Source: an uncultured Ruminococcus sp.
GTDB lineage: Bacteria > Bacillota > Clostridia > Oscillospirales > Ruminococcaceae
Assembly: GCA_947627275.1 (NCBI GenBank)
Contig: CANQVK010000014.1
Span: 666-64,665, forward strand
Length of the DNA stretch: 64,000 nt
Reading direction: 5' to 3'
The notes below the pieces were generated by a model. That model saw only the letters and a list, made by a program, of their open reading frames with translations. It was not told the origin of the DNA and ran no database searches. Made by a program: the position numbers and the translations under genes. How positions within the stretch are numbered: position 1 is the stretch's first letter; every line of letters begins with the position of its first letter. Shown here in pieces: positions 1 through 64,000 of the stretch.

Positions 1-2
1 TA

Positions 3-1019
3 ACTGCGATAAAAATTCCCGACAGTATAACAAAAATTGGAGATGCAGCTTTTTTCGCTTGTTATGTTTTAAAATCAGTAGAGCTCCCTGACAGTGTTGT
101 TGAAATTGGAGAAGAAGCGTTTGGCTACTGCAAAGAATTAACAAGCGTGAAAATCGGAAGCGGCATTAAGACTATTGATTACGGTGCATTTATATATTGT
201 AAGGCCCTTGCGTCAATTACAATTCCCGACAGCGTTACAAGTATTGAGGCGAATGTTTTCGATCATACAGCATGGTATGACGCTCAGCCGAACGGTTTAT
301 TGTATGTCGGAAATATTTGCTATGAATATAAAGAGGCAATGCCTGATAATACGCAAATTACTATCAAAGAGGGAACAAAGGGGATCGCAGATCAAGCATT
401 TAAAGACTGCGTCGGTTTAACGTCGGTAACTATCCCTGACAGTGTTGAAAATATAGGATACAGTGCATTTTTCGGATGCACCGGCTTAACGTCGGTAACT
501 ATTCCCGAAGAAGTTAAAGTCATTCAGGGACAAGCGTTCAGGAATACAGGATTGAGGACGATAACTCTGCCCAAAAGCGTTGAAAAAATCGGAATGTACG
601 CTTTTTGGGAATGCGGCAGTCTGCGATCTATAACAGTAGAAAATCCAAAGTGTGAATTTGACGACCGAGTATATACCATTCCTGACAGCACGACAGTTTA
701 TGGCTGCATCGGTTCTACGGCTCAGGCTTATGCTAAGAAGTACGGCAAGGATTTTGTGCCTCTGGACGGAGGTTCATATTATTTTGGCGATGTAAACAAC
801 GACGGCAGTATAGATTCAACAGACGCTTCGTTGATACTCAGCGAATACGCTCTCGTTGCAACGACCGGCAAAAGTATTCTTTCGGAGGAGCAGAAGCTTG
901 CCGCTGACGTTAATTTCGATAATATTGTCGATGCAAGCGACGCCTCTTTAATTCTCGGCTACTATTCCTATACGTCAACGGGAGGTACGGAGTCGTTTGA
1001 AACGTTCCTTGCCATATGA
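3..1019 (+). CDS. BspA-type leucine-rich-repeat protein with C-terminal dockerin (5'-partial, runs off window start)
   Basis: Frame is open from position 3 (TAIKIPDSITKIGDAAF...). Repeated LxSVTIPDSVxxIGxxAF units; C-terminal GDVNNDGSIDSTDAS...ADVNFDNIVDASDAS Ca-binding dockerin duplication. Confidence 0.92.
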   Translation, partial: TAIKIPDSITKIGDAAFFACYVLKSVELPDSVVEIGEEAFGYCKELTSVKIGSGIKTIDYGAFIYCKALASITIPDSVTSIEANVFDHTAWYDAQPNGLLYVGNICYEYKEAMPDNTQITIKEGTKGIADQAFKDCVGLTSVTIPDSVENIGYSAFFGCTGLTSVTIPEEVKVIQGQAFRNTGLRTITLPKSVEKIGMYAFWECGSLRSITVENPKCEFDDRVYTIPDSTTVYGCIGSTAQAYAKKYGKDFVPLDGGSYYFGDVNNDGSIDSTDASLILSEYALVATTGKSILSEEQKLAADVNFDNIVDASDASLILGYYSYTSTGGTESFETFLAI

Positions 1020-1042
1020 GAACAGATTATAAAGGTGAGAAT

Positions 1043-1091
1043 AAAAAGTCTGCGTTTCACGTTTTTCGTGATCCGCAGATTTTTATTTTTT
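1043..1091 (+). terminator. Rho-independent terminator after LRR-dockerin gene
   Basis: AAAAAGTCTGCG...CGCAGATTTTT inverted repeat followed by a T-rich tract. Confidence 0.75.
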
Positions 1092-1217
1092 TACAGATCT
1101 AAATTAATTGTGCATAATGGCTGAATTATTATGATTTATTTGTGCAAGTATACGAATTTTTGAAAAGTTTATAATTTTTTCGTCTTTTTTGCCTTTTAAA
1201 ATCACTTGTATATATAA

Positions 1218-1360
1218 GGAATCATAAAGAAATAAGTTATACTCGCCGCTATTGCAAAATGTCCAAAGAATGCTGAACAGAAAATTCGTATGCCAAGGAA
1301 GATGACGCAGACAGATTTTATGTCTGCATTACTGAATATTTTGTAATAGCGGCGAGTGTA
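1218..1360. mobile_element. MITE-like hairpin repeat element, copy A
   Basis: Inverted repeat ACTCGCCGCTATTGCAAAAT (1241-1260) / ATTTTGTAATAGCGGCGAGT (1338-1357); core TATGCCAAGGAAGATGACGCAG; near-copy at 4222-4342; left end matches the terminal repeat of 46629-46740. Confidence 0.6.
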
Positions 1361-1385
1361 TAGTAATCCATGAATGGAGGATGTT

Positions 1386-2489
1386 ATGAAAAAAGAAATT
1401 ATTACAATAATGTCTGCTTTTATTTGTTTTTCTTCTTTTTCCTGCAACGACAAAGATGTTTCATCAAATAAAAACGAGATCGCATTTGCATTTTTAGGTG
1501 GGAGTTGCTATGGTAACGGCATGATACATAGCAGCGATCCAGTGAGATATATAGATTTTAATACTATGGAAAGCAGCGTTCTATGCGCCAAACCGAATTG
1601 TGAACATAAAACATCGGAGTGTGTTGCAAAGCTTGTCGGAGACTGCCCCATTATGTATAATGACTATTTGTATTACTTCACTTCAACTCAAGGCGTTGAA
1701 GAAACAGGAAATGGAAAGCGCGAATACAAGATAAACTCAAAGCTGTGCAGGGTATCTCTTGATTCGTCGGAATCCGAGGATATTGCATATTTCACCGATT
1801 GTAAACCTCGCGACTATGACGGCTGGATGATTATAAATAATACTGTTTGGTTTATCGGAGATAATATGAATCCGACTCCTGACGAATATGGAAATATAGC
1901 GACAAGTAATCAGGGCGGAGAACATTACATTTGCAGTATTGATCTGGAAAGCAAGGAGTACGTTAACTATGGCAGCGTATATGACGGCGATAAGGAATAT
2001 GAGGAAGCCTCATGTACAAGCAGCGCTCAGATAAGAGGATATTATAATTCTAAAATTATGATTCGATATGAGTTCGCAAAAAGCTCTGAAACAAGAGGTC
2101 AGGATTTCAGGCGGAGATTTACGGAGTTAATGTTTGAATTTGATCCACAAACAAAAGAATTAAAAGAAAGCGATCTTCAAATGCCTTCTTATGTTGATGA
2201 GGATACATATGTGTATACGGATTTTGACCAAAACAAGACATATGTTATAGATAATTCAAAAACATATGAAGTAACATGTGATACAGGTCTTGATTCTTTT
2301 GCTGTAAACAATAAACTGTTTGTTTCTGATGAAGATAAATGGTATGATCTGACAGACTTGTCTGAGCATAGCATGGGCGAATATGCAGATTATGGCGTTG
2401 TTGCATTTTATGATAACTCTTATATTTTAAGTGATGGTAATATGAAATTCGTCAAACTCATCGAAGAAGAACTTCTTGCGCTAAAATAA
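1386..2489 (+). CDS. Lipoprotein paralog L1 (CxxPNCxH motif, probable beta-propeller-like)
   Basis: GGAGG RBS at 1376-1380, MKK start, lipobox SFSC, LCAKPNCEHKTSEC, ICSIDL..EY.NYGSVY, C-terminal KLIEEELLALK. Confidence 0.85.
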   Translation: MKKEIITIMSAFICFSSFSCNDKDVSSNKNEIAFAFLGGSCYGNGMIHSSDPVRYIDFNTMESSVLCAKPNCEHKTSECVAKLVGDCPIMYNDYLYYFTSTQGVEETGNGKREYKINSKLCRVSLDSSESEDIAYFTDCKPRDYDGWMIINNTVWFIGDNMNPTPDEYGNIATSNQGGEHYICSIDLESKEYVNYGSVYDGDKEYEEASCTSSAQIRGYYNSKIMIRYEFAKSSETRGQDFRRRFTELMFEFDPQTKELKESDLQMPSYVDEDTYVYTDFDQNKTYVIDNSKTYEVTCDTGLDSFAVNNKLFVSDEDKWYDLTDLSEHSMGEYADYGVVAFYDNSYILSDGNMKFVKLIEEELLALK

Positions 2490-2517
2490 TAAAAATTGAT
2501 ATATTTTTCTATACCTA

Positions 2518-2546
2518 TTGACAATATAACAAATATATGGTATAAT
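2518..2546 (+). promoter_or_regulatory. sigmaA promoter for small secreted gene S1
   Basis: TTGACA-17 nt-TATAAT, exact consensus. Confidence 0.85.
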
Positions 2547-2612
2547 AAAATTTATGAGAAACACGACTTAGGTTAGTTGAATTATAACGCTTAAAAAGCG
2601 GCGGCTTCCGTT

Positions 2613-2939
2613 ATGGCTGTAGCTTCTCTCGCTTCCGTAATGGTCGGCATGAGCTCAAGCGCTTATTACACATCTCGTCCTTTTGGGCATGGCTCAACTG
2701 CTTACAACGCAACATCTATAAACAATGTCTACGCTTCGATGAATACGACTTTGGAAAAAACATACATAAAGGTAGGAGTCACGAAACTGAATGATTATGA
2801 CGTAAACGAATACTTTTCCGGCTCTGTTACGGATCATGTAGAGACAACTGCGTATGAATTAGGCATAAACAAGTCAACTTCTTACCACCAAGAGGGTAAA
2901 CTCGGTTACACTTACACTAATATCACTATGAACGCATAA
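2613..2939 (+). CDS. Small secreted-type protein S1 (signal-peptide n-region lost)
   Basis: MAVASLASVMVGMSSSA hydrophobic/cleavage segment nearly identical to S3; upstream codons homologous to S3 TFKKVVASV are frame-broken; no strong SD. Confidence 0.7.
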   Translation: MAVASLASVMVGMSSSAYYTSRPFGHGSTAYNATSINNVYASMNTTLEKTYIKVGVTKLNDYDVNEYFSGSVTDHVETTAYELGINKSTSYHQEGKLGYTYTNITMNA

Positions 2940-2951
2940 AAAATTATATTG

Positions 2952-3013
2952 TTGACTGGCTGCTGATGATCTGCGGCAACAGAACATGTAAGGGCATCAG
3001 CGGCTGTCAGCAA
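2952..3013 (+). terminator. Stem-loop between S1 and L2
   Basis: GCTGCTGATG / CATCAGCGGC inverted repeat extended by TGAC/GTCA. Confidence 0.55.
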
Positions 3014-3046
3014 TTTTAATTTATAGTATTGCAAAGAGGGGATATA

Positions 3047-4203
3047 ATGAAAAGAAACATATTTATTTTGTCAGTTCTTTTTTTATTTTTGCCATTAGTA
3101 TCATGTGAGGGTAAAAAAGAAAATCCAACTAATGAGTTTAATAATGAAATTATATATATATAGAAAGGTTGAATAACAATTATGGTGACGGCAAAATAAT
3201 AGGCTCATCTCATAAATTATCTGAGAATTATCTTAAATATTTAAAATATCAGGATATGAGTACTGCACCTTTTTGTTCTAAACCAAACTGCACTCATAAA
3301 ACAGATGACTGTTTGGCAAAAGCAGTAGGAAATTGTCCGATACTCACAAAAAACGGCGTATTTTTTTTCAGTGATAAATATGGAGTGGAAGAGAAAAAAG
3401 ATGGAAAAAGAGAATTTGAAATTGATTCCAAATTGTGCAGAGCATCTTTGGATTCTTCTGAAATCGAAACAGTCGCCGAATTTACAGACTGTGTTCCGCG
3501 TGAATATGACGGCTGTATGGTAATAGACGGCGTTTTGTGGTTTACCGGTGATGATATGAATCCCATTACCAATGAATATGGGGCTATTATATCGTCAAAC
3601 GTGGGCGGAACTCATTATTTATGCAGTATTGATCTTAAAACAGGCGAATATACAAATTACGGAAGTGTATATAACGGCGAGAATTACGACAAATCAAGTC
3701 ATGCGTCCATTGTTGGATATTACAACTCAAATCTGTTGATTAATTATGAATACGCAGCATCGCCGGATTATGAAGACCCAAGTGCGCCGTGGTTTGGTTT
3801 GAGCGATTTAATGTTTGAATTTGATCCGAAAACAAAAGAAATGAAGGTTTCCGATATTCCGTCAAGACCGATTTTCTTTGATTTGGAGTCGGAAACATTG
3901 GCTTACTGTGAATATGACGCCAACAAGATAATTGTATTGGCAGATAACAAGAGATATGAACTTAATATGGATATTGCTAAGATTGATGGCGGTATCGCCA
4001 ACTATGCTCCTGTTTATAATAATAAAATCATTATGCTTGGCAGCGGAAAGTGGTATGATATAACAGATCAATCAGAACATTATCTAGGTGAATATGCCGG
4101 TTGGGATTTTGAAGATTACTATGACGGTTGTTACATTTTATCCAACCCAAGAAGAACCAAATACGTCAAACTTACTGAAGAAGAACTTCTTGCGCTAAAA
4201 TAA
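3047..4203 (+). pseudogene. Lipoprotein paralog L2, frameshifted at a (TA)6 tract (possibly phase variable)
   Basis: ATG 3047 gives MKRNIFILSVLFLFLPLVSC (lipobox) and stops at TAG 3161-3163. Removing one TA from 3151-3162 joins it to ORF 3169-4203 (FCSKPNCTHKTDDC; KLTEEELLALK). Confidence 0.85.
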
Positions 4204-4221
4204 TAAAATTCGATAGATATA

Positions 4222-4342
4222 CTAGACGCTATTGAAAAATGCCCAAAGGATGCAGAACAGAAAATCCGTATGTCAAGGAAGATGACGCAGACAGACGGAT
4301 TTTATGTCTGCCTTACTGGATATTTTTCAATAGCGGCGAGTG
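4222..4342. mobile_element. MITE-like hairpin repeat element, copy B (left-truncated copy of A)
   Basis: CGCTATTGAAAAAT / ATTTTTCAATAGCG inverted repeat; core TATGTCAAGGAAGATGACGCAG; colinear with 1241-1360. Confidence 0.6.
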
Positions 4343-4383
4343 TAACATACGATAAAAACGATAATCAAAATTCAGGAGATTTT

Positions 4384-5541
4384 ATGAAAAATAAAATATT
4401 ATTTGCAACTGTTATAGTGGCATTTTTGACGTCAGGATGCGGCGGCAATGATGTAACTTCAAAAGGTAATATTCAGTCGGATAGCGATTTTACTTCTACT
4501 CATTCAGACGACAGCGTTCATAATTGCATTGATGCTCAATATATAGATTCAGGGGAAAATATATATGATAATGGCATGATCTATGGAAGTGACGCTCCCA
4601 AAACCTATTTGGATTTTGAAACAATGGAAAAGACTGTTTTATGCGCATTGCCTAATTGCAATCACTCCACATCTGAATGTATTGCTGCAAAAATTGGCAG
4701 AACTCCTATTATCTTTAATGACTATATTTATTATTTTGATGTTAAAGATGGTGTAAAAGAAAATTCGGATGGCAGAGAATTTTACATAGATTCTCAACTT
4801 AAGAGAGTTTCACTGACAAATTCTGAAATTGAAGACATAGTTCAATTTACAGATTGTGAACCCAGAGAATACGGTGGATGCGTTATTCTTGACGGAATTC
4901 TTTATTTTTGCGGCGATGACATGAATCCTACCAAGGACGAATATGGCGGAATATCTTATGCTAATGGAGGCGGTACTCATTTTTTATGTAGTATTGATCT
5001 TAATACGGGTGAATATGTTAATTATGGAAGTATTTACGATGAAGATAAGCAATATGAAAGCTCGGCTCAGACGAGTACTGCCCATGTAATCGGTTATTAT
5101 AATTCCAAGATTTATATCCAATATAGTTTTATGAAGGAATATATTGACGATCCGAACATTGAAACTCGTGAAAAATTCACGATCCTTAATTTTGAATTTG
5201 ACCCTTTAACAGGAAATTTGTCGCAAAGCGAACTTCTGTCGGGTTCGTTTATGAATGGAAATACCTATGTTTGCAGTAATTATCCTGACAATTCATCAAC
5301 TGTTATAGATGGCGATCAGAAATATACAATCAATGGAGCGGACGCAAAATTTGTTGGGAAATATTTCGACAAAAAGCTATTTGTTTACGATCGTTGGTAT
5401 GATGTTACAGATAAATCGTTGCATTTGCTTGGAGAAGATCGAAAATTTGTAACTATGTATGAGAATTTCTATATTATATCCAACCAATCAGGAACTAGAT
5501 ATGAAAAACTCACCGAAGAAGAACTTCTTGCACTAAAATAA
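4384..5541 (+). CDS. Lipoprotein paralog L3
   Basis: CAGGAG RBS then MKNKILF...LTSGC lipobox; LCALPNCNHSTSEC; KLTEEELLALK. The ORF-track start at 4270 lies inside the repeat element. Confidence 0.85.
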   Translation: MKNKILFATVIVAFLTSGCGGNDVTSKGNIQSDSDFTSTHSDDSVHNCIDAQYIDSGENIYDNGMIYGSDAPKTYLDFETMEKTVLCALPNCNHSTSECIAAKIGRTPIIFNDYIYYFDVKDGVKENSDGREFYIDSQLKRVSLTNSEIEDIVQFTDCEPREYGGCVILDGILYFCGDDMNPTKDEYGGISYANGGGTHFLCSIDLNTGEYVNYGSIYDEDKQYESSAQTSTAHVIGYYNSKIYIQYSFMKEYIDDPNIETREKFTILNFEFDPLTGNLSQSELLSGSFMNGNTYVCSNYPDNSSTVIDGDQKYTINGADAKFVGKYFDKKLFVYDRWYDVTDKSLHLLGEDRKFVTMYENFYIISNQSGTRYEKLTEEELLALK

Positions 5542-5569
5542 TAAAAATTTATATATTTTTCTATATCTA

Positions 5570-5598
5570 TTGACAATATAGAAAATATATGGTATAAT
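5570..5598 (+). promoter_or_regulatory. sigmaA promoter for S2
   Basis: TTGACA-17 nt-TATAAT. Confidence 0.85.
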
Positions 5599-5663
5599 AA
5601 AATTTATGAGGAAACGACTTAGGTTAGCTGAATTATAACGCTTAAAAAGCGGCAGCTTCCGTT

Positions 5664-5996
5664 ATGGCTATTTCAACACTTGTTGTAAGCACAGTTGGAG
5701 TTAACACGAATGCTTATTGGGCAACTGTGTCTTTTGCTAATGATTATGCAACAGCATATAATGCAACAAGTTATAATTCTGTATATGCTTACACTGATTC
5801 AAGTGTTTCAAATACTACAAGAACGGTTTATATTGCAAATGTGAATTATAATGTCAATCCATTGCGTTCTCCTTACTTTAAATCAAGTACTAATGGTAGG
5901 GTTGTAGCCAATTATACTGGCTCAGGATTTAACACCTCTAAAACGGATCATTCTTTAGCAGGCTACGGTAGCCATTCAATTTATATGAATGCTTAA
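5664..5996 (+). CDS. Small secreted-type protein S2 (n-region lost)
   Basis: MAISTLVVSTVGVNTNA signal remnant; shares TAYNATS.N.VYA and C-terminal MNA with S1; same damaged 5' region as S1. Confidence 0.7.
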   Translation: MAISTLVVSTVGVNTNAYWATVSFANDYATAYNATSYNSVYAYTDSSVSNTTRTVYIANVNYNVNPLRSPYFKSSTNGRVVANYTGSGFNTSKTDHSLAGYGSHSIYMNA

Positions 5997-6006
5997 ACGA
6001 AATAAT

Positions 6007-6039
6007 AAGGCTGTTGTTATAAATTGATGCAACAGCCTT
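6007..6039 (+). terminator. Stem-loop between S2 and L4
   Basis: AAGGCTGTTG / CAACAGCCTT perfect 10-bp stem. Confidence 0.65.
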
Positions 6040-6065
6040 TGTTCGTATGAAAGGAAAAGATTATA

Positions 6066-7202
6066 ATGAAAAAAATTGCTTATTATGCAATTGCCATGTT
6101 ATTTGCTTTATCATCATGTAACAGTAAGAATGAAACAAAAAACATTTTAATTGAAAGTAATGATAACATATTCGTTGCAGAGTATGCTGATAATTATAAA
6201 AACGGACGAATTATTGGCGGCAACTCTGAAGGAAACACCGATGCACCGTCAATGTATGTAGATTACAATACTATGGAGAAAACAATTCTTTGTTCTAAAC
6301 CAAATTGTACTCATAAAAATAGCGAGTGTCCGGCAAAGGTTATTGGAACTGCTCCAATACTTACAGAAAATAATATATGTTTTTTTGATTGCAGTTATGG
6401 TGTTGTAGAAAAAAAGAGTGGAAAGAGAGAATTGGAAATAAATTCTAAATTATGTAAATTATCTTTAGATACATCTGAAATAGAGACAATTGTTGAATTT
6501 AATGATTGCGTGCCGGATAATTCAAGAGGCTTTGTTCTTAACGATAATAAAATATATTTTACCGGAGACGATCTTGATCCAACATCGGATGAATACGGAG
6601 GAATTTTTTATTCCAATATAGGCGGAACTCATTATTTATGTAGTATTGATCTTAAAACAGGCGAATATACAAATTACGGAAGTATTTATGACGATGACAA
6701 AAAATTTGAAGGAGCAAAAAGTTCCAGCTCGGCAAGAATATTGGGGATATATGATTCTAAGCTGATTATAAATTATGAATTTAGCAAAACGAACGATGAT
6801 GCGGTCTATGGAAATTTTACTGAACTTGTATTTGAGTTTGATTTTGATTCCAATCAATGGACACTAAGCGATATTCCAAATATGCCAATTTTTGTTGATT
6901 ATGATACTATAGTCTATTATGATAATGATATAGATAGATGTATTATAATTGATAATGGAGAACGTACGGAACTTGATACTGGTAAAGTTACTCTTGCTTC
7001 AATTCAAAATAATAAGCTTTTTATTCGTGATGATTTGAATAATTTTGCTTTAAAATGGTATGACCTTTCGGATATGTCAAAGCATCATGTAAAAGGATAT
7101 GATGGCTATATGCCAGTAAGTATTTACAATGATAGCTACATTCTTACAAGAGGTAATAATACAGCTAAACTCACCGAAGAAGAACTTCTTGCACTAGAAT
7201 AA
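6066..7202 (+). CDS. Lipoprotein paralog L4
   Basis: MKK...ALSSC lipobox; LCSKPNCTHKNSEC; KLTEEELLALE. Confidence 0.85.
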   Translation: MKKIAYYAIAMLFALSSCNSKNETKNILIESNDNIFVAEYADNYKNGRIIGGNSEGNTDAPSMYVDYNTMEKTILCSKPNCTHKNSECPAKVIGTAPILTENNICFFDCSYGVVEKKSGKRELEINSKLCKLSLDTSEIETIVEFNDCVPDNSRGFVLNDNKIYFTGDDLDPTSDEYGGIFYSNIGGTHYLCSIDLKTGEYTNYGSIYDDDKKFEGAKSSSSARILGIYDSKLIINYEFSKTNDDAVYGNFTELVFEFDFDSNQWTLSDIPNMPIFVDYDTIVYYDNDIDRCIIIDNGERTELDTGKVTLASIQNNKLFIRDDLNNFALKWYDLSDMSKHHVKGYDGYMPVSIYNDSYILTRGNNTAKLTEEELLALE

Positions 7203-7230
7203 TAAAAATTGATATATTTTTTTATACCTA

Positions 7231-7259
7231 TTGACAAATTGGAAATAATATGTTATAAT
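7231..7259 (+). promoter_or_regulatory. sigmaA promoter for S3-L5-ABC unit
   Basis: TTGACA-17 nt-TATAAT. Confidence 0.85.
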
Positions 7260-7431
7260 GACATTGACGATAAAAAATATCATAACTCAAACTAATTAAA
7301 TTACAATAATAAGGTTAATTCAAAATTAATTTGTGGTCAGTTTTATTGTATATGGTAGGCTGAACTCAACATTATTTTAAAGGGCATAACATACGATAAA
7401 AACGATAATCAAAATTCAGGAGGTAGTTAAT

Positions 7432-7779
7432 ATGAAAAAAACTTTTAAAAAAGTGGTAGCTTCCGTTATGGCTGTAGCTTCTCTCGCTTCTGTTGTGGTC
7501 GGCATGAGCGCAAGCGCGGCAACTGGATACACTTCAAATCTTTCTGGTGGAACAGGCTCTTTGAGCGTTTCAGACGGTTTTGTATATGCTTCGACAACTT
7601 CAAGTAAAGCACAGTATTTGTACGTTGGAATAACAAGAACCACTCCCGAGGGAAATACTGATAGTGATGGCGGAAAAGGCAGAACCAGTGCTAGTGCAAC
7701 AGTATATGGTGACTATTCTCACGCATGGTCTTTTCATCAGACAGAAACAGGCAGCGATACTTTATCAGTAGGAAGATAA
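7432..7779 (+). CDS. Small secreted protein S3 with intact Sec signal peptide
   Basis: GGAGG RBS; MKKTFKKVVASVMAVASLASVVVGMSASA signal; Ser/Thr/Gly-rich ~86-aa mature part. Confidence 0.85.
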   Translation: MKKTFKKVVASVMAVASLASVVVGMSASAATGYTSNLSGGTGSLSVSDGFVYASTTSSKAQYLYVGITRTTPEGNTDSDGGKGRTSASATVYGDYSHAWSFHQTETGSDTLSVGR

Positions 7780-7790
7780 AATGAACTTAA

Positions 7791-7823
7791 GTGAAACCAT
7801 ACGAGCAATTCGTATGGTTTCGC
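7791..7823 (+). terminator. Stem-loop between S3 and L5
   Basis: GAAACCATACGA / TCGTATGGTTTC perfect stem. Confidence 0.65.
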
Positions 7824-7845
7824 AATATTTATAAGGGGCGTTTAA

Positions 7846-8988
7846 ATGAAATTTTTGATTAAAGCGATACTTGTGCCTGTTTCAATGTTGTTCCTTTTTG
7901 CGTGCGGAAACAACGGTGATACGCTGAATGAGGAAAAAATCCAAACTCAGGGATATGTAAAGGCTGTATGTAATTTATACAATAACGGTCGTATTTATAA
8001 CGATCAAAAAGCCATGTATGTAGATTTTGATACGCTCGAATCCGTTCCCCTCTGCTCTAAACCCAATTGTAATCATACGAGTTCGGACTGCGTTGCAAAT
8101 ATGGTCGGACAATGCCCGATAGTATATAATAACTACGTTTATTATCTGACTTTCAAGCATGGAGTTAATGAAGTCGGAAACGGAAAAAGAGAGTTTTATA
8201 TAAATTCAAAACTTAACCGTGTTTCAATGGAAACATCTGAAATGGAAACTGTTAAAGAGTTTCATGATGGTGTTCCAATTATTGCAGACGGATATTATCT
8301 GAATGGGAATGAACTATATTTTATAAGTACTGATATGGGACCTGACGAAGACGAATACGGAAATATATCTGTATCTGATTTTGGCGGAACACAGTTTTTA
8401 TGCTGCATCAACCTTGATACCGGAGAATACATAAATTATGGAAGTGTTTATGAAGGTGATAAACAATACGAGGGAGCGTCTCATTCGCGTGCCGCTACTA
8501 TAATCGGCGCAAAAGATTCAAAATTATATATTTTTTACAGCTATCGTGAAAAGAATTATTCTGTGGAAGAATTGCAGAAAATGCAGGAATCAGGCGTTGA
8601 TATGCAGGATACTTTTACTGATCTGAATTTCGAGTTTGATATGAATACAAAAACACTGTCCGAAAGTGAGCTTCCAGCACTGTCATATGTGGACTCAGAT
8701 TCGTATGTTTATTATGATCATACAAAAGAAAAAGCAATAGTTTTTTATCGTGGAAATGAATATGAGCTTGATGCTGATACGAGATATAATACATCAGTTA
8801 TCAACGGAAAGTTATTTACGCAGGATACACAGAAATGGTACGAATTAAGCGATATGTCAGAACACGATATGGGAAAGTACGGTAATTTTAAAGCAATAGC
8901 GTATTATGACAACTGCTATATTCTTGCATATGAAAATCAAACCGTCAAACTCACCGAAGAAGAACTTTTGGCGCTTGACAAGGAGTGA
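7846..8988 (+). CDS. Lipoprotein paralog L5 (coupled to ABC ATPase)
   Basis: LFAC lipobox; LCSKPNCNHTSSDC; KLTEEELLALDKE; its 3' end carries the AGGAG RBS of the next gene. Confidence 0.85.
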   Translation: MKFLIKAILVPVSMLFLFACGNNGDTLNEEKIQTQGYVKAVCNLYNNGRIYNDQKAMYVDFDTLESVPLCSKPNCNHTSSDCVANMVGQCPIVYNNYVYYLTFKHGVNEVGNGKREFYINSKLNRVSMETSEMETVKEFHDGVPIIADGYYLNGNELYFISTDMGPDEDEYGNISVSDFGGTQFLCCINLDTGEYINYGSVYEGDKQYEGASHSRAATIIGAKDSKLYIFYSYREKNYSVEELQKMQESGVDMQDTFTDLNFEFDMNTKTLSESELPALSYVDSDSYVYYDHTKEKAIVFYRGNEYELDADTRYNTSVINGKLFTQDTQKWYELSDMSEHDMGKYGNFKAIAYYDNCYILAYENQTVKLTEEELLALDKE

Positions 8989-8993
8989 TGATC

Positions 8994-9734
8994 GTGAATA
9001 AGCTTGGATTGCAGAAGATAAACAAGCACTACGGCAAGAAAAAACATGCGCTATGCGACTTTACATTTGAATTTACCAACGGGATTTACGGACTTCTCGG
9101 ACCGAACGGAGCAGGCAAATCCACGCTTATGAACATTATTACGGATAATCTTCTCCCCGATAAGGACGGCGGAAAAATTTTCTGGAACGGCGAGGAAACG
9201 AGGCTTCTCAAAGATAAATTCCGCAGCCGATTAGGATTTATGCCTCAGCAGCAGAACCTCTATGAGAGCATGACTGCGCGGAAGTTTTTGAACTATATTG
9301 CTGCGCTGAAATGCCTTGATAAAAGGTCGGCTGAAAAGGAGATCTCCGAAATAGTAGAGCGTGTAGAGCTTACCGACAGCATTGACAAAAAAATGGGCGG
9401 ATTTTCGGGCGGAATGAAGCAGAGAGTGCTGATTGCCGCCGCGCTTCTGGGCGACCCCGACCTTATAATCCTTGACGAGCCGACGGCAGGTCTTGATCCG
9501 AAGCAGAGGGTAATAATCCGCAATATGGTTTCGGTTTTGGGCAGGGACAAAATAATCATTATTTCGACGCATATCGTCTCGGACATTGAAACGATAGCAA
9601 AGGAGGTACTTTTCATAAAAGAGGGGCATCTGATAGACAGCGGTACTATGCCCGACCTGACCGAAAAGGTCGAAAGCGGCGATAAGACCCTTGAAAACCT
9701 GTATATGCAGTACTACGGCGAGGTGCAGTCATGA
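8994..9734 (+). CDS. ABC transporter ATP-binding protein
   Basis: Walker A GPNGAGKST, signature FSGGMKQR, Walker B IILDEP, H-loop STH. GTG 8994 is best spaced from the RBS (alternatives 8985/8988). Confidence 0.95.
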   Translation: MNKLGLQKINKHYGKKKHALCDFTFEFTNGIYGLLGPNGAGKSTLMNIITDNLLPDKDGGKIFWNGEETRLLKDKFRSRLGFMPQQQNLYESMTARKFLNYIAALKCLDKRSAEKEISEIVERVELTDSIDKKMGGFSGGMKQRVLIAAALLGDPDLIILDEPTAGLDPKQRVIIRNMVSVLGRDKIIIISTHIVSDIETIAKEVLFIKEGHLIDSGTMPDLTEKVESGDKTLENLYMQYYGEVQS

Positions 9735-11902
9735 GAGTTTTGGCTACAGAACTTAAAAAGCTGCTGAGCAATAAAATTTTCCTGCTGATAATTGCCGCTG
9801 TTTTCGTTCTGAACGGCTATCTTATGTTCAGGACGGCGAACTCGGGCGACGCCAAGCCTGCGGACTACAAAGCCGTTTATGCGGAGCTTGAAGGTCTGAG
9901 CGATACCGAGAAGCTTCAATGGCTCAATGACAGGCTCGGTGAATTTGAGGGGCAGCATTCGTTCAGTTGGACGGTTTTAGGCGAGCTTCGTGATGAAGCC
10001 GCAAATATTGCGGGCTATTCGGACTATCTTGATTCTATAGATTCACAGGCGAGATCAATGACGAGCGTTTCGATTTTTGCAAAGCCCGACACTTTCAACT
10101 ACCGCAGCATTGTGAGAACTCCGCCCGCATATGACAAGGTACGTGACGTTGAGCCGATTTTTGACGTTTCAAAGGGAATCGCCCTTGCAACGGACAACAG
10201 CTTCACGGATATTTTGAGCGGCTTTATTGTGCTGTTTGCTGTTTTGGCGCTGATGATCTCCGACAGAGAGCAGGGAATGTCGGGACTTCTTTTTTCTTTA
10301 AGGCGGGGCCGCAGCTATTTGCTCCTGAGTAAAACAGGCGCGCTTGCAATTGCGATTTTCGGCGCTATATTGCTTATTTATGCCGAGAATCTCATAATAG
10401 CTTCTTGTCTGTACGGTCTGGGCGAGCTGTCAAGACCCGTTCAGTCTCTTAACGGATTTATCGGCTGTAATCTGAAAATAAGCGTTATTGGATATTTGAT
10501 CTTATACGTTCTGTTCAAGTTCATTGCAATGTTTGTGATCGGAGCGTTTCTTTCGCTTATTGCGGTGAATACTAAAAATATCGTATCTTTTTACGGCATA
10601 TCGGCAGTTATCCTGATTGCGGAGGGCGTTGCCTATGCGAAGATACATCCGCTGTCGATATACAGTATTTTCAGATATATCAATCTTATTTCGTTTACAA
10701 AGGTCAACGAGATATTCTGCAATTACAAAAACATAAATTTTTGGGAATATCCCGTTCCGCTGATACCGACTTCTATTGGCGCAGTACTTGTCATCGCTGC
10801 GATATGCGTTGTGTTGTCATCGTATATGTACGCAAAGAAACGTAATCTTGAATTCAGAAAAATCGGATTCAAATTCAGGTTCGGGAAAGGAAATAAAATT
10901 CATTCCAGACTTTATTATACGCTTTACAAGTCGCTCATAATGCAAAAGGGAATATTTATTATCGCCGTTTTTATTGTGGTATCTGTATTTATGGGTGAAG
11001 CCTTTATCAAAAAATACGACCCCATCGACGTCTATTACGAATATTATACGACTGAAACAGAGGGCGAAATTACGCAGGAAACCATTGATTTCTACGACAG
11101 TGAAGCTATCAGGTTCGATGAGCTTAACGCGCGTCTGGAAAATCCCGATATTACCTCTGAGGAGGAAAGAGAAATTTATAAGCAGCTTGCGCCGACAATG
11201 GGATTTTATCCGTCGTATGAACGCCTGAATCAAATCAAGGACATCGAAAACGCGCATATTTTTTACGATACGGGATATAAACGCGCGTTTGGAATAAACG
11301 GTTATGACGATGATATGAAATACGCATTTGCGGCGATACTGCTTTGTCTGTTTCTGATCTCTCCGCTGATAGCCAATGACAATAAATATCGGATGAAATC
11401 GGTTATCAATTCTACAAGCTCAGGCAGAAAAAGTTATATCCGCAGAAATATTTTAACGGCTGCGCTGTATGGATTTGCGGCGTCGCTTCTGTGGATAATT
11501 CCCTATATGGTCACTATTTCCCGATATTACGGACACGGCGGACTTTCGGCTTCGATACGCAGTATCACTGATCTTATAAATTTTCCTCTGAACATCAGCG
11601 TATTGCAGTATATAATTCTTATATGCCTGCTGAGAACAGTTTCCGTACTTTTTACAGCTATGATAATGCTCTGGGTATCTTCGATGTGCAGGAATGTAAT
11701 TTCGGCTGTGCTTATTAATTTCGCCGTATTTGCTCTGCCGATCATAATTTATTTGCTCGGTGCGGAATTTATGGCGAATATCGGATTTAATCCTCTGCTA
11801 AGCGTTAATGTTATGTTAAATGAATTTTCAATTGTGCAGATCATGATACCGCTAATTGGCGTAATTGCAGTTATGATCTGTGAAATTCAAAATAGAAAGT
11901 GA
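9731..11902 (+). CDS. Large ABC-2-like exporter permease with two similar halves and extracellular loops
   Basis: ATGA overlap with the ATPase; many TM segments; repeated motifs SDREQGMSGLLFSLRRGR / NDNKYRMKSVINSTSSGR. Confidence 0.85.
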   Translation: MRVLATELKKLLSNKIFLLIIAAVFVLNGYLMFRTANSGDAKPADYKAVYAELEGLSDTEKLQWLNDRLGEFEGQHSFSWTVLGELRDEAANIAGYSDYLDSIDSQARSMTSVSIFAKPDTFNYRSIVRTPPAYDKVRDVEPIFDVSKGIALATDNSFTDILSGFIVLFAVLALMISDREQGMSGLLFSLRRGRSYLLLSKTGALAIAIFGAILLIYAENLIIASCLYGLGELSRPVQSLNGFIGCNLKISVIGYLILYVLFKFIAMFVIGAFLSLIAVNTKNIVSFYGISAVILIAEGVAYAKIHPLSIYSIFRYINLISFTKVNEIFCNYKNINFWEYPVPLIPTSIGAVLVIAAICVVLSSYMYAKKRNLEFRKIGFKFRFGKGNKIHSRLYYTLYKSLIMQKGIFIIAVFIVVSVFMGEAFIKKYDPIDVYYEYYTTETEGEITQETIDFYDSEAIRFDELNARLENPDITSEEEREIYKQLAPTMGFYPSYERLNQIKDIENAHIFYDTGYKRAFGINGYDDDMKYAFAAILLCLFLISPLIANDNKYRMKSVINSTSSGRKSYIRRNILTAALYGFAASLLWIIPYMVTISRYYGHGGLSASIRSITDLINFPLNISVLQYIILICLLRTVSVLFTAMIMLWVSSMCRNVISAVLINFAVFALPIIIYLLGAEFMANIGFNPLLSVNVMLNEFSIVQIMIPLIGVIAVMICEIQNRK

Positions 11903-11907
11903 GAGAC

Positions 11908-12675
11908 ATGAAGAAAAAAATTATATCAGCAGTGTGTATACTGTTGGCTATGAATTTAATTAGCTGTGGAAGCTGGGCAGATCCATATCCGATAGATTAT
12001 TCGGCAAAGGACAATCTTGCGATAGAGTATATGAATGGAAAATATGGTGAAAATTTTAACATTTCCGTAGGCACGATAAGTGAGCATACATGGGCTCCAA
12101 TGGAAGAACCTTTCAGCGTATATTACTATACAATGGTAAGTCCTGAGGGTGCGGCAGAGGATGAAAAATATTACGTCTATTCCGATGACAACGAAACTCA
12201 TGAAGAGTCATGGATAGTCGGCGATGGCTATATGATGAACATTGTTGAGCCGTATATCAGACAGTTTGTTGAGGAATCTCTGAAAGAACACGCTCCCTGT
12301 GCTGATACGTATTTCATTATATGGGGGGCGGGAAGTGCAGATATTCGTGAACAAACGACATTATTTACAAGCACTTTCTGCTTCAGTCCTGATTTTCCTG
12401 TTATCTCATCATACGATGAGTTTTTAGAGGAAGCGAAAAATGTTTACCTTGATTTGTGTATATTTGTACCTGATTCCGAGCAGAATATTGATTCTGTAGC
12501 TCAGGACTGGCAGGAATGGCGAGAATATATGTATGGTAACTTTAATGAAGGGATAAATCTTTGGTTGGAAACTGTCGAGGACGAGAGCTTTTTCGGGGCG
12601 GATGATACGTTACCGGATAAACACTTGAATTTTAAAACAACACATACAATAAACCTAAAGGATTGGAGAGAATAA
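11908..12675 (+). CDS. Acidic lipoprotein of unknown function (unrelated to L1-L5)
   Basis: MKKKIISAVCILLAMNLISC lipobox; AIEYMNGKYGENF N-terminal motif. Confidence 0.75.
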   Translation: MKKKIISAVCILLAMNLISCGSWADPYPIDYSAKDNLAIEYMNGKYGENFNISVGTISEHTWAPMEEPFSVYYYTMVSPEGAAEDEKYYVYSDDNETHEESWIVGDGYMMNIVEPYIRQFVEESLKEHAPCADTYFIIWGAGSADIREQTTLFTSTFCFSPDFPVISSYDEFLEEAKNVYLDLCIFVPDSEQNIDSVAQDWQEWREYMYGNFNEGINLWLETVEDESFFGADDTLPDKHLNFKTTHTINLKDWRE

Positions 12676-12711
12676 AATGAGCAGAGAAAACAACATTGAT
12701 TTAGATGAAAT

Positions 12712-12807
12712 AATGTTATGTTAAATGAATTTACGCCGGTGCAGATTGCGATCCCTGCATTGGCATTGGTAGGTTTTGCCGTCAGGAAAAAACTTTATAA
12801 ATTATAG
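12712..12807 (+). pseudogene. Orphan alternative C-terminus of the ABC permease
   Basis: 12711-12732 is identical to 11806-11827; reads NVMLNEFTPVQIAIPALALVGFAVRKKLYKL* versus permease NVMLNEFSIVQIMIPLIGVIAVMICEIQNRK*. Confidence 0.8.
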
Positions 12808-12836
12808 TGAACGTAAAAATAAATTTTACGTTCGCT

Positions 12837-12885
12837 ATAGACCTCCTCGGAAATCGGAGAAGCGCTGGATTCCGAGGAGGTCTAT
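12837..12885. terminator. Strong hairpin closing the accessory locus
   Basis: ATAGACCTCCTCGGAA / TTCCGAGGAGGTCTAT 16-bp inverted repeat; a second hairpin lies at 12808-12835. Confidence 0.6.
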
Positions 12886-13003
12886 TGAATTTCCTGCAAA
12901 GCGAAAGCGTCCCCTGCTAAAGTTGACGGTCAAAGCTGGACAAATAAAAAAAAATGTGGTATAATAATTTCTGCAATAAAAAATCAAAGCAGAGGTAAAA
13001 AAT

Positions 13004-14155
13004 ATGAACAAAAAAGAGACAGCAGAGATAAAGAAGAACTTTTCGGATAAAAGCGGATTTTTCATTATGGACAGAGTTCTTACGGGCTTTGTGGACGCAG
13101 AAAAAAACGTCCGCTACTATAAAACGTCGTCGTGTCTGACGATGCCTGTTGAGGAGCATGACGTATACGATGAAACGCTGAAAAAAGTCCTCAACACAAA
13201 CGTGGGAAAGAATTTCTGCGAATATCAGTTTCCAAACGAAGCCTACGAGGAGGGACAGCCGCAGGAGATACTTTACAGTCTGCTCCGTTCTGAGCTTAAG
13301 GACGACATTATCTGCGAGAATTTCATGAATCATATAGCGAACAATTTCAGTCACGAAGGGCCGTATGCGGTCATTACGGCATATTGTACATACACTATCC
13401 GCCGCAAGGACAAAAACGACGAGTTTGCGGAGGGCGAGGACGAGCTTTACCGCTATCTGCTCACAGCGCTCTGTCCCGTGAATACAGGCAGCGACGGCTT
13501 TGTTTTCGACAGCTTCAATAACGAGATAACAAAGAAAGTAAACACCGAACTTATCATCAGCAAAGCGCCCTCCGAGGGATTTTTGTATCCTGTTTTCAGC
13601 AACAGAAGCTCCGATATAAACCATGTAATGTGTTATATGAAGTCCGCCTCAAAGCCGAATATTTCGCTTGTTGAGAACGTTCTGGGCTGTACGTTCGTGA
13701 TGTCTGCGGATAACGAAAAGGCAAGCTTTCAAAATATTCTTAAGGGCGTTGTAGGCGACGATCTGGACTATATGGTCATAAAGACCGTAAATGAAAAGCT
13801 ACAGGAGGTAGTTGAGGAAAATAAGGACGATACGGACAAAACAGTCATTGACAATTCCAAGCTTAAGGGTATTCTTACCGATATAGGGATCCCACAGGAG
13901 CGTGTAGAGATGACGGACCCTGTGTACGAGAAATTCTGCGGAGACGCGCCGCTTACCGTGAGCAATCTTATCGAGACGAAAACGGTGCTGACTTCTCCCG
14001 GAATAACCGTGAATATCAAGCCGTCGGCAGCCGATAAGGTGCGTACAAGCGTGGTAAACGGACGGCGATGTCTGCTTATAGATCTTGACGACCCCACCAT
14101 TGAAATAAACGGTCTGCCTGTCAGACTGGAGGAGAAAAAGGAGGTCATGGCATAG
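13004..14155 (+). CDS. DUF4317 family protein
   Basis: MNKKETAEIKKNF start and FLYPVFSNRSSDINH motif recognised as typical of this Clostridia family; RBS GAGGT. Confidence 0.8.
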   Translation: MNKKETAEIKKNFSDKSGFFIMDRVLTGFVDAEKNVRYYKTSSCLTMPVEEHDVYDETLKKVLNTNVGKNFCEYQFPNEAYEEGQPQEILYSLLRSELKDDIICENFMNHIANNFSHEGPYAVITAYCTYTIRRKDKNDEFAEGEDELYRYLLTALCPVNTGSDGFVFDSFNNEITKKVNTELIISKAPSEGFLYPVFSNRSSDINHVMCYMKSASKPNISLVENVLGCTFVMSADNEKASFQNILKGVVGDDLDYMVIKTVNEKLQEVVEENKDDTDKTVIDNSKLKGILTDIGIPQERVEMTDPVYEKFCGDAPLTVSNLIETKTVLTSPGITVNIKPSAADKVRTSVVNGRRCLLIDLDDPTIEINGLPVRLEEKKEVMA

Positions 14156-14173
14156 AAACGCCTATCATCGTTA

Positions 14174-14334
14174 AGAGCCTGTTTAGTATCTCGGCGTGTG
14201 CGAATTTTCGAGCATAATTTTGCCGAATACAAGTCAAAAATCCACAGGCATATTGTCATATGGCAAGGATTTTTAACGCAGTAATCGGAAAATTTGCTGA
14301 AAATACGTGCGTGAGGAGATACTAAACAGGCTCT
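14174..14334. mobile_element. MITE-like element, copy C
   Basis: Perfect 18-bp terminal inverted repeats AGAGCCTGTTTAGTATCT / AGATACTAAACAGGCTCT; core CAGGCATA..TATGGCAAGGATTTTTAACGCAG. Confidence 0.75.
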
Positions 14335-14422
14335 AAAACAGGGGGACAAAGCCCCCCTGACAAATTAACGATATTGGGCAGGCACGCAGTATTGCGAGGT
14401 CTGCCGTGTTTCTTTTGACGAT

Positions 14423-15679
14423 ATGCAGAAGATAAAGGATATTTTTCACAGCGAGCATTTGAAAGAGATAAGATTTTTTTTCAAATGGCTGTTTATAGGC
14501 TCGGTCATGGGAGTTCTTATAGGACTTACGGGCGCTTTATTTCATTTCTGCTCCGGCGAGGCGGAGAGCTTCCGGACAGAACACACATGGCTGATATTTC
14601 TGCTTCCTGCTGCCGGAGCGGCGATAGCCTGCTTGTACGACGTACTCAATTACAGCCATGATAAAGGAACTAACCTTGTGCTTTTAGCCGTCCGCGACAA
14701 TAAAATAATGGGAATACGCCATGCCGTGTGTATTTTCATAGCGACTGTGCTTACCCATTTATGCGGCGGTTCAAGCGGACGAGAGGGTGCGTCACTGCAA
14801 ATCGGGGCGGCGCTCGGTTCGTTTACGGGACGTAAGCTGAAATTCAACGACGATGATAAGCGGATAATGACAATGTGCAGCATGAGCGCAATGTTTGCGG
14901 CGGTTTTTGGTACTCCCGTAACAGCTGCCATTTTTTCTATGGAAGTGGTCAGCGTTGGAATTTTCTACTACTCGGCAATAGTTCCATGCGTTACGGCTGC
15001 GCTGACAGCGGGATATATTTCATCGCTTTTCGGAAATACCCATATACAGGTAAGTGTAAATATGCCTGATGCAGACCCTTTGCTGTATCTGAAAGTCGTG
15101 CTTATAGGAGCTGTATGCGCCGGTATCAGCGTGCTTTTCTGTGTACTTCTGGGCGGTACGAGTAAGCTTTTCAAAAAAATCAAAAACCACGCTCTGAGGG
15201 CGGCGGCAGGCGGCGTTATCGTAGTTCTGCTGACCGTGATCGAGGGCAGCGGCATGTACAACGGAACGGGCGGAGCGGCAATAATCTCGGCATTTGTCAA
15301 AAGTCCGTTCTTTGCGGCGTTCATTATAAAAATGCTGTTTACGGCAGTCACTCTCGGTTCGGGCTTCAAGGGCGGAGAAATATTTCCCGTGTTTTTTATC
15401 GGTTCGTCTTTCGGGAGCGTTTTTGCGCCGCTGCTGGGGCTGGACTGTTCTGTTGGAGCGTCAGTCGGCATGGCTGCGCTTTTCTGCGGCGTTACAAACT
15501 GTCCCGTTGCTTCGATACTGTTGAGTATCGAGCTTTTCGGCAGCGAGGGCATCGGAGTTTACGTGCTTGCCTGTGCGGTGAGCTACATGCTTTCGGGTTA
15601 CAGAGGTCTGTACAGCGAGCAGAAAATATTGTACTCAAAAATCAAAACCAAGTATATAAATAAACGCATCGGCGGATAA
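14423..15679 (+). CDS. ClC/EriC chloride channel family protein
   Basis: GSSGREGA and GFKGGEIFP selectivity-filter motifs; multiple TM helices. Confidence 0.92.
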   Translation: MQKIKDIFHSEHLKEIRFFFKWLFIGSVMGVLIGLTGALFHFCSGEAESFRTEHTWLIFLLPAAGAAIACLYDVLNYSHDKGTNLVLLAVRDNKIMGIRHAVCIFIATVLTHLCGGSSGREGASLQIGAALGSFTGRKLKFNDDDKRIMTMCSMSAMFAAVFGTPVTAAIFSMEVVSVGIFYYSAIVPCVTAALTAGYISSLFGNTHIQVSVNMPDADPLLYLKVVLIGAVCAGISVLFCVLLGGTSKLFKKIKNHALRAAAGGVIVVLLTVIEGSGMYNGTGGAAIISAFVKSPFFAAFIIKMLFTAVTLGSGFKGGEIFPVFFIGSSFGSVFAPLLGLDCSVGASVGMAALFCGVTNCPVASILLSIELFGSEGIGVYVLACAVSYMLSGYRGLYSEQKILYSKIKTKYINKRIGG

Positions 15680-15745
15680 CGTCGTCAACTTATATGGGAA
15701 AAGAACTCTCATAAGTTGATGACGTTGCAGTTCCCTGCAAAGCTG

Positions 15746-16138
15746 TTACATAAGATTTTTAGGTCTTGAGGAATTAACGCCTGCAATACCGCCGACAGCG
15801 CCTGCTGCTGCGAGTAACATCAGTTTCCTGAGATCGGTAAATTCCCCGATTGCGACGGACGCCGAAAGCAGAACGGCGTATATGACCGCGCCGCATATTG
15901 CGCCGTCGATCATTCCACGCCGTCTGCGGTAACGTCCGCATAAATGACCGCTGAAATAGCCGCTTATGAACAGCGTCAGCAGATTGAAAAGCTTACCGAA
16001 CATCATACCCTTAAATACTAAAAAAGACACCGCAGAGAATAAAACGCACCCTGCAAGTCCGCATAGTATTCCAAAAAATATAGGTATGCCGAAGCTCAGA
16101 AAAGTATTTTCCCATATGCTTTTTCTGTAATGACCCAT
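15746..16138 (-). CDS. TIGR04086-like small membrane protein
   Basis: Four Gly-rich TM segments, GRYRRRRGMIDG loop, AGAVGGIAGVN end; GGAGG RBS before ATG 16138. Confidence 0.7.
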   Translation of the reverse strand: MGHYRKSIWENTFLSFGIPIFFGILCGLAGCVLFSAVSFLVFKGMMFGKLFNLLTLFISGYFSGHLCGRYRRRRGMIDGAICGAVIYAVLLSASVAIGEFTDLRKLMLLAAAGAVGGIAGVNSSRPKNLM

Positions 16139-16190
16139 AAAAAGCCTCCACATAATATTTACTTAATATTATGCGGAGGCTTGTTTTTTT
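16139..16190 (-). terminator. yajC terminator overlapping the RBS of the downstream gene
   Basis: Minus-strand hairpin AAGCCTCCGCATAATATT / AATATTATGTGGAGGCTT followed by a T run and then ATG. Confidence 0.6.
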
Positions 16191-16716
16191 ATTCGTTTTC
16201 GGAGGGATCGGCGTCCTCGGCTTTCTTGGATTTTTTTGATTTCTTCTTGTCGCTGTCGTCGGTAACTCCTGCCGCTGCAAGAGGCGATTTTGTTTTGGAC
16301 TGCGCTTCCTTTGCTCTTTCGGCAGCCGAAACGTTTTCGGCAACAGCCCATTTTTTGATCCTCAGCTTGTGACGTTCGCCGCCTGTTTCTATAACTATAG
16401 TGTCGTCGCCGATGCGGAATACCATTCCGACAATACCGCCGCTGGTGATGATCTCATCGCCGACCTGCAAGCTGTTCTGCATGTTTTTGGTTTCCTGATC
16501 GCGTTTTTTCTGCGGTCTTATAGCCATAAAGTAGAGTAGCACGAACATAAGCACAAGGGGGATGACCAAGGTCATTATCGGGTTGCCGGCAGCCTGCTGA
16601 TTTCCCGAATCTGAAGCGGCGGCTTCGCCCTCTGCGAATGCGTTCATTGCATAAGCTCCTGCCGACATCATCGTAATGATCGCTGTTACGAGAATATACG
16701 CTGTTTTTCTTTTCAT
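16189..16716 (-). CDS. yajC: Preprotein translocase subunit YajC (N-terminal extension)
   Basis: YFMAIRPQKKR...LQVGDEIITSGGIVG motif; AAGGAG RBS before ATG 16716. Confidence 0.92.
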   Translation of the reverse strand: MKRKTAYILVTAIITMMSAGAYAMNAFAEGEAAASDSGNQQAAGNPIMTLVIPLVLMFVLLYFMAIRPQKKRDQETKNMQNSLQVGDEIITSGGIVGMVFRIGDDTIVIETGGERHKLRIKKWAVAENVSAAERAKEAQSKTKSPLAAAGVTDDSDKKKSKKSKKAEDADPSENE

Positions 16717-16889
16717 AAAGCTTCTCCTTTTTTTCCGATAAAACTGTTTAAGAATTTTTGAACAGGTCTTATAATAACTAAAATTCATTATACCATATAC
16801 AGGGAAAAAATGCAAGCTTTTTTTAAAATTATTTTATCTCTCCCGCACGAAAATCAATTTTCAAAATATATTCAGTAAAATTTTCTAAA

Positions 16890-16919
16890 TGTAGGGACAC
16901 GGCACGCCGTGTCCCTACA
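16890..16919. repeat. REP-like palindrome with GTAG end
   Basis: TGTAGGGACACGG-CACG-CCGTGTCCCTACA perfect 13-bp arms. Confidence 0.7.
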
Positions 16920-17043
16920 AATTCATATATTTCACATTATCTTTTAAAATTGATTTTCGTGTATCAAGAAGCAGCTTCTTGACAAAAGCAATGGATTATT
17001 GTATAATAAACTTATCAAAAAAAGCTGAAAAGGAGTTTTTATT

Positions 17044-17997
17044 GTGGAATTTCTTTTAACAGACGATAATGAAATAACCCTCGAAATAGAAAAGCTTATG
17101 CTGGAAAGCTGCGGACTATCGGTCGTAACGGCAGGCTCGGGAGAGGAGGCTGTACGGCTTGCGTCGGAGAAGGAGTTTTTCATGATCTTCATGGATATAC
17201 ATATGCCGGAGATGAACGGTTTCCGCGCGTCTGAGCTTATCAGGGAGAGCAGTCCGAATGTGCCGGTTATTGCGCTTTCCGCCGATGAAATTGCTCCGGA
17301 CGATCCCGAATACATAAAAAGCGGAATGAACGGTTCTCTGCTCAAGCCGCTTCAAATGGACGATTTAAAAGAGCTGCTGAATCGTTTTCTCGTTATCGAC
17401 TTTGAGGGAGAAAACGTTGAAAGCTCTGACGATACTTTGTTCTGTTATGATGAGCTTTTCGCTGTTATGAAGGATAAAAAGGCCGTACTGCGGCTTCTCA
17501 CGCAATTTCTCAGCGTACATAGCCATGACTGCGAAATGCTGAACGAGTATGTAAAAAACGGGGAGATAATTTCCGCGAGGGAAATACTTCACAACGTTAT
17601 CGGAATTTCGGGAAATATGTTCTGTAAGCGGCTTTACCGTGTTTCGGGCAGACTGAGCGACGAACTGAAAAAAGGCGTTTCGGACAGTCTCGACAGCTTT
17701 ACGGAAATCTGGAACGACACTTTCAAAGAGCTTTCCGACTGCCGCAAAAAGCTTTCGGAGGAGGAAGAAACTTCCGCAGGTTCGGAGGATTGGCAGTCGC
17801 TTCGTGAGAATTTTGCCTCGCTCTGCGAAGATTTTGACGTTTCCGCAGCGGAGCTTTTTGTTGAAAACATGGGAGTTTTTGAGGCAAATATGACTCCCGA
17901 AGATTTCAAACAGCTTAAAAACGCAGTATCAGGCTATGATTTCCCATGGATAACAGATAATTTGGAGGTGCTTTATGTACAAGGTTCTCTTGGTTGA
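17044..17997 (+). CDS. Receiver-domain protein with Hpt-like domain
   Basis: REC (TDDNE, FMDIHMP, LLKP) then helical domain with REILHNVIGISGN His motif. Confidence 0.75.
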   Translation: MEFLLTDDNEITLEIEKLMLESCGLSVVTAGSGEEAVRLASEKEFFMIFMDIHMPEMNGFRASELIRESSPNVPVIALSADEIAPDDPEYIKSGMNGSLLKPLQMDDLKELLNRFLVIDFEGENVESSDDTLFCYDELFAVMKDKKAVLRLLTQFLSVHSHDCEMLNEYVKNGEIISAREILHNVIGISGNMFCKRLYRVSGRLSDELKKGVSDSLDSFTEIWNDTFKELSDCRKKLSEEEETSAGSEDWQSLRENFASLCEDFDVSAAELFVENMGVFEANMTPEDFKQLKNAVSGYDFPWITDNLEVLYVQGSLG

Positions 17998-18751
17998 AGA
18001 TGACGCCGCACTTCGGTTCATCTATTCAAAAATGAAAACTTGGTCGGAATGCGGATTTTCTATTGCCGCCGAAGCTTCAAACGGAAAAGCGGCTCTTGAA
18101 ACCCTCGAAAAAAATTCCTTCGACCTGATTTTTACAGACATAAGAATGCCGTTTATAGACGGCATAGAAATGCTGCGAAAGCTCAATGAATCGGGAAATA
18201 CGCTTCCCGTTATATTCGCCAGCTCCTATGACGAGTTTGAGTATGCGCGGCAGGGGCTTATTCTCGGAGCGTTCGATTATCTGCTGAAACCCGTAGATCA
18301 GCGGAAGCTGGAGGACGTTCTTCTGCGCGTAAAAAAGCGTATAGATGAAATGGATCAGGGCAGCCGCATACAGCCGTCCGTCGAGGAAGTCCTGAAACAG
18401 CTTGACGTTTCTGCGGACACCAATAAATTTGTAAATCAGGTGGCGATGTACTGCTCTCAGCATTACGGGGAGATCATCACCGTTGACGATATTGCCGAGG
18501 CGCACGCCTACAGCAAGGATTACTTCGGCAAGCTGTTCAAGCAGCATTTTGGCGTGACCTTCCACGAGTTCTACTCAAAGATAAAAATAGAATACGCCAA
18601 GGAGCTTATCCGCACAGGCAACTACAAGGCATATGAGATAAGCGATATACTGGGGTATTCTTCTGTGGATTATTTCACTAAGGTGTTCAAGGAATTTACG
18701 GGTATGACCCCGTCAAAGTACAAGGCTGAGCTGACGCCGTCAAAAAAGTGA
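17975..18751 (+). CDS. YesN-type response regulator (REC + AraC HTH)
   Basis: LLVEDD, FTDIRMP, YLLKP; C-terminal ISDILGYSSVDYFTKVFK AraC signature. Confidence 0.92.
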   Translation: MYKVLLVEDDAALRFIYSKMKTWSECGFSIAAEASNGKAALETLEKNSFDLIFTDIRMPFIDGIEMLRKLNESGNTLPVIFASSYDEFEYARQGLILGAFDYLLKPVDQRKLEDVLLRVKKRIDEMDQGSRIQPSVEEVLKQLDVSADTNKFVNQVAMYCSQHYGEIITVDDIAEAHAYSKDYFGKLFKQHFGVTFHEFYSKIKIEYAKELIRTGNYKAYEISDILGYSSVDYFTKVFKEFTGMTPSKYKAELTPSKK

Positions 18752-18761
18752 GGAATAAAAT

Positions 18762-19835
18762 ATGAACAACTATGCTGAAATACTTGTGGTGGACGATATG
18801 CCCGATCACATTGCTTATTCGGGTAATCTGCTTCGTGCCGAGGGGTATCGTGTTTTTGCGGCTGCAAGCGGAAAGGCAGCGATACGTTTTCTTGAAAAGC
18901 GTATTCCCGACCTTATCCTGCTTGATATTCAGATGGGCGATATAAACGGTCTTGAAGTCTGCGAGATGATAAAGTCGAATAAGAAAACACGGGATATTCC
19001 GATCATATTTCTTACATCGGAAACAAGTCCCGAGATAATAAGTCGGGGTTTTGAGCTTGGCGGCTGTGATTATGTAAAAAAGCCGTTTATCAAGGAGGAG
19101 TATCTTGCGCGTATCAAGACGCACTTGCAGGTTTCATTTCAGCAGAAAGAGCTGACCGCAGCGAATAATGAGCTTACGCAGTTCTGTTCTGCGGTGTCTC
19201 ACGACTTGAAAGCGCCGTTCAACATAATCAACATGCTTATAGAAATGCTTCGTTCCGAATTGGGCGAAAATCCCGATGAAAGCATTGCCACTATAATGGA
19301 TATGATAGTATCAAAGGCTACCCAGACGAAAACAATGATAGAGCGGCTTTTTGATTTCTCGAAGATGTGCAATGTCAATGCGGTAGTACGTCAGGTGGAC
19401 ATCAGACCTATCGCCGAGGAGACGTATCACGACCTTAAGGAGCTTGAGCCCGATCGGGATATAGAGTTCATATGCGGAGAACTTCCTCTTGTTGACTGCG
19501 ACGAGGTGCTTATGAGGATAATGCTGAAAAATCTGCTTTCCAACGCTATAAAGTACACCTCAAAGCGTGAAAAGGCGGTTATCGAGCTTTCGGGACATTC
19601 AGAACAGGGCTACAACGTTATAAAGATCAAGGACAACGGTTCGGGATTTGATATGACGTATTCAAATAAGCTTTTTCAGGTATTTCAGCGGCTTCATTCC
19701 GAGGAGGAATTTGAGGGCAGCGGCGTAGGACTCGCGCTTATTCATCGTATAATGGAACGTCATGGCGGCAGAGTAGAAGCATACGGCGAGGTCGATAAAG
19801 GCGCGGAGTTTTCGCTTTGGTTTCCGAAACGATGA
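18762..19835 (+). CDS. Cytoplasmic hybrid histidine kinase (REC-HisKA-HATPase)
   Basis: REC LLDIQM; H-box VSHDLKAPF; N-box NLLSNAIKY; DNGSGF; GSGVGLA; no TM segment. Confidence 0.9.
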   Translation: MNNYAEILVVDDMPDHIAYSGNLLRAEGYRVFAAASGKAAIRFLEKRIPDLILLDIQMGDINGLEVCEMIKSNKKTRDIPIIFLTSETSPEIISRGFELGGCDYVKKPFIKEEYLARIKTHLQVSFQQKELTAANNELTQFCSAVSHDLKAPFNIINMLIEMLRSELGENPDESIATIMDMIVSKATQTKTMIERLFDFSKMCNVNAVVRQVDIRPIAEETYHDLKELEPDRDIEFICGELPLVDCDEVLMRIMLKNLLSNAIKYTSKREKAVIELSGHSEQGYNVIKIKDNGSGFDMTYSNKLFQVFQRLHSEEEFEGSGVGLALIHRIMERHGGRVEAYGEVDKGAEFSLWFPKR

Positions 19836-19846
19836 TATGCAAATAC

Positions 19847-19875
19847 AAAAAGGACTGCCGAAGCAGTCCTTTTTT
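19847..19875. terminator. Bidirectional terminator
   Basis: AAAAAGGACTGC-CGAA-GCAGTCCTTTTTT between convergent genes. Confidence 0.85.
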
Positions 19876-19880
19876 AATAA

Positions 19881-20408
19881 TTAGTCGTTATCGGGTTCAA
19901 GTACGGCATAGTTTCCGTCGGCACGCTTGTACACAACGTTTATCGTACCTGTTTTCGCATTGAGGAACATAAAGAACTCGTGGCTCAGAAGGTTCATTTG
20001 GAGAATAGCCTCCTCTACGTCCATGGGGCGCAGCTTGAATTTCTTTTCCTTGATAACCGTATAATCGGAGACTTCCTCGACAGGCTCGGCGAAAGCGTCC
20101 TTAAATGCGGTATCCTTCAGCTTCTTCTCGATCTTGGTCTTGTTCTTGCGGATCTGTCTGATGATCTTGTCAACAGCGTCGTCAAGAGCGTCGTTTTTAT
20201 CCACCGCCGCACGTTCGGAACGGTAGATAATGCTGTTATATTTTACAGTAAGCTCGACAACGATCTGATTTTTTATCTCTGACAGAACGATTTTTGCGTC
20301 CGCCTCGTCGCCGAAAAATTTACTGAGCTTTGAATCAATTTTCTCCTGTGCATATTCGGTAAAATTCTGTGGGATCTGCATTTTTTTTGCTGTAATGGTT
20401 GTTTTCAT
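19881..20408 (-). CDS. hpf: Ribosome hibernation promoting factor (long HPF/RaiA)
   Basis: DAVDKIIRQIRKNKTK and C-terminal PMDVEEAILQMNLLSHEFFMF...NVVYKRADGNYAVLE. Confidence 0.95.
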   Translation of the reverse strand: MKTTITAKKMQIPQNFTEYAQEKIDSKLSKFFGDEADAKIVLSEIKNQIVVELTVKYNSIIYRSERAAVDKNDALDDAVDKIIRQIRKNKTKIEKKLKDTAFKDAFAEPVEEVSDYTVIKEKKFKLRPMDVEEAILQMNLLSHEFFMFLNAKTGTINVVYKRADGNYAVLEPDND

Positions 20409-20663
20409 ATATAGTAGTCCTCCTTTGAGACTTTCGGAACGACGTTGAAGCAGGGGAGCATGTCCCGTTGCAGTCTCTGCCGAATCGAAGTCTGACTTAT
20501 ATGGAATAGAAATTCCATAATCATATTATACCATAATAAGAAAGCGTTTACAATAGAGTTTTGTTAATTTTGTATATTCTGTACAATCGAAGCAGAAATA
20601 TTTGTTAAAAATAGCAATATTTCCTTTTTGAGGAATGTTATCAATTTAAGCGTACAAATATTT

Positions 20664-20696
20664 GGATTCCAAAGGGACGGTGTTCCTTTGGAATCC
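20664..20696. repeat. GGATTCCAAAGG...CCTTTGGAATCC palindromic repeat
   Basis: 12-bp perfect arms; the same arm recurs at ~43595 and 58623-58646. Confidence 0.65.
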
Positions 20697-20707
20697 AGAT
20701 GCTCAGA

Positions 20708-22075
20708 TCAGCTGCAAAGGCTATTAAGCATGGTCGTAACGATATTTTCAGCAACAGCAGGCGTACTGTACTTATTTTCAAGAACTACGCAGAACGCAAT
20801 AGGATTCTTGGTATCGTCAACAAATCCCACGAGCAGAGCGTTTTCCTCCGCGCCGTCCTTTACCTGTGCAGTACCGCTTTTGATAGCCACGTTGTATCCG
20901 GGAATTGAATATTGGTAATGATTTGCGCCGTTGGTCATAAGTATCTGTTTTACGGCGGACGCTGTTGAGGCGCTGAAAAGCTTGTCGCTGTATGATGTTT
21001 CCGCCGTATCAACGGTTTTTCCGTTTACATCGGTGACGTGTTCGATAAGGTGCGGCATCGTCATTTTGCCCGTTTCGTTGGCAATTGCGCTTTGCCACAT
21101 CATAAGCTGTACAGGGCTTACAAGGGTCTTGCCCTGTCCGATGCAGCCCCATTGTGTGGAGAAATCCGAGGGATCGGTAAGCTTTGTTGACGCTTTTTCG
21201 CATTGAATGCCGTCAATATCAATATATCCGACCTCTGCCTCGGTTTCATCGTCGCTGACCGCATACCCCAGTTTGGTATACATTTCCTTTACACGGTCAA
21301 GCGGCAGATCGGAGTCCTCCACAAGCTGTGCAAAAAACGGATTACAGCTGTTTTCGACTGCCTGTTGTATATTCTGTTCGCCGTGACCCCAAGTATTATG
21401 ACAGTCGATCTTGCCGTCCGATTTATTTATGTAGTAACCCGAGCAGCTGAACTTTTTTGAAAAAAGAGCGCTTTGACCCATAATTTCCATAGCCGAGATA
21501 ACTGTTGAAACCTTTTGGGTAGAGCCGGGTACGGTTCGGTACATTGCTTTCTGCATGAGAGTTCCCGATTTCATGTTTTCGAGACCTGCGTAGCCTTTGG
21601 AGGGGTCTATATTGGGCAGACTTGTGCAGACAAGCAGTTCGCCTGTTTTATAGTTGTATGCGACAGCGCAGCCGTCCGCCCCCATAAAAGCATCGTAAGC
21701 GGCTCGGTTAGCCTTATGGTCGAGAGTAGTATAGATAGCGGCTTTACCGCCTTTTTTCACAAGACCGCTGTTGAAGCTGTAATTATTGAGACTGTCAAGA
21801 TTCTGCGCCACAAGGGTATTTTCCATTTGTCCCTTGTCGTCGCCGATAAGGTTGCCCACATCTATGAAGTGATTGTTAGGATAGTCGCCATTTCCCGAGC
21901 CGTCGAAAAGCACGTCGCCGTTTCTGTCGTAGACATTGCCGAGCTTATAGTTTTCGGAATGCGACATATAAAAGGGCGCCTGCTTGTTTATACGCACCGT
22001 AAGGGCGACGATTCCCGCAATAAAAGCAAGCAGAAACAGGGTCATAATATGCTGACATCTTCTTATACTTTTCAT
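20708..22075 (-). CDS. Class B penicillin-binding protein (PbpA-like transpeptidase)
   Basis: N-terminal TM; SxxK (STQK), SCN and KSG motifs. Confidence 0.9.
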   Translation of the reverse strand: MKSIRRCQHIMTLFLLAFIAGIVALTVRINKQAPFYMSHSENYKLGNVYDRNGDVLFDGSGNGDYPNNHFIDVGNLIGDDKGQMENTLVAQNLDSLNNYSFNSGLVKKGGKAAIYTTLDHKANRAAYDAFMGADGCAVAYNYKTGELLVCTSLPNIDPSKGYAGLENMKSGTLMQKAMYRTVPGSTQKVSTVISAMEIMGQSALFSKKFSCSGYYINKSDGKIDCHNTWGHGEQNIQQAVENSCNPFFAQLVEDSDLPLDRVKEMYTKLGYAVSDDETEAEVGYIDIDGIQCEKASTKLTDPSDFSTQWGCIGQGKTLVSPVQLMMWQSAIANETGKMTMPHLIEHVTDVNGKTVDTAETSYSDKLFSASTASAVKQILMTNGANHYQYSIPGYNVAIKSGTAQVKDGAEENALLVGFVDDTKNPIAFCVVLENKYSTPAVAENIVTTMLNSLCS

Positions 22076-23352
22076 GACGTCCTCCTTTTCGCTTGTTTAC
22101 GGGATTTCTTGGGCTTTGGATTCTTGAATACCGGCGACTGAGCGGCGGCTATCATGCCGATCATCAGACCGCTTGCGACCATGGAGCTTCCTCCTGCCGA
22201 GATAAACGGAATAGTTACGCCTGTAAATGGTATCATATTGCATGAACCGAAAATATTCAAAGCCATTTGTACCGTAAACGCCGCGCAGACGCCTGCGCAC
22301 ATCGTTGCGTGATAGTAGGAACGGGGCGGATTTACAAGAGGCATTGCAACAATGACGAGCAGCATAAGCGCAGTCATAAGGGCGTAGAGAAGTCCCCATT
22401 CCTCGCATATGGTGGAGAAAACTATATCGCTTTCATAGGCGACAACATTATGGAGAAAGCCTTCTCCCGGACCTTTGCCGAACCAACCGCCCTCCGCGAT
22501 ACCGATAAGAGCTTTGGTTTGCTGATAGCCGTTTACGTCGTCATTCCATATATCCACGAAAAGTCTGTCTTTAACATACGGCGGAGCAAGAATAACAGCC
22601 ACGATACCTGCCGCTGCCACGCATGAGCCTGCAATTATCAGCGTTTTCTTTGAAAATTTGGCTTTTGGGTAGCATATACGCAGCAGGAATCCCGATGCGT
22701 ATATCGCCGCAAATGTCGGTATACTGCCCAGATCTCTGCACCACCATTGGAACAGGATAACAGCGGCGACAATTCCGAAAAGGATAAGATTTTCATATAC
22801 CACATTGAAGCCGAGTACCTTGTGCTTGTTCTGCTGCTCCGAGATAGAGGTGGCGCAGGCGAGTACAAGAAGCGGCTTAATGAACTCCGAGGGCTGTATA
22901 GTCATAAATCCGAGGTCTATCCACATGCTGCGGCTGCCGCAGAAAAGGAATATCACGATCATCAGCACGCCGATACCCACCCAGACAAACTTCTTTTTAT
23001 CCTGGATCCAGCGGTGATTTCTGCACGCTATACAGCCTATCCGGCATGAGACAAGGGCGGCGATGCCGGTTATAAAGTGCTTTAGATCAAGGTGAACTCC
23101 GCCGAAGCATGATTGGAAGATATTGCTCATGTTCAGTATCAGAAGGAGCATGAAGTCTACCGCATATGTACGTTGCTTAAAGAACGGCATTACGATGAAG
23201 TACGCCGCATCAAGTCCGATAACAGCCGTACACAGGGTTATGACATCGTTGACGCTTTCGTAGTTGCCGTTCTGAAAAACGTTGAAAAGCATTGCGCCGT
23301 GAGCAATGATGACAAATACGCATGAAAAAAAATATGAGACAGGGTTGCTCAA
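22072..23352 (-). CDS. FtsW/RodA/SpoVE family SEDS protein
   Basis: TIQPSEFIKP, DLGS, GGWFGKGPG, ESDIVFSTICEEWG, GVTIPFISAGGSS motifs. Confidence 0.93.
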   Translation of the reverse strand: MSNPVSYFFSCVFVIIAHGAMLFNVFQNGNYESVNDVITLCTAVIGLDAAYFIVMPFFKQRTYAVDFMLLLILNMSNIFQSCFGGVHLDLKHFITGIAALVSCRIGCIACRNHRWIQDKKKFVWVGIGVLMIVIFLFCGSRSMWIDLGFMTIQPSEFIKPLLVLACATSISEQQNKHKVLGFNVVYENLILFGIVAAVILFQWWCRDLGSIPTFAAIYASGFLLRICYPKAKFSKKTLIIAGSCVAAAGIVAVILAPPYVKDRLFVDIWNDDVNGYQQTKALIGIAEGGWFGKGPGEGFLHNVVAYESDIVFSTICEEWGLLYALMTALMLLVIVAMPLVNPPRSYYHATMCAGVCAAFTVQMALNIFGSCNMIPFTGVTIPFISAGGSSMVASGLMIGMIAAAQSPVFKNPKPKKSRKQAKRRTS

Positions 23353-23762
23353 TTACGCTCCCTCCTTTTTCTGAAAATAAGACGGCGATTGCCGAGAGTT
23401 ATAATATCGTTGTCGTACAGGCGGACGTGCTGAACGTGAACGCCGTTTACATAAATTCCCGATTTTGAGCCAATGTCTGTGATAGTCCATTTGCCGTCGG
23501 TAACGTTGAGCATAGCGTGATACCTCGATACCGACATATCGGGCAGACGTATATCCGCAGAAGCGTGTCTGCCTATCAGTATTTCATCGCATTCGAGAGC
23601 GTATGAACGGTTCTGATCGGCAAGTTCCATATCGGCGGAGATCTTGCTCCACGCCTTTCTTTCCGACCGCCTTTCGCTGTACGAAGCCAATATCAGTACC
23701 AGCGCACATATATCCAAGGCAGCTGCTGCCGCCGCGCATAATATAAGATTCATGGATCCCAT
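23349..23762 (-). CDS. Membrane-anchored FHA domain protein
   Basis: N-terminal hydrophobic helix; IGRHASADI, VSRYHA, DIGSKSG FHA motifs. Confidence 0.9.
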   Translation of the reverse strand: MGSMNLILCAAAAAALDICALVLILASYSERRSERKAWSKISADMELADQNRSYALECDEILIGRHASADIRLPDMSVSRYHAMLNVTDGKWTITDIGSKSGIYVNGVHVQHVRLYDNDIITLGNRRLIFRKRRERN

Positions 23763-23921
23763 AAAAACACCCCTTACTTTAGCGAGTATTATAGTGAACG
23801 TCAAAATGTTTTGTCGTTTGCTATAATTCTTGTGTTTTGAATTTTCAGCAACTTTATTATAACACATATTGATGTCTATTGCAAGGGATGTACTTTTTTG
23901 TAATTTATATTTAAGGTAATC

Positions 23922-24746
23922 TTAATCTTTATAAAGTGAAATTTTATATTTTTGGCAGAACTCCGCTGCATTTCTTTTTATAGTATGATCAAGTTTTCCA
24001 TAACAGAAATTTTTAATATGCTCGGGAATATCGCCATAGAACGCTTCTGCGATTCCTCCTGCAATACAAGCCATAGTGTCTGCGTCGCCGCCGAGTGAAA
24101 CAGCGTTTCTTACAGCGCTTTCATAGTCGTTTGAATCAAGAAATGCAGTGACAGCAGGCGGTACGCTGTAGCTTGCGCTGCTGTCAAAGCTGTAATAGGG
24201 TCGTATATCGTCAACCGAATAGCTAAGATCATATCTGAACTTTTCACATATAAAATTTTTTATGCTCTCCTTGGAGCTGTTATGGGCGGCAAGAAAGACA
24301 GCGCATGCCACCGCCTGCGCCCCTCTTATGGCTTCACGGCAGTTATGCGTATACAGACAGCTTGCCTTAGCCTGAAGAAGAACCTGTTCAACGCTATCAT
24401 AGGCGTAACCGATAGGTACTGCGCGCATGGCCGCACCGTTGCCGTAGCTGCGCTGTATTCTCATATTTTTCACATCAGAAGCCCACTTGGTAAATAAATA
24501 TCCATACCCTGCATTAGGAAAATAGGAATAAAACTGCTTGTACTGAACAGCAAATTCCCTTGCACGCTGTTTTAGCCGACGTTTATTTATCGGACTGCCG
24601 TTTAACAGTATTGCTCTGCATACGGCAGCGGTCATAACGCTGTCATCGGTGAACGTGCATTCTCTGCGTAAAGGAAAATCGTATTCTTTTGTGCAGTGAA
24701 GTTCGTAATATGAACCGATTATGTCTCCGAAAATCGCACCGAACAT
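23922..24746 (-). CDS. ADP-ribosylglycohydrolase family protein
   Basis: GAIFGDIIGS, FTDDS, GNGAAMR, LGGDADT motifs. Confidence 0.92.
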   Translation of the reverse strand: MFGAIFGDIIGSYYELHCTKEYDFPLRRECTFTDDSVMTAAVCRAILLNGSPINKRRLKQRAREFAVQYKQFYSYFPNAGYGYLFTKWASDVKNMRIQRSYGNGAAMRAVPIGYAYDSVEQVLLQAKASCLYTHNCREAIRGAQAVACAVFLAAHNSSKESIKNFICEKFRYDLSYSVDDIRPYYSFDSSASYSVPPAVTAFLDSNDYESAVRNAVSLGGDADTMACIAGGIAEAFYGDIPEHIKNFCYGKLDHTIKRNAAEFCQKYKISLYKD

Positions 24747-24788
24747 TTTATTCCTCCAATTGCAAATCGTTTGGTTCTGTTACAGAAA

Positions 24789-24814
24789 TACGGCACACCG
24801 TAAGGCATGCCGTA
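24789..24814. repeat. Short REP-like hairpin after guaB
   Basis: TACGGCA...TGCCGTA inverted repeat. Confidence 0.4.
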
Positions 24815-24829
24815 ATTTTCATATAGTTA

Positions 24830-26486
<1,657 letters not shown>

Positions 26487-26512
26487 ATTTAAACCAAAGT
26501 TTATTAACTTTA

Positions 26513-26541
26513 ATAATAACATTTTTTCGTCATTATGTCAA
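26513..26541 (-). promoter_or_regulatory. guaB sigmaA promoter
   Basis: Minus strand TTGACA-17-TATTAT. Confidence 0.6.
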
Positions 26542-26681
26542 TAGCTGCGAAAAAAAGATATATAGAAAATAGATGTGGAATAAACGGCGGTATTTGTAGA
26601 ATATAGCGATATATACTCTCCTAAACTAAGAAAACAAACATCGGGATCCCAAAGTGACGGCGTTGTGCAGTCTTAAAATTT

Positions 26682-27536
26682 TTATCTGACCGTTGAATTT
26701 TTTGCGTATATTATCAGAATCTCGGCAGCGTCCGAAGAATCTATTACGCCGTCGCCGTTCATATCGCCTACTATCTGCTGTTTTGGAGTAAACTGAGGGG
26801 GCGTTCCCGTTGAGATGTTTGAATACTCGATAAGAACGCCGGATGCGTCGGAGGAATCCACCGTTTCGTCTCCGTTGACGTCGCCGGAGATAAAGTTATC
26901 GAGGTCAATAAAATCAATGTTATTTTCAAGAGCGTATTTTTCCGCGCAGCTTCCAACTGTGCCTTTTATAAGAAATCCGTGAACGGCAACGCTTCCCTGA
27001 CTGTGAAAATCCGCTTCCATGCCAAGAGCGTCCTTACCGATATAGGTCACGCTCGGAGGGATTTCCGTATCGAGCTTATCGCAGCCGAAAAACGCCTCGC
27101 TGCCGATAGAAGTCAGCGTACTCGGCATACTTACCGCAACAAGCTTCGGGCAGGAGAAAAAGCAGTCGTTAGGTATAGCTGTGATACCCTCTCCTATAGC
27201 GACCTCTTTAAGCTCGTTGCAGCTCATAAAAGCCTGTTCCCCGATAGACCTCACGGTCGTGGGGATAGTGAGCTTTTCAAGGCTCAGGCTGCCCATATAA
27301 GCCTTTTCGGAAATGGCGACAACACTGTATTCTTCGATTTTTTCGGGAACGACGGTTTCCTTGACGCTGCTCGGAACGGCAGCCGAAATAATTACCGCCG
27401 TTTTACCGTCGTCATTTATCTGATAGGTATAGCCTATCCCGTCAATTACCGCCGTAAGCTCCGTCTGCTCTGCCGCCGTCTTGGGGAATGCCGATAATGC
27501 AGCGATCCCGCCGACCAGAATGCTCAAAACCTTCAC
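26682..27536 (-). CDS. Secreted BspA-type LRR protein with dockerin
   Basis: GTG start with GGAGG; LEKLTIPTTVRSIGEQAF repeats; GDVNGDETVDSSDAS / GDMNGDGVIDSSDAA dockerin. Confidence 0.88.
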   Translation of the reverse strand: MKVLSILVGGIAALSAFPKTAAEQTELTAVIDGIGYTYQINDDGKTAVIISAAVPSSVKETVVPEKIEEYSVVAISEKAYMGSLSLEKLTIPTTVRSIGEQAFMSCNELKEVAIGEGITAIPNDCFFSCPKLVAVSMPSTLTSIGSEAFFGCDKLDTEIPPSVTYIGKDALGMEADFHSQGSVAVHGFLIKGTVGSCAEKYALENNIDFIDLDNFISGDVNGDETVDSSDASGVLIEYSNISTGTPPQFTPKQQIVGDMNGDGVIDSSDAAEILIIYAKNSTVR

Positions 27537-28708
27537 AAAAGCCCCTCCCTTCGTATTATTTTTCCGTCTATCATAACGAGTATCGGTTCGGACATAAGAG
27601 CAAGGGGATCGTCGCCTTTTTTATAAAGCTGGATATCCGCATCTTTTCCTGCCGCAAGACTTCCTACAGAATCATCTATTCCGAGAATTTCGGCAGGAGC
27701 TATAGTAAGACATTTCAACGCAGTTTCCCTGTCGAGTCCGCCCTTGACAGCCGCCTGTGCCGACAGAGGAAGATACTGTATCGGTATGACCGTATGGTCT
27801 GTGCAGACAGCGGTCTTTACGCCGTTTTCCGACAGAACGGCGGCGTTTTTCAGTTCAAGACCTTTCATTTCCGGCTTGCAGCGGTCGCAGATGAGGGGAC
27901 CGCATATCACGGGGATTTTTTCATCGCTCAGAATATCGGCGATCTTGTATCCCTCCGTACCGTGAATAATGACCGCCTCAAGAGAAAACTCCTTGGAAAT
28001 GCGTATTGCGGTGCATATATCGTCCGCGCGGTGGCAATGGAAAAAAGCTTTCTGCTTGCGGTCGAGCAGCGGCATGAGAGCCTCGCATTTTATATCATAC
28101 TCGGGCGGCTCGTAGTTCTCGTTGTCGGAGTAGTAACTGTCCATATCGTGAGCGTAGCGGCGAGCCTTATACAGTCCCTCACGGATAACAGCCGCCGTAG
28201 CCATACGTGTTACAGGCGTTTCGCCCTTGTCGTTGTAGACTCTTTTGGGATTTTCTCCGAGAGCGAATTTAATGCCGCAGTTTTTTATCAGCATATCGTC
28301 AACGCGTCTGCCTGCGGTCTTTATTGCGCATATTTCGCCGCCGCAGGCATTTGCGCTTCCGGGGCATGAGGCAGCGGCGGTAATGCCCCTTGCACGAGCC
28401 TCCTCAAAGCAGCGGTCAAACGGATTTATGCCGTCTACGGCACGCATTTGCGGAGTGAAAGGGTCGGTGGATTCGTTGCAGTCGTCGCCCTCGAAATCAA
28501 TACCGTCCTCGATAATGCCTAAATGCGTATGTGCGTCGATAAAACCCGGGAGCAGAGTACCGCCCCCGGCATTTATACTGTCTGCGGGAATATCCGCAGG
28601 TTCTCCCTCTCCGACAGCCGAAATGCTGCCGCTGTTTGTTTCCAGCCAGCCGTTTTCAATAGTTCCGACGCTGTCCATGGTTAATATTTTTGCATTATAT
28701 ATAAGCAT
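27533..28708 (-). CDS. Metal-dependent amidohydrolase
   Basis: PGFIDAHTH, KFALGENPK, HCHRADD, HGTEG, GSLAAGKDAD motifs. Confidence 0.92.
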   Translation of the reverse strand: MLIYNAKILTMDSVGTIENGWLETNSGSISAVGEGEPADIPADSINAGGGTLLPGFIDAHTHLGIIEDGIDFEGDDCNESTDPFTPQMRAVDGINPFDRCFEEARARGITAAASCPGSANACGGEICAIKTAGRRVDDMLIKNCGIKFALGENPKRVYNDKGETPVTRMATAAVIREGLYKARRYAHDMDSYYSDNENYEPPEYDIKCEALMPLLDRKQKAFFHCHRADDICTAIRISKEFSLEAVIIHGTEGYKIADILSDEKIPVICGPLICDRCKPEMKGLELKNAAVLSENGVKTAVCTDHTVIPIQYLPLSAQAAVKGGLDRETALKCLTIAPAEILGIDDSVGSLAAGKDADIQLYKKGDDPLALMSEPILVMIDGKIIRREGLL

Positions 28709-28721
28709 AAAAATCTCCGTT

Positions 28722-29219
28722 TTAACTGAACTTTATGGCTTCCGTTATCAGTTCGACAGTTCTCATGGGACTGCCGCTGCTGTCGATATGGATAGTCGAA
28801 TGCTTTAAGTACACATCACGGCGTGAATTGAAGCGTTCTTCAAGCTCCTCCTTGGTAGACGACGCCGCAATGGGGCGGTTGCTGTCGCCGTTGATACGTT
28901 CATAGCAGGTCTCGAAGTCAACGTCGAGAAATATAACTTCTCCCGACTCTGCCGCAGCGACAGCTGATACGGGATCGAGCATAGCGCCGCCGCCGCATGC
29001 GACAACAGCCTTTTTTCCGCAGAGCGACTTTATAATATCGGCTTCGGTCTTACGGAAATACGGTTCGCCTTTTTGAGAGAATATCTCGGGTATAGACATG
29101 CCCTGCGATTCAACGATAAGGTCGTCCGAATCATAAAAGCTCATTCCGAATTTTTTAGCGGCAAGCTTGCCCACGGTAGTTTTTCCGCAGCCCATAAAGC
29201 CGCAAAGAAAAATGGTCAT
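28722..29219 (-). CDS. aroK: Shikimate kinase
   Basis: GFMGCGKTT P-loop, DSD, FRKTE, GGG, RP motifs. Confidence 0.95.
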   Translation of the reverse strand: MTIFLCGFMGCGKTTVGKLAAKKFGMSFYDSDDLIVESQGMSIPEIFSQKGEPYFRKTEADIIKSLCGKKAVVACGGGAMLDPVSAVAAAESGEVIFLDVDFETCYERINGDSNRPIAASSTKEELEERFNSRRDVYLKHSTIHIDSSGSPMRTVELITEAIKFS

Positions 29220-29256
29220 AGTAACCTCCTGTAATGTTTTAGTTTACGGTATCGCC

Positions 29257-30108
29257 TTAATTTGATGAAGCAGCCGAGTTCATGCGGTTTACCTCGTTTT
29301 CAACTTCTATAATAATATCCGAAATATCTTCGGGGTCGAATTTGCCGCCGTACCACAGCTCATGCGCTTTGACCGCCTGATACACGAGCATAGCCGCACC
29401 GCCGACAGCAGTACGTCCCAAGGCTCGCGCTTTTTTCATAAGAAGCGTTTCGGAGGGATTATATATTACATCGAAAAAGCTCAGGCAGTTGCCGATAACT
29501 TCGTCCGAAACAGCGCAGGCGTCCGTTTTCGGGAACATTCCTACGGGTGTGGCGTTTATCATAAGATCGAACTGTCCCTCGATCTCGGAAACGAGACAGA
29601 TCCTTACGGAGGCGTCCTCGCACTTTGAAAGGATCTCCGCCATAACAAGCTGTGCCGTTTTAATATCCTGAGGGATAACGGCGATAGTCAGCTCTGCTCC
29701 GTGAAGGGCGGCTTCAATGGCTATCATTCTGCCTACTCCGCCGCATCCGAGAAGCAGTACGTTTCCGCCCAGCGGAAGAAGCTCCGCCGAACGCAGAAAG
29801 CCGTCGCAGTCCGTGTTATAGCCCGTCATAATGCCGTTATCGTTTGAAATGCAGTTGACAGAGTTATATCTGAGGGCGCTTTCGCCGAGCTTGTCTGTCA
29901 TTGGAATAATGGCGGTTTTGTGCGGAATAGTGATATTGAAGCCTTTAAGCTCCCGAAGCATTTCCTTTTTAGAGGAAAGCTCCTCGGGGGCGATGTCGAT
30001 AAGCTCGTAGCTGTAATCGGCGATGCCGCTGAGAGCGAACAGCTTTTCATGTATAAGAGGCGACATGGAGTGACCCAGAGGGTGTCCGATAAGTCCGTAT
30101 TTATCCAT
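29257..30108 (-). CDS. aroE: Shikimate dehydrogenase
   Basis: YGLIGHPLGHSMSPLIH, NITIPHK, GYNTD, NATPVGM. Confidence 0.95.
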   Translation of the reverse strand: MDKYGLIGHPLGHSMSPLIHEKLFALSGIADYSYELIDIAPEELSSKKEMLRELKGFNITIPHKTAIIPMTDKLGESALRYNSVNCISNDNGIMTGYNTDCDGFLRSAELLPLGGNVLLLGCGGVGRMIAIEAALHGAELTIAVIPQDIKTAQLVMAEILSKCEDASVRICLVSEIEGQFDLMINATPVGMFPKTDACAVSDEVIGNCLSFFDVIYNPSETLLMKKARALGRTAVGGAAMLVYQAVKAHELWYGGKFDPEDISDIIIEVENEVNRMNSAASSN

Positions 30109-31015
30109 ATATATCAGCTCCTTCCAGACCGGCAAGGTTTTCGATATTAAGCGCTTTTACACCGGCGAGAGTTTTTTTGACAAGTCCCGTGAGAGTTTTT
30201 CCGGGGCCAAATTCCACAAAAGTATCCGCGCCGTCCGCCTGCATCTGAGCAAGCTCCGAGGTGAAACGGACGGGCGATACGATATGCTTTGCCAGAAGCG
30301 ACGGCATATCGCTGAAATCGGTCAGTTCGCCGCCTGTTACATTTGAATAGAATCCGACGTTCGGCGATTTGAATACGACAGCTTTTGCAGCCTCGTAGAA
30401 CTTGTCCGCCGCCGACTGCATAAGCTTTGAATGAAATGCTCCTGCGACTTTCAGAGGAACTACTCTTGCTTTAAGCTCCGTAAATTTCTCCGTAACCTCG
30501 GTGATGCCCTCGGGAGTTCCAGCGATCACGGTCTGCTGGGGCGAATTGTAGTTTACTGCGGCAGCGTAATTTTTTGCCTGCGAGCATATTTCTTCGACCT
30601 TCTCGGGGGCAATTTTCATGACCGCCGCCATAGCGCCTTTATGCTCCGATGCAGCCGCCTCCATAGCTTCGGAACGAGCCTTTATTAGCCTGAATCCGTC
30701 CTCGGGGGACACCATTCCCGATATAACGAGAGCGGCATATTCTCCCAATGAATGACCCGATACGGCGTCGAACTTATAGCCTTTTTCAATAGCCGCGGAA
30801 ATGCAGACAAGAGAGGTCAGCATGATTGCGGGCTGTGCGTTGATGGTTTTTGAGAGTTCATCGGCAGGCATATCGAAGCATACGGTTCTCATATCCCGTC
30901 CGAGGATCTCCGATGCCGTGTCGTAGAGCCTTGCCGTCGAGGGAAAGGCTTCGGCAATATCCCTGCCCATTCCCTGAGACTGTGCGCCTTGTCCGACAAA
31001 TAATGAAATTGTCAT
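30101..31015 (-). CDS. fabD: Malonyl-CoA:ACP transacylase
   Basis: GQGAQ, AQPAI, GHSLGEY, AFHS, EFGPG. Confidence 0.95.
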   Translation of the reverse strand: MTISLFVGQGAQSQGMGRDIAEAFPSTARLYDTASEILGRDMRTVCFDMPADELSKTINAQPAIMLTSLVCISAAIEKGYKFDAVSGHSLGEYAALVISGMVSPEDGFRLIKARSEAMEAAASEHKGAMAAVMKIAPEKVEEICSQAKNYAAAVNYNSPQQTVIAGTPEGITEVTEKFTELKARVVPLKVAGAFHSKLMQSAADKFYEAAKAVVFKSPNVGFYSNVTGGELTDFSDMPSLLAKHIVSPVRFTSELAQMQADGADTFVEFGPGKTLTGLVKKTLAGVKALNIENLAGLEGADIYG

Positions 31016-31071
31016 GTTGTATACTTTCCTTTCTGTATGTACTGATTTTTTTATCGCAAGCTTCATCAGTG

Positions 31072-31240
31072 AGTATATACTAAACGCTATAGCAAATCAC
31101 GCATATCTGACAGCATATTTTACACACAGCATCGTTGTCGTCCTTGCCATACGACAGTATGCCTGCGTCCTCCGCCTTGCTATGTGCAAAATCTGCTTGT
31201 CATTTATTGCGCGTTTTGCTATAGCGTTTAGAATAATACT
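31072..31240. mobile_element. MITE-like element, copy E
   Basis: TAAACGCTATAGCAAA / TTTGCTATAGCGTTTA terminal repeat; minus core CAAGGCGGAGGACGCAGGCATACTGTCGTATGGCAAGG. Confidence 0.72.
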
Positions 31241-31394
31241 AATTTTCAATCACCCTATAGACGATCTTGACAGCTATAATTTCGTCACTCTGCGTCATCT
31301 AAACTTGACAGGCGATAGCCTGCCTGCGTTTGGTTTCCTTGATTGACAAAATTCTGTCTGCCAATCTTGTCTACAGTTTTATTAAAAATTAGTA
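31237..31394. mobile_element. MITE-like element, copy F (abuts copy E)
   Basis: TACTAATTTTCAAT / ATTAAAAATTAGTA ends; minus core CAAGGAAACCAAACGCAGGCAGG..CCTGTCAAGTTTAGATGACGCAG. Confidence 0.62.
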
Positions 31395-31683
31395 TAAAAA
31401 CACAAACAATGTAACGATTTTACCGAATTATTTTAATGTTCTCTGTTAAAATTGACGAATTTTTCTTATCATCACATTAAATGACTAAAAAATTCTTGCA
31501 AAAAATCCGGAAATGATTTACAATATATAGTGTATACTGTTTTGAGATAAAACAGCTTACTTTAATACTATAACACATATTTTCAAATTTTACAACACTT
31601 TTTTCAAAAATTTCAATTTTAATACACTTATAATTAAAGTGCGGAGCCAATTTTCTCATTGGCTCTGATAAAGGAGTAACGGA

Positions 31684-32670
31684 ATGGGAATCAATATCTT
31701 GGCAATGGGAAGCTATCTTCCCGAACAAACGCTTACAAACGACGATTTCGTAAAATTTGTTGATACAAATGACGAATGGATACGTACCCGCACAGGTATC
31801 TGCGAAAGGCATATGGCAGGCTGGGAGCCTGCATGGCTTATGGGAAAAAACGCCGCTCTCAAGGCTATTGAAAGGGCAGGTATCGACCCGAAGGACATCG
31901 GACTGATAATCGTCAGCTCCGTTACTTCGGATTTCCTTACTCCCAGTATGGCAAGCATACTGCAATACGAGCTGGGGGCTGAGAATGCCGCCGCATTTGA
32001 CCTCAACGCAGCCTGCTCTGGATTTGTTTATACTCTCGATACGGCAAGGAGATTCCTTGAGACTGACAGCTCAATGAAATATGCGCTTGTGGTATCTGCG
32101 GAGGCTCTTTCACGTTTCACCGATTTTGAGGACAGAGGCACATGTATACTTTTCGGAGACGGCGCTGCCGCTGCTGTTATTGAAAGCAGCGATAAGCTGT
32201 ATTCCTCATTCCTTGCTTCGGACGGAAGCGGCGCAAGAAAGCTTTTTGCAAGGAATTGTCACGTAGCTCCCGAAGTTAAGGTGGAGTCCGATTTTGACGA
32301 CGGTTTCCCCGAAAAGCCTATACACAAGCTTTATCAGGACGGACGAGAGGTGTATAAATTCGCTGTCAAGGCTCTCCCTCATGCGTTTGATTCCGCTGCG
32401 GAAAAGATAGGCTTGACAAGTTCGGATATGGACTGGTTCATACCTCATCAGGCAAATATCAGGATAATTGAAACTGCCGCAAAGAATCTTCACATAAGTA
32501 CGGATAAATTTATCGTTACGGTCGATCACCACGGCAACACTTCAAGCGCCTCTATCCCTCTTGCCCTCTGCGAGGCTATCGAAAAGGGCGATGTGAAACG
32601 AGGTCAGAAGCTCGCTCTCATAGGCTTCGGGGCAGGTCTTACTTACGGAAGCGTTATAATAGAATACTGA
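31684..32670 (+). CDS. fabH: 3-oxoacyl-ACP synthase III
   Basis: WIRTRTGI, AACSGF catalytic Cys, FGDGAAA, PHQAN, HGNTSSAS. Confidence 0.97.
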   Translation: MGINILAMGSYLPEQTLTNDDFVKFVDTNDEWIRTRTGICERHMAGWEPAWLMGKNAALKAIERAGIDPKDIGLIIVSSVTSDFLTPSMASILQYELGAENAAAFDLNAACSGFVYTLDTARRFLETDSSMKYALVVSAEALSRFTDFEDRGTCILFGDGAAAAVIESSDKLYSSFLASDGSGARKLFARNCHVAPEVKVESDFDDGFPEKPIHKLYQDGREVYKFAVKALPHAFDSAAEKIGLTSSDMDWFIPHQANIRIIETAAKNLHISTDKFIVTVDHHGNTSSASIPLALCEAIEKGDVKRGQKLALIGFGAGLTYGSVIIEY

Positions 32671-32699
32671 TCTATCTTTAAAATTAAGGAGTTGTATAT

Positions 32700-33626
32700 A
32701 TGAAAACAAGAATCACAGAACTGCTCGGCTGCGAATATCCGATAATTCAGGGCGGTATGGCATGGGTCGCCGAGCATAACCTTGCCGCGGCAGTATCGAA
32801 TGCAGGCGGAATCGGTCTTATTGCAGGCGGCTCTGCTCCCATTGATTACCTCCGAGATCAGATACGTATGTGCAAGGAAAAAACAGATAAGCCATTCGGC
32901 GTAAATATCATGCTTATGAGTCCGAATGCGGACGACCTTGCCCAGCTGTGCATTGACGAAAAAGTTGCCGTTGTAACTACAGGCGCAGGAAATCCCGGAA
33001 AATTCATCCCTGCATGGAAAGAGGCAGGAATAAAGGTCATTCCCGTTATCCCCTCGGTTGCGCTTGCAAAGAGAATGGAACGTGCAGGCGCAGACGCCGT
33101 TGTTGCCGAGGGTACGGAGTCGGGCGGTCATATAGGCGAAAATACGACTATGTGCCTTGTTCCGCAGGTCGTTGACGCACTTGAAATCCCTGTAATTGCG
33201 GCAGGAGGTATTGCTGACGGCAGAGGTGTTGCGGCATCGTTCATGCTCGGAGCGGAGGGCGTACAGCTTGGCACACGTTTCCTTGCATCGGAGGAATGTC
33301 AGATACATCCCACGTTCAAGGAGCTTGTCGTCAAGGCTAAGGACACCGACAGCGTTGTAACGGGACGTTACACGGGTCATCCATGCAGAAATATCAAGAC
33401 AAAATTCTCAAAGAAACTCGCAAACGGTGAGAAAGACGGCTCTCTTACTCCCGAGGAGTTTGAGGAACTTACTCTCGGTTCGCTGAGAAAGGCTGTACAG
33501 GACGGAAATCTTGACGAGGGTTCGTTCCTTTGCGGAGCTATCGCAGGAATGATAAATGATGTCAAGCCCTGTAAGGAAATTGTTAAGGAAATTATGGAGC
33601 AGGCTGAAAAACTCCTCAACAGATAA
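32700..33626 (+). CDS. fabK: Enoyl-ACP reductase II
   Basis: PIIQGGMAWVA, EGTESGGHIG, AAGGIADGRG. Confidence 0.95.
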   Translation: MKTRITELLGCEYPIIQGGMAWVAEHNLAAAVSNAGGIGLIAGGSAPIDYLRDQIRMCKEKTDKPFGVNIMLMSPNADDLAQLCIDEKVAVVTTGAGNPGKFIPAWKEAGIKVIPVIPSVALAKRMERAGADAVVAEGTESGGHIGENTTMCLVPQVVDALEIPVIAAGGIADGRGVAASFMLGAEGVQLGTRFLASEECQIHPTFKELVVKAKDTDSVVTGRYTGHPCRNIKTKFSKKLANGEKDGSLTPEEFEELTLGSLRKAVQDGNLDEGSFLCGAIAGMINDVKPCKEIVKEIMEQAEKLLNR

Positions 33627-33639
33627 AAGGTCTGAAACA

Positions 33640-33924
33640 ATGGATAAATTAAGTTTTAAATACTGTCCTATATGCAGTAAAGAACTTGATACAGGAACAG
33701 CAAAATTTCCTGCACCGAACTCAATTCTTAATTGTATTGAAGCTGAGGGAAAATATTATTCTGATAAAACTGCTGAAGAATATGAGGGGCATCCTGTCAG
33801 GAAACTTTTTAAAAAACATGACCATTCGTTCACCATACAAACTCTTGGAGCAAATAATTTCGCAGGATATTGCAAGAATTGCAACAGAATCTTTGTGGAA
33901 TTTGAAGTTATAGATGAAATATGA
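33640..33924 (+). CDS. Small zinc-ribbon-like hypothetical protein (CPIC...CKNC), PF20097-like
   Basis: Two CxxC pairs at the termini; AT-rich; ATG 33640. Confidence 0.6.
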   Translation: MDKLSFKYCPICSKELDTGTAKFPAPNSILNCIEAEGKYYSDKTAEEYEGHPVRKLFKKHDHSFTIQTLGANNFAGYCKNCNRIFVEFEVIDEI

Positions 33925-33943
33925 AAAATCGGAGGATTAAAAT

Positions 33944-34684
33944 ATGGCTACAGCAATCATAACGGGAGCGTCTCAGGGAATCGGCGCATGTATAGCAAAG
34001 AGACTTGCAAAAGACGGCTTTGACGTTGTTATAAATCATTACCCCAGCGACGGCGATAAGGAAAAGGCTCTTGCCGTTGCGGGGGAATGCCGTGCATTCG
34101 GCGTAAAGGCTGAATGCTATGCGGCTGACGTTTCAAAATTCGACCAGTGCGAAGCGATGGTAAAGCAGGTCAAGGCGGACTTCGGCAGCATTGACGCTCT
34201 CGTAAACAACGCAGGGATCACGAAAGACGGTCTGCTTGCACGTATGAAGGAGGCGGACTATGACGCGGTTATCGCCGTAAATCAGAAGAGCGTTTATAAT
34301 ATGCTCAAGCATGTCTGCTCGGTCATGATGAAGCAGAGACACGGCAGAATCGTCAATGTTTCGTCCGTTGCGGGACTTTACGGAAATCCGGGTCAGGTGA
34401 ACTATTCAGCCTCAAAGGCGGCAATTATCGGCATGACAAAGACGGTGGCAAAGGAGTTCGGCTCACGCAATATCACATGCAACGCCGTAGCTCCCGGATT
34501 TATCCACACTCCCATGACGGACGTTCTTTCAGACGACCTTAAAGCGAAAATGCTTGGGGCTGTGGCTCTCGGCAGATACGGCGAACCCGAGGAGATAGCT
34601 TCGGTAGTATCGTTCCTCGTTTCCGAAGATTCGTCTTACGTTACGGGACAGGTCATTGAAATTTCAGGCGGCTTATCAATGTAG
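33944..34684 (+). CDS. fabG: 3-oxoacyl-ACP reductase
   Basis: TGASQGIG, NNAGIT, YSASK, NAVAPG. Confidence 0.96.
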   Translation: MATAIITGASQGIGACIAKRLAKDGFDVVINHYPSDGDKEKALAVAGECRAFGVKAECYAADVSKFDQCEAMVKQVKADFGSIDALVNNAGITKDGLLARMKEADYDAVIAVNQKSVYNMLKHVCSVMMKQRHGRIVNVSSVAGLYGNPGQVNYSASKAAIIGMTKTVAKEFGSRNITCNAVAPGFIHTPMTDVLSDDLKAKMLGAVALGRYGEPEEIASVVSFLVSEDSSYVTGQVIEISGGLSM

Positions 34685-34747
34685 GCAAATTTCATTTCGG
34701 CGTGGCGAGTATAGCTTTGAAAAACAGGAAGGGAAAATGTATAGAAT

Positions 34748-36004
34748 ATGAGTAGACGAGTTGTAATTACGGGCATGGGAGCTGTTACTCCCCTCGGTAC
34801 AGGAGTTGAGAAATTCTGGGACGGCATTAAGGCTAACAAGATCGGCTTTTCCTATATTGACGCTTTTGATACGGAGGCGACAGGCGTAAAGATCGCAGGC
34901 ATTGTACGGGACTTTGACGAAACTGCATACTACGGCGTAAAAGGCTGTTTTGATAAAAAGGACGCAAAGCGTATGGATAAATTCACGAAATACGCTGTTG
35001 TTGCCGCTCACGAGGCTATGGAGGACGCAGGAACGGACTTTTCCGATATTGACGCATACAGAGCAGGCGTACTTGTCGGTTCGGGTATCGGCGGTATCGA
35101 CCTTACTCTTTCGGAGTATTCAAAATACCTTGAAAAAGGTCCGGGACGTGTTTCGGCGTTTTATGTGCCTATGATGATAAGTAATATGGCGGCAGGAACT
35201 ATCGCCATGAAAACAGGCTTCCGCGGCGTTAATTTTGATATTTCCTCCGCATGCGCTACAGGAACTCACGCTATAGGCGAGGCGTTCCGCAAAATAAAGG
35301 ACGGTTATCTTGACGTATGTCTTGCAGGCGGTACGGAAAGCACGAACGTTGAATTTACGTTCGCAGGCTTTGCCAATATGAAGGCTCTTACAAAGAGCGA
35401 CGACCTTGAAAGAGCGTCTATACCGTTCGACAAGGAGCGCCACGGATTCGTTCTCGGCGAGGGAAGCGGCGTTCTCGTTCTTGAGGAATACGAGCATGCC
35501 AAGGCAAGAGGAGCTAAGATATACGCCGAGATAGCAGGCTACGGCGCTACGGACGACGGCTATCACATGACTTCCCCCATGCCTACGGGCGAAGCGGCAG
35601 GAATGGGCATGACTCTTGCAATGCAGGAGGCAGGTCTGAAGCCCTCCGATATAGATTATATCAACGCTCACGGCACGTCCACCGGTCTTAACGACAAGTA
35701 CGAAACGGCGGCTATAAAGCTTGCTTTCGGCGAAGACGCTTATAACGTTAAAATAAGCTCTACCAAATCCATGACAGGTCATCTTCTGGGGGCGGCAGGA
35801 GCTGTAGAGGCTATCGTATGCGCAAAGACCATTCAGGAGGGACTTATCCATGCAACGGTCGGTTATAAAGTCCCTGACGAGGAGTGCGACCTCGATTACT
35901 GCGTAAACGGCAATATCGAGCAGGAGGTCTGCGCCGCCTTGTCAAATTCACTTGGCTTCGGCGGACATAACGGCACGCTCTGCTTTAAGAAAGTCAATGA
36001 TTAA
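34748..36004 (+). CDS. fabF: 3-oxoacyl-ACP synthase II
   Basis: SACATG, NAHGTST, KSMTGHLLGAAG, NSLGFGGHN. Confidence 0.97.
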   Translation: MSRRVVITGMGAVTPLGTGVEKFWDGIKANKIGFSYIDAFDTEATGVKIAGIVRDFDETAYYGVKGCFDKKDAKRMDKFTKYAVVAAHEAMEDAGTDFSDIDAYRAGVLVGSGIGGIDLTLSEYSKYLEKGPGRVSAFYVPMMISNMAAGTIAMKTGFRGVNFDISSACATGTHAIGEAFRKIKDGYLDVCLAGGTESTNVEFTFAGFANMKALTKSDDLERASIPFDKERHGFVLGEGSGVLVLEEYEHAKARGAKIYAEIAGYGATDDGYHMTSPMPTGEAAGMGMTLAMQEAGLKPSDIDYINAHGTSTGLNDKYETAAIKLAFGEDAYNVKISSTKSMTGHLLGAAGAVEAIVCAKTIQEGLIHATVGYKVPDEECDLDYCVNGNIEQEVCAALSNSLGFGGHNGTLCFKKVND

Positions 36005-36016
36005 GGAGGTTATGAC

Positions 36017-36487
36017 ATGAGCGAGATTTTTGGAATGGTAGATATTGAGATCATTGAAAAGCTTGCGGATATTGCCGCTTCAAGGGAGCTTTCCGAAATA
36101 ACCATTGCTGACGGCGAAAAGACGATAACAGTCAAAGGCAAGAAATGTTTGCCTCCGCCTGCAATGACTGTGCCTGTGGGTATGCCTGCGGCTGTTTCCA
36201 CACCTGTTGCGCAGGCTGCTTCCGAGGCTGAAAAGCAGGAAGCCGTTCCCTCGGGAAATATTGTAAAATCGCCTATCGTAGGTACTTTCTATCAAGCTCC
36301 CTCGCCCGATAAACCGCCTTTTGTAAAGGTCGGCGATACGGTGAAAAAGGGCGACGTTATCATGATAATAGAGTCCATGAAGCTTATGAACGAGGTGCAG
36401 TCCGAGTTTGACGGCGTGGTTGACCGTATTCTTGTTACGGACGGTCAGGCAGTTGAATTTGACCAACCTATCATGGTTATAAAATAA
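36017..36487 (+). CDS. accB: Biotin carboxyl carrier protein
   Basis: SPIVGTFY, IESMKLMNE biotinylation site. Confidence 0.96.
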   Translation: MSEIFGMVDIEIIEKLADIAASRELSEITIADGEKTITVKGKKCLPPPAMTVPVGMPAAVSTPVAQAASEAEKQEAVPSGNIVKSPIVGTFYQAPSPDKPPFVKVGDTVKKGDVIMIIESMKLMNEVQSEFDGVVDRILVTDGQAVEFDQPIMVIK

Positions 36488-37023
36488 TGCCTGTTCCGTT
36501 TTATTTAAATGGATTTACAGCTGAATACAAAGAAAAAAGTGATTTTATCTCCGTTAATATTGCGGATTCTCAGAACGGCAGACTTTTTGAGATATGGTAT
36601 TACGGCGAGTTCCTTGAAATAAAAGAGCTGAAATATCCGCTTATTGTGGGTACGGAATTTTCCGTTTCAAAGTTTATAGCAAAGTCAGTGAAAACAGGAG
36701 AAGAAATTCTCCTGTTTGACCGTGCTTTTCACGGCTATGACGCAATGTTCTGCGAAAGCTTTACAAAAGAACAAATTGAAAACCGTCCGCTGAAAAAGCT
36801 TGATATACCGCCGTCAAAAATCAAAATAGAATTTTTTTATGGAATTGATTTTGACGATGAAAAGGACGATTATGATTTTGATGAAAACGGCAGATGTATA
36901 CTTCTTAACGGCAAAACTATGCCATGGGAAGAAGTAAAGGCAAATGGAATGGACAGTATTGCACTGTATTATAAATCAGAAAAAGGCAAATGGATAAACT
37001 TTGCCGAAGAAGAATTGGCATAA
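36487..37023 (+). CDS. Hypothetical protein inserted in the acc/fab operon
   Basis: 178-aa ORF translationally coupled to accB (TAATG); acidic/aromatic, AT-rich; no recognisable motif. Confidence 0.7.
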   Translation: MPVPFYLNGFTAEYKEKSDFISVNIADSQNGRLFEIWYYGEFLEIKELKYPLIVGTEFSVSKFIAKSVKTGEEILLFDRAFHGYDAMFCESFTKEQIENRPLKKLDIPPSKIKIEFFYGIDFDDEKDDYDFDENGRCILLNGKTMPWEEVKANGMDSIALYYKSEKGKWINFAEEELA

Positions 37024-37039
37024 AAGGATTGGAGAAAAC

Positions 37040-37486
37040 ATGTCGGAAGTTTTAATGAATAAAGAACAGATAATGGAAATAATACCCCATAGAGATCCTT
37101 TTCTTCTCATTGATGAGATAATCGAAATGGAAGTGGGCGTAAGGGTAAAGGCAAGAAAATATATAAAGGAGGACGATTTCTGGTTCAAGGGACATTTTCC
37201 GAATTATCCCGTGACGCCCGGAGTTCTCATGGTAGAGATGCTTGCGCAGGCAGGCGCGGTATGTATGCTGTCAAAGCCCGAATTTAAGGGCAAGATAGGT
37301 CTTTTCGGCGGTATCGACAAGGCTAAGTTCCGCAGACAGGTAGTCCCCGGTGACGTTCTCGACCTTGAGGTTGAGATCATACGTCAGCGAGGTCCTGTAG
37401 GAACGGGAAAGGCTCTTGCATCGGTAGACGGCGAAAAAGCGGTTTCCTGTGAAATAACCTTTGTTGTTGCGGACAGCAATTCCTAA
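37040..37486 (+). CDS. fabZ: 3-hydroxyacyl-ACP dehydratase
   Basis: IPHRDPFLLID, FKGHFP, PGVLMVEMLAQ. Confidence 0.96.
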   Translation: MSEVLMNKEQIMEIIPHRDPFLLIDEIIEMEVGVRVKARKYIKEDDFWFKGHFPNYPVTPGVLMVEMLAQAGAVCMLSKPEFKGKIGLFGGIDKAKFRRQVVPGDVLDLEVEIIRQRGPVGTGKALASVDGEKAVSCEITFVVADSNS

Positions 37487-37511
37487 GACCCACACAAAGG
37501 AGTTCAATTAA

Positions 37512-38861
37512 ATGTTTAAAAAAATATTGATTGCCAACAGAGGAGAAATTGCGGTGCGTATTATCCGTGCATGCCGCGAGTTAGGCGTTCGCTGTGCCGC
37601 TGTATATTCAACTGCGGACAGGACTTCTCTCCATGCTCAGATAGCCGACGAAGCGGTATGTATAGGACCTCCCGCAACAAAAGACAGCTACCTCAATATG
37701 AACGCCGTTATACAGGCGGCGGTGAACGTGGGGGCGGAGGCGATACATCCCGGCTTCGGATTTTTGTCCGAAAACGCAGAATTTGCCCGTCTCTGCGAAA
37801 AAAACGGAATAGTATTCATCGGGCCTTCGTATAAATCTATTGAGATGCTGGGCGACAAGGCGGCTGCCAAGGAGACTATGGCGGCTGCCGGAGTTCCTGT
37901 TATACCCGGTTCAAAGGGAGCTGTCAGGAGCATCGCAGAGGCAAAGGAAATTGCGGAGAAATGCGGTTATCCCGTGCTTGTAAAGGCGTCTGCCGGCGGC
38001 GGTGGACGAGGTATACGCCGTGTTGATTCCCCCGAGGAGCTGGAGCCTCAGATCATCGCCGCTCAGCAGGAGGCGTTAAGCTTTTTCGGCGACGATACGG
38101 TGTATATCGAGAAATTTCTCGTAAATCCGCATCATGTTGAAATACAGATAATGGCTGACAAAAAGGGCAATGTTATATATCTCGGCGAACGCGACTGCTC
38201 GATGCAGAGACGTAATCAGAAGATACTTGAAGAATGCCCCAGTCCTATCGTAAGTCCGGAGCTTCGTAAGAAAATGGGCATGGCGGCTGTTACGGCAGCC
38301 AAGGAGTGCGGCTATTACAACGCAGGTACTATAGAGTTCCTTGTGGACGCAAACCGTGACTTCTATTTTATGGAGATGAATACGAGGATACAGGTAGAAC
38401 ATCCCATAACCGAGGAAGTGACAGGCTTTGATCTTGTCAAGGCGCAGATAGAGGTCGCCGCAGATCTGCCGCTGCGCATTACTCAGGAGGACGTAAGGCT
38501 TACGGGTCACGCCATTGAGTGCCGTATAAATGCGGAAAATCCAAAGCTTAATTTCCGTCCCTCACCCGGCACTATAAACGCCCTGTACGTTCCCGGAGGG
38601 CCGGGAATACGCATTGACGGCGCAGTTTATCAGGGCTACACCATTACGCCATACTATGATTCCATGATAAGCAAGCTTATCGTTCACGGCTCGGACAGAG
38701 ACGAGGCTATCCGCAAGATGAGGTGGGCGCTGTCCGAGTTTATTGTAGACGGCGTTGATACGAATATCGACTTCCAGCTTGAGATCATCAAACAGCCGGA
38801 ATTTATCGGCGGCGATTACGATAACGGCTTCCTTACACGCTATATGGAAGCCAAGAAGTAA
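37512..38861 (+). CDS. accC: Biotin carboxylase
   Basis: LIANRGEIAVRI, GGGGRG, RDCSMQRRNQK, EMNTRIQVEH. Confidence 0.97.
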   Translation: MFKKILIANRGEIAVRIIRACRELGVRCAAVYSTADRTSLHAQIADEAVCIGPPATKDSYLNMNAVIQAAVNVGAEAIHPGFGFLSENAEFARLCEKNGIVFIGPSYKSIEMLGDKAAAKETMAAAGVPVIPGSKGAVRSIAEAKEIAEKCGYPVLVKASAGGGGRGIRRVDSPEELEPQIIAAQQEALSFFGDDTVYIEKFLVNPHHVEIQIMADKKGNVIYLGERDCSMQRRNQKILEECPSPIVSPELRKKMGMAAVTAAKECGYYNAGTIEFLVDANRDFYFMEMNTRIQVEHPITEEVTGFDLVKAQIEVAADLPLRITQEDVRLTGHAIECRINAENPKLNFRPSPGTINALYVPGGPGIRIDGAVYQGYTITPYYDSMISKLIVHGSDRDEAIRKMRWALSEFIVDGVDTNIDFQLEIIKQPEFIGGDYDNGFLTRYMEAKK

Positions 38862-38874
38862 GGCGGTGATATAG

Positions 38875-39720
38875 ATGTTTAATGACTTTTTTAACGTTGT
38901 AAAAACACGTTTCAACGGAACTTCCGATGAAGATTCCGTGCCGATGTTCAAGTGTCCGAGATGTCAGAGTACTTATGCGCTGAGCAGATATGAGGAGTTG
39001 CACAGGGTATGCCCCGCATGCGGCTATCATGGCAGACTTTCCGCACCCGAACGTATTGCTCTTACCTTTGATAAGGGCAGCTTCGAGGAGTTTGACGGCA
39101 ATATGATAAGCTGCGACCCGATAAGCTTTCCGGATTATCCGCAGAAGCAGGAGGAGCTTCGCAGATCTACAGGTCTGAACGACGCCATTATCACGGGAAC
39201 AGCATTGTTAAAGGGGATCAAAACCGTTGTGGGCGTTATGGATTCCAGATATATGATGGCGTCTATGGGCAGCGTAGTAGGGGAGAAGATCACGCGTGCC
39301 TTTGAGTATGCTACGGAAAACGACCTGCCCGTTATCATGTTCACGGCTTCGGGCGGCGCAAGAATGCAGGAGGGAATAGTTTCGCTCATGCAGATGGCAA
39401 AGACCTCGGGCGCTGTAAAGCTTCACAGCGACAAGGGCGGACTGTATGTAACGGTTCTCACAGATCCGACTACAGGCGGCGTTACGGCAAGCTTCGCCTC
39501 TTTGGGGGACATTATTATCGCCGAGCCGAAAATACTTATCGGCTTTGCAGGCAGACGCGTTATCGAAAGCACCATGAAACAGCGTCTGCCCGAGGATTTT
39601 CAGCTTGCTGAATTTATGCAGGATAAGGGCTTCGTGGATATGATAGTCGAAAGAAAGAAAATGCGTTCTGTTCTTGCCAATATTTTGGCATTGCACGGCT
39701 GCGGAGAAAAGGAGGTCTGA
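38875..39720 (+). CDS. accD: Acetyl-CoA carboxylase carboxyltransferase beta
   Basis: CPRC...CPAC zinc finger, MASMGSVVGEK, GGARMQEG. Confidence 0.96.
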   Translation: MFNDFFNVVKTRFNGTSDEDSVPMFKCPRCQSTYALSRYEELHRVCPACGYHGRLSAPERIALTFDKGSFEEFDGNMISCDPISFPDYPQKQEELRRSTGLNDAIITGTALLKGIKTVVGVMDSRYMMASMGSVVGEKITRAFEYATENDLPVIMFTASGGARMQEGIVSLMQMAKTSGAVKLHSDKGGLYVTVLTDPTTGGVTASFASLGDIIIAEPKILIGFAGRRVIESTMKQRLPEDFQLAEFMQDKGFVDMIVERKKMRSVLANILALHGCGEKEV

Positions 39721-39723
39721 GCT

Positions 39724-40530
39724 TTGGAGAACAATAAAACTGCATGGGAGCGTCTTGCGCTCGTCCATACAAAGGGCAGACCTACCATAAGGGACTATAT
39801 ACCGCTTATTTTTACGGATTTTTACGAAATGCACGGCGACCGTCTTTTCGGAGACGATCATGCTGTCATAGGCGGTATCGCACGTCTTGACGGCAGACCT
39901 GTAACTATTATAGCTCAGGTAAAGGGAAGAAATCTCAACGAAAACAAGGATTGCAACTTCGCTATGCCGCTTCCCGAGGGCTACAGAAAGGCTCTGCGGC
40001 TTGCGAAACAGGCTGAGAAGTTCCACCGTCCTGTGATATGCTTTATAGATACCCCCGGAGCTTATGCTGGTATGGCGGCTGAGGAAAGGGGACAGGGCGA
40101 AGCTATCGCAAAGAATATAGCCGAGTTTATGACGCTGCGCACGCCCATTATATCCATAGTGCTGGGAGAGGGCGGCAGCGGCGGAGCTTTGGCGTTAGGC
40201 GTATGCGACGAGCTTGCTATGCTGGAGAACGCTCAGTACTCCGTAGTATCGCCGAGAGGCTTTGCGAGCATATTATGGAAGGACGCATCCCGTGAGGAGG
40301 AAGCGTGCAATATAATGCAGGTCACAGCGGACGATATGGTGCGTCTCGGAGTGGCGGAAACCGTCATTGAAGAACCCCTCGGAGGGGCACATAACGATTT
40401 AGACAAAATTTCCGAAAATATTAAAGAATATTTGTCACTCAAAATTACAGAAAAATGCGAAAAAGATATTGACGAATTGCTAAAAGCAAGGTATACTAAG
40501 TTTAGAAAGATTGGCGAGTTCATGGAATAA
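39724..40530 (+). CDS. accA: Acetyl-CoA carboxylase carboxyltransferase alpha
   Basis: MHGDR, PEGYRKALRL, IDTPGAY, GEGGSGGALA; TTG start. Confidence 0.95.
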   Translation: MENNKTAWERLALVHTKGRPTIRDYIPLIFTDFYEMHGDRLFGDDHAVIGGIARLDGRPVTIIAQVKGRNLNENKDCNFAMPLPEGYRKALRLAKQAEKFHRPVICFIDTPGAYAGMAAEERGQGEAIAKNIAEFMTLRTPIISIVLGEGGSGGALALGVCDELAMLENAQYSVVSPRGFASILWKDASREEEACNIMQVTADDMVRLGVAETVIEEPLGGAHNDLDKISENIKEYLSLKITEKCEKDIDELLKARYTKFRKIGEFME

Positions 40531-40580
40531 ACCGATTTTAGAAAAATTAATAAGAATAATTGAAAATGGAGGAAAAAATT

Positions 40581-40817
40581 ATGGTATTTGACAAGGTTAA
40601 GGAGCTTATCGTAGAGCAGCTCGGAGTTGAGGAAGAAAAGGTAACGGCAGAGGCAAGCATTCAGGACGATCTGGGTGCGGATTCTCTTGATATTGTAGAC
40701 CTCATTCAGACTATCGAGGACGAGTATGACCTTTCTATTCCAGACGAGGCTGTAGAGGGCATCAAGACCGTAGGCGACATTGTAAGCTACATTGAGAACA
40801 ACACAGAGACTGAATAA
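40581..40817 (+). CDS. acpP: Acyl carrier protein
   Basis: DLGADSLD phosphopantetheine site; GGAGG RBS. Confidence 0.97.
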
Positions 40818-40827
40818 TTTCAGTATC

Positions 40828-40905
40828 AAAAAGACCCCCGATGAAAAGTCGGGGGTAAAATTATTAGAGTTAAAAAAGACGGCTGAAAATTTATTTCAGC
40901 CGTCA
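40828..40905. terminator. Twin hairpins between convergent acpP and oxidoreductase genes
   Basis: ACCCCGAT...GTCGGGGT and GACGGCTGAAA...TTTCAGCCGTC stems. Confidence 0.7.
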
Positions 40906-40910
40906 TATTT

Positions 40911-41444
40911 TTATGCGTTCATTCCAAGCTCGAAAGCCTTGAAGTTATTGGTAATAAGCTGCGCCTTTGCAGGGGGAACGATCTTCTCGATAGCCTTTTT
41001 AAAGACGTCAACGGTAAACAGCTCAGTTTCTTTAAGAACCTTGCCAAGAAGAACGATATTCGAGCCGCCCTTAAGTTCGTTGTCGTCCGCAAGCTGAGAC
41101 GAGGGAACGGCATATATATCTATATCCGTGCGTGTACACTCGTTCTCGATAAGGGTGCTGTCGTAGAAAACTTTTCCGCCGGGCTTTACATCGTTTACAA
41201 ATTTATCGAACGAGGGCTGGTTCATTGCGATGAGAATATCGGGAGCAAGAACCAAAGGCGAGCCGATCGGCTCATCGGAGATACATACGGAACAATTCGC
41301 CGTACCTCCGCGCATTTCCGGACCGTATGAGGGGAGCCATGAAAGCTCCTTGTTATCCATAAGACCGCAGTAGGCAAGTATTTTTCCGGCAAAAAGCACT
41401 CCCTGTCCGCCGAAGCCTGCCAAAAGTATTTCAGTAGTTGCCAT
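40911..41444 (-). CDS. 2-oxoacid:ferredoxin oxidoreductase gamma subunit
   Basis: [18 protein letters not shown]. Confidence 0.93.
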
Positions 41445-42199
41445 TACTTTCCGCCCTCCTCTGATGTAGTGTCCTTGTATACGCCAAGGGGATAGTATGG
41501 GATCATTTCATCCTGAAGTCTCTTGAGCGCCTCTGTAGGCGTAAGTCCCCAGTTAGTGGGGCAGGTGGAAAGAACTTCGATGATAGAGAAGCCTTTTTTA
41601 GCCTTCTGAGTTTCAAAAGCCTTTCTGATAGCCTTCTTTGCGTCACGGATATGAGGAACGCTGTCTACCGCTACACGATGAGCGTAGGCAGTTCCGGTAA
41701 GCGTGGAAAGCATTTCGCATACTCTTACGGGGTAGCCTGCAAGCTGAGGATCGCGTCCGAACGGAGTTGTCTGCGTTACCTGTCCGGGAAGAGTTGTGGG
41801 AGCCATTTGTCCGCCCGTCATGCCGTAGATAGTGTTGTTTATAAAGATAACGACGATATTTTCGCCTCTTGTAGCCACATGAACGGTCTCAGCCGTACCT
41901 ATAGCGGCAAGGTCGCCGTCGCCCTGATATGTAAATACAAATTTATCGGGATTTGTACGCTTTACGCCTGTAGCGACTGCCGGAGCGCGTCCGTGGGGAG
42001 CTTCGATCATATCGCAGCCGAAGTAGTCGTATGCCATTACAGAGCATCCAACGGGACATACGCCTATAGTATCGCCCTCTATACCCATTTCGTCCATAAC
42101 CTCTGCAACGAGTCTGTGTACGATACCGTGAGTACAGCCGGGGCAGTAATGGAACGTCACATCAAGAAGTGACTTTGGTCTTTCAAATACAACAGACAT
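41444..42199 (-). CDS. 2-oxoacid:ferredoxin oxidoreductase beta (TPP-binding) subunit
   Basis: YCPGCTHG, HGRAPA, QGDGDLAAIG...NNTIYGMTGGQ. Confidence 0.93.
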   Translation of the reverse strand: MSVVFERPKSLLDVTFHYCPGCTHGIVHRLVAEVMDEMGIEGDTIGVCPVGCSVMAYDYFGCDMIEAPHGRAPAVATGVKRTNPDKFVFTYQGDGDLAAIGTAETVHVATRGENIVVIFINNTIYGMTGGQMAPTTLPGQVTQTTPFGRDPQLAGYPVRVCEMLSTLTGTAYAHRVAVDSVPHIRDAKKAIRKAFETQKAKKGFSIIEVLSTCPTNWGLTPTEALKRLQDEMIPYYPLGVYKDTTSEEGGK

Positions 42200-43278
42200 T
42201 ACTCAGCACCTCCGACTTTCTTTATCTCTGCCAGAACTTCGGCAGGAGTGGGGATAACGCCGCCTGTACGTCCGTAGAACTCTACGGGCTTGGAGCAGTT
42301 TATCGCAAGTTTGATGTCATCTATCATCTGACCCATTGACATCTCAACGCTGAGGAGCTTCTTTGCGCTCTTTGCAGCCTCGTTTATCTCCTTAACAGGG
42401 AACGGCCAGAGTGTCTTGGGGCGGAAAAGTCCAGCTTTAATGCCCTGCGCTCTTGCCTCGTTTACAGCGGACTTTACAACTCTTGCAGTTGCGCCGAAAG
42501 CGCAGAGAAGTATATCGCAGTCCTCGGTAAGATAAAGCTCGGCGTCCGTTTCTTTAGCCTTGATAATATCATATCTTGCGAAACGGTCGGAAACGGATCT
42601 TTCAAGCTCATCGGGCTTCAGGTAGAGCGAGTTGATGATATGATGCGCTCTCTTGCCCTTGTGACCGTCGGCAGCCCAGCCGCTCTTATCAACGGAATTT
42701 GCCTTGATCTCGGGGAACGAAACAGGCTCCATCATCTGACCGAGAAGTCCGTCCGCAAGGATCATAGCGGGCATACGGTATTCGTCGGCTTTATCGAAAG
42801 CTCTGACTACCATGTCAACCATTTCCTGAACGGAAGCGGGCGCAAATACGAGAAGGTGGAAATCGCCGTGACCGAGAGCCTTCGTAGCCTGCCAGTAGTC
42901 CGCCTGCGAAGGCTGGATACCGCCAAGACCCGGACCGCCTCTCTGAACGTTGATGATGACCGCCGGAACGTCCGAACCGGCAATATAGGAGATTCCCTCA
43001 CTTTTCAGAGAAAGTCCCGGAGAAGAAGACGACGTCATAGCGCGAACGCCCGTTGAAGCGGCGCCGAGAACCATATTGATAGCTGCGATCTCGGATTCTG
43101 CCTGTAAAAATACGCCCCCTGCCTTATTCATACGCTTAGCCATGTAAGCGGCAAGCTCTGTCTGGGGAGTTATAGGGTAACCGAAGAAACACTTGCAGCC
43201 TGCTCTTATAGCGGCTTCGGCGAGAGCTTCGTTGCCCTTCATAAGATTTCTTTCCAAAGCTTTTACAGCCCCTTTCAT
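42199..43278 (-). CDS. vorB: 2-oxoacid (ketoisovalerate-type) oxidoreductase alpha subunit; true start may be TTG 43257
   Basis: MKGNEALAEAAI, GYPITPQTE, QAESEIAA, TSSSSPG. Confidence 0.88.
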   Translation of the reverse strand: MKGAVKALERNLMKGNEALAEAAIRAGCKCFFGYPITPQTELAAYMAKRMNKAGGVFLQAESEIAAINMVLGAASTGVRAMTSSSSPGLSLKSEGISYIAGSDVPAVIINVQRGGPGLGGIQPSQADYWQATKALGHGDFHLLVFAPASVQEMVDMVVRAFDKADEYRMPAMILADGLLGQMMEPVSFPEIKANSVDKSGWAADGHKGKRAHHIINSLYLKPDELERSVSDRFARYDIIKAKETDAELYLTEDCDILLCAFGATARVVKSAVNEARAQGIKAGLFRPKTLWPFPVKEINEAAKSAKKLLSVEMSMGQMIDDIKLAINCSKPVEFYGRTGGVIPTPAEVLAEIKKVGGAE

Positions 43279-43485
43279 TTATTTTTCAACCTTGATGGCG
43301 CAATCAGGACACATCATAGCGCACATAGCGCAGCCGATGCAAGCGGCGTCGTTAGTGCATATTGCATAGAAATAGCCCTTTTTATTACGCTTTTCTTTTT
43401 GAAGCTCCACAATTTTCTTGGGGCAGGCGGTAGCGCAAAGTCCGCAGCCCTTGCAGCGCTCAGTTATAACAGTCATTTTTGCCAA
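43279..43485 (-). CDS. 2x[4Fe-4S] ferredoxin-like delta subunit
   Basis: CKGCGLCATACP and CIGCAMCAMMCP; TTG start with AAGGTGG RBS. Confidence 0.92.
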   Translation of the reverse strand: MAKMTVITERCKGCGLCATACPKKIVELQKEKRNKKGYFYAICTNDAACIGCAMCAMMCPDCAIKVEK

Positions 43486-43594
43486 AATACTCACCACCTT
43501 TAATAGTAACGCTATCTGCAACTTAAGCGGAGGAACGCCGGCTTATCGCCCCGTCCCCTCTGCCCTTGGGCGTCTCACCACCCGTGGGGAGTCA

Positions 43595-43687
43595 CCCCTT
43601 TGGAATCTCAGTTGTCGTAAATTTCCCTGTATAAAGCCACGTTACGTATTTGAAACTTTATCTCACATGGCTTTATACAGGAAAATT
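43595..43687. repeat. Intergenic repeat arm plus long hairpin
   Basis: CCCTTTGGAATC arm at ~43595; CCTGTATAAAGCCA / TGGCTTTATACAGG perfect 14-bp stem (43626-43681). Confidence 0.55.
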
Positions 43688-43775
43688 TACGATATAGGAT
43701 TCAAATAGTCTCCTTTTAACAGAGAATACAGGTAACAATATCTCGCTTAGTTGTAGGCAGTATAATAGTTGTTAT

Positions 43776-44447
43776 TTACAAATCCCAAATAGGCTTTACA
43801 TATATTTTTACAGGACGGACGTTTCCGATTCCGTCAACAGCGCATAATTCCTCGGGATATGTTGTGAATTTAAGCGGCAGACCTGTTATTTCTGCGACCC
43901 TGTCCGCAAAATCCCTTGACTGTGCGATGATCTCAGCCGTAGTCTCGCAGCCTAAATTAGTATTGTTGACGACCGCCGTATGCTTCATACGGGACGCTTC
44001 TTCTATTTCAAACATAAGCTCTGCGGCAGCTTCGGCAGTTTCCGTAAGATTGCGCCGCTGGTTGATAACGTAAAACATATCGAGCTCGTCACGGAAACCG
44101 TTAAGAGCCTGCGCATACCTGCCCAAAGCGAAAGCGCCTGCATCGTCTCCGCCGACATCTATAATAAGGCAGCCGTCTCCCGAGGCAAGCTGTTCAATAT
44201 CGAACTGCACCGAGGGTACGTCGAGATTGCTGTTTGCGAAGTCGGGAGCGATCAACTCAATGCCGTTTTCCGCAAAAAGCTGTTTAAAATCCGCAGTTCG
44301 GAAATACGGATTGACCAGATCGAGATCGACAACGGTAACAGACTTCCATTCCTTAGCCGCTTCAACGGCGAGGTTCACGGAGAGATTGGTTTTTCCGCAG
44401 CCGTAGTGACCGGTAATAACTGTAATTCTTTTCATATTTTCCCTCAT
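43776..44447 (-). CDS. ParA/MinD-like P-loop nucleotide-binding protein
   Basis: GHYGCGKTN Walker A, DLDLVNPYFR, IIDVGGD. Confidence 0.85.
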   Translation of the reverse strand: MRENMKRITVITGHYGCGKTNLSVNLAVEAAKEWKSVTVVDLDLVNPYFRTADFKQLFAENGIELIAPDFANSNLDVPSVQFDIEQLASGDGCLIIDVGGDDAGAFALGRYAQALNGFRDELDMFYVINQRRNLTETAEAAAELMFEIEEASRMKHTAVVNNTNLGCETTAEIIAQSRDFADRVAEITGLPLKFTTYPEELCAVDGIGNVRPVKIYVKPIWDL

Positions 44448-44670
44448 TTAACGGCGGACTCGGGAAACTGAGATGTTCCCGAACACCGCTCTGTTTTTAA
44501 TTATATCACTTTCCGATACAAAATGCAATAAGATTGAATTAGCAAATACTAACATTGTAACAAATATAACTGCTCAGCAAGCTGAGCAGTCGAAACAATA
44601 TCATCGGGGAACTCCTTTTTATCTCAACTGGAATTGCTGTAAGGAAAAGACGCTGCGGCTGAGAAGCAGA

Positions 44671-45012
44671 CTAAAAGTTTCCGCCGTTCCAGCCCCAGTC
44701 GGCGGTTGCGGCATATTTCACATATATCCGCGACGGGTCGATAGAGAGCCTATCCTGAAGTATGCCGCATATTCCGGCAGTCAGCTTATTGAACGCCGCA
44801 GGGTCGGCTTTGCCGTAAACGCTGACCTCGACCATGGCGGCAGGGGAGTCGTTGCCTTTGAAATAGAGTATATGCTCTGGTTCGATACCGACCATGAGCC
44901 ACGCTTCGGACTTTCCGGGGATAGCTGAGATCGCTTTTCCAAAATCTGATTTCAGCTTGATTTCAGCGTCCTTTGAAACAGGAACGTTTGTTTTAACATT
45001 TATAAAAGGCAT
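44671..45012 (-). CDS. MIF/phenylpyruvate tautomerase family protein
   Basis: N-terminal Pro (MPFINVKTN), GKSEAWLMV, RIYVKY...WGWNG. Confidence 0.9.
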   Translation of the reverse strand: MPFINVKTNVPVSKDAEIKLKSDFGKAISAIPGKSEAWLMVGIEPEHILYFKGNDSPAAMVEVSVYGKADPAAFNKLTAGICGILQDRLSIDPSRIYVKYAATADWGWNGGNF

Positions 45013-45025
45013 AAATATTTCCTCC

Positions 45026-45727
45026 TCAGAAAAGATATACTTCGCCGTCTATTTCATAAACGGCAATGACAAATGGATTCATATGCTTGGTAAGAAGAAA
45101 ACTTCCCTCATCTGTCTCATAGCACGTATCACCGCCGATCTCCACCAGCTTTCTGGAGGAGATCTTATCTGCGGCGCCGCTGTCTACTGTGGCAAGCTGT
45201 CCCGAAACTTTTTGAAAATACGCCGCCGCCGTTTCATCAGTTTCGTCAAGACAGTCTGAAACGCAGATATAATTTATTGTGAAATTTTTGCCGAGGGAGG
45301 TTTCAACAGAATTGTAAAGGCTGTTGAAATAATCGTCCGTATCGGAATAGCCGTTATGTTCGCATACATATTCCAGAAATCCGGGATAATACAGGCTTTT
45401 AAGAAGCTCGGCGTCCTTGGTATTCAGCGCGGCGATAAAGTCGTGGAGCTTGTATATTTCCGTGAAATTCTGGTCGTCGGCATCGTCGTTTGCAAAATAT
45501 CGCGAGTCGTAGCAAATCTTGTAGGTTATTTTTTCATCGAAGTCGTGGCTGCGTTCGCTCATATGCGAGCCGTAGGGCATATCCTCCTGAGCAATGGTTC
45601 CCTTGCCGTCCGTATCGAAATCGCCCACCATGTTTTTACCCGATCCTCCGGAGCTTTTTCCGCCGCAGCCGACTGTTGAAGCGGCGGTCATAACGACAGC
45701 CAAAGCAGTACATACTATTTTCTTCAT
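45026..45727 (-). CDS. Hypothetical lipoprotein
   Basis: MKKIVCTALAVVMTAASTVGC lipobox. Confidence 0.75.
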   Translation of the reverse strand: MKKIVCTALAVVMTAASTVGCGGKSSGGSGKNMVGDFDTDGKGTIAQEDMPYGSHMSERSHDFDEKITYKICYDSRYFANDDADDQNFTEIYKLHDFIAALNTKDAELLKSLYYPGFLEYVCEHNGYSDTDDYFNSLYNSVETSLGKNFTINYICVSDCLDETDETAAAYFQKVSGQLATVDSGAADKISSRKLVEIGGDTCYETDEGSFLLTKHMNPFVIAVYEIDGEVYLF

Positions 45728-45737
45728 ATAAATGCTC

Positions 45738-46481
45738 CTATCCGAATGTATAGTATTTTCCGTCTTTTTCAGCGAAAACAATATCCGTTTCGCTTATAAT
45801 GCGGTGTTCTTCGCCGTCCTCGCCTTTTGCAAATATAAAGAATGTAAGGTACTCAAAGCCGTCCGCCTGTTCGGCAGCGAAGTTGTAGTAGTCCATATCG
45901 AAAATATCGTCAAGATAAGAGAAGAAATTCTTGATGCGGCTTTCTTCGGTTTCGTCCTCGGTGAGTGACGGACGTTCGCCTCGTATGCGGGTTATTTCAA
46001 ATTTACCGCTGTAGCCTTTGTCATTTTCCGATTCCGAATCGGCGTATATCTCGGCAAGCATACATTCTCTGAGATTGCTGCACTGAGCCTCAAAAGAGTT
46101 CTGTAACGTATATTCGCCGTTGTTTTCAGAAGAATCGCTGTAGTTTTCACGGAGATATTTGTCGTATCTTTCGGCGTAGTCGGGAAAAAGAGCATTTTTA
46201 TACGCATCGAAATCGCCGTTTTGAAAGGAAAGAAAGTAATTTTCGAGAGCAAGCATCAGTTCGGCAGGTATGGCTGTGTCGTCATAGTAGAGCTTTATCC
46301 CGTTTCGGTCGATACGGTACGTGCCGAGATCGTATTCTTCGCTGTCCTCATCGGGAGTTATAATCTCGCCGACGCCGTTTTCTCCGACAGAAACAGAAGA
46401 AGCGGAGTCCTTTTCGCATGAAGCAAGACAGATAAGACATGCCATAGCGGTAAGAACCGCAATAATTTTTTTGAATTTCAT
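45738..46481 (-). CDS. Hypothetical lipoprotein (possible distant paralog of neighbour)
   Basis: MKFKKIIAVLTAMACLICLASC lipobox; acidic. Confidence 0.75.
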   Translation of the reverse strand: MKFKKIIAVLTAMACLICLASCEKDSASSVSVGENGVGEIITPDEDSEEYDLGTYRIDRNGIKLYYDDTAIPAELMLALENYFLSFQNGDFDAYKNALFPDYAERYDKYLRENYSDSSENNGEYTLQNSFEAQCSNLRECMLAEIYADSESENDKGYSGKFEITRIRGERPSLTEDETEESRIKNFFSYLDDIFDMDYYNFAAEQADGFEYLTFFIFAKGEDGEEHRIISETDIVFAEKDGKYYTFG

Positions 46482-46628
46482 ATAGATCTCCGTTCGGTTT
46501 TATTATCACTATCTGCAACTTAATCGGCGGGTATAAGTTGTTGATAATAATATTATATCTCCAAATCTCACATATAATATGGTCTTTAGATGAAAGTTCT
46601 GTGATTTTCGTAGGGCGTTAAGACGTCA

Positions 46629-46740
46629 GGAATCATAAGGGAATAAGTTGTGCGTTTATGCTCAGGATGATATGTTCTGTGCAACACAGCAAAGTGCAAA
46701 TCAGACAAGCATAAACATGTAACTTATTTCTTTATGATCC
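46629..46740. mobile_element. MITE-like long hairpin directly after the typA stop
   Basis: GGAATCATAAGGGAATAAGTT...GTTTATGCT / AGCATAAAC...AACTTATTTCTTTATGATCC terminal repeats. Confidence 0.6.
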
Positions 46741-46741
46741 C

Positions 46742-48562
46742 TTAGTTCTTTGCTTTGATCTTAGCTCTTTGAGAGTTGCTGAGTATTCTCTTGCGTATGC
46801 GAAGGCTCTTGGGCGTTACCTCGAGAAGCTCGTCGTCCGCCAGAAATTCCAGACAATCTTCAAGGCTGAGTATTCTGTGCGGAACAAGGCGGAGCGCATC
46901 GTCGCTTCCGCTTGCACGGGTATTTGTAAGGTGCTTTCTCTTGCAGACGTTTACAACAAGGTCGTCGTTCTTGGGGGAAGCGCCGACTATCATTCCCTCG
47001 TAAACGGGCGTACCGGCAGGTATAAATAGCTGACCTCGCTCCTGTGCGTTGAACAGACCGTAGGTCACAGCTTCGCCCGTTTCAAATGAAACGAGAGAAC
47101 CTGTGCTGCGGCGGTCGATGTCGCCCTTATATGGCTGATAATCTTCAAAGACGTGGCTCATAATGCCTTCGCCCTTTGTATCGGTAAGAAATTCGCTTTT
47201 ATAGCCGAAAAGTCCTCTTGCAGGCACAAGAAATTCGATGCGCATACGGCTGCCCTGAGGGTGCATGGAAACAAGCTCGCCCTTGCGACTGCCCATTTTC
47301 TCCATAACAGAGCCGACGCAGTCCTCGGGAACGTCTATAACAAGTCTCTCGATAGGCTCTAATTTTCTGCCGTTTTCGCCCTCTTTGAAAAGCACTCTCG
47401 GGGTGGAAACAGCAAGCTCGTAGCCCTCGCGGCGCATATTTTCAATGAGGATCGAAAGGTGCATCTCGCCTCTGCCTGCTACTCTGAATGAGTCGGTGGA
47501 CTCGGTTTCCTCAACACGGAGAGAAACGTCCTTGAGAAGCTCCTTGAAAAGACGTTCGCGAAGCTGTCTTGAAGTAACGAATTTGCCCTCTTTTCCTGCA
47601 AAGGGGCTGTCGTTTACAGAGAATGTCATTTCAACGGTAGGCTCTGAGATCTTTACGAAGGGCAGAGGCTCGGGAGCGTCCGTTGAACAGATAGTATCGC
47701 CGATAGTTATGCCGTCGATACCCGAGATCCACACAATATCTCCCACCTTTGCCGATTCTGCGGGAACTCTCTGCAAGCCTTGTATCTGAAGCAGGGAAAC
47801 GATCTTCGAGTTGTAATTTTTCTTTGAGCCTGTATAGTCGCAGACTGTCACCTGCTGATTGACCTTGATGTTTCCACGGACTATACGTCCTATGCCGATA
47901 CGTCCGACATATTCGTTATAGTCGATAGAGGAAATAAGCATCTGCAAGGGTTCTTCTTCTTCGCCTTTGGGAGGGTCTATATAGTTGATAATAGTATCGA
48001 AAAGCGGTTTCAGGTCGGTTCCTGCTTCATACTGACTGAGGGAAGCAGTACCGCTTCGTCCCGAGCAGAAAAGGATAGGCGATTCGAGCTGTTCGTCGTT
48101 TGCGTCAAGGTCGAGGAGAAGCTCGAGTACTTCGTCGCCGATCTCGTCGAGACGTGCATCGGGACGGTCTATCTTGTTTACGACAACGATTATTTTATGA
48201 CCCATTTCAAGGGCTTTTGAAAGAACGAAACGTGTCTGCGGCATAGGACCCTCCGCAGCGTCAACGAGCAGCAGAACGCCGTCTACCATTTCCAGAACGC
48301 GCTCCACCTCGCCGCCGAAATCGGCATGTCCGGGAGTATCAATGATATTGATTTTTATATCGTTATACATTACGGACGTGTTTTTTGCAAGGATAGTGAT
48401 CCCGCGTTCACGCTCGATGTCGTTGGAATCCATAACTCTCTCGGCTACAGCCTGATTTTCACGGAATACGCCGCCCTGTTTGAGCATTTCATCGACCAAC
48501 GTTGTCTTTCCGTGGTCAACGTGAGCGATAATAGCGATGTTTCTCAAATCTTCTCTGATCAT
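46742..48562 (-). CDS. typA: Translational GTPase TypA/BipA
   Basis: [52 protein letters not shown]. Confidence 0.97.
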
Positions 48563-48591
48563 ATTTATCTTTCCTCCAAAAATATAAAGAT

Positions 48592-49224
48592 TTACATAAG
48601 TTTTTCCAGTTCATAGCGCAGAGCGTCGAAGTTGGTAAAGCTTTTCGGGATATAAATGGTTTTTTTACGGGAATATGAAGTGAACGGGCGAAAGCCTTTC
48701 AACTGCGCCTTTACACGCAGAAATTCCCTGCTCTCGCTTATGTCAAAAACGTTTTCAATTGCATATCCGCTGTAGCTGATAACCTCTTTATTGCATATAA
48801 ACGCATCGAGGTGAGCTGTTTCACGTACCTTCTGCATATTGGCTGTCACTTTCATACGCTGGAACACACCGTTTCGGTGGTTTATGCTGTACGACTTTCC
48901 CAGCAGGGTGTCGTTGCCGAAAGCCTCGGCGAGGTCAACGCGGTACAGTGTGTTTTCGTCAAATACATAAGCTGCAAAGTAATTGCTGTTGCGGTTCATT
49001 TTAAGATAGCCCGACAGTATCAGCAACGCAATAATAACAAATGTTATAAGCCATACTATATCGTATGAATCCGTTTCCGTTTCCATTGCGGCAAATCCGT
49101 AAGCGAAGATACCGAGGAATAATACGACAACGGAAACAGCGACCTTTTTCCAGACAACGCTTGTCACCTTTTGCTGATATGTAACGTGTAAGTTATCGGC
49201 ATCGTCGATCCTGCTTATGGTCAT
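48592..49224 (-). CDS. Hypothetical two-TM membrane protein
   Basis: Two hydrophobic helices then a soluble domain; AAGGAG RBS. Confidence 0.65.
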   Translation of the reverse strand: MTISRIDDADNLHVTYQQKVTSVVWKKVAVSVVVLFLGIFAYGFAAMETETDSYDIVWLITFVIIALLILSGYLKMNRNSNYFAAYVFDENTLYRVDLAEAFGNDTLLGKSYSINHRNGVFQRMKVTANMQKVRETAHLDAFICNKEVISYSGYAIENVFDISESREFLRVKAQLKGFRPFTSYSRKKTIYIPKSFTNFDALRYELEKLM

Positions 49225-49237
49225 ATAGTTGATCTCC

Positions 49238-49756
49238 TTATCGTTGGCGGAATTTATTGCCCAGTTTTTCTTTCAGGAGGCGGCGCAAATCGTCTGCCGT
49301 ACCCTCGGTTATTTCGGATTTGTTGATAATATACACCGATGTCGGGGTTATGTACATCAGAAACCATTCTTTCTTTTCAATGACTTTAAAAAGGTTGTCG
49401 TAGCCGACTTCCTGACGGGCGTTGTGAGTATCCCCAATTTCCTCGGTTATAAAGCTGTTTTCTCCAAAACTGTAGCAGATGACAGTATTCGGAAACTGAT
49501 GTTGATGCCGTTTGAAAACAGTATTCTCGTAAAAGAATGTGCGGTAAACAAGATATGCGCTGAAAACAGCCAGAAATACTATATGGAACATCAGGTTTAT
49601 ATCTGCTCCGAATATTTTTGCAATCAGCAGCAAGCCTGTCAATACCAAATTTACAATATATACAGCATAAAAAAAGATCATTGCAATAAGGTTCCGACCG
49701 CTCCACAGCATTTGTCTTATATGTCTTACCGTATATCTTACAGTTGCCTTTATCAT
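49238..49756 (-). CDS. YcxB family protein 1
   Basis: Two TMs then YDNLFKVIEKKEWFLMYITPTSVYIINK YcxB-type C-terminus. Confidence 0.8.
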   Translation of the reverse strand: MIKATVRYTVRHIRQMLWSGRNLIAMIFFYAVYIVNLVLTGLLLIAKIFGADINLMFHIVFLAVFSAYLVYRTFFYENTVFKRHQHQFPNTVICYSFGENSFITEEIGDTHNARQEVGYDNLFKVIEKKEWFLMYITPTSVYIINKSEITEGTADDLRRLLKEKLGNKFRQR

Positions 49757-50295
49757 ACATTTGCTCCTTTACATTGTTTAAACCGGCTGCCGAGCTTGTC
49801 TTTTAAAAGCTGTCTCAGTTCATCGGTAGTGCCGACTGTAAGATTGCTGTTTTTGACAATGCAGACCTCGGAGGCGTTAAAGTAAATGAAAAACCAGTCT
49901 CCCCATTCCACGGCGGAATGTATAGAAGCATAACGCTTGTAACGTTCGGCGGAATAGTTCTCGGACTGAGAGATCATACCGAAAGAATCGTCAGAGAAAA
50001 TAAATCGGCGGCGGAATTTATCGGGAGTAAGGCTTTTTTTTGAAAAAAAGACATTCCAAATTTCAACGAGACAGGTTATAAGACGGCTGTCAAAATAAAC
50101 GACTAAAATGCAGTATATAATTTTATAGATCGGCGCTGACGAAGTGTTGCCGAACAGCCATATGAAAAATGTCGTGTAGATGATAAGTTTCAGGATAAGC
50201 CCCTGTTTGTAGCTTTTGAAAGATTTTGACGTTCTGTAATAGCTGCGGTTGGCTTCAAGATATTCTTTTGTGTAGGTGTTTTCGGCTGTTATCAT
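49753..50295 (-). CDS. YcxB family protein 2
   Basis: Two TMs; YASIHSAVEWGDWFFIYFNASEVCIVK. Confidence 0.78.
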   Translation of the reverse strand: MITAENTYTKEYLEANRSYYRTSKSFKSYKQGLILKLIIYTTFFIWLFGNTSSAPIYKIIYCILVVYFDSRLITCLVEIWNVFFSKKSLTPDKFRRRFIFSDDSFGMISQSENYSAERYKRYASIHSAVEWGDWFFIYFNASEVCIVKNSNLTVGTTDELRQLLKDKLGSRFKQCKGANV

Positions 50296-50837
50296 CTGCA
50301 CTTCCTCCTGAATTTTTTTCCGAGCTTTTCCGCAAGGAGAACTGACAGTTCCCCGGAAGTACCCTCCGTTATCTCGTATTTTCCTATAACGCAGACTTTG
50401 GTTTTATCAATTCGCACAAGGAAAAATTGTTCCGTTTCCATTGCCGATTGAAGCGTATCGTAGCCGCACCGTCTGAATCCCCATTCTTCATCGGATTTGT
50501 ACTCATGGAGAAATTCCTTATCGTCAAATGTGATGTTATTGACGAACTGCTCGGGAACATTGGCTTTTGTTTCTTTTTTTACCTTGAACTTTTTCAAAAT
50601 TTCGTAAACGGTAAAAAATATATTTACTGCGAATAACAAAGCATAAATCAGGATATATTTTGTTACCCATTCCGCTTTGCCGAAAAAAGGCAGCAGATAG
50701 CAAAGCATACCGACGCTCATTACGCTAAGTGCCAAATATAAAATGATGTTCGTGACGAACTTCCAGTCGAATCTGGAATACGCCTTATAGAAAGCCCACA
50801 TATGTTCGCCGGTGTATTTTACGTTAGCCTTTATCAT
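50292..50837 (-). CDS. YcxB family protein 3
   Basis: MIKANVKYT start; YDTLQSAMETEQFFLVRIDK. Confidence 0.78.
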   Translation of the reverse strand: MIKANVKYTGEHMWAFYKAYSRFDWKFVTNIILYLALSVMSVGMLCYLLPFFGKAEWVTKYILIYALLFAVNIFFTVYEILKKFKVKKETKANVPEQFVNNITFDDKEFLHEYKSDEEWGFRRCGYDTLQSAMETEQFFLVRIDKTKVCVIGKYEITEGTSGELSVLLAEKLGKKFRRKCR

Positions 50838-50847
50838 AAATTTTCCC

Positions 50848-51369
50848 CTATTTTTCGATAAAATTTTCACCGAGCTTGTCTTTTAAAAGCTGTCTCAGTT
50901 CTTCGGGAGTTCCCTCGATTATTTCGGAACTTCTGATAGCGACCTGTCCGATATTTTTTATCTGTATCACAAAAAAATCGCCGTTTTCCCATGCGAACTC
51001 CAACATCTCGTAGCGGTGTTCATTTACGCCGTTTGTCATTCGGGACTCGTTGGTTATTTTAAGTGAAATATCGCTGAACTCAAAAATAATATGACCGTCG
51101 GGCTGAGTTTCGTTGTATTTTTTGAGCATTTTCTTCGGATTAAGAAGAATATAATACAATATTATATAAAAAAGCGTTACGCCCCAAAGAGGTATGGCAA
51201 GCACAGTAAAAAGATTGAAAAAATTTTTGCCTGTCAGGACACAAAATACAGCGAAAGCAGTAGTTGCAGCAGTCGTCACAAGCCATATTATTCTTTGCTT
51301 GAGGGGCATAACGTCCGCTCTCAACGCTTTAAAGTGTTCGATTGTATATTTTACATCGGCTTTTATCAT
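50848..51369 (-). CDS. YcxB family protein 4
   Basis: MIKADVKYT start; YEMLEFAWENGDFFVIQI. Confidence 0.78.
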   Translation of the reverse strand: MIKADVKYTIEHFKALRADVMPLKQRIIWLVTTAATTAFAVFCVLTGKNFFNLFTVLAIPLWGVTLFYIILYYILLNPKKMLKKYNETQPDGHIIFEFSDISLKITNESRMTNGVNEHRYEMLEFAWENGDFFVIQIKNIGQVAIRSSEIIEGTPEELRQLLKDKLGENFIEK

Positions 51370-51491
51370 AGCAGTCTCCTGTTGCAGAATTTATATATTT
51401 ATGCACAATATAGGCGTATTTCCGTACAAATGCTCTTTTTTTCCGGGCATAAAAAAATCCGCTTAAAGCGGAGCAACAATGTTATAAAAAT

Positions 51492-51577
51492 TGGTGGGAG
51501 AGGATGGATTCGGACCATCGAAGCTGAAAAGCAACAGATTTACAGTCTGCCCCCTTTGGCCACTCGGGAACTCTCCC
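51492..51577 (-). tRNA. tRNA-Tyr (GTA)
   Basis: Cloverleaf GGGAGAG...CTCTCCC ACCA; anticodon arm GCAGA-CTGTAAA-TCTGT; long variable arm. Confidence 0.95.
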
Positions 51578-51611
51578 ATACAATTTTTGTTTATCGGCTT
51601 TGACCGATAAA

Positions 51612-51687
51612 TGGAGCTGGTGGACGGACTCGAACCCCCGACCTGCTGATTACAAATCAGCTGCTCTACCAACTGAGCTACACCAGC
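51612..51687 (-). tRNA. tRNA-Thr (TGT)
   Basis: GCTGGTG...CACCAGC TCCA; anticodon arm CTGAT-TTGTAAT-CAG; GGTTCGAGTCC. Confidence 0.97.
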
Positions 51688-51702
51688 TTAACTGACTTAA
51701 TA

Positions 51703-51731
51703 ATTATACCACAAGCTTTTAAATTTGTCAA
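51703..51731 (-). promoter_or_regulatory. sigmaA promoter for tRNA-Thr/Tyr
   Basis: Minus strand TTGACA-17-TATAAT. Confidence 0.8.
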
Positions 51732-51763
51732 GCTTTTTTTGAAATTTTTTCAAAAAATTTTTA

Positions 51764-51840
51764 TGGTCGAGGCGACAGGACTCGAACCTGCGGCATCTTG
51801 GTCCCAAACCAAGCACTCTACCAAACTGAGCTACGCCTCG
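51764..51840 (-). tRNA. tRNA-Pro (TGG)
   Basis: CGAGGCG...CGCCTCG ACCA; anticodon arm CTTGG-TTTGGGA-CCAAG. Confidence 0.97.
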
Positions 51841-51871
51841 GACAATCTTTACTGTCCTTGACAGCTTTTAT

Positions 51872-51900
51872 ATTATATCAGAACTTTGCGGAAATGTCAA
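51872..51900 (-). promoter_or_regulatory. sigmaA promoter for tRNA-Pro
   Basis: Minus strand TTGACA-17-TATAAT. Confidence 0.8.
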
Positions 51901-52006
51901 TAGCTTTTTTGGAAATTGTATAACTGCACAAATCCAACAATTTGATATTGTACAGATTAAACAAAAACACGGGACGGCGCAAAGACCGTCCCGTAATTAT
52001 CATGAA

Positions 52007-52285
52007 TCATTCAGCTGTATCTTCCTTTGCGTCGTCAGCAGCTTCTTCGGCGGCTTCTTCAGCATTGTCGGTCTTGTCCGCTTCCTCGGCAGCAGCATTA
52101 GCTTCGTCGAGAACCTCGTCAATATCGAAATCAATATCCTCGTCTGTATCGTAAGGATCGGGGTAATCGTACATATCGTTATCGTAATCGTTATTTGATT
52201 CCTTGCCCTTCAATACCTTTGCCGCTACTACGCCTACAGCTACAGCTGCGCCCGCAACGAGAAGACCTGTTAAAAGTTTGCTCAT
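52007..52285 (-). CDS. Small membrane-anchored acidic protein
   Basis: One N-terminal Gly/Ala/Val helix then a D/E-rich tail; followed by hairpin GGGACGG...CCGTCCC. Confidence 0.7.
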   Translation of the reverse strand: MSKLLTGLLVAGAAVAVGVVAAKVLKGKESNNDYDNDMYDYPDPYDTDEDIDFDIDEVLDEANAAAEEADKTDNAEEAAEEAADDAKEDTAE

Positions 52286-52393
52286 AATAATCCTCATTTC
52301 TCCGCAAGTAATCTTAGCTTACCGACACGCTTGCGGCCGCCCTCGATAATCATATTATTTATTATAACACATTCTTTTAATAATTTCAAGGGT

Positions 52394-53116
52394 TTACATA
52401 TTTTTTGTTAAAAACATCAAAATTGAAAGGGCTGAAATTGGTGCTGTTTCACAACGGAGGATCCTTTTTCCAAGCCATACACGTTCTGCGCCTGCAAAAA
52501 CGGCTTTTTCGACTTCCGAAATATCGAATCCGCCTTCGCTGCCTATGATTATTCCTGCGGACTTTATTCCGTCGAAATCAACAGTTCCGAAAGACTTTCC
52601 TCCCTCTCCTTCGTACAGTATCACGGTCTTGTCGATCTCCTTTATCGTTTCGAGACATTGAGAGAAGCTCGATATGGACGTTATTTCGGGAATTATGCCC
52701 CGTCCCGACTGCTTTGCGGCTTCTTCCGCTATTTTTGCGAGACGGGGGAGTTTTTTTGTAAAATCTTTTTCAGAGGGACGCGATATGCAGCGTTTTGTAA
52801 GCATGGGGACTACTCTTGCCGCTCCTAATTCCGTGGCTTTTTGAATGACGTATTCCAGCTTGTCGAGCTTCGGTACGGCTTGGAACAGCGTGACTTCAAC
52901 GGACGGCTCGGCTTCGCAGGGATGTTTTTTTATAAGGTCAAGATATACCGAATCTTCGGTGATCCGGCGTATTTGGCAGTCGTAGTCGATTCCGCCGCAG
53001 CATATCGTCAGTTCTTCGCCCGGACGCATTCTCAGGGAACGTCCGATATGACGGGCGTTTTCTCCTGTCAGAAAAATATCGTTTTCTGTTATATCGTTTA
53101 CAAAAAATCTTGGCAT
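52394..53116 (-). CDS. rsmE: 16S rRNA m3U1498 methyltransferase
   Basis: HIGRSLRMRPG, KATELG, AAKQSGR, IGSEGGF, LGKRILRCETA. Confidence 0.95.
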   Translation of the reverse strand: MPRFFVNDITENDIFLTGENARHIGRSLRMRPGEELTICCGGIDYDCQIRRITEDSVYLDLIKKHPCEAEPSVEVTLFQAVPKLDKLEYVIQKATELGAARVVPMLTKRCISRPSEKDFTKKLPRLAKIAEEAAKQSGRGIIPEITSISSFSQCLETIKEIDKTVILYEGEGGKSFGTVDFDGIKSAGIIIGSEGGFDISEVEKAVFAGAERVWLGKRILRCETAPISALSILMFLTKNM

Positions 53117-53415
53117 TTTTACCGCTCCGTTTCACTTTTTATGTGATTTATTATATCATTATTTTATAGTGCATGTCAACTGTTTCCGAGAAGGTCTGAT
53201 GATCTAAGCGATTTGCACAATTCAGAAACATGAATTTTGACAATTTCTCCAAATTTTTTCCAATCATCTAAATGTACATAAAATATTCACAATTGTTGTA
53301 TCATTTTGTGATATAATACGTTTATAAAATGACATGAAATTCGGTTTTGTTCCGAATACTTGATATGTGCGTATTTGCCTATAAAACATTTTCTGATATT
53401 GAAAGGATGATCGTT

Positions 53416-55431
53416 ATGAAGTTCACCAAAAAGCTTACAGCCGTGGCTGCTTCGGCTGTATTGGCGGCGTCTTCGATACCTGTGGCTGATCTCAGCGTTT
53501 CCGCCGCAGATCATAACTACATGGAAGCTCTTGCGATGTCGCTGTATTTCTATGATTCAAACGCCTGCGGCAAGGGTATTACGGACGGACCTCTTACATG
53601 GAGAGGCGACTGCCATACTTATGACGCCGAAGCTTCGGTCGGCTCTCTCGACGGCTCTCTTAAATCTGCGGTAGACCCCGACGGCGACGGCAAGGTCGAT
53701 GTTTCAGGCGGCTGGCACGATGCAGGCGACCACATAAAGTTTAACCTCACTATTGGCTTCGCAATGTCGAGTCTCGGTATGTCCGAGTACTTCAACCCGG
53801 GCATTTACGAAAAGGCAGGCTGCCGAGATCACCTCGAATATGAGCTTCGCTGGGGAGCCGACTATCTCATGAAAACAACTTTTCTTGATGATTCGGGCAA
53901 TGTTGCCGCAATTGCAGGAACTGTCGCAGACGGCAACGTTGACCACGGTATCTGGAGTTCGCCCGAAGTGCAGACTTATGACAGACCTGTTTACTGGCTT
54001 ACGGCTTCAAAGAATAACTCTGCTGTATGCGGCGAAATGGCTTGCGGACTTCTCGCCTCCGCTTATGTTCTCAAGGATAGCGACCCTGCTTATTCCGCGG
54101 AGTGCGTGAAGTATGCAAAGGCGCTTATTGATTTCGGCACAAAGAACAAGGGCAACAACTGCGACGGTATGAGCTTCTACAGCACAGATTCAATGTGTGA
54201 GGATGAAATGGCTCTTGCGTCCGCATGGCTCTACGTTCTTGGGGAGGGCGACAAGCCTGCCCTCGAACCGAATGCGGGACAATACAACGGCGTCTACGAT
54301 TACTATTTGTACAGTTGGGACAAAGTATGGCAGGGATACGCCGCACTTATGTATAAGGCAACAGGGGACAGCGTATTTGTTGATGAGCTTAAATTTGAAC
54401 TCAATAATCAAGGCGGTCTGAGCGAGGGTACTTACAATGCGAACGGCTGGGGCGCTTCAAGGTACAACTGCGCAAAACAGATGAACTCTTATCTTATTGC
54501 AGACGGCGACCCGTCGTCAAGCTATGCAAAGGGTGCAAAGTATCAGATAGATACGATTCTCGGCGATAATTCCACGGGCTACAGTTTCCTTATCGGTTTC
54601 GGAGACAGTTGGCCTACGCATATTCATCACCGCGCGGCAAATCCGGGCGGCGACGGTGTAACTTCCGCACAGAATCCGGAAGCTAAATACACTAACTACG
54701 GTATGCTTGTCGGCGGACTTGACGGCAGCGGCTATGAAGATCATGCTGACAGATACCAGTATACCGAGGGCGCGCTGGATTACAACGGCTGCTTTGCTAT
54801 TGCGTGTTCGTTTGCGGCTGCTTTGTATGGCGGCGACGCGGCGACATTTGACGCTGTAAAGAAATCGGCAGACGAAATAAACGACAGCTTCAAATTTGCT
54901 GAAGGCGATCCTAAGCCTCCCGTACCTCCTGAGACTACGACTGTGACTACAGTTCCCGTAACACAGCCGACTACCGTTGTTACCACAGTTCCGGGCGGCG
55001 ACCAGAAGGAACAGGAGTTTACCGATGTAATTTCCGAGATCGGAAACGATTATGTAGTTTTCAAGGATAAGGGCAGATTCACAGTTGCTCGTTCAGAGGA
55101 TTTAGAGAAGTTCAGAGCGATCGGCACAGGAAAAACGGTTACAGTTAATTTCCTTGACTATAAGGGAGATCAGATAATGGTTCTTAACAGTATCAAGGCT
55201 GAATCGGAGGACATTGTATACGGTGACGCAAACTGCGACGGAACGGTATCTATCGCCGATTCCACTGCTATTCTTCAGCATCTCGGCAATCAGGACAAAT
55301 ACGGACTTTCCGAACAGGGTCTTAAAAATGCCGATATTGACGGAAAATCAGGCGTTACTACAGAAGACTCGCTGACGATACAGATGATAGACGCTAAGCT
55401 TCTGACTATTGATCAGATTCCTTTAAAGTAA
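53416..55431 (+). CDS. GH9 endoglucanase with PT linker, small unknown module and dockerin
   Basis: Signal peptide; GGWHDAGD, HIHHRAA, YEDHADRYQYTEGALDYN; YGDANCDG dockerin. Confidence 0.92.
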   Translation: MKFTKKLTAVAASAVLAASSIPVADLSVSAADHNYMEALAMSLYFYDSNACGKGITDGPLTWRGDCHTYDAEASVGSLDGSLKSAVDPDGDGKVDVSGGWHDAGDHIKFNLTIGFAMSSLGMSEYFNPGIYEKAGCRDHLEYELRWGADYLMKTTFLDDSGNVAAIAGTVADGNVDHGIWSSPEVQTYDRPVYWLTASKNNSAVCGEMACGLLASAYVLKDSDPAYSAECVKYAKALIDFGTKNKGNNCDGMSFYSTDSMCEDEMALASAWLYVLGEGDKPALEPNAGQYNGVYDYYLYSWDKVWQGYAALMYKATGDSVFVDELKFELNNQGGLSEGTYNANGWGASRYNCAKQMNSYLIADGDPSSSYAKGAKYQIDTILGDNSTGYSFLIGFGDSWPTHIHHRAANPGGDGVTSAQNPEAKYTNYGMLVGGLDGSGYEDHADRYQYTEGALDYNGCFAIACSFAAALYGGDAATFDAVKKSADEINDSFKFAEGDPKPPVPPETTTVTTVPVTQPTTVVTTVPGGDQKEQEFTDVISEIGNDYVVFKDKGRFTVARSEDLEKFRAIGTGKTVTVNFLDYKGDQIMVLNSIKAESEDIVYGDANCDGTVSIADSTAILQHLGNQDKYGLSEQGLKNADIDGKSGVTTEDSLTIQMIDAKLLTIDQIPLK

Positions 55432-55439
55432 TTATTTAT

Positions 55440-55470
55440 AACGCTGCGTGGTGAAAATCATGCAGCGTTA
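55440..55470 (+). terminator. Terminator after GH9
   Basis: AACGCTGCGTG...CATGCAGCGTT followed by a T-rich tract. Confidence 0.7.
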
Positions 55471-55684
55471 TTTAATTTAACTTAAATAATAAAACCATTT
55501 TTGAATATAACAAATAATATAAAACTTATAATGAGGAAATACATAATAAATTCATTTAAAATACATAAAATTAAACAGTTTGTTGAAGTGCATAGTTTTT
55601 TTACCGTGATTATGTATAAAATTAACAAAGCTTTTATGTTCAATACGGAGAAAATAGCGGAAAACGAGCTGTTTTAACCATAAT

Positions 55685-55712
55685 GTAATCTGTATGTAAC
55701 CGAAATGTAACC
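55685..55712 (+). promoter_or_regulatory. Triple direct repeat, candidate OmpR-family operator
   Basis: TGTAAT-N5-TGTAAC-N5-TGTAAC, 11-bp period, upstream of TGTATAAT (-10 at 55733-55738). Confidence 0.55.
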
Positions 55713-55791
55713 AAAAATGCGGAGAAATTATGTATAATAAATGTACAACGTATTATAGGCACAAATCTTTTTAGAAAGAAGTGTGAGATCA

Positions 55792-58395
55792 ATGATCAAT
55801 TTTAAGAAAGTTAAATCGGTCGTTCTCAGCGGAATGATGGCTGTCGCTTCTGTGGCAGGTTCGTTTGTCTCAGCTGCTCCCTCTCTTAATGCGGCTGCTG
55901 CCGGCTCTGACGACTATGCAAAACTCCTTCAGTACTCTCTCTATTTTTACGATGCGAATATGTGCGGCGATGAGGTAGGGCAGAAATCGGGAATGACATG
56001 GAGAGGTAACTGCCATACCTCCGATGAGGTGAACGGCGGCTTCCACGATGCCGGCGACCACGCTATGTTCGGTCTTCCTCAGGGATTTGCAGCTTCTGTT
56101 CTCGGCGTAAGCTACTACGAATTCAAGGACGCTTACGATGCAACAGGTCAGGGCGAGCACCTTAAAGTCGTCACAGATCATTTCTGCGATTTCTTCAAGC
56201 GTTCCACAAAGCTCGACGGCAACAGAGTTTCAAACTTCCTCTATCAGAAGGGCGACGGTGACGAAGACCACAGCTATTGGGGTCCTCCCGAAAAACAGGG
56301 AGGTTCAAGAAGAATGTTCTGGACTTCCAACGGAGCAAGCGATATAGCTGCTGATTATGCTGCCGCTCTCGCTCTTAACTACCTCAACTTCGGCAATACC
56401 GAGGATCTTAAGTACGCAGAAGCTCTTTATAACTTCTCCACTCAGTACAATCAGGTTGCTGTAGAAGGTACTATCCCATTCTACAAATCAAGCAGTTGTC
56501 AGGATGAACAGGCAAATGCTGCCGGCTGGCTTTACATTGCTACGAAGAATGAAAAGTACAAGAACGATTGTGCGGGCAAACAGGCTCAGTACCTCGGCTG
56601 GGTAGACGGCTGGGAGAACAGAGAGCTTGGCGCAGCTACTGTTTATGCAGAGATCACAGGCGACTGGAGCAAGGTGAACGACTGGATCGGCAGTAAGGCT
56701 AACGGCAACGGCTACTTCTTCCTCGATAAGTGGGGCAGCGCAAGAATCAACTGCTCAATGCAGCTTTCAGCTCTTATAGCTTCAAAGCACTCCAACGCCG
56801 ACTATACTTCATGGTGTCAGGGTCAAATGGATTTCATTCTCGGACAGAATCCTGCAAACACCTGCTTGGTTATCGGATATGCTGCTAACTCCGCTAAGAA
56901 TCCTCATCACAGAGCAGCTTCCGGATTTAATTCCTACAACGAATTCAACGGCGAGAATCATCCTCAGTCTATAAGCCCCAACGGTCACAGCCTTATCGGT
57001 GCGCTTGTCGGCGGTCCTACTGACGCTTCAGGCGGCGGATATGTGGACGATATGAACGACTACGTTGCTAACGAGGTTGCTATCGACTATAACGCAGGTC
57101 TTGTTGGCGCTGCTGCCGGTCTTTATCACTTCAAGAAGACGGGTAGGACGGTTTCCTCTATCGAGGGTGTTGACAAGATCTACAGCGGCAGTGTTACACC
57201 CACTCCCACTCCTACAGAGCCTTCTGTGACACCTCCCACAACAACAGCAAATCAAAATCCAAGTACTATTACTACTACACCTGTTCAGCCCTCCGGCGGA
57301 GATATTGTTCTTACTCCCAGCGATATGAAGGTTGGAACTGAAAAGGGCGACGACGGAGAGATTAACAACTACGCTGAATTCAGCCCCAAGGGCGCTAAGT
57401 CGGCTACACTTTACCTTACAGTAAAGTCCAACGATACAGAGGTATCAGGTGCATTCGGTACATGGACAGGAACATGGGATCAGGAAGACTTCACGGGCGT
57501 TAAAGTAGGTGCAGACAAGACCGTCGCTATCGACTATACGATCCCTTCAAAAGTTGGTTCAACAGTTAAGGCGATGGTATTCTGGCCTCACGGCGACAAT
57601 GTTGTTATCGACAAGATAGTTCTCCACACAGGAAGCAGCAGCACACCTACGCCTACTCCTACAAATCCCCCCACAACAACTCCTCCTACATCAAGCGGAA
57701 ACGGACAGTATGAGAACAAGCTCAATCAATCGGTCGATTACAATAAGCTCCCCGAGAACGATAAGATGATCGGTTGGGAATGGGCTGATTTCGGAATCGG
57801 CGCAAATGAAACGATCAAAAAGGTCGAGATAAATATCTCCGCAAACGGAAATATCGGCAAATGGCAGGGCGCATTCGGCTCGTCCACAAAGGTTTCTCCC
57901 GATTACTGGACTCAGACAGACGAGATGGAGCAGACGTTCAGCGGAAACAAGGGTACTATCACATGGAATATCGACTCGGCTACTGCAAAGATCATTCAGA
58001 CTCAGTACGGCGGTGAGCTTAAGTTCGGTATCTGGTGGATCGACTGCAAGCAGTTTACAATTGATTCTATCAAGGTTTATACAGACGGTTCAAGCACCGT
58101 TACACCCACAAATCCTCCCGCAACAAATCCCCCTGCGACCAATCCTCCCACAGGCAACGTATCGCTTTACGGCGACGCAAACTGCGACGGCAAGGTAACT
58201 ATCGCAGATTCAACAGCTATCCTCCAGCATCTCGGAAATCAGGATAAGTACGGTCTTTCCGCTCAGGGTCTTGCTAATGCGGACGTCTGCAATAACGGCG
58301 ACGGCGTTATGTCAAGCGACGCTCTTGCAATTCAGATGGTCGATGCTTCGATCCTGAAGGCAAGCGATCTTCCTGTTAAGAAGCTTCCGAACTAA
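55792..58395 (+). CDS. GH9 endoglucanase with two CBM-like modules (CBM79-like by inference) and dockerin
   Basis: GGFHDAGD, PHHRAAS, YVDDMNDYVANEVAIDYN; two Trp-rich beta modules between P/T linkers; YGDANCDG dockerin. Confidence 0.92.
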   Translation: MINFKKVKSVVLSGMMAVASVAGSFVSAAPSLNAAAAGSDDYAKLLQYSLYFYDANMCGDEVGQKSGMTWRGNCHTSDEVNGGFHDAGDHAMFGLPQGFAASVLGVSYYEFKDAYDATGQGEHLKVVTDHFCDFFKRSTKLDGNRVSNFLYQKGDGDEDHSYWGPPEKQGGSRRMFWTSNGASDIAADYAAALALNYLNFGNTEDLKYAEALYNFSTQYNQVAVEGTIPFYKSSSCQDEQANAAGWLYIATKNEKYKNDCAGKQAQYLGWVDGWENRELGAATVYAEITGDWSKVNDWIGSKANGNGYFFLDKWGSARINCSMQLSALIASKHSNADYTSWCQGQMDFILGQNPANTCLVIGYAANSAKNPHHRAASGFNSYNEFNGENHPQSISPNGHSLIGALVGGPTDASGGGYVDDMNDYVANEVAIDYNAGLVGAAAGLYHFKKTGRTVSSIEGVDKIYSGSVTPTPTPTEPSVTPPTTTANQNPSTITTTPVQPSGGDIVLTPSDMKVGTEKGDDGEINNYAEFSPKGAKSATLYLTVKSNDTEVSGAFGTWTGTWDQEDFTGVKVGADKTVAIDYTIPSKVGSTVKAMVFWPHGDNVVIDKIVLHTGSSSTPTPTPTNPPTTTPPTSSGNGQYENKLNQSVDYNKLPENDKMIGWEWADFGIGANETIKKVEINISANGNIGKWQGAFGSSTKVSPDYWTQTDEMEQTFSGNKGTITWNIDSATAKIIQTQYGGELKFGIWWIDCKQFTIDSIKVYTDGSSTVTPTNPPATNPPATNPPTGNVSLYGDANCDGKVTIADSTAILQHLGNQDKYGLSAQGLANADVCNNGDGVMSSDALAIQMVDASILKASDLPVKKLPN

Positions 58396-58442
58396 AAGCG
58401 GATAACTATTGGATGATTTAAAAATATGATCTTATAAAATTT

Positions 58443-58486
58443 ATCCCGTCAGAGCGCATTTACCGCAGCTCTGACGGGATATTTTT
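58443..58486 (+). terminator. Terminator after second GH9
   Basis: ATCCCGTCAGAGC...GCTCTGACGGGAT followed by a T run. Confidence 0.8.
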
Positions 58487-58512
58487 TGCTGTTAGTATCC
58501 ATGTTTGCCACA

Positions 58513-58646
58513 GCCGTGTCCATCTTGAGGGAACACCCTCTCTTGCAGGGCATTCCCTCTTTCAAAACAGTCCACGGAACTGTTTTGAAATTCACCCTTT
58601 GCGGAGCGCTTAAACGCTATGTGGGACACCGTCCCTTTGGAATCCC
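58513..58646. repeat. Clostridial intergenic repeat with TTTCAAAACAGT hairpin and CCCTTTGGAATCCC arm
   Basis: Shares ACACCGTCCCTTTGGAATCC with the reverse complement of 20664-20696. Confidence 0.55.
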
Positions 58647-58654
58647 GATATTGA

Positions 58655-58810
58655 TAGTAATCCTACTTGAAATTAGAACAAGTTCACTGATAAAAATTAT
58701 CCATAGCTGCGTTGTCGTCGTCACCGTACGACAGTACGCTTTCCTCCTCCGCCTTGCTATGAAAAGTTTTTATTCAGTTCATTTTGTCCAAATCTCAAGT
58801 AGGATTACTA
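58655..58810. mobile_element. MITE-like element, copy G
   Basis: Perfect 16-bp terminal repeats TAGTAATCCTACTTGA / TCAAGTAGGATTACTA; minus core CAAGGCGGAGG..GCGTACTGTCGTACG..GACAACGCAG. Confidence 0.75.
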
Positions 58811-58841
58811 TAGTTAGATTAAGTTGATGACATTGTTGATC

Positions 58842-58931
58842 AGCCAAAAATTGCGTTTTTCGTTTTTGGTTTAGCCAAAAATTGCTCATTTGATATTCAT
58901 ATTTGACAACTTTGTCCTTTTGTGTTAAAAT
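58842..58931 (+). promoter_or_regulatory. Xylanase promoter with upstream 13-bp direct repeats
   Basis: AGCCAAAAATTGC at 58842-58854 and 58873-58885; TTGACA 58903-58908, 17 nt, TAAAAT. Confidence 0.65.
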
Positions 58932-58996
58932 AAAATAGGTGATTTTTTATTGCCGAGAGATGTAATGAAGCATTTATCTATGGAGGGATGATCACA

Positions 58997-60958
58997 ATGA
59001 AGAATTCAAAATTCACACGATATGCGGCGGCTGTTCTTGCTGCTGCAATGACTGTTTCCGCAGCGCCGGCTGTTTATGCGGCTGACGGAGACTTGTCCGC
59101 CGCAACAGGCAAGGTCGTATACAGCTTCGATTTCGAGGACGGCGATGTTTCCGCTTTCTGCAACAGAGGTGAGAACGATACTACAGAGATTTCGGCTTCC
59201 GATGAAGCGTTTGTAAGCGGCAAGAAATCGCTTCTGGCAAGCGGACGCTCTAAGGATTGGAACGGTCCTGCTTTCCGTCTTGACGACAAGCTTGAACCTT
59301 ACACAGAGTACTATATCAGCGCAAAGATAAAGGGCAGATATTATACGGGAGCTACTTTCAGTTTCCAGTATACAAATTCCGACGGCGAAACAAAGTATTC
59401 CAATCTTGTTCAGAATCTCAATGGCAGCGATTGGATGTCCGTTGAAAATGTAAAGGTAAGCTTTACCGATGAAATGACAGATGTTTACGTGTACTTTGAG
59501 GGCGGTCAGGACGACATTTTCATAGATGATTTTACCGTGGTAGAAGTTCCTTCTGTTGAGATAGAACAGGATATACCCGGTCTTAAGGACGTTTTTGCCA
59601 ACGATTTCAAGATCGGAACGGCGATGACTCCCGGCGATCTGAGTTCAAAACCTACTACCTCGCTGGTCGAAAAGCATTTCAGCGGAAGTATTACGGCAGG
59701 CAATGAAATGAAGCCCGATTCCGTTCTTAATCAGGCTGCCTGTCAGGCTTATTATGAGGAAACAGGAGACGATACAGTTCCGCAGATCTCTTTTTCTGCT
59801 GCCAAGCCGCTTCTTAACTACTGCCGCGACAATAATATTCCCGTAAGGATCCATACTCTCGTATGGCACAGTCAGACGCCCGACTGGTTCTTCAAGGAGG
59901 GCTATACCAATGACGGCGAATGGGTCTCCAAGGAGATAATGCTTAAGCGTATGGAGAACTACATCAAGGCTTACTTCGAGACGCTTACAGAGCTTTACCC
60001 CACTATTGACTTCTACGCCTGCGACGTTGTGAACGAGGCATGGCTGGAGGACGGAAATCCCCGTCAGCCCGGCGAACAGGGCAGCGGCGGCTCTGCGAAG
60101 TCCGCATGGGTACAGGTTTTCGGCGATAATTCCTTTATTGAGCCTGCCTTTACATTTGCAAGAAAGTATGCTCCCGAGGGCTGCAAGCTTTACTATAATG
60201 ATTACAACGAATACATGGACGGCAAGATGAACGCTATTATCGAAATGGCAAAGGACTTCAAGGAAAAGGGCATTATCGACGGTATCGGAATGCAGTCTCA
60301 CCTTGACGCGCGTCAGAGCCTCGACGCAGCTTTCCCCTCTGTCAGCATGTATAACAAGGCGCTTGATAAATACGCTGAGCTTGGACTCGATATTCAGGTA
60401 ACCGAGCTTGACGTTACAACTCCCGAAAACCCTACCGAAGCGGACTTCAAGGTGCAGGCAGATTATTATAAGGGCATTTGGGATTCTATCTACGCTCATA
60501 AGGACAATATTTCCGCTGTTGTACTCTGGGGTATCACCGATGACGGCAGTTGGAGAGCGAAGCAGTATCCGCTTCTCTTTGATGCGGAATACAAGGCTAA
60601 GCCGGCGTTTTACTCCATTATCGAGGGACATAAAGTTCCCGATGTAAAGCCTACCGACCCTGTTACTACAGACGTTAAGCCGACAGACCCCGTTCCGACA
60701 GACGAAGCCACTGATCCCACATCTTCCGAGGTAAGTCTCCTTGGCGACGCAAACTGTGACGGAGATGTAACGATTGCCGATTCCACCGCAATTCTTCAGG
60801 CTCTCGGAAATCCTGACAAGTATGGACTTTCAGTGCAGGGAGCAGCCAATGCTGACTGCTGCAATCCCGGAGACGGCGTTCTGCCAAGCGATGCGCTTGC
60901 AATTCAGAAAATAGACGCAAAAGTAATTACTAAACTTCCTGAGATCACCGAAAAATAA
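58997..60958 (+). CDS. CBM22-GH10 endo-xylanase with dockerin
   Basis: Signal peptide; FDFEDG...WNGP CBM22; NEMKPD, HTLVWHSQTP, DVVNE acid/base, QVTELD nucleophile; GDANCDG dockerin. Confidence 0.93.
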   Translation: MKNSKFTRYAAAVLAAAMTVSAAPAVYAADGDLSAATGKVVYSFDFEDGDVSAFCNRGENDTTEISASDEAFVSGKKSLLASGRSKDWNGPAFRLDDKLEPYTEYYISAKIKGRYYTGATFSFQYTNSDGETKYSNLVQNLNGSDWMSVENVKVSFTDEMTDVYVYFEGGQDDIFIDDFTVVEVPSVEIEQDIPGLKDVFANDFKIGTAMTPGDLSSKPTTSLVEKHFSGSITAGNEMKPDSVLNQAACQAYYEETGDDTVPQISFSAAKPLLNYCRDNNIPVRIHTLVWHSQTPDWFFKEGYTNDGEWVSKEIMLKRMENYIKAYFETLTELYPTIDFYACDVVNEAWLEDGNPRQPGEQGSGGSAKSAWVQVFGDNSFIEPAFTFARKYAPEGCKLYYNDYNEYMDGKMNAIIEMAKDFKEKGIIDGIGMQSHLDARQSLDAAFPSVSMYNKALDKYAELGLDIQVTELDVTTPENPTEADFKVQADYYKGIWDSIYAHKDNISAVVLWGITDDGSWRAKQYPLLFDAEYKAKPAFYSIIEGHKVPDVKPTDPVTTDVKPTDPVPTDEATDPTSSEVSLLGDANCDGDVTIADSTAILQALGNPDKYGLSVQGAANADCCNPGDGVLPSDALAIQKIDAKVITKLPEITEK

Positions 60959-60966
60959 TATTGAAT

Positions 60967-61006
60967 AAAAAACCGTTGCAGTATTATCGGTACTGCAACG
61001 GTTTTT
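60967..61006. terminator. Bidirectional terminator between xylanase and xylA
   Basis: AAAAAACCGTTGCAGTA / TACTGCAACGGTTTTT. Confidence 0.85.
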
Positions 61007-61025
61007 CAGCTATGGACGGTTATTT

Positions 61026-62348
61026 TTAAAGTCCGAACATAACGTTGTTCACGATAGCTTCAAGCATTTCCTGTCTGCCGCTGGTGAGGGAGTCGGTCAC
61101 TTCGCCCTTTTCAAGAGCGTATTTTTCAAGCTCGGCAAATCCGACCTTACCGTCGATGATGTCCTTGCCGATTCCCGAATCCCACGAAGAATAGCGTTCC
61201 TCAACGAATTTGTCTATTCTGCCGTCCTCGATGAGCTTAACTGCAATGCGAAGTCCGAGAGCGAATGTGTCCATACCCGCAATGTAGCTATGGAAAATGT
61301 CCTCGGGAGTAAACGAACCTCTCCTTGCCTTTGAATCGAAGTTCAGACCGCCGTTTGTAAATCCGCCTGCTTTCAGCACTTCGTACATGCACATAGCCGC
61401 TTCGTATACGTTCGTGGGGAACTGGTCGGTATCCCAGCCGAGGAGCGTATCTCCCTGATTTGCGTCTATCGAGCCGAAAGCTCCGTTTTCACGGGCAACT
61501 CTCAGTTCGTGCTGGAACGTGTGCTGCGCCAATGTTGCGTGATTTGCCTCGATGTTCATTTTGAAATCTTTTTCAAGACCGTATTTTCTCAGGAAGCCCA
61601 ACACTGTTGCGGTATCGAAGTCGTACTGATGCTTGGTAGGCTCTTTCGGCTTCGGCTCTATGTAGAAATCGCCCGTATAGCCAATAGAACGTGCATACTC
61701 AACAGCCATTTTCATAAGACGCGCCATGTTGTCAAGCTCCAGTCCCATGTTGGTGTTGAGGAGCGTTTCGTAGCCCTCGCGTCCGCCCCAGAAAACGTAG
61801 CCCTGACCGCCTAATTTCACAGTCGAGTCGATAGCTTTTTTTATCTGAGCTGCCGTATACGCAAAAACGTCGGCAGAGGGGGACGTTCCGGCGCCGTGCA
61901 TATAACGGGGGTGGTCGAAGCATTTTGCGGTTCCCCAAAGACATTTTATACCGGTCTGAGCCTGTTTTTCTTTGATGTAATCGGTGATCTCGTCAAGCTT
62001 TTCGTTAGACTCGGCGAGCGTTCCGTACTCGGGGGAGAGATCGCGGTCATGGAAGCAGAAGTATCCGATAGACAGCTTTTCCATGATCTCGAAAGCGGCG
62101 TCCACCTTTGCTTTTGCACGAGCCGTTGGATCGGTTTCGCCCCATGTTTTGTCGGCAGTTCCGCAGCCGAACATGTCTGTTCCGTCGCCGCCCATTGTGT
62201 GCCACCATGAAAGGGCAAACTTAAGATGCTCTTTCATCGTCTTTCCGGCTATCACCTCATCGGGAGCGTAGTACTTGAACGAGAGAGGGTTGCTCGAGTT
62301 TTTTCCCTCGTAGGGAATTTTGCCGATGTTGCTGAAATATTCTTTCAT
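61026..62348 (-). CDS. xylA: Xylose isomerase (class II)
   Basis: [44 protein letters not shown]. Confidence 0.97.
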
Positions 62349-62501
62349 AATAACCTCCGAAAATATAAATTTAACAGGTCTATCAGAAAACCTGAGAACA
62401 ATTAAATTATAGCATTATTGCTAAAAAATGACTAATCAAATCTTGCTTTTTATGAAACGTAATTTGCGGAAATTTTAATAAACTGTTAAGTCAATGATGT
62501 A

Positions 62502-63368
62502 TCAATTGTTGTCCGAGTTTTTGAAAAGCTTTCTGAACTCCGAGGGCGTGCAGTTTTTGTGAGCTTTAAATATCCTGTTGAAGGTCGTTATACTGGAAAA
62601 TCCGGAACGCATAGCTATATCGGTGACTGAAATTTCGGGGTCGCAAAGCAGTTGTTCAGCCATTTTTATGCGCTTGCAGTTGATGTATTGAATGCAGGAC
62701 ATGTTGTTATACTTTTTAAAAAGCCGTGAAAAATGAAATTTGCTGTACCCAGCTATCGCCGCCAGCGTATCGAGGGAAAGCTCCTCGGTAAAGTTGTGAT
62801 TTATGTAGTTCATAACATATTTCAGCTTCATGCTGTCATCGGAGCTGAGTTCGCCGTCCTCGGGAGCGTCGCCCGTCTGTCTGAGCTGAGCCTCGCGAAC
62901 GGCGGTAAGAATGCTGAGCAGATTCATATAAATTCGTGCGTCGGCAACGGGCGACTTTGAATAGTAATCGGAATAAATATCGAGGATGCCTTTTCGCGCG
63001 ATCAGGTAAAGCTCTCTATCGGGTTCGGGAGTAATGTATACTGCGGAACTGAATACAGGCAGCAGGGAGTCAAGGATAACGTTGCCGCCGAGTTGGGTGT
63101 TGTCGCATTGAAAAATAATGCGCCGTCCCTCTCTTGCCGGCATTGAGTGAAGCTCGCCCGGCGGAATTATGAGGATCTCCTTTTCCTTAAGCACATACTC
63201 CCTGTCGCCGGAAATAACGGAAAAATCATTTGTAAGTGGAATAATTATTTCCACCGCATTGTGCCAGTGAGTGGGATATGCTTCTGTTTCATCGTTATCA
63301 TAAAGCATAACGACGCGCTTGTTCTCGTATTCAACGGTTTCATACACTCCCGTTAAATTTTTTATCAT
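62502..63368 (-). CDS. AraC family transcriptional regulator (cupin + HTH)
   Basis: HWHNAVEII and IPPGELH cupin; GYSKFHFSRLFK, GFSSITTFNRIFK HTH; start may be 63368 or 63401. Confidence 0.93.
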   Translation of the reverse strand: MIKNLTGVYETVEYENKRVVMLYDNDETEAYPTHWHNAVEIIIPLTNDFSVISGDREYVLKEKEILIIPPGELHSMPAREGRRIIFQCDNTQLGGNVILDSLLPVFSSAVYITPEPDRELYLIARKGILDIYSDYYSKSPVADARIYMNLLSILTAVREAQLRQTGDAPEDGELSSDDSMKLKYVMNYINHNFTEELSLDTLAAIAGYSKFHFSRLFKKYNNMSCIQYINCKRIKMAEQLLCDPEISVTDIAMRSGFSSITTFNRIFKAHKNCTPSEFRKLFKNSDNN

Positions 63369-63591
63369 TTTATTCACCTTCTTGAAAGATAAATTTTGCA
63401 AGAGGAAAGCCGTTTCTTATATCTAAATTATACACCAAAGTGATATATTTTGTAAATAGTGTTTGAACAATTTGTTAAAATTCAGCAATTCATGACCGAA
63501 GCACCGCAATTTTTGGTTAGTGATATTGTTCAAAAAGATATATAATTGATTCATAACGTAGATAACAGTACAAAACGAGGAAGGTATGTAA

Positions 63592-64000
63592 ATGGCAGTG
63601 AAGTTTTCTGAAATAAATTACAACGGATTCGGTAGCTGCGTCTGCCTTGAAAACGGCACGGTGAAGCTTATAGCTACCGCCGATGTCGGGCCGAGAATAG
63701 TTTATTTTGGATTTATCGACGGCGAAAATATTCTTTTTGAGGATAACGACCGCAATTTCTATGAGATAAACCGAGGCTACGGAGTATGGTACGCTTACGG
63801 CGGACACAGGATATGGACAGCGCCCGAGACCATGCCCGAAACTTATCTTCCCGATAACTCGGGGGTTACGGTCGAATTTTGCGGCGATGTGCTGACCCTG
63901 ACTTCTCCCCTGACAATTTTTGGGAAGAAAATAAGCATGGAAATAACCATGGACGAGGGCAGCGGCGCTGCAATAGTCAACAAAATCGAAAACTGCTCGG
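63592..64000 (+). CDS. Hypothetical galactose-mutarotase-like (DUF4380-like) protein, 3'-partial
   Basis: GAGGAAGG RBS; MAVKFSEINYNGFGSCVCLENGTVKLIATADVGPRIV...YGGHRIWTAPE; open to the window end; not in the ORF track because it has no stop. Confidence 0.7.
   Translation, partial: MAVKFSEINYNGFGSCVCLENGTVKLIATADVGPRIVYFGFIDGENILFEDNDRNFYEINRGYGVWYAYGGHRIWTAPETMPETYLPDNSGVTVEFCGDVLTLTSPLTIFGKKISMEITMDEGSGAAIVNKIENCS

Follow-up and report, generated by a model that had tools for sequence, protein, structure and literature searches.

The window analysed here, the whole 64-kb stretch of DNA, contains on its plus strand an operon of two ABC transporter genes with overlapping stop and start. The first gene (8985-9734) encodes an ATP-binding protein (Pfam ABC_tran, 2e-29), the best NCBIfam matches of which were ABC-2/DrrA/GldA-type ATPases, every one below the cut-off. 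The second (9731-11902) encodes the 723-aa multi-pass permease of the pair. This permease has 132 homologs at E ≤ 1e-5, which, where named, belong to Ruminococcus/Oscillospiraceae, and a few of which carry PF12679; searches of Pfam and NCBIfam with the permease itself gave no match. It is followed by a gene for a 255-aa lipoprotein (11908-12675; lipobox LISC), a 15-codon open reading frame (12677-12724), a displaced fragment of a permease 3' end, two hairpins and a predicted promoter (12937-12965; TGGACA-17-TATAAT with TG, 11 of 12 matches). The conserved right flank is a DUF4317 gene (13004-14155; DUF4317, 3e-108), which is 100% identical at the amino acid level and 95% at the nucleotide level to its counterpart in the related genome L005.

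The permease gene and the displaced fragment share an exact direct repeat. The 22-mer TAATGTTATGTTAAATGAATTT is present in two copies, at 11806-11827 (core copy 1) and 12711-12732 (core copy 2), spaced 905 nt apart, which confirms what a sequence-only reading of this DNA had reported. A third copy was not found in the 64-kb window, even with 3 mismatches allowed, while the number of copies expected by chance is 0 and none of 100 shuffles reached 2 matches. Core copy 1 codes for permease residues N693-F699, the last conserved block of the protein, and forms the left boundary of a variable module. It is followed by tail A (11828-11902; SIVQIMIPLIGVIAVMICEIQNRK and a stop codon), the current last transmembrane helix, with a hydrophobic stretch of mean Kyte-Doolittle value 2.5. 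Core copy 2, which starts the displaced fragment, runs on in the same frame as TPVQIAIPALALVGFAVRKKLYKL to a stop at 12805-12807, and the proposal that this stretch (tail B, 12733-12807) is an alternative last helix in the homologous frame holds. Tail B has no coding frame upstream: in its frame, a TGA directly precedes the core. On the left, the repeat similarity ends sharply (none upstream of 12711), and past the 22 nt the two tails show a weak likeness (45% of nucleotides, 6/25 amino acids), chiefly in a VQI.IP motif. The 883 bp separating the cores consist of tail A, the lipoprotein gene and the 15-codon frame (MSRENNIDLDEIMLC), as had been described, except that the ATG of the latter is at 12677 and not at 12678. 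The same structure recurs in two independent assemblies, L034 and L035, and in runs X1, X2 and X17 (Logan contigs), so an assembly artefact was ruled out.

The tail site in orthologous loci was located with a tblastn anchor. In the permease alignment, N697 is the last nearly invariant column and the sequence is variable beyond it. The left junction coincides with this boundary between conserved and variable sequence, the identity breakpoints falling in or just after the core. The identity of the permease to that of L005 is 85-90% in the body and climbs to 100% at core copy 1; in tail A it is 96-100%, against the 85-90% just upstream. In contigs of three further runs (X7, X8 and X12), divergence falls from ~12% to ~1.4% between 11816 and 11862. 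Tail A is, on these identities, co-inherited with the lipoprotein gene. The last permease helix is absent from the orthologs in L007, L020 and L032, which makes it probable that tail identity is not critical. Short-tail orthologs (NWFLR-type ends) were also considered as repeated truncations at the same site and this was rejected: no orphan lies downstream of them, and they look like a separate tail variant.

The lipoprotein has no match in Pfam or NCBIfam and belongs to no known immunity family represented there. Its relatives form only 11 clusters in 5.8 billion proteins, all of them at least 66% identical, and a scan of metagenome contigs with the lipoprotein alignment matched only the L005 contig, where the gene is tandemly duplicated. 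It is absent from the loci of other species, and its alleles are mosaic among strains. By these comparisons, the gene is rare, lineage-specific, hypervariable and mosaic. It lies directly upstream of a large lipase/RTX effector gene in L036, L040 and L044, and it is known from two further genomic contexts, the copies in L036 and L038 lacking a core and being bounded differently. AlphaFold2 gave a poor model of the protein (pLDDT 59), and the sole Foldseek lead, a DUF5037 lipoprotein at TM ~0.3, was set aside as a guide to function.

The 15-codon frame is a stub of this effector gene. Its first 11 codons (12677-12709) are the effector-gene 5' end, matching L040 (MSEENNIDLDETIKYDSASLIGE...) and aligning with the effector start of L036 and L044 up to 12710. 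The X7, X8 and X12 contigs leave the window sequence exactly after 12710 and continue as effector (CTATTAAATATGATTCAGCG). The effector gene is intact in L040, a ~99% identical sister strain, and in these three other metagenomes; it encodes a ~1,480-aa protein (sequences of >957 to 1,479 aa) with Mbeg1-like (DUF2974)/Lipase_3, SPM and RTX domains. In L044 it sits in an agr + C39-ABC + HlyD-like locus with a T1SS-type exporter, and is apparently secreted by a C39-ABC/HlyD-type system. The lipoprotein and the lipase/RTX effector constitute a candidate effector-immunity pair in Ruminococcus, and the lipoprotein gene of the window is possibly an orphan immunity gene, its immunity role being putative. 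A ~380-aa protein family had no match in Pfam or NCBIfam. At the right end of the stub, the joint 12710|12711 fuses effector codon 11/12 to permease codon 693 (effector ..GATGAAA|CTATT vs permease ..AGCGT|TAATG), and inspection of the aligned sequences revealed no clear microhomology at this point.

As judged from the assembled sequences, close relatives were shown to segregate at least three allele types. These are: (i) the E type, a permease with tail B followed by a terminator, (ii) the F type, a permease with tail A, the lipoprotein gene and the large effector gene (read as far as the effector) and (iii) the W type of the window, in which F sequence reaching as far as effector codon 11 on the left is fused to E sequence on the right. 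This right-hand portion of W begins 22 nt before tails A and B diverge, and for this reason the last conserved permease block is duplicated in W. The E type is exemplified by the Ruminococcus MAG L002 (likewise L003 and L004), which aligns to 9001-11827 of the window, resumes at 12711-12799 and then enters the shared hairpin. Its permease (ortholog P0003/L002, 87% identical) has NVMLNKFTPMQLAVPTLVLVGFAIRKKTL as its end, directly followed by the shared terminator. Relatives with an empty site and with the orphan tail as the real C-terminus, whose absence would have refuted the sequence-only reading, are both found here. The F type is represented by L040, which is ~99% identical to W over 2 kb of the permease, with an identical core and a near-identical tail A; its lipoprotein allele is 100% identical to that of L035 over 12358-12657, yet its downstream reading frame stays open. 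L034 (98.2% identical over 9 kb) and L035 carry exactly the same W junction, which has been passed on in strains that differ by as much as 8% across the cassette region. A second core was present in 0 of 23 further fetched loci extending as far as the tail, and is confined to W, L034 and L035.

Tail B of the window is 82% identical at the nucleotide level to the functional tail of L002. There are 14 differing codons, 6 synonymous and 8 nonsynonymous (all conservative), a count that is not evidence of selection. On this comparison, the orphan is a genuine former permease C-terminus. It is intact in W, with 22 of 22 core positions and an open frame, and likewise undecayed in L034 and L035. In L005, a decayed core is placed after the stub, at the same position (position-anchored test, P about 0.001; an unanchored alignment of the L005 post-junction sequence to core plus tail B, with p = 0.15, was not significant). 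An intact orphan in W and a decayed copy in L005 fit either a younger age or gene flow. Two hairpins follow the orphan. Stem-loop 1 (12803-12839; 16-nt arms, 94% complementary), part of a fold of -47.5 kcal/mol, is found in the W lineage and is absent from L002 and L005. Matches to 12798-12839 show that copies of this hairpin also occur on unrelated contigs. Stem-loop 2 (12837-12885), a terminator-like hairpin with perfect 16-nt arms, is common to all allele types here, following tail B in L002 and the stub in L005.

The region is best read as a chimeric allele at a variable locus of a herbivore-gut Ruminococcus, one that begins with the 3' end of the gene for an ABC-2-type permease, and the repeat as the overlap of two parents and not a recombinase core. 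The allele probably arose, and we hold this with moderate confidence, from an allele with the effector gene and one with tail B, combined by homologous recombination and a single illegitimate joint. As to pathway and direction, we infer that incoming DNA from a strain of the other allele type recombined at one end through a long homologous arm and was joined illegitimately at the other (homology-facilitated illegitimate recombination, HFIR). In the likeliest direction, a tail-B fragment anchored in the terminator/DUF4317 flank would have replaced the effector gene of an F-type recipient; the lipoprotein would have been kept, the effector lost and tail B left as an untranslated scar. The conserved block would also serve as the left homology arm in between-lineage exchange of the tail A-lipoprotein module. 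In keeping with HFIR, the junction lies at the boundary of conserved and variable sequence, there is one illegitimate, truncating junction, and both parental types exist (E in L002; F in L040, X7, X8 and X12). An E-type allele with a W-like permease body was not found among these relatives, the empty-site L002 being 14% diverged. HFIR joints usually carry a few nucleotides of microhomology. The W joint, with essentially none, was counted against HFIR, and so was the intactness of the W orphan beside its decay in L005.

An unlikely alternative is that W is the remnant of a larger island: F would be a long insertion at the core with a 22-bp duplication, tail B standing at its far end, and W would derive from it by the internal loss of effector codon 12 and all that follows up to the second core. 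Filled and empty sites do differ exactly by a repeat-bounded segment, the classical signature of insertion with duplication, and F alleles are widespread, with F sequence covered only into the effector. Against this, a deletion ending exactly at the left edge of the second core would be a coincidence, and no recombinase was found among the likely genes of the surrounding 64 kb. Moreover, the F-junction runs X7, X8 and X12 yielded no contig matching 12722-12823 at ≥85% identity (low depth, diverged lineage). A loose end of X7 upstream of hairpin 2 did not match the effector 3' end.

A Campbell-type origin, which we regard as distinctly improbable, leads to the same end product as the favoured chimeric allele. 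A ~905-bp F fragment, from the core to effector codon 11, would have circularised and entered a tail-B allele by a single crossover in the 22-bp homology. This yields the exact topology observed and explains the duplication as the shared 22 nt, and the absent microhomology fits a right joint formed at circularisation. However, two rare steps are needed, no circle junction was present among the contigs examined, and a 22-bp match is no longer than, and perhaps short of, what efficient RecA-dependent recombination usually requires.

It is very doubtful that the last permease helix, the lipoprotein and the lipase/RTX effector are adapted to one another and can be swapped as one module, in which the tail would be partner-specific, the ABC system would act in self-protection or export, and tail B would be a reserve end reinstated by deletion between the repeats. 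If this were true, the logic of the "polymorphic C-terminal tip" would be extended beyond toxins, to a subunit of a transporter in Gram-positive gut bacteria. The deletion itself, proposed earlier as removing the lipoprotein and restoring the other tail, does give an intact 723-aa permease with tail B in silico. This product, together with an orphan that is undecayed in W, L034 and L035 and differs from the L002 tail conservatively, is what speaks for a functional silent cassette, that is a one-way switch that would remove the lipoprotein and change the tail. Such a switch is nonetheless highly improbable: no deleted form was found in assembled contigs of the W lineage, the L005 orphan is decayed, L007, L020 and L032 lack the last helix, and the 6 synonymous and 8 nonsynonymous codons are no sign of selection.

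We give equally little credence to a site-specific, att-type excisable cassette of tail and lipoprotein gene, served by a recombinase encoded elsewhere. Identical direct repeats at both junctions, a core-delimited empty site in relatives, a replaced gene 3' end and the occurrence of the lipoprotein gene in two other genomic contexts speak for such an element. On the other side, its right end cuts, at codon 11/12, an effector gene that continues in sister alleles, and the ends do not recur wherever the gene is found, copies elsewhere having different boundaries and no core. No attC-like site or inverted repeat lies at its ends, and the structure is fixed across strains and decayed in L005. Recurrent att usage was rejected, as the other fetched orthologs have no second core. 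Scanned against Pfam, the likely genes of the 64-kb window (≥100 aa) revealed no integrase, recombinase, resolvase or transposase, which bears out the earlier remark that no integrase is visible. Neither an empty-site nor a circle junction was seen in the low-depth assembled contigs of 12 runs, which drop rare variants. By these comparisons, the 883 bp that the two copies enclose do not make up a self-contained cassette, and the proposed ~905-bp excisable element is unsupported. The structure is stably inherited. What stands of the proposed tail-replacing insertion at the permease 3' end is the empty site and the real former C-terminus, and not its att-type mobility. The structure is best read as a fixed recombination scar of a known kind and not as an active mobile cassette.

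The locus does not overturn current understanding. It provides a base-pair-resolved case of the rebuilding of a variable, competition-related locus in uncultured gut Firmicutes, in which a conserved gene-3'-end block would act as a recombination arm behind which modules are swapped, and an illegitimate joint leaves behind a toxin stub and a displaced gene end. The effector gene has been lost from part of the population, in which the lipoprotein gene is retained. The locus also flags a very rare, hypervariable lipoprotein family travelling with a lipase/RTX effector of predicted type I secretion, and it cautions against taking a small insert for a mobile cassette simply because short exact direct repeats flank it.

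Several known systems resemble the locus in part. Integron cassettes are likewise small promoterless gene units behind a fixed point, with older material displaced downstream, but an integron cassette was rejected here, since there is no intI among the likely genes scanned, no attI/attC-like imperfect inverted repeat at the end of the unit and, at 12676-12732, no inverted repeat. Prophages, ICEs and IMEs that insert at gene 3' ends share the direct repeat at both ends, the empty site and the frame kept by a replacement tail; they differ in that the 883 bp carries no integrase or other mobility function, the right cut is arbitrary within a gene and there is no recurrence at orthologs. In the T7SS esaG/tsaI system, tandem immunity-gene arrays evolve by homologous recombination between paralogues (Microb Genom 2022, PMC9484751). 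The tandem lipoprotein duplication in L005 and the mosaic alleles are similar to this, whereas at most two copies are present here and the immunity function is putative. Lipase-type antibacterial effectors with lipoprotein immunity partners are represented by X-Tfe/X-Tfi of the Xanthomonas T4SS (PMC6536674), and a DUF2974 domain occurs in a predicted T6SS effector (PMC11854122). The candidate pair is comparable in its effector with DUF2974/Mbeg1-like and Lipase_3 domains and in an adjoining, translationally coupled lipoprotein gene; it differs in that the lipoprotein gene lies upstream of the effector gene and has no sequence or reliable fold likeness to known immunity families, and in that the effector apparently leaves the cell through a C39-ABC/HlyD-type system.

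The closest parallels are Rhs, CDI and T6SS effector-immunity loci (Kirchberger et al. 2017, PMC5361080; Koskiniemi et al. 2014, PMC3967940), and HFIR has been published for analogous orphaned 3' regions (PMC5361080). In these loci, as here, one gene has a conserved 5' and a variable 3' part, recombination that uses the conserved part as its anchor brings in an alternative 3' end and a small companion gene, the former 3' end is left farther downstream with no start of its own, and several alleles are exchanged by homologous recombination. In contrast to them, the host here is a Gram-positive Ruminococcus with a type-I-secretion-style RTX/lipase effector instead of a T5SS or T6SS, the displaced end is a helix of an ABC-2 permease, and the toxin gene is the truncated one.

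The 22-mer TAATGTTATGTTAAATGAATTT occurs exactly at positions 11806-11827 and 12711-12732, and these are its only copies in the whole window (no further matches were found there even with 3 mismatches, and none is expected by chance). The first copy of this core lies within the 723-aa permease gene (9731-11902), where it encodes N693-F699. Between the copies lie the permease tail (tail A, 11828-11902), a lipoprotein gene (11908-12675) and a 15-codon ORF, MSRENNIDLDEIMLC, with its ATG at 12677 (the stub), while the frame after the second copy continues as an alternative tail (tail B), TPVQIAIPALALVGFAVRKKLYKL, to a stop at 12805-12807. Similarity between the two repeat regions sets in abruptly at the repeat, and beyond it there is only a weak VQI.IP motif (45% nucleotide identity, 6/25 aa). 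The same layout was found in assemblies L034 (98.2% identity over 9 kb) and L035 and in Logan contigs of metagenome runs X1, X2 and X17; the direct repeat noticed in the sequence-only reading is therefore real and inherited.

That reading had also regarded the permease C-terminus as displaced, and comparison of ortholog tails confirmed this by revealing a relative with an empty site (locus L002), in which the tail orphaned in the window is the true C-terminus. This ortholog (P0003; L002/L003/L004, Ruminococcus sp. MAG GCA_017622925.1), 87% identical, ends in NVMLNKFTPMQLAVPTLVLVGFAIRKKTL, which reads clearly as a tail of the B type and directly abuts the same hairpin that comes after tail B in the window. 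BLASTN aligned the window with L002 over 9001-11827 and then again from 12711-12799, and therefore the window differs from the L002 allele by exactly the repeat-bounded segment; deletion between the repeats in silico yields an intact 723-aa permease ending in tail B. N697 is the last nearly invariant permease column, tails are variable in all orthologs, and several orthologs are without the last helix altogether. About a quarter end a few codons past the core (NWFLR, NRFFL etc.) and have no last helix (P0004, P0006-P0009, P0013, P0014, P0029, P0035, P0043 and others; loci L007, L020 and L032); no orphan tail was found downstream of these, and short-tail and long-tail permeases are interleaved in the ranking by identity to the query. 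In L035 (3374-5545) the permease was called as two ORFs (428 and 234 aa), a possible pseudogene or assembly error.

In loci L036/L037 and L044 the lipoprotein gene lies immediately 5' of, and is translationally coupled to, a large effector gene (>957 aa in L036, 1,479 aa in L044), whose product has Mbeg1-like/Lipase_3 and SPM domains and RTX calcium-binding repeats. The effector locus also encodes a quorum-sensing module of agr type and a second RTX protein, along with a C39-peptidase ABC exporter and an HlyD-like adaptor. The window's 15-codon stub is the 5' end of this effector gene. The strain of L040 matches the window at ~99% identity across 2 kb of permease; in it, the core is identical, tail A is near-identical, the lipoprotein allele is 100% identical to that of L035 over 12358-12657, and the stub ORF remains open (MSEENNIDLDETIKYDSASLIGESEEKFPDTVTTPVEL...); contigs of runs X7, X8 and X12 also run on past 12710, with CTATTAAATATGATTCAGCG. 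The window and L035 depart from the effector sequence exactly after 12710: following GATGAAA, the effector gene continues with CTATTAAAT and the window with TAATGTTATG, while the permease side reads AGCGT before and TAATG after the joint. No clear microhomology between the effector and permease sides was seen at 12710/12711. As the effector gene continues in L040, X7, X8 and X12, the right end of the supposed cassette is an arbitrary cut inside a gene.

The alleles differ in what follows the core. In type E (L002), tail B leads into the terminator; in type F (L040, X7, X8, X12), tail A, the lipoprotein gene and the effector gene follow; in type W (window, L034, L035, X1, X2, X17), tail A, the lipoprotein gene and the stub precede a second core with tail B; and in type D (L005, X16), tail A is followed by two tandem lipoprotein genes, each with a stub, and then the terminator. 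Over the permease body, identity between the filled L005 and the empty L002 is mostly 91-99%, falling to 87-89% in a few intervals, and the window shares 65-97% with either. Between the window and L005, tail A and the lipoprotein signal peptide are 96-100% identical, flanked by permease at 85-90% and the mature lipoprotein region at 60-85%, and against X7/X8/X12 divergence falls from ~12% to ~1.4% between 11816 and 11862. The core is thus the permease's last conserved block, and exchanges of the module behind it have their left crossover there. Inside the permease gene, a segment of ~250 nt (10223-10472) is only 65-70% identical between the window and L005 or L002, although these two share 97% with each other; it is a second patch that is hypervariable or recombined.

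The second stub of L005 exits the effector frame at most 1 nucleotide from the window's joint, and the sequence after it matches the core better than 99.9% of the window's random 22-mers (position-anchored, P about 0.001); an unanchored test of this sequence against core and tail B was not significant. From the stub exit and the anchored match, the most likely origin of L005 is the junction event that also gave the window's arrangement, after which its orphan eroded, as is expected of a scar. The tandem lipoprotein gene duplication of L005 (8169-9756) takes in the final ~25 nt of tail A together with an effector stub of 6 codons, and a 47-nt direct duplication of promoter-like sequence lies 5' of DUF4317 (9937-10092). 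In L002 (6330-9356), past the shared terminator and a promoter-like segment, foreign-looking small genes (one DUF6017) stand in place of DUF4317 and may make up an inserted element.

The window is a housekeeping part of the chromosome of a cellulolytic Ruminococcus. It has PBP/FtsW genes and a fab cluster and encodes dockerin/LRR proteins as well as GH9 and GH10 enzymes. Those of its relatives that bear a name are MAGs of Ruminococcus or Oscillospiraceae, and its sequence is best represented in rabbit gut metagenome runs. The permease closes an operon that otherwise consists of an ABC ATPase gene and, in four to five copies, a gene pair for a secreted protein of ~110 aa and a lipoprotein of ~380 aa, neither with a family match; the ABC pair resembles an ABC-2/DrrA-like exporter-type system. 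The tandem pairs (1374-8988; lipoproteins of ~345-425 aa, secreted-protein genes at 2613-2939, 5664-5996 and 7432-7779) were found 5' of the ABC ATPase/permease in every species examined. Their lipoproteins share a CxKPNCxH..xxC motif, a C-terminal KLTEEELLALK and ~40% mutual identity, have no Pfam/NCBIfam match and vary from 1 to 5 copies across related loci, with alternating small/large pairs in L007. The operon is followed by two strong stem-loops (-47.5 kcal/mol, z = -8.5) and a near-consensus promoter, beyond which lie DUF4317 and a CLC channel gene. The intergenic segments 12798-12839, 12837-12874, 12935-12966 and 12974-13008, which include both stem-loops, have 85-95% identical copies on many unrelated contigs of the same metagenomes and are dispersed REP/terminator-like repeats; stem-loop 1 is missing at this locus in L002 and L005. 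An inverted repeat with 39-nt arms (14171-14337, between DUF4317 and the CLC gene) has similar copies near both ends of L005, and a ~120-nt repeat (16846-16966) has copies elsewhere in L034. Neither matched an Rfam family, and no fluoride riboswitch was found 5' of the CLC gene; the window's only Rfam hits are three consecutive tRNA genes (51495-51840, minus strand).

The lipoprotein encoded between the cores belongs to a very small family, for which 5.8 billion proteins yielded 11 clusters, each with 66% identity or more and without a known Pfam/NCBIfam domain; its gene is absent from the operon of the other species sampled. The protein has a lipobox and a hypervariable mature part, its gene is a mosaic of alleles, and structure prediction was too poor to inform function. 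Among the domains listed for antibacterial T4SS/T6SS effectors are DUF2974/Mbeg1-like and class-3 lipase domains, and the cognate immunity proteins are often lipoproteins (PMC6536674, PMC11854122). Because of these parallels, its lipobox, rarity and hypervariable mature part, and the lipase-like RTX effector neighbour, the lipoprotein is, by context only, a candidate cognate protection protein, orphaned here when the effector gene was lost. In L036 and L044 its gene is preceded by the last codons of permease tail A and carries in this flank the same 12-nt insertion as the second copy of L005; these copies thus seem to stem from a tandem array next to the permease, so that the gene would have moved between loci without recognisable mobility functions. 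The copy in L044 (1359-2114) has an in-frame TAG (possible pseudogene or assembly error). In a third context (L038, L041-L043) a small membrane protein or an Na/Ca exchanger is encoded 5' of the gene, and a 268-274-aa protein (MGTWGTGIFQND...) with a weak DUF4259 match 3' of it; these genes may together form a small protection-type island. One contig of run X6 lacks 135-136 nt close to where the lipoprotein gene ends (12532-12668) and stops exactly at 12710; this is another allele, or a point at the joint where the assembly branched.

The simplest account of the window's arrangement would be one illegitimate joint and one homologous crossover between F-type and E-type alleles. In the favoured direction, a tail-B fragment anchored in the terminator/DUF4317 flank (95% nucleotide identity even between the window and L005) would have taken the place of the effector gene in an F-type recipient; an event in the opposite direction would give the same product. 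The core would occur twice because the broken end of the E fragment precedes the divergence point of tails A and B by 22 nt, the repeat being this very stretch. It is rather unlikely that the F allele itself ends in core and tail B, with type W arising by internal deletion, and a little less likely again that a circularised fragment was integrated in a Campbell-type event via the 22-bp homology. The excisable att-type cassette of the sequence-only reading is not supported. Its right end cuts off a gene that is whole in sister alleles, and neither end carries an attC-like or inverted-repeat site. The window has no recombinase (no integrase, as that reading had noted, and no resolvase or transposase among its likely genes), the other fetched loci lack a second core, and 12 runs gave no empty or circle junction (assembled contigs only, hence weak evidence). 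Deletion between the repeats is possible in principle; nothing shows its occurrence or importance.

An illegitimate joint combined with a homologous crossover has a precedent, since homology-facilitated illegitimate recombination was put forward to explain orphan immunity genes and orphaned 3' regions of T6SS/Rhs loci (PMC5361080), and the same model may be applied to the window's chimera. The locus is variable and probably competition-related, and the region adds a new gene family and phylum to this known kind of recombination scar.
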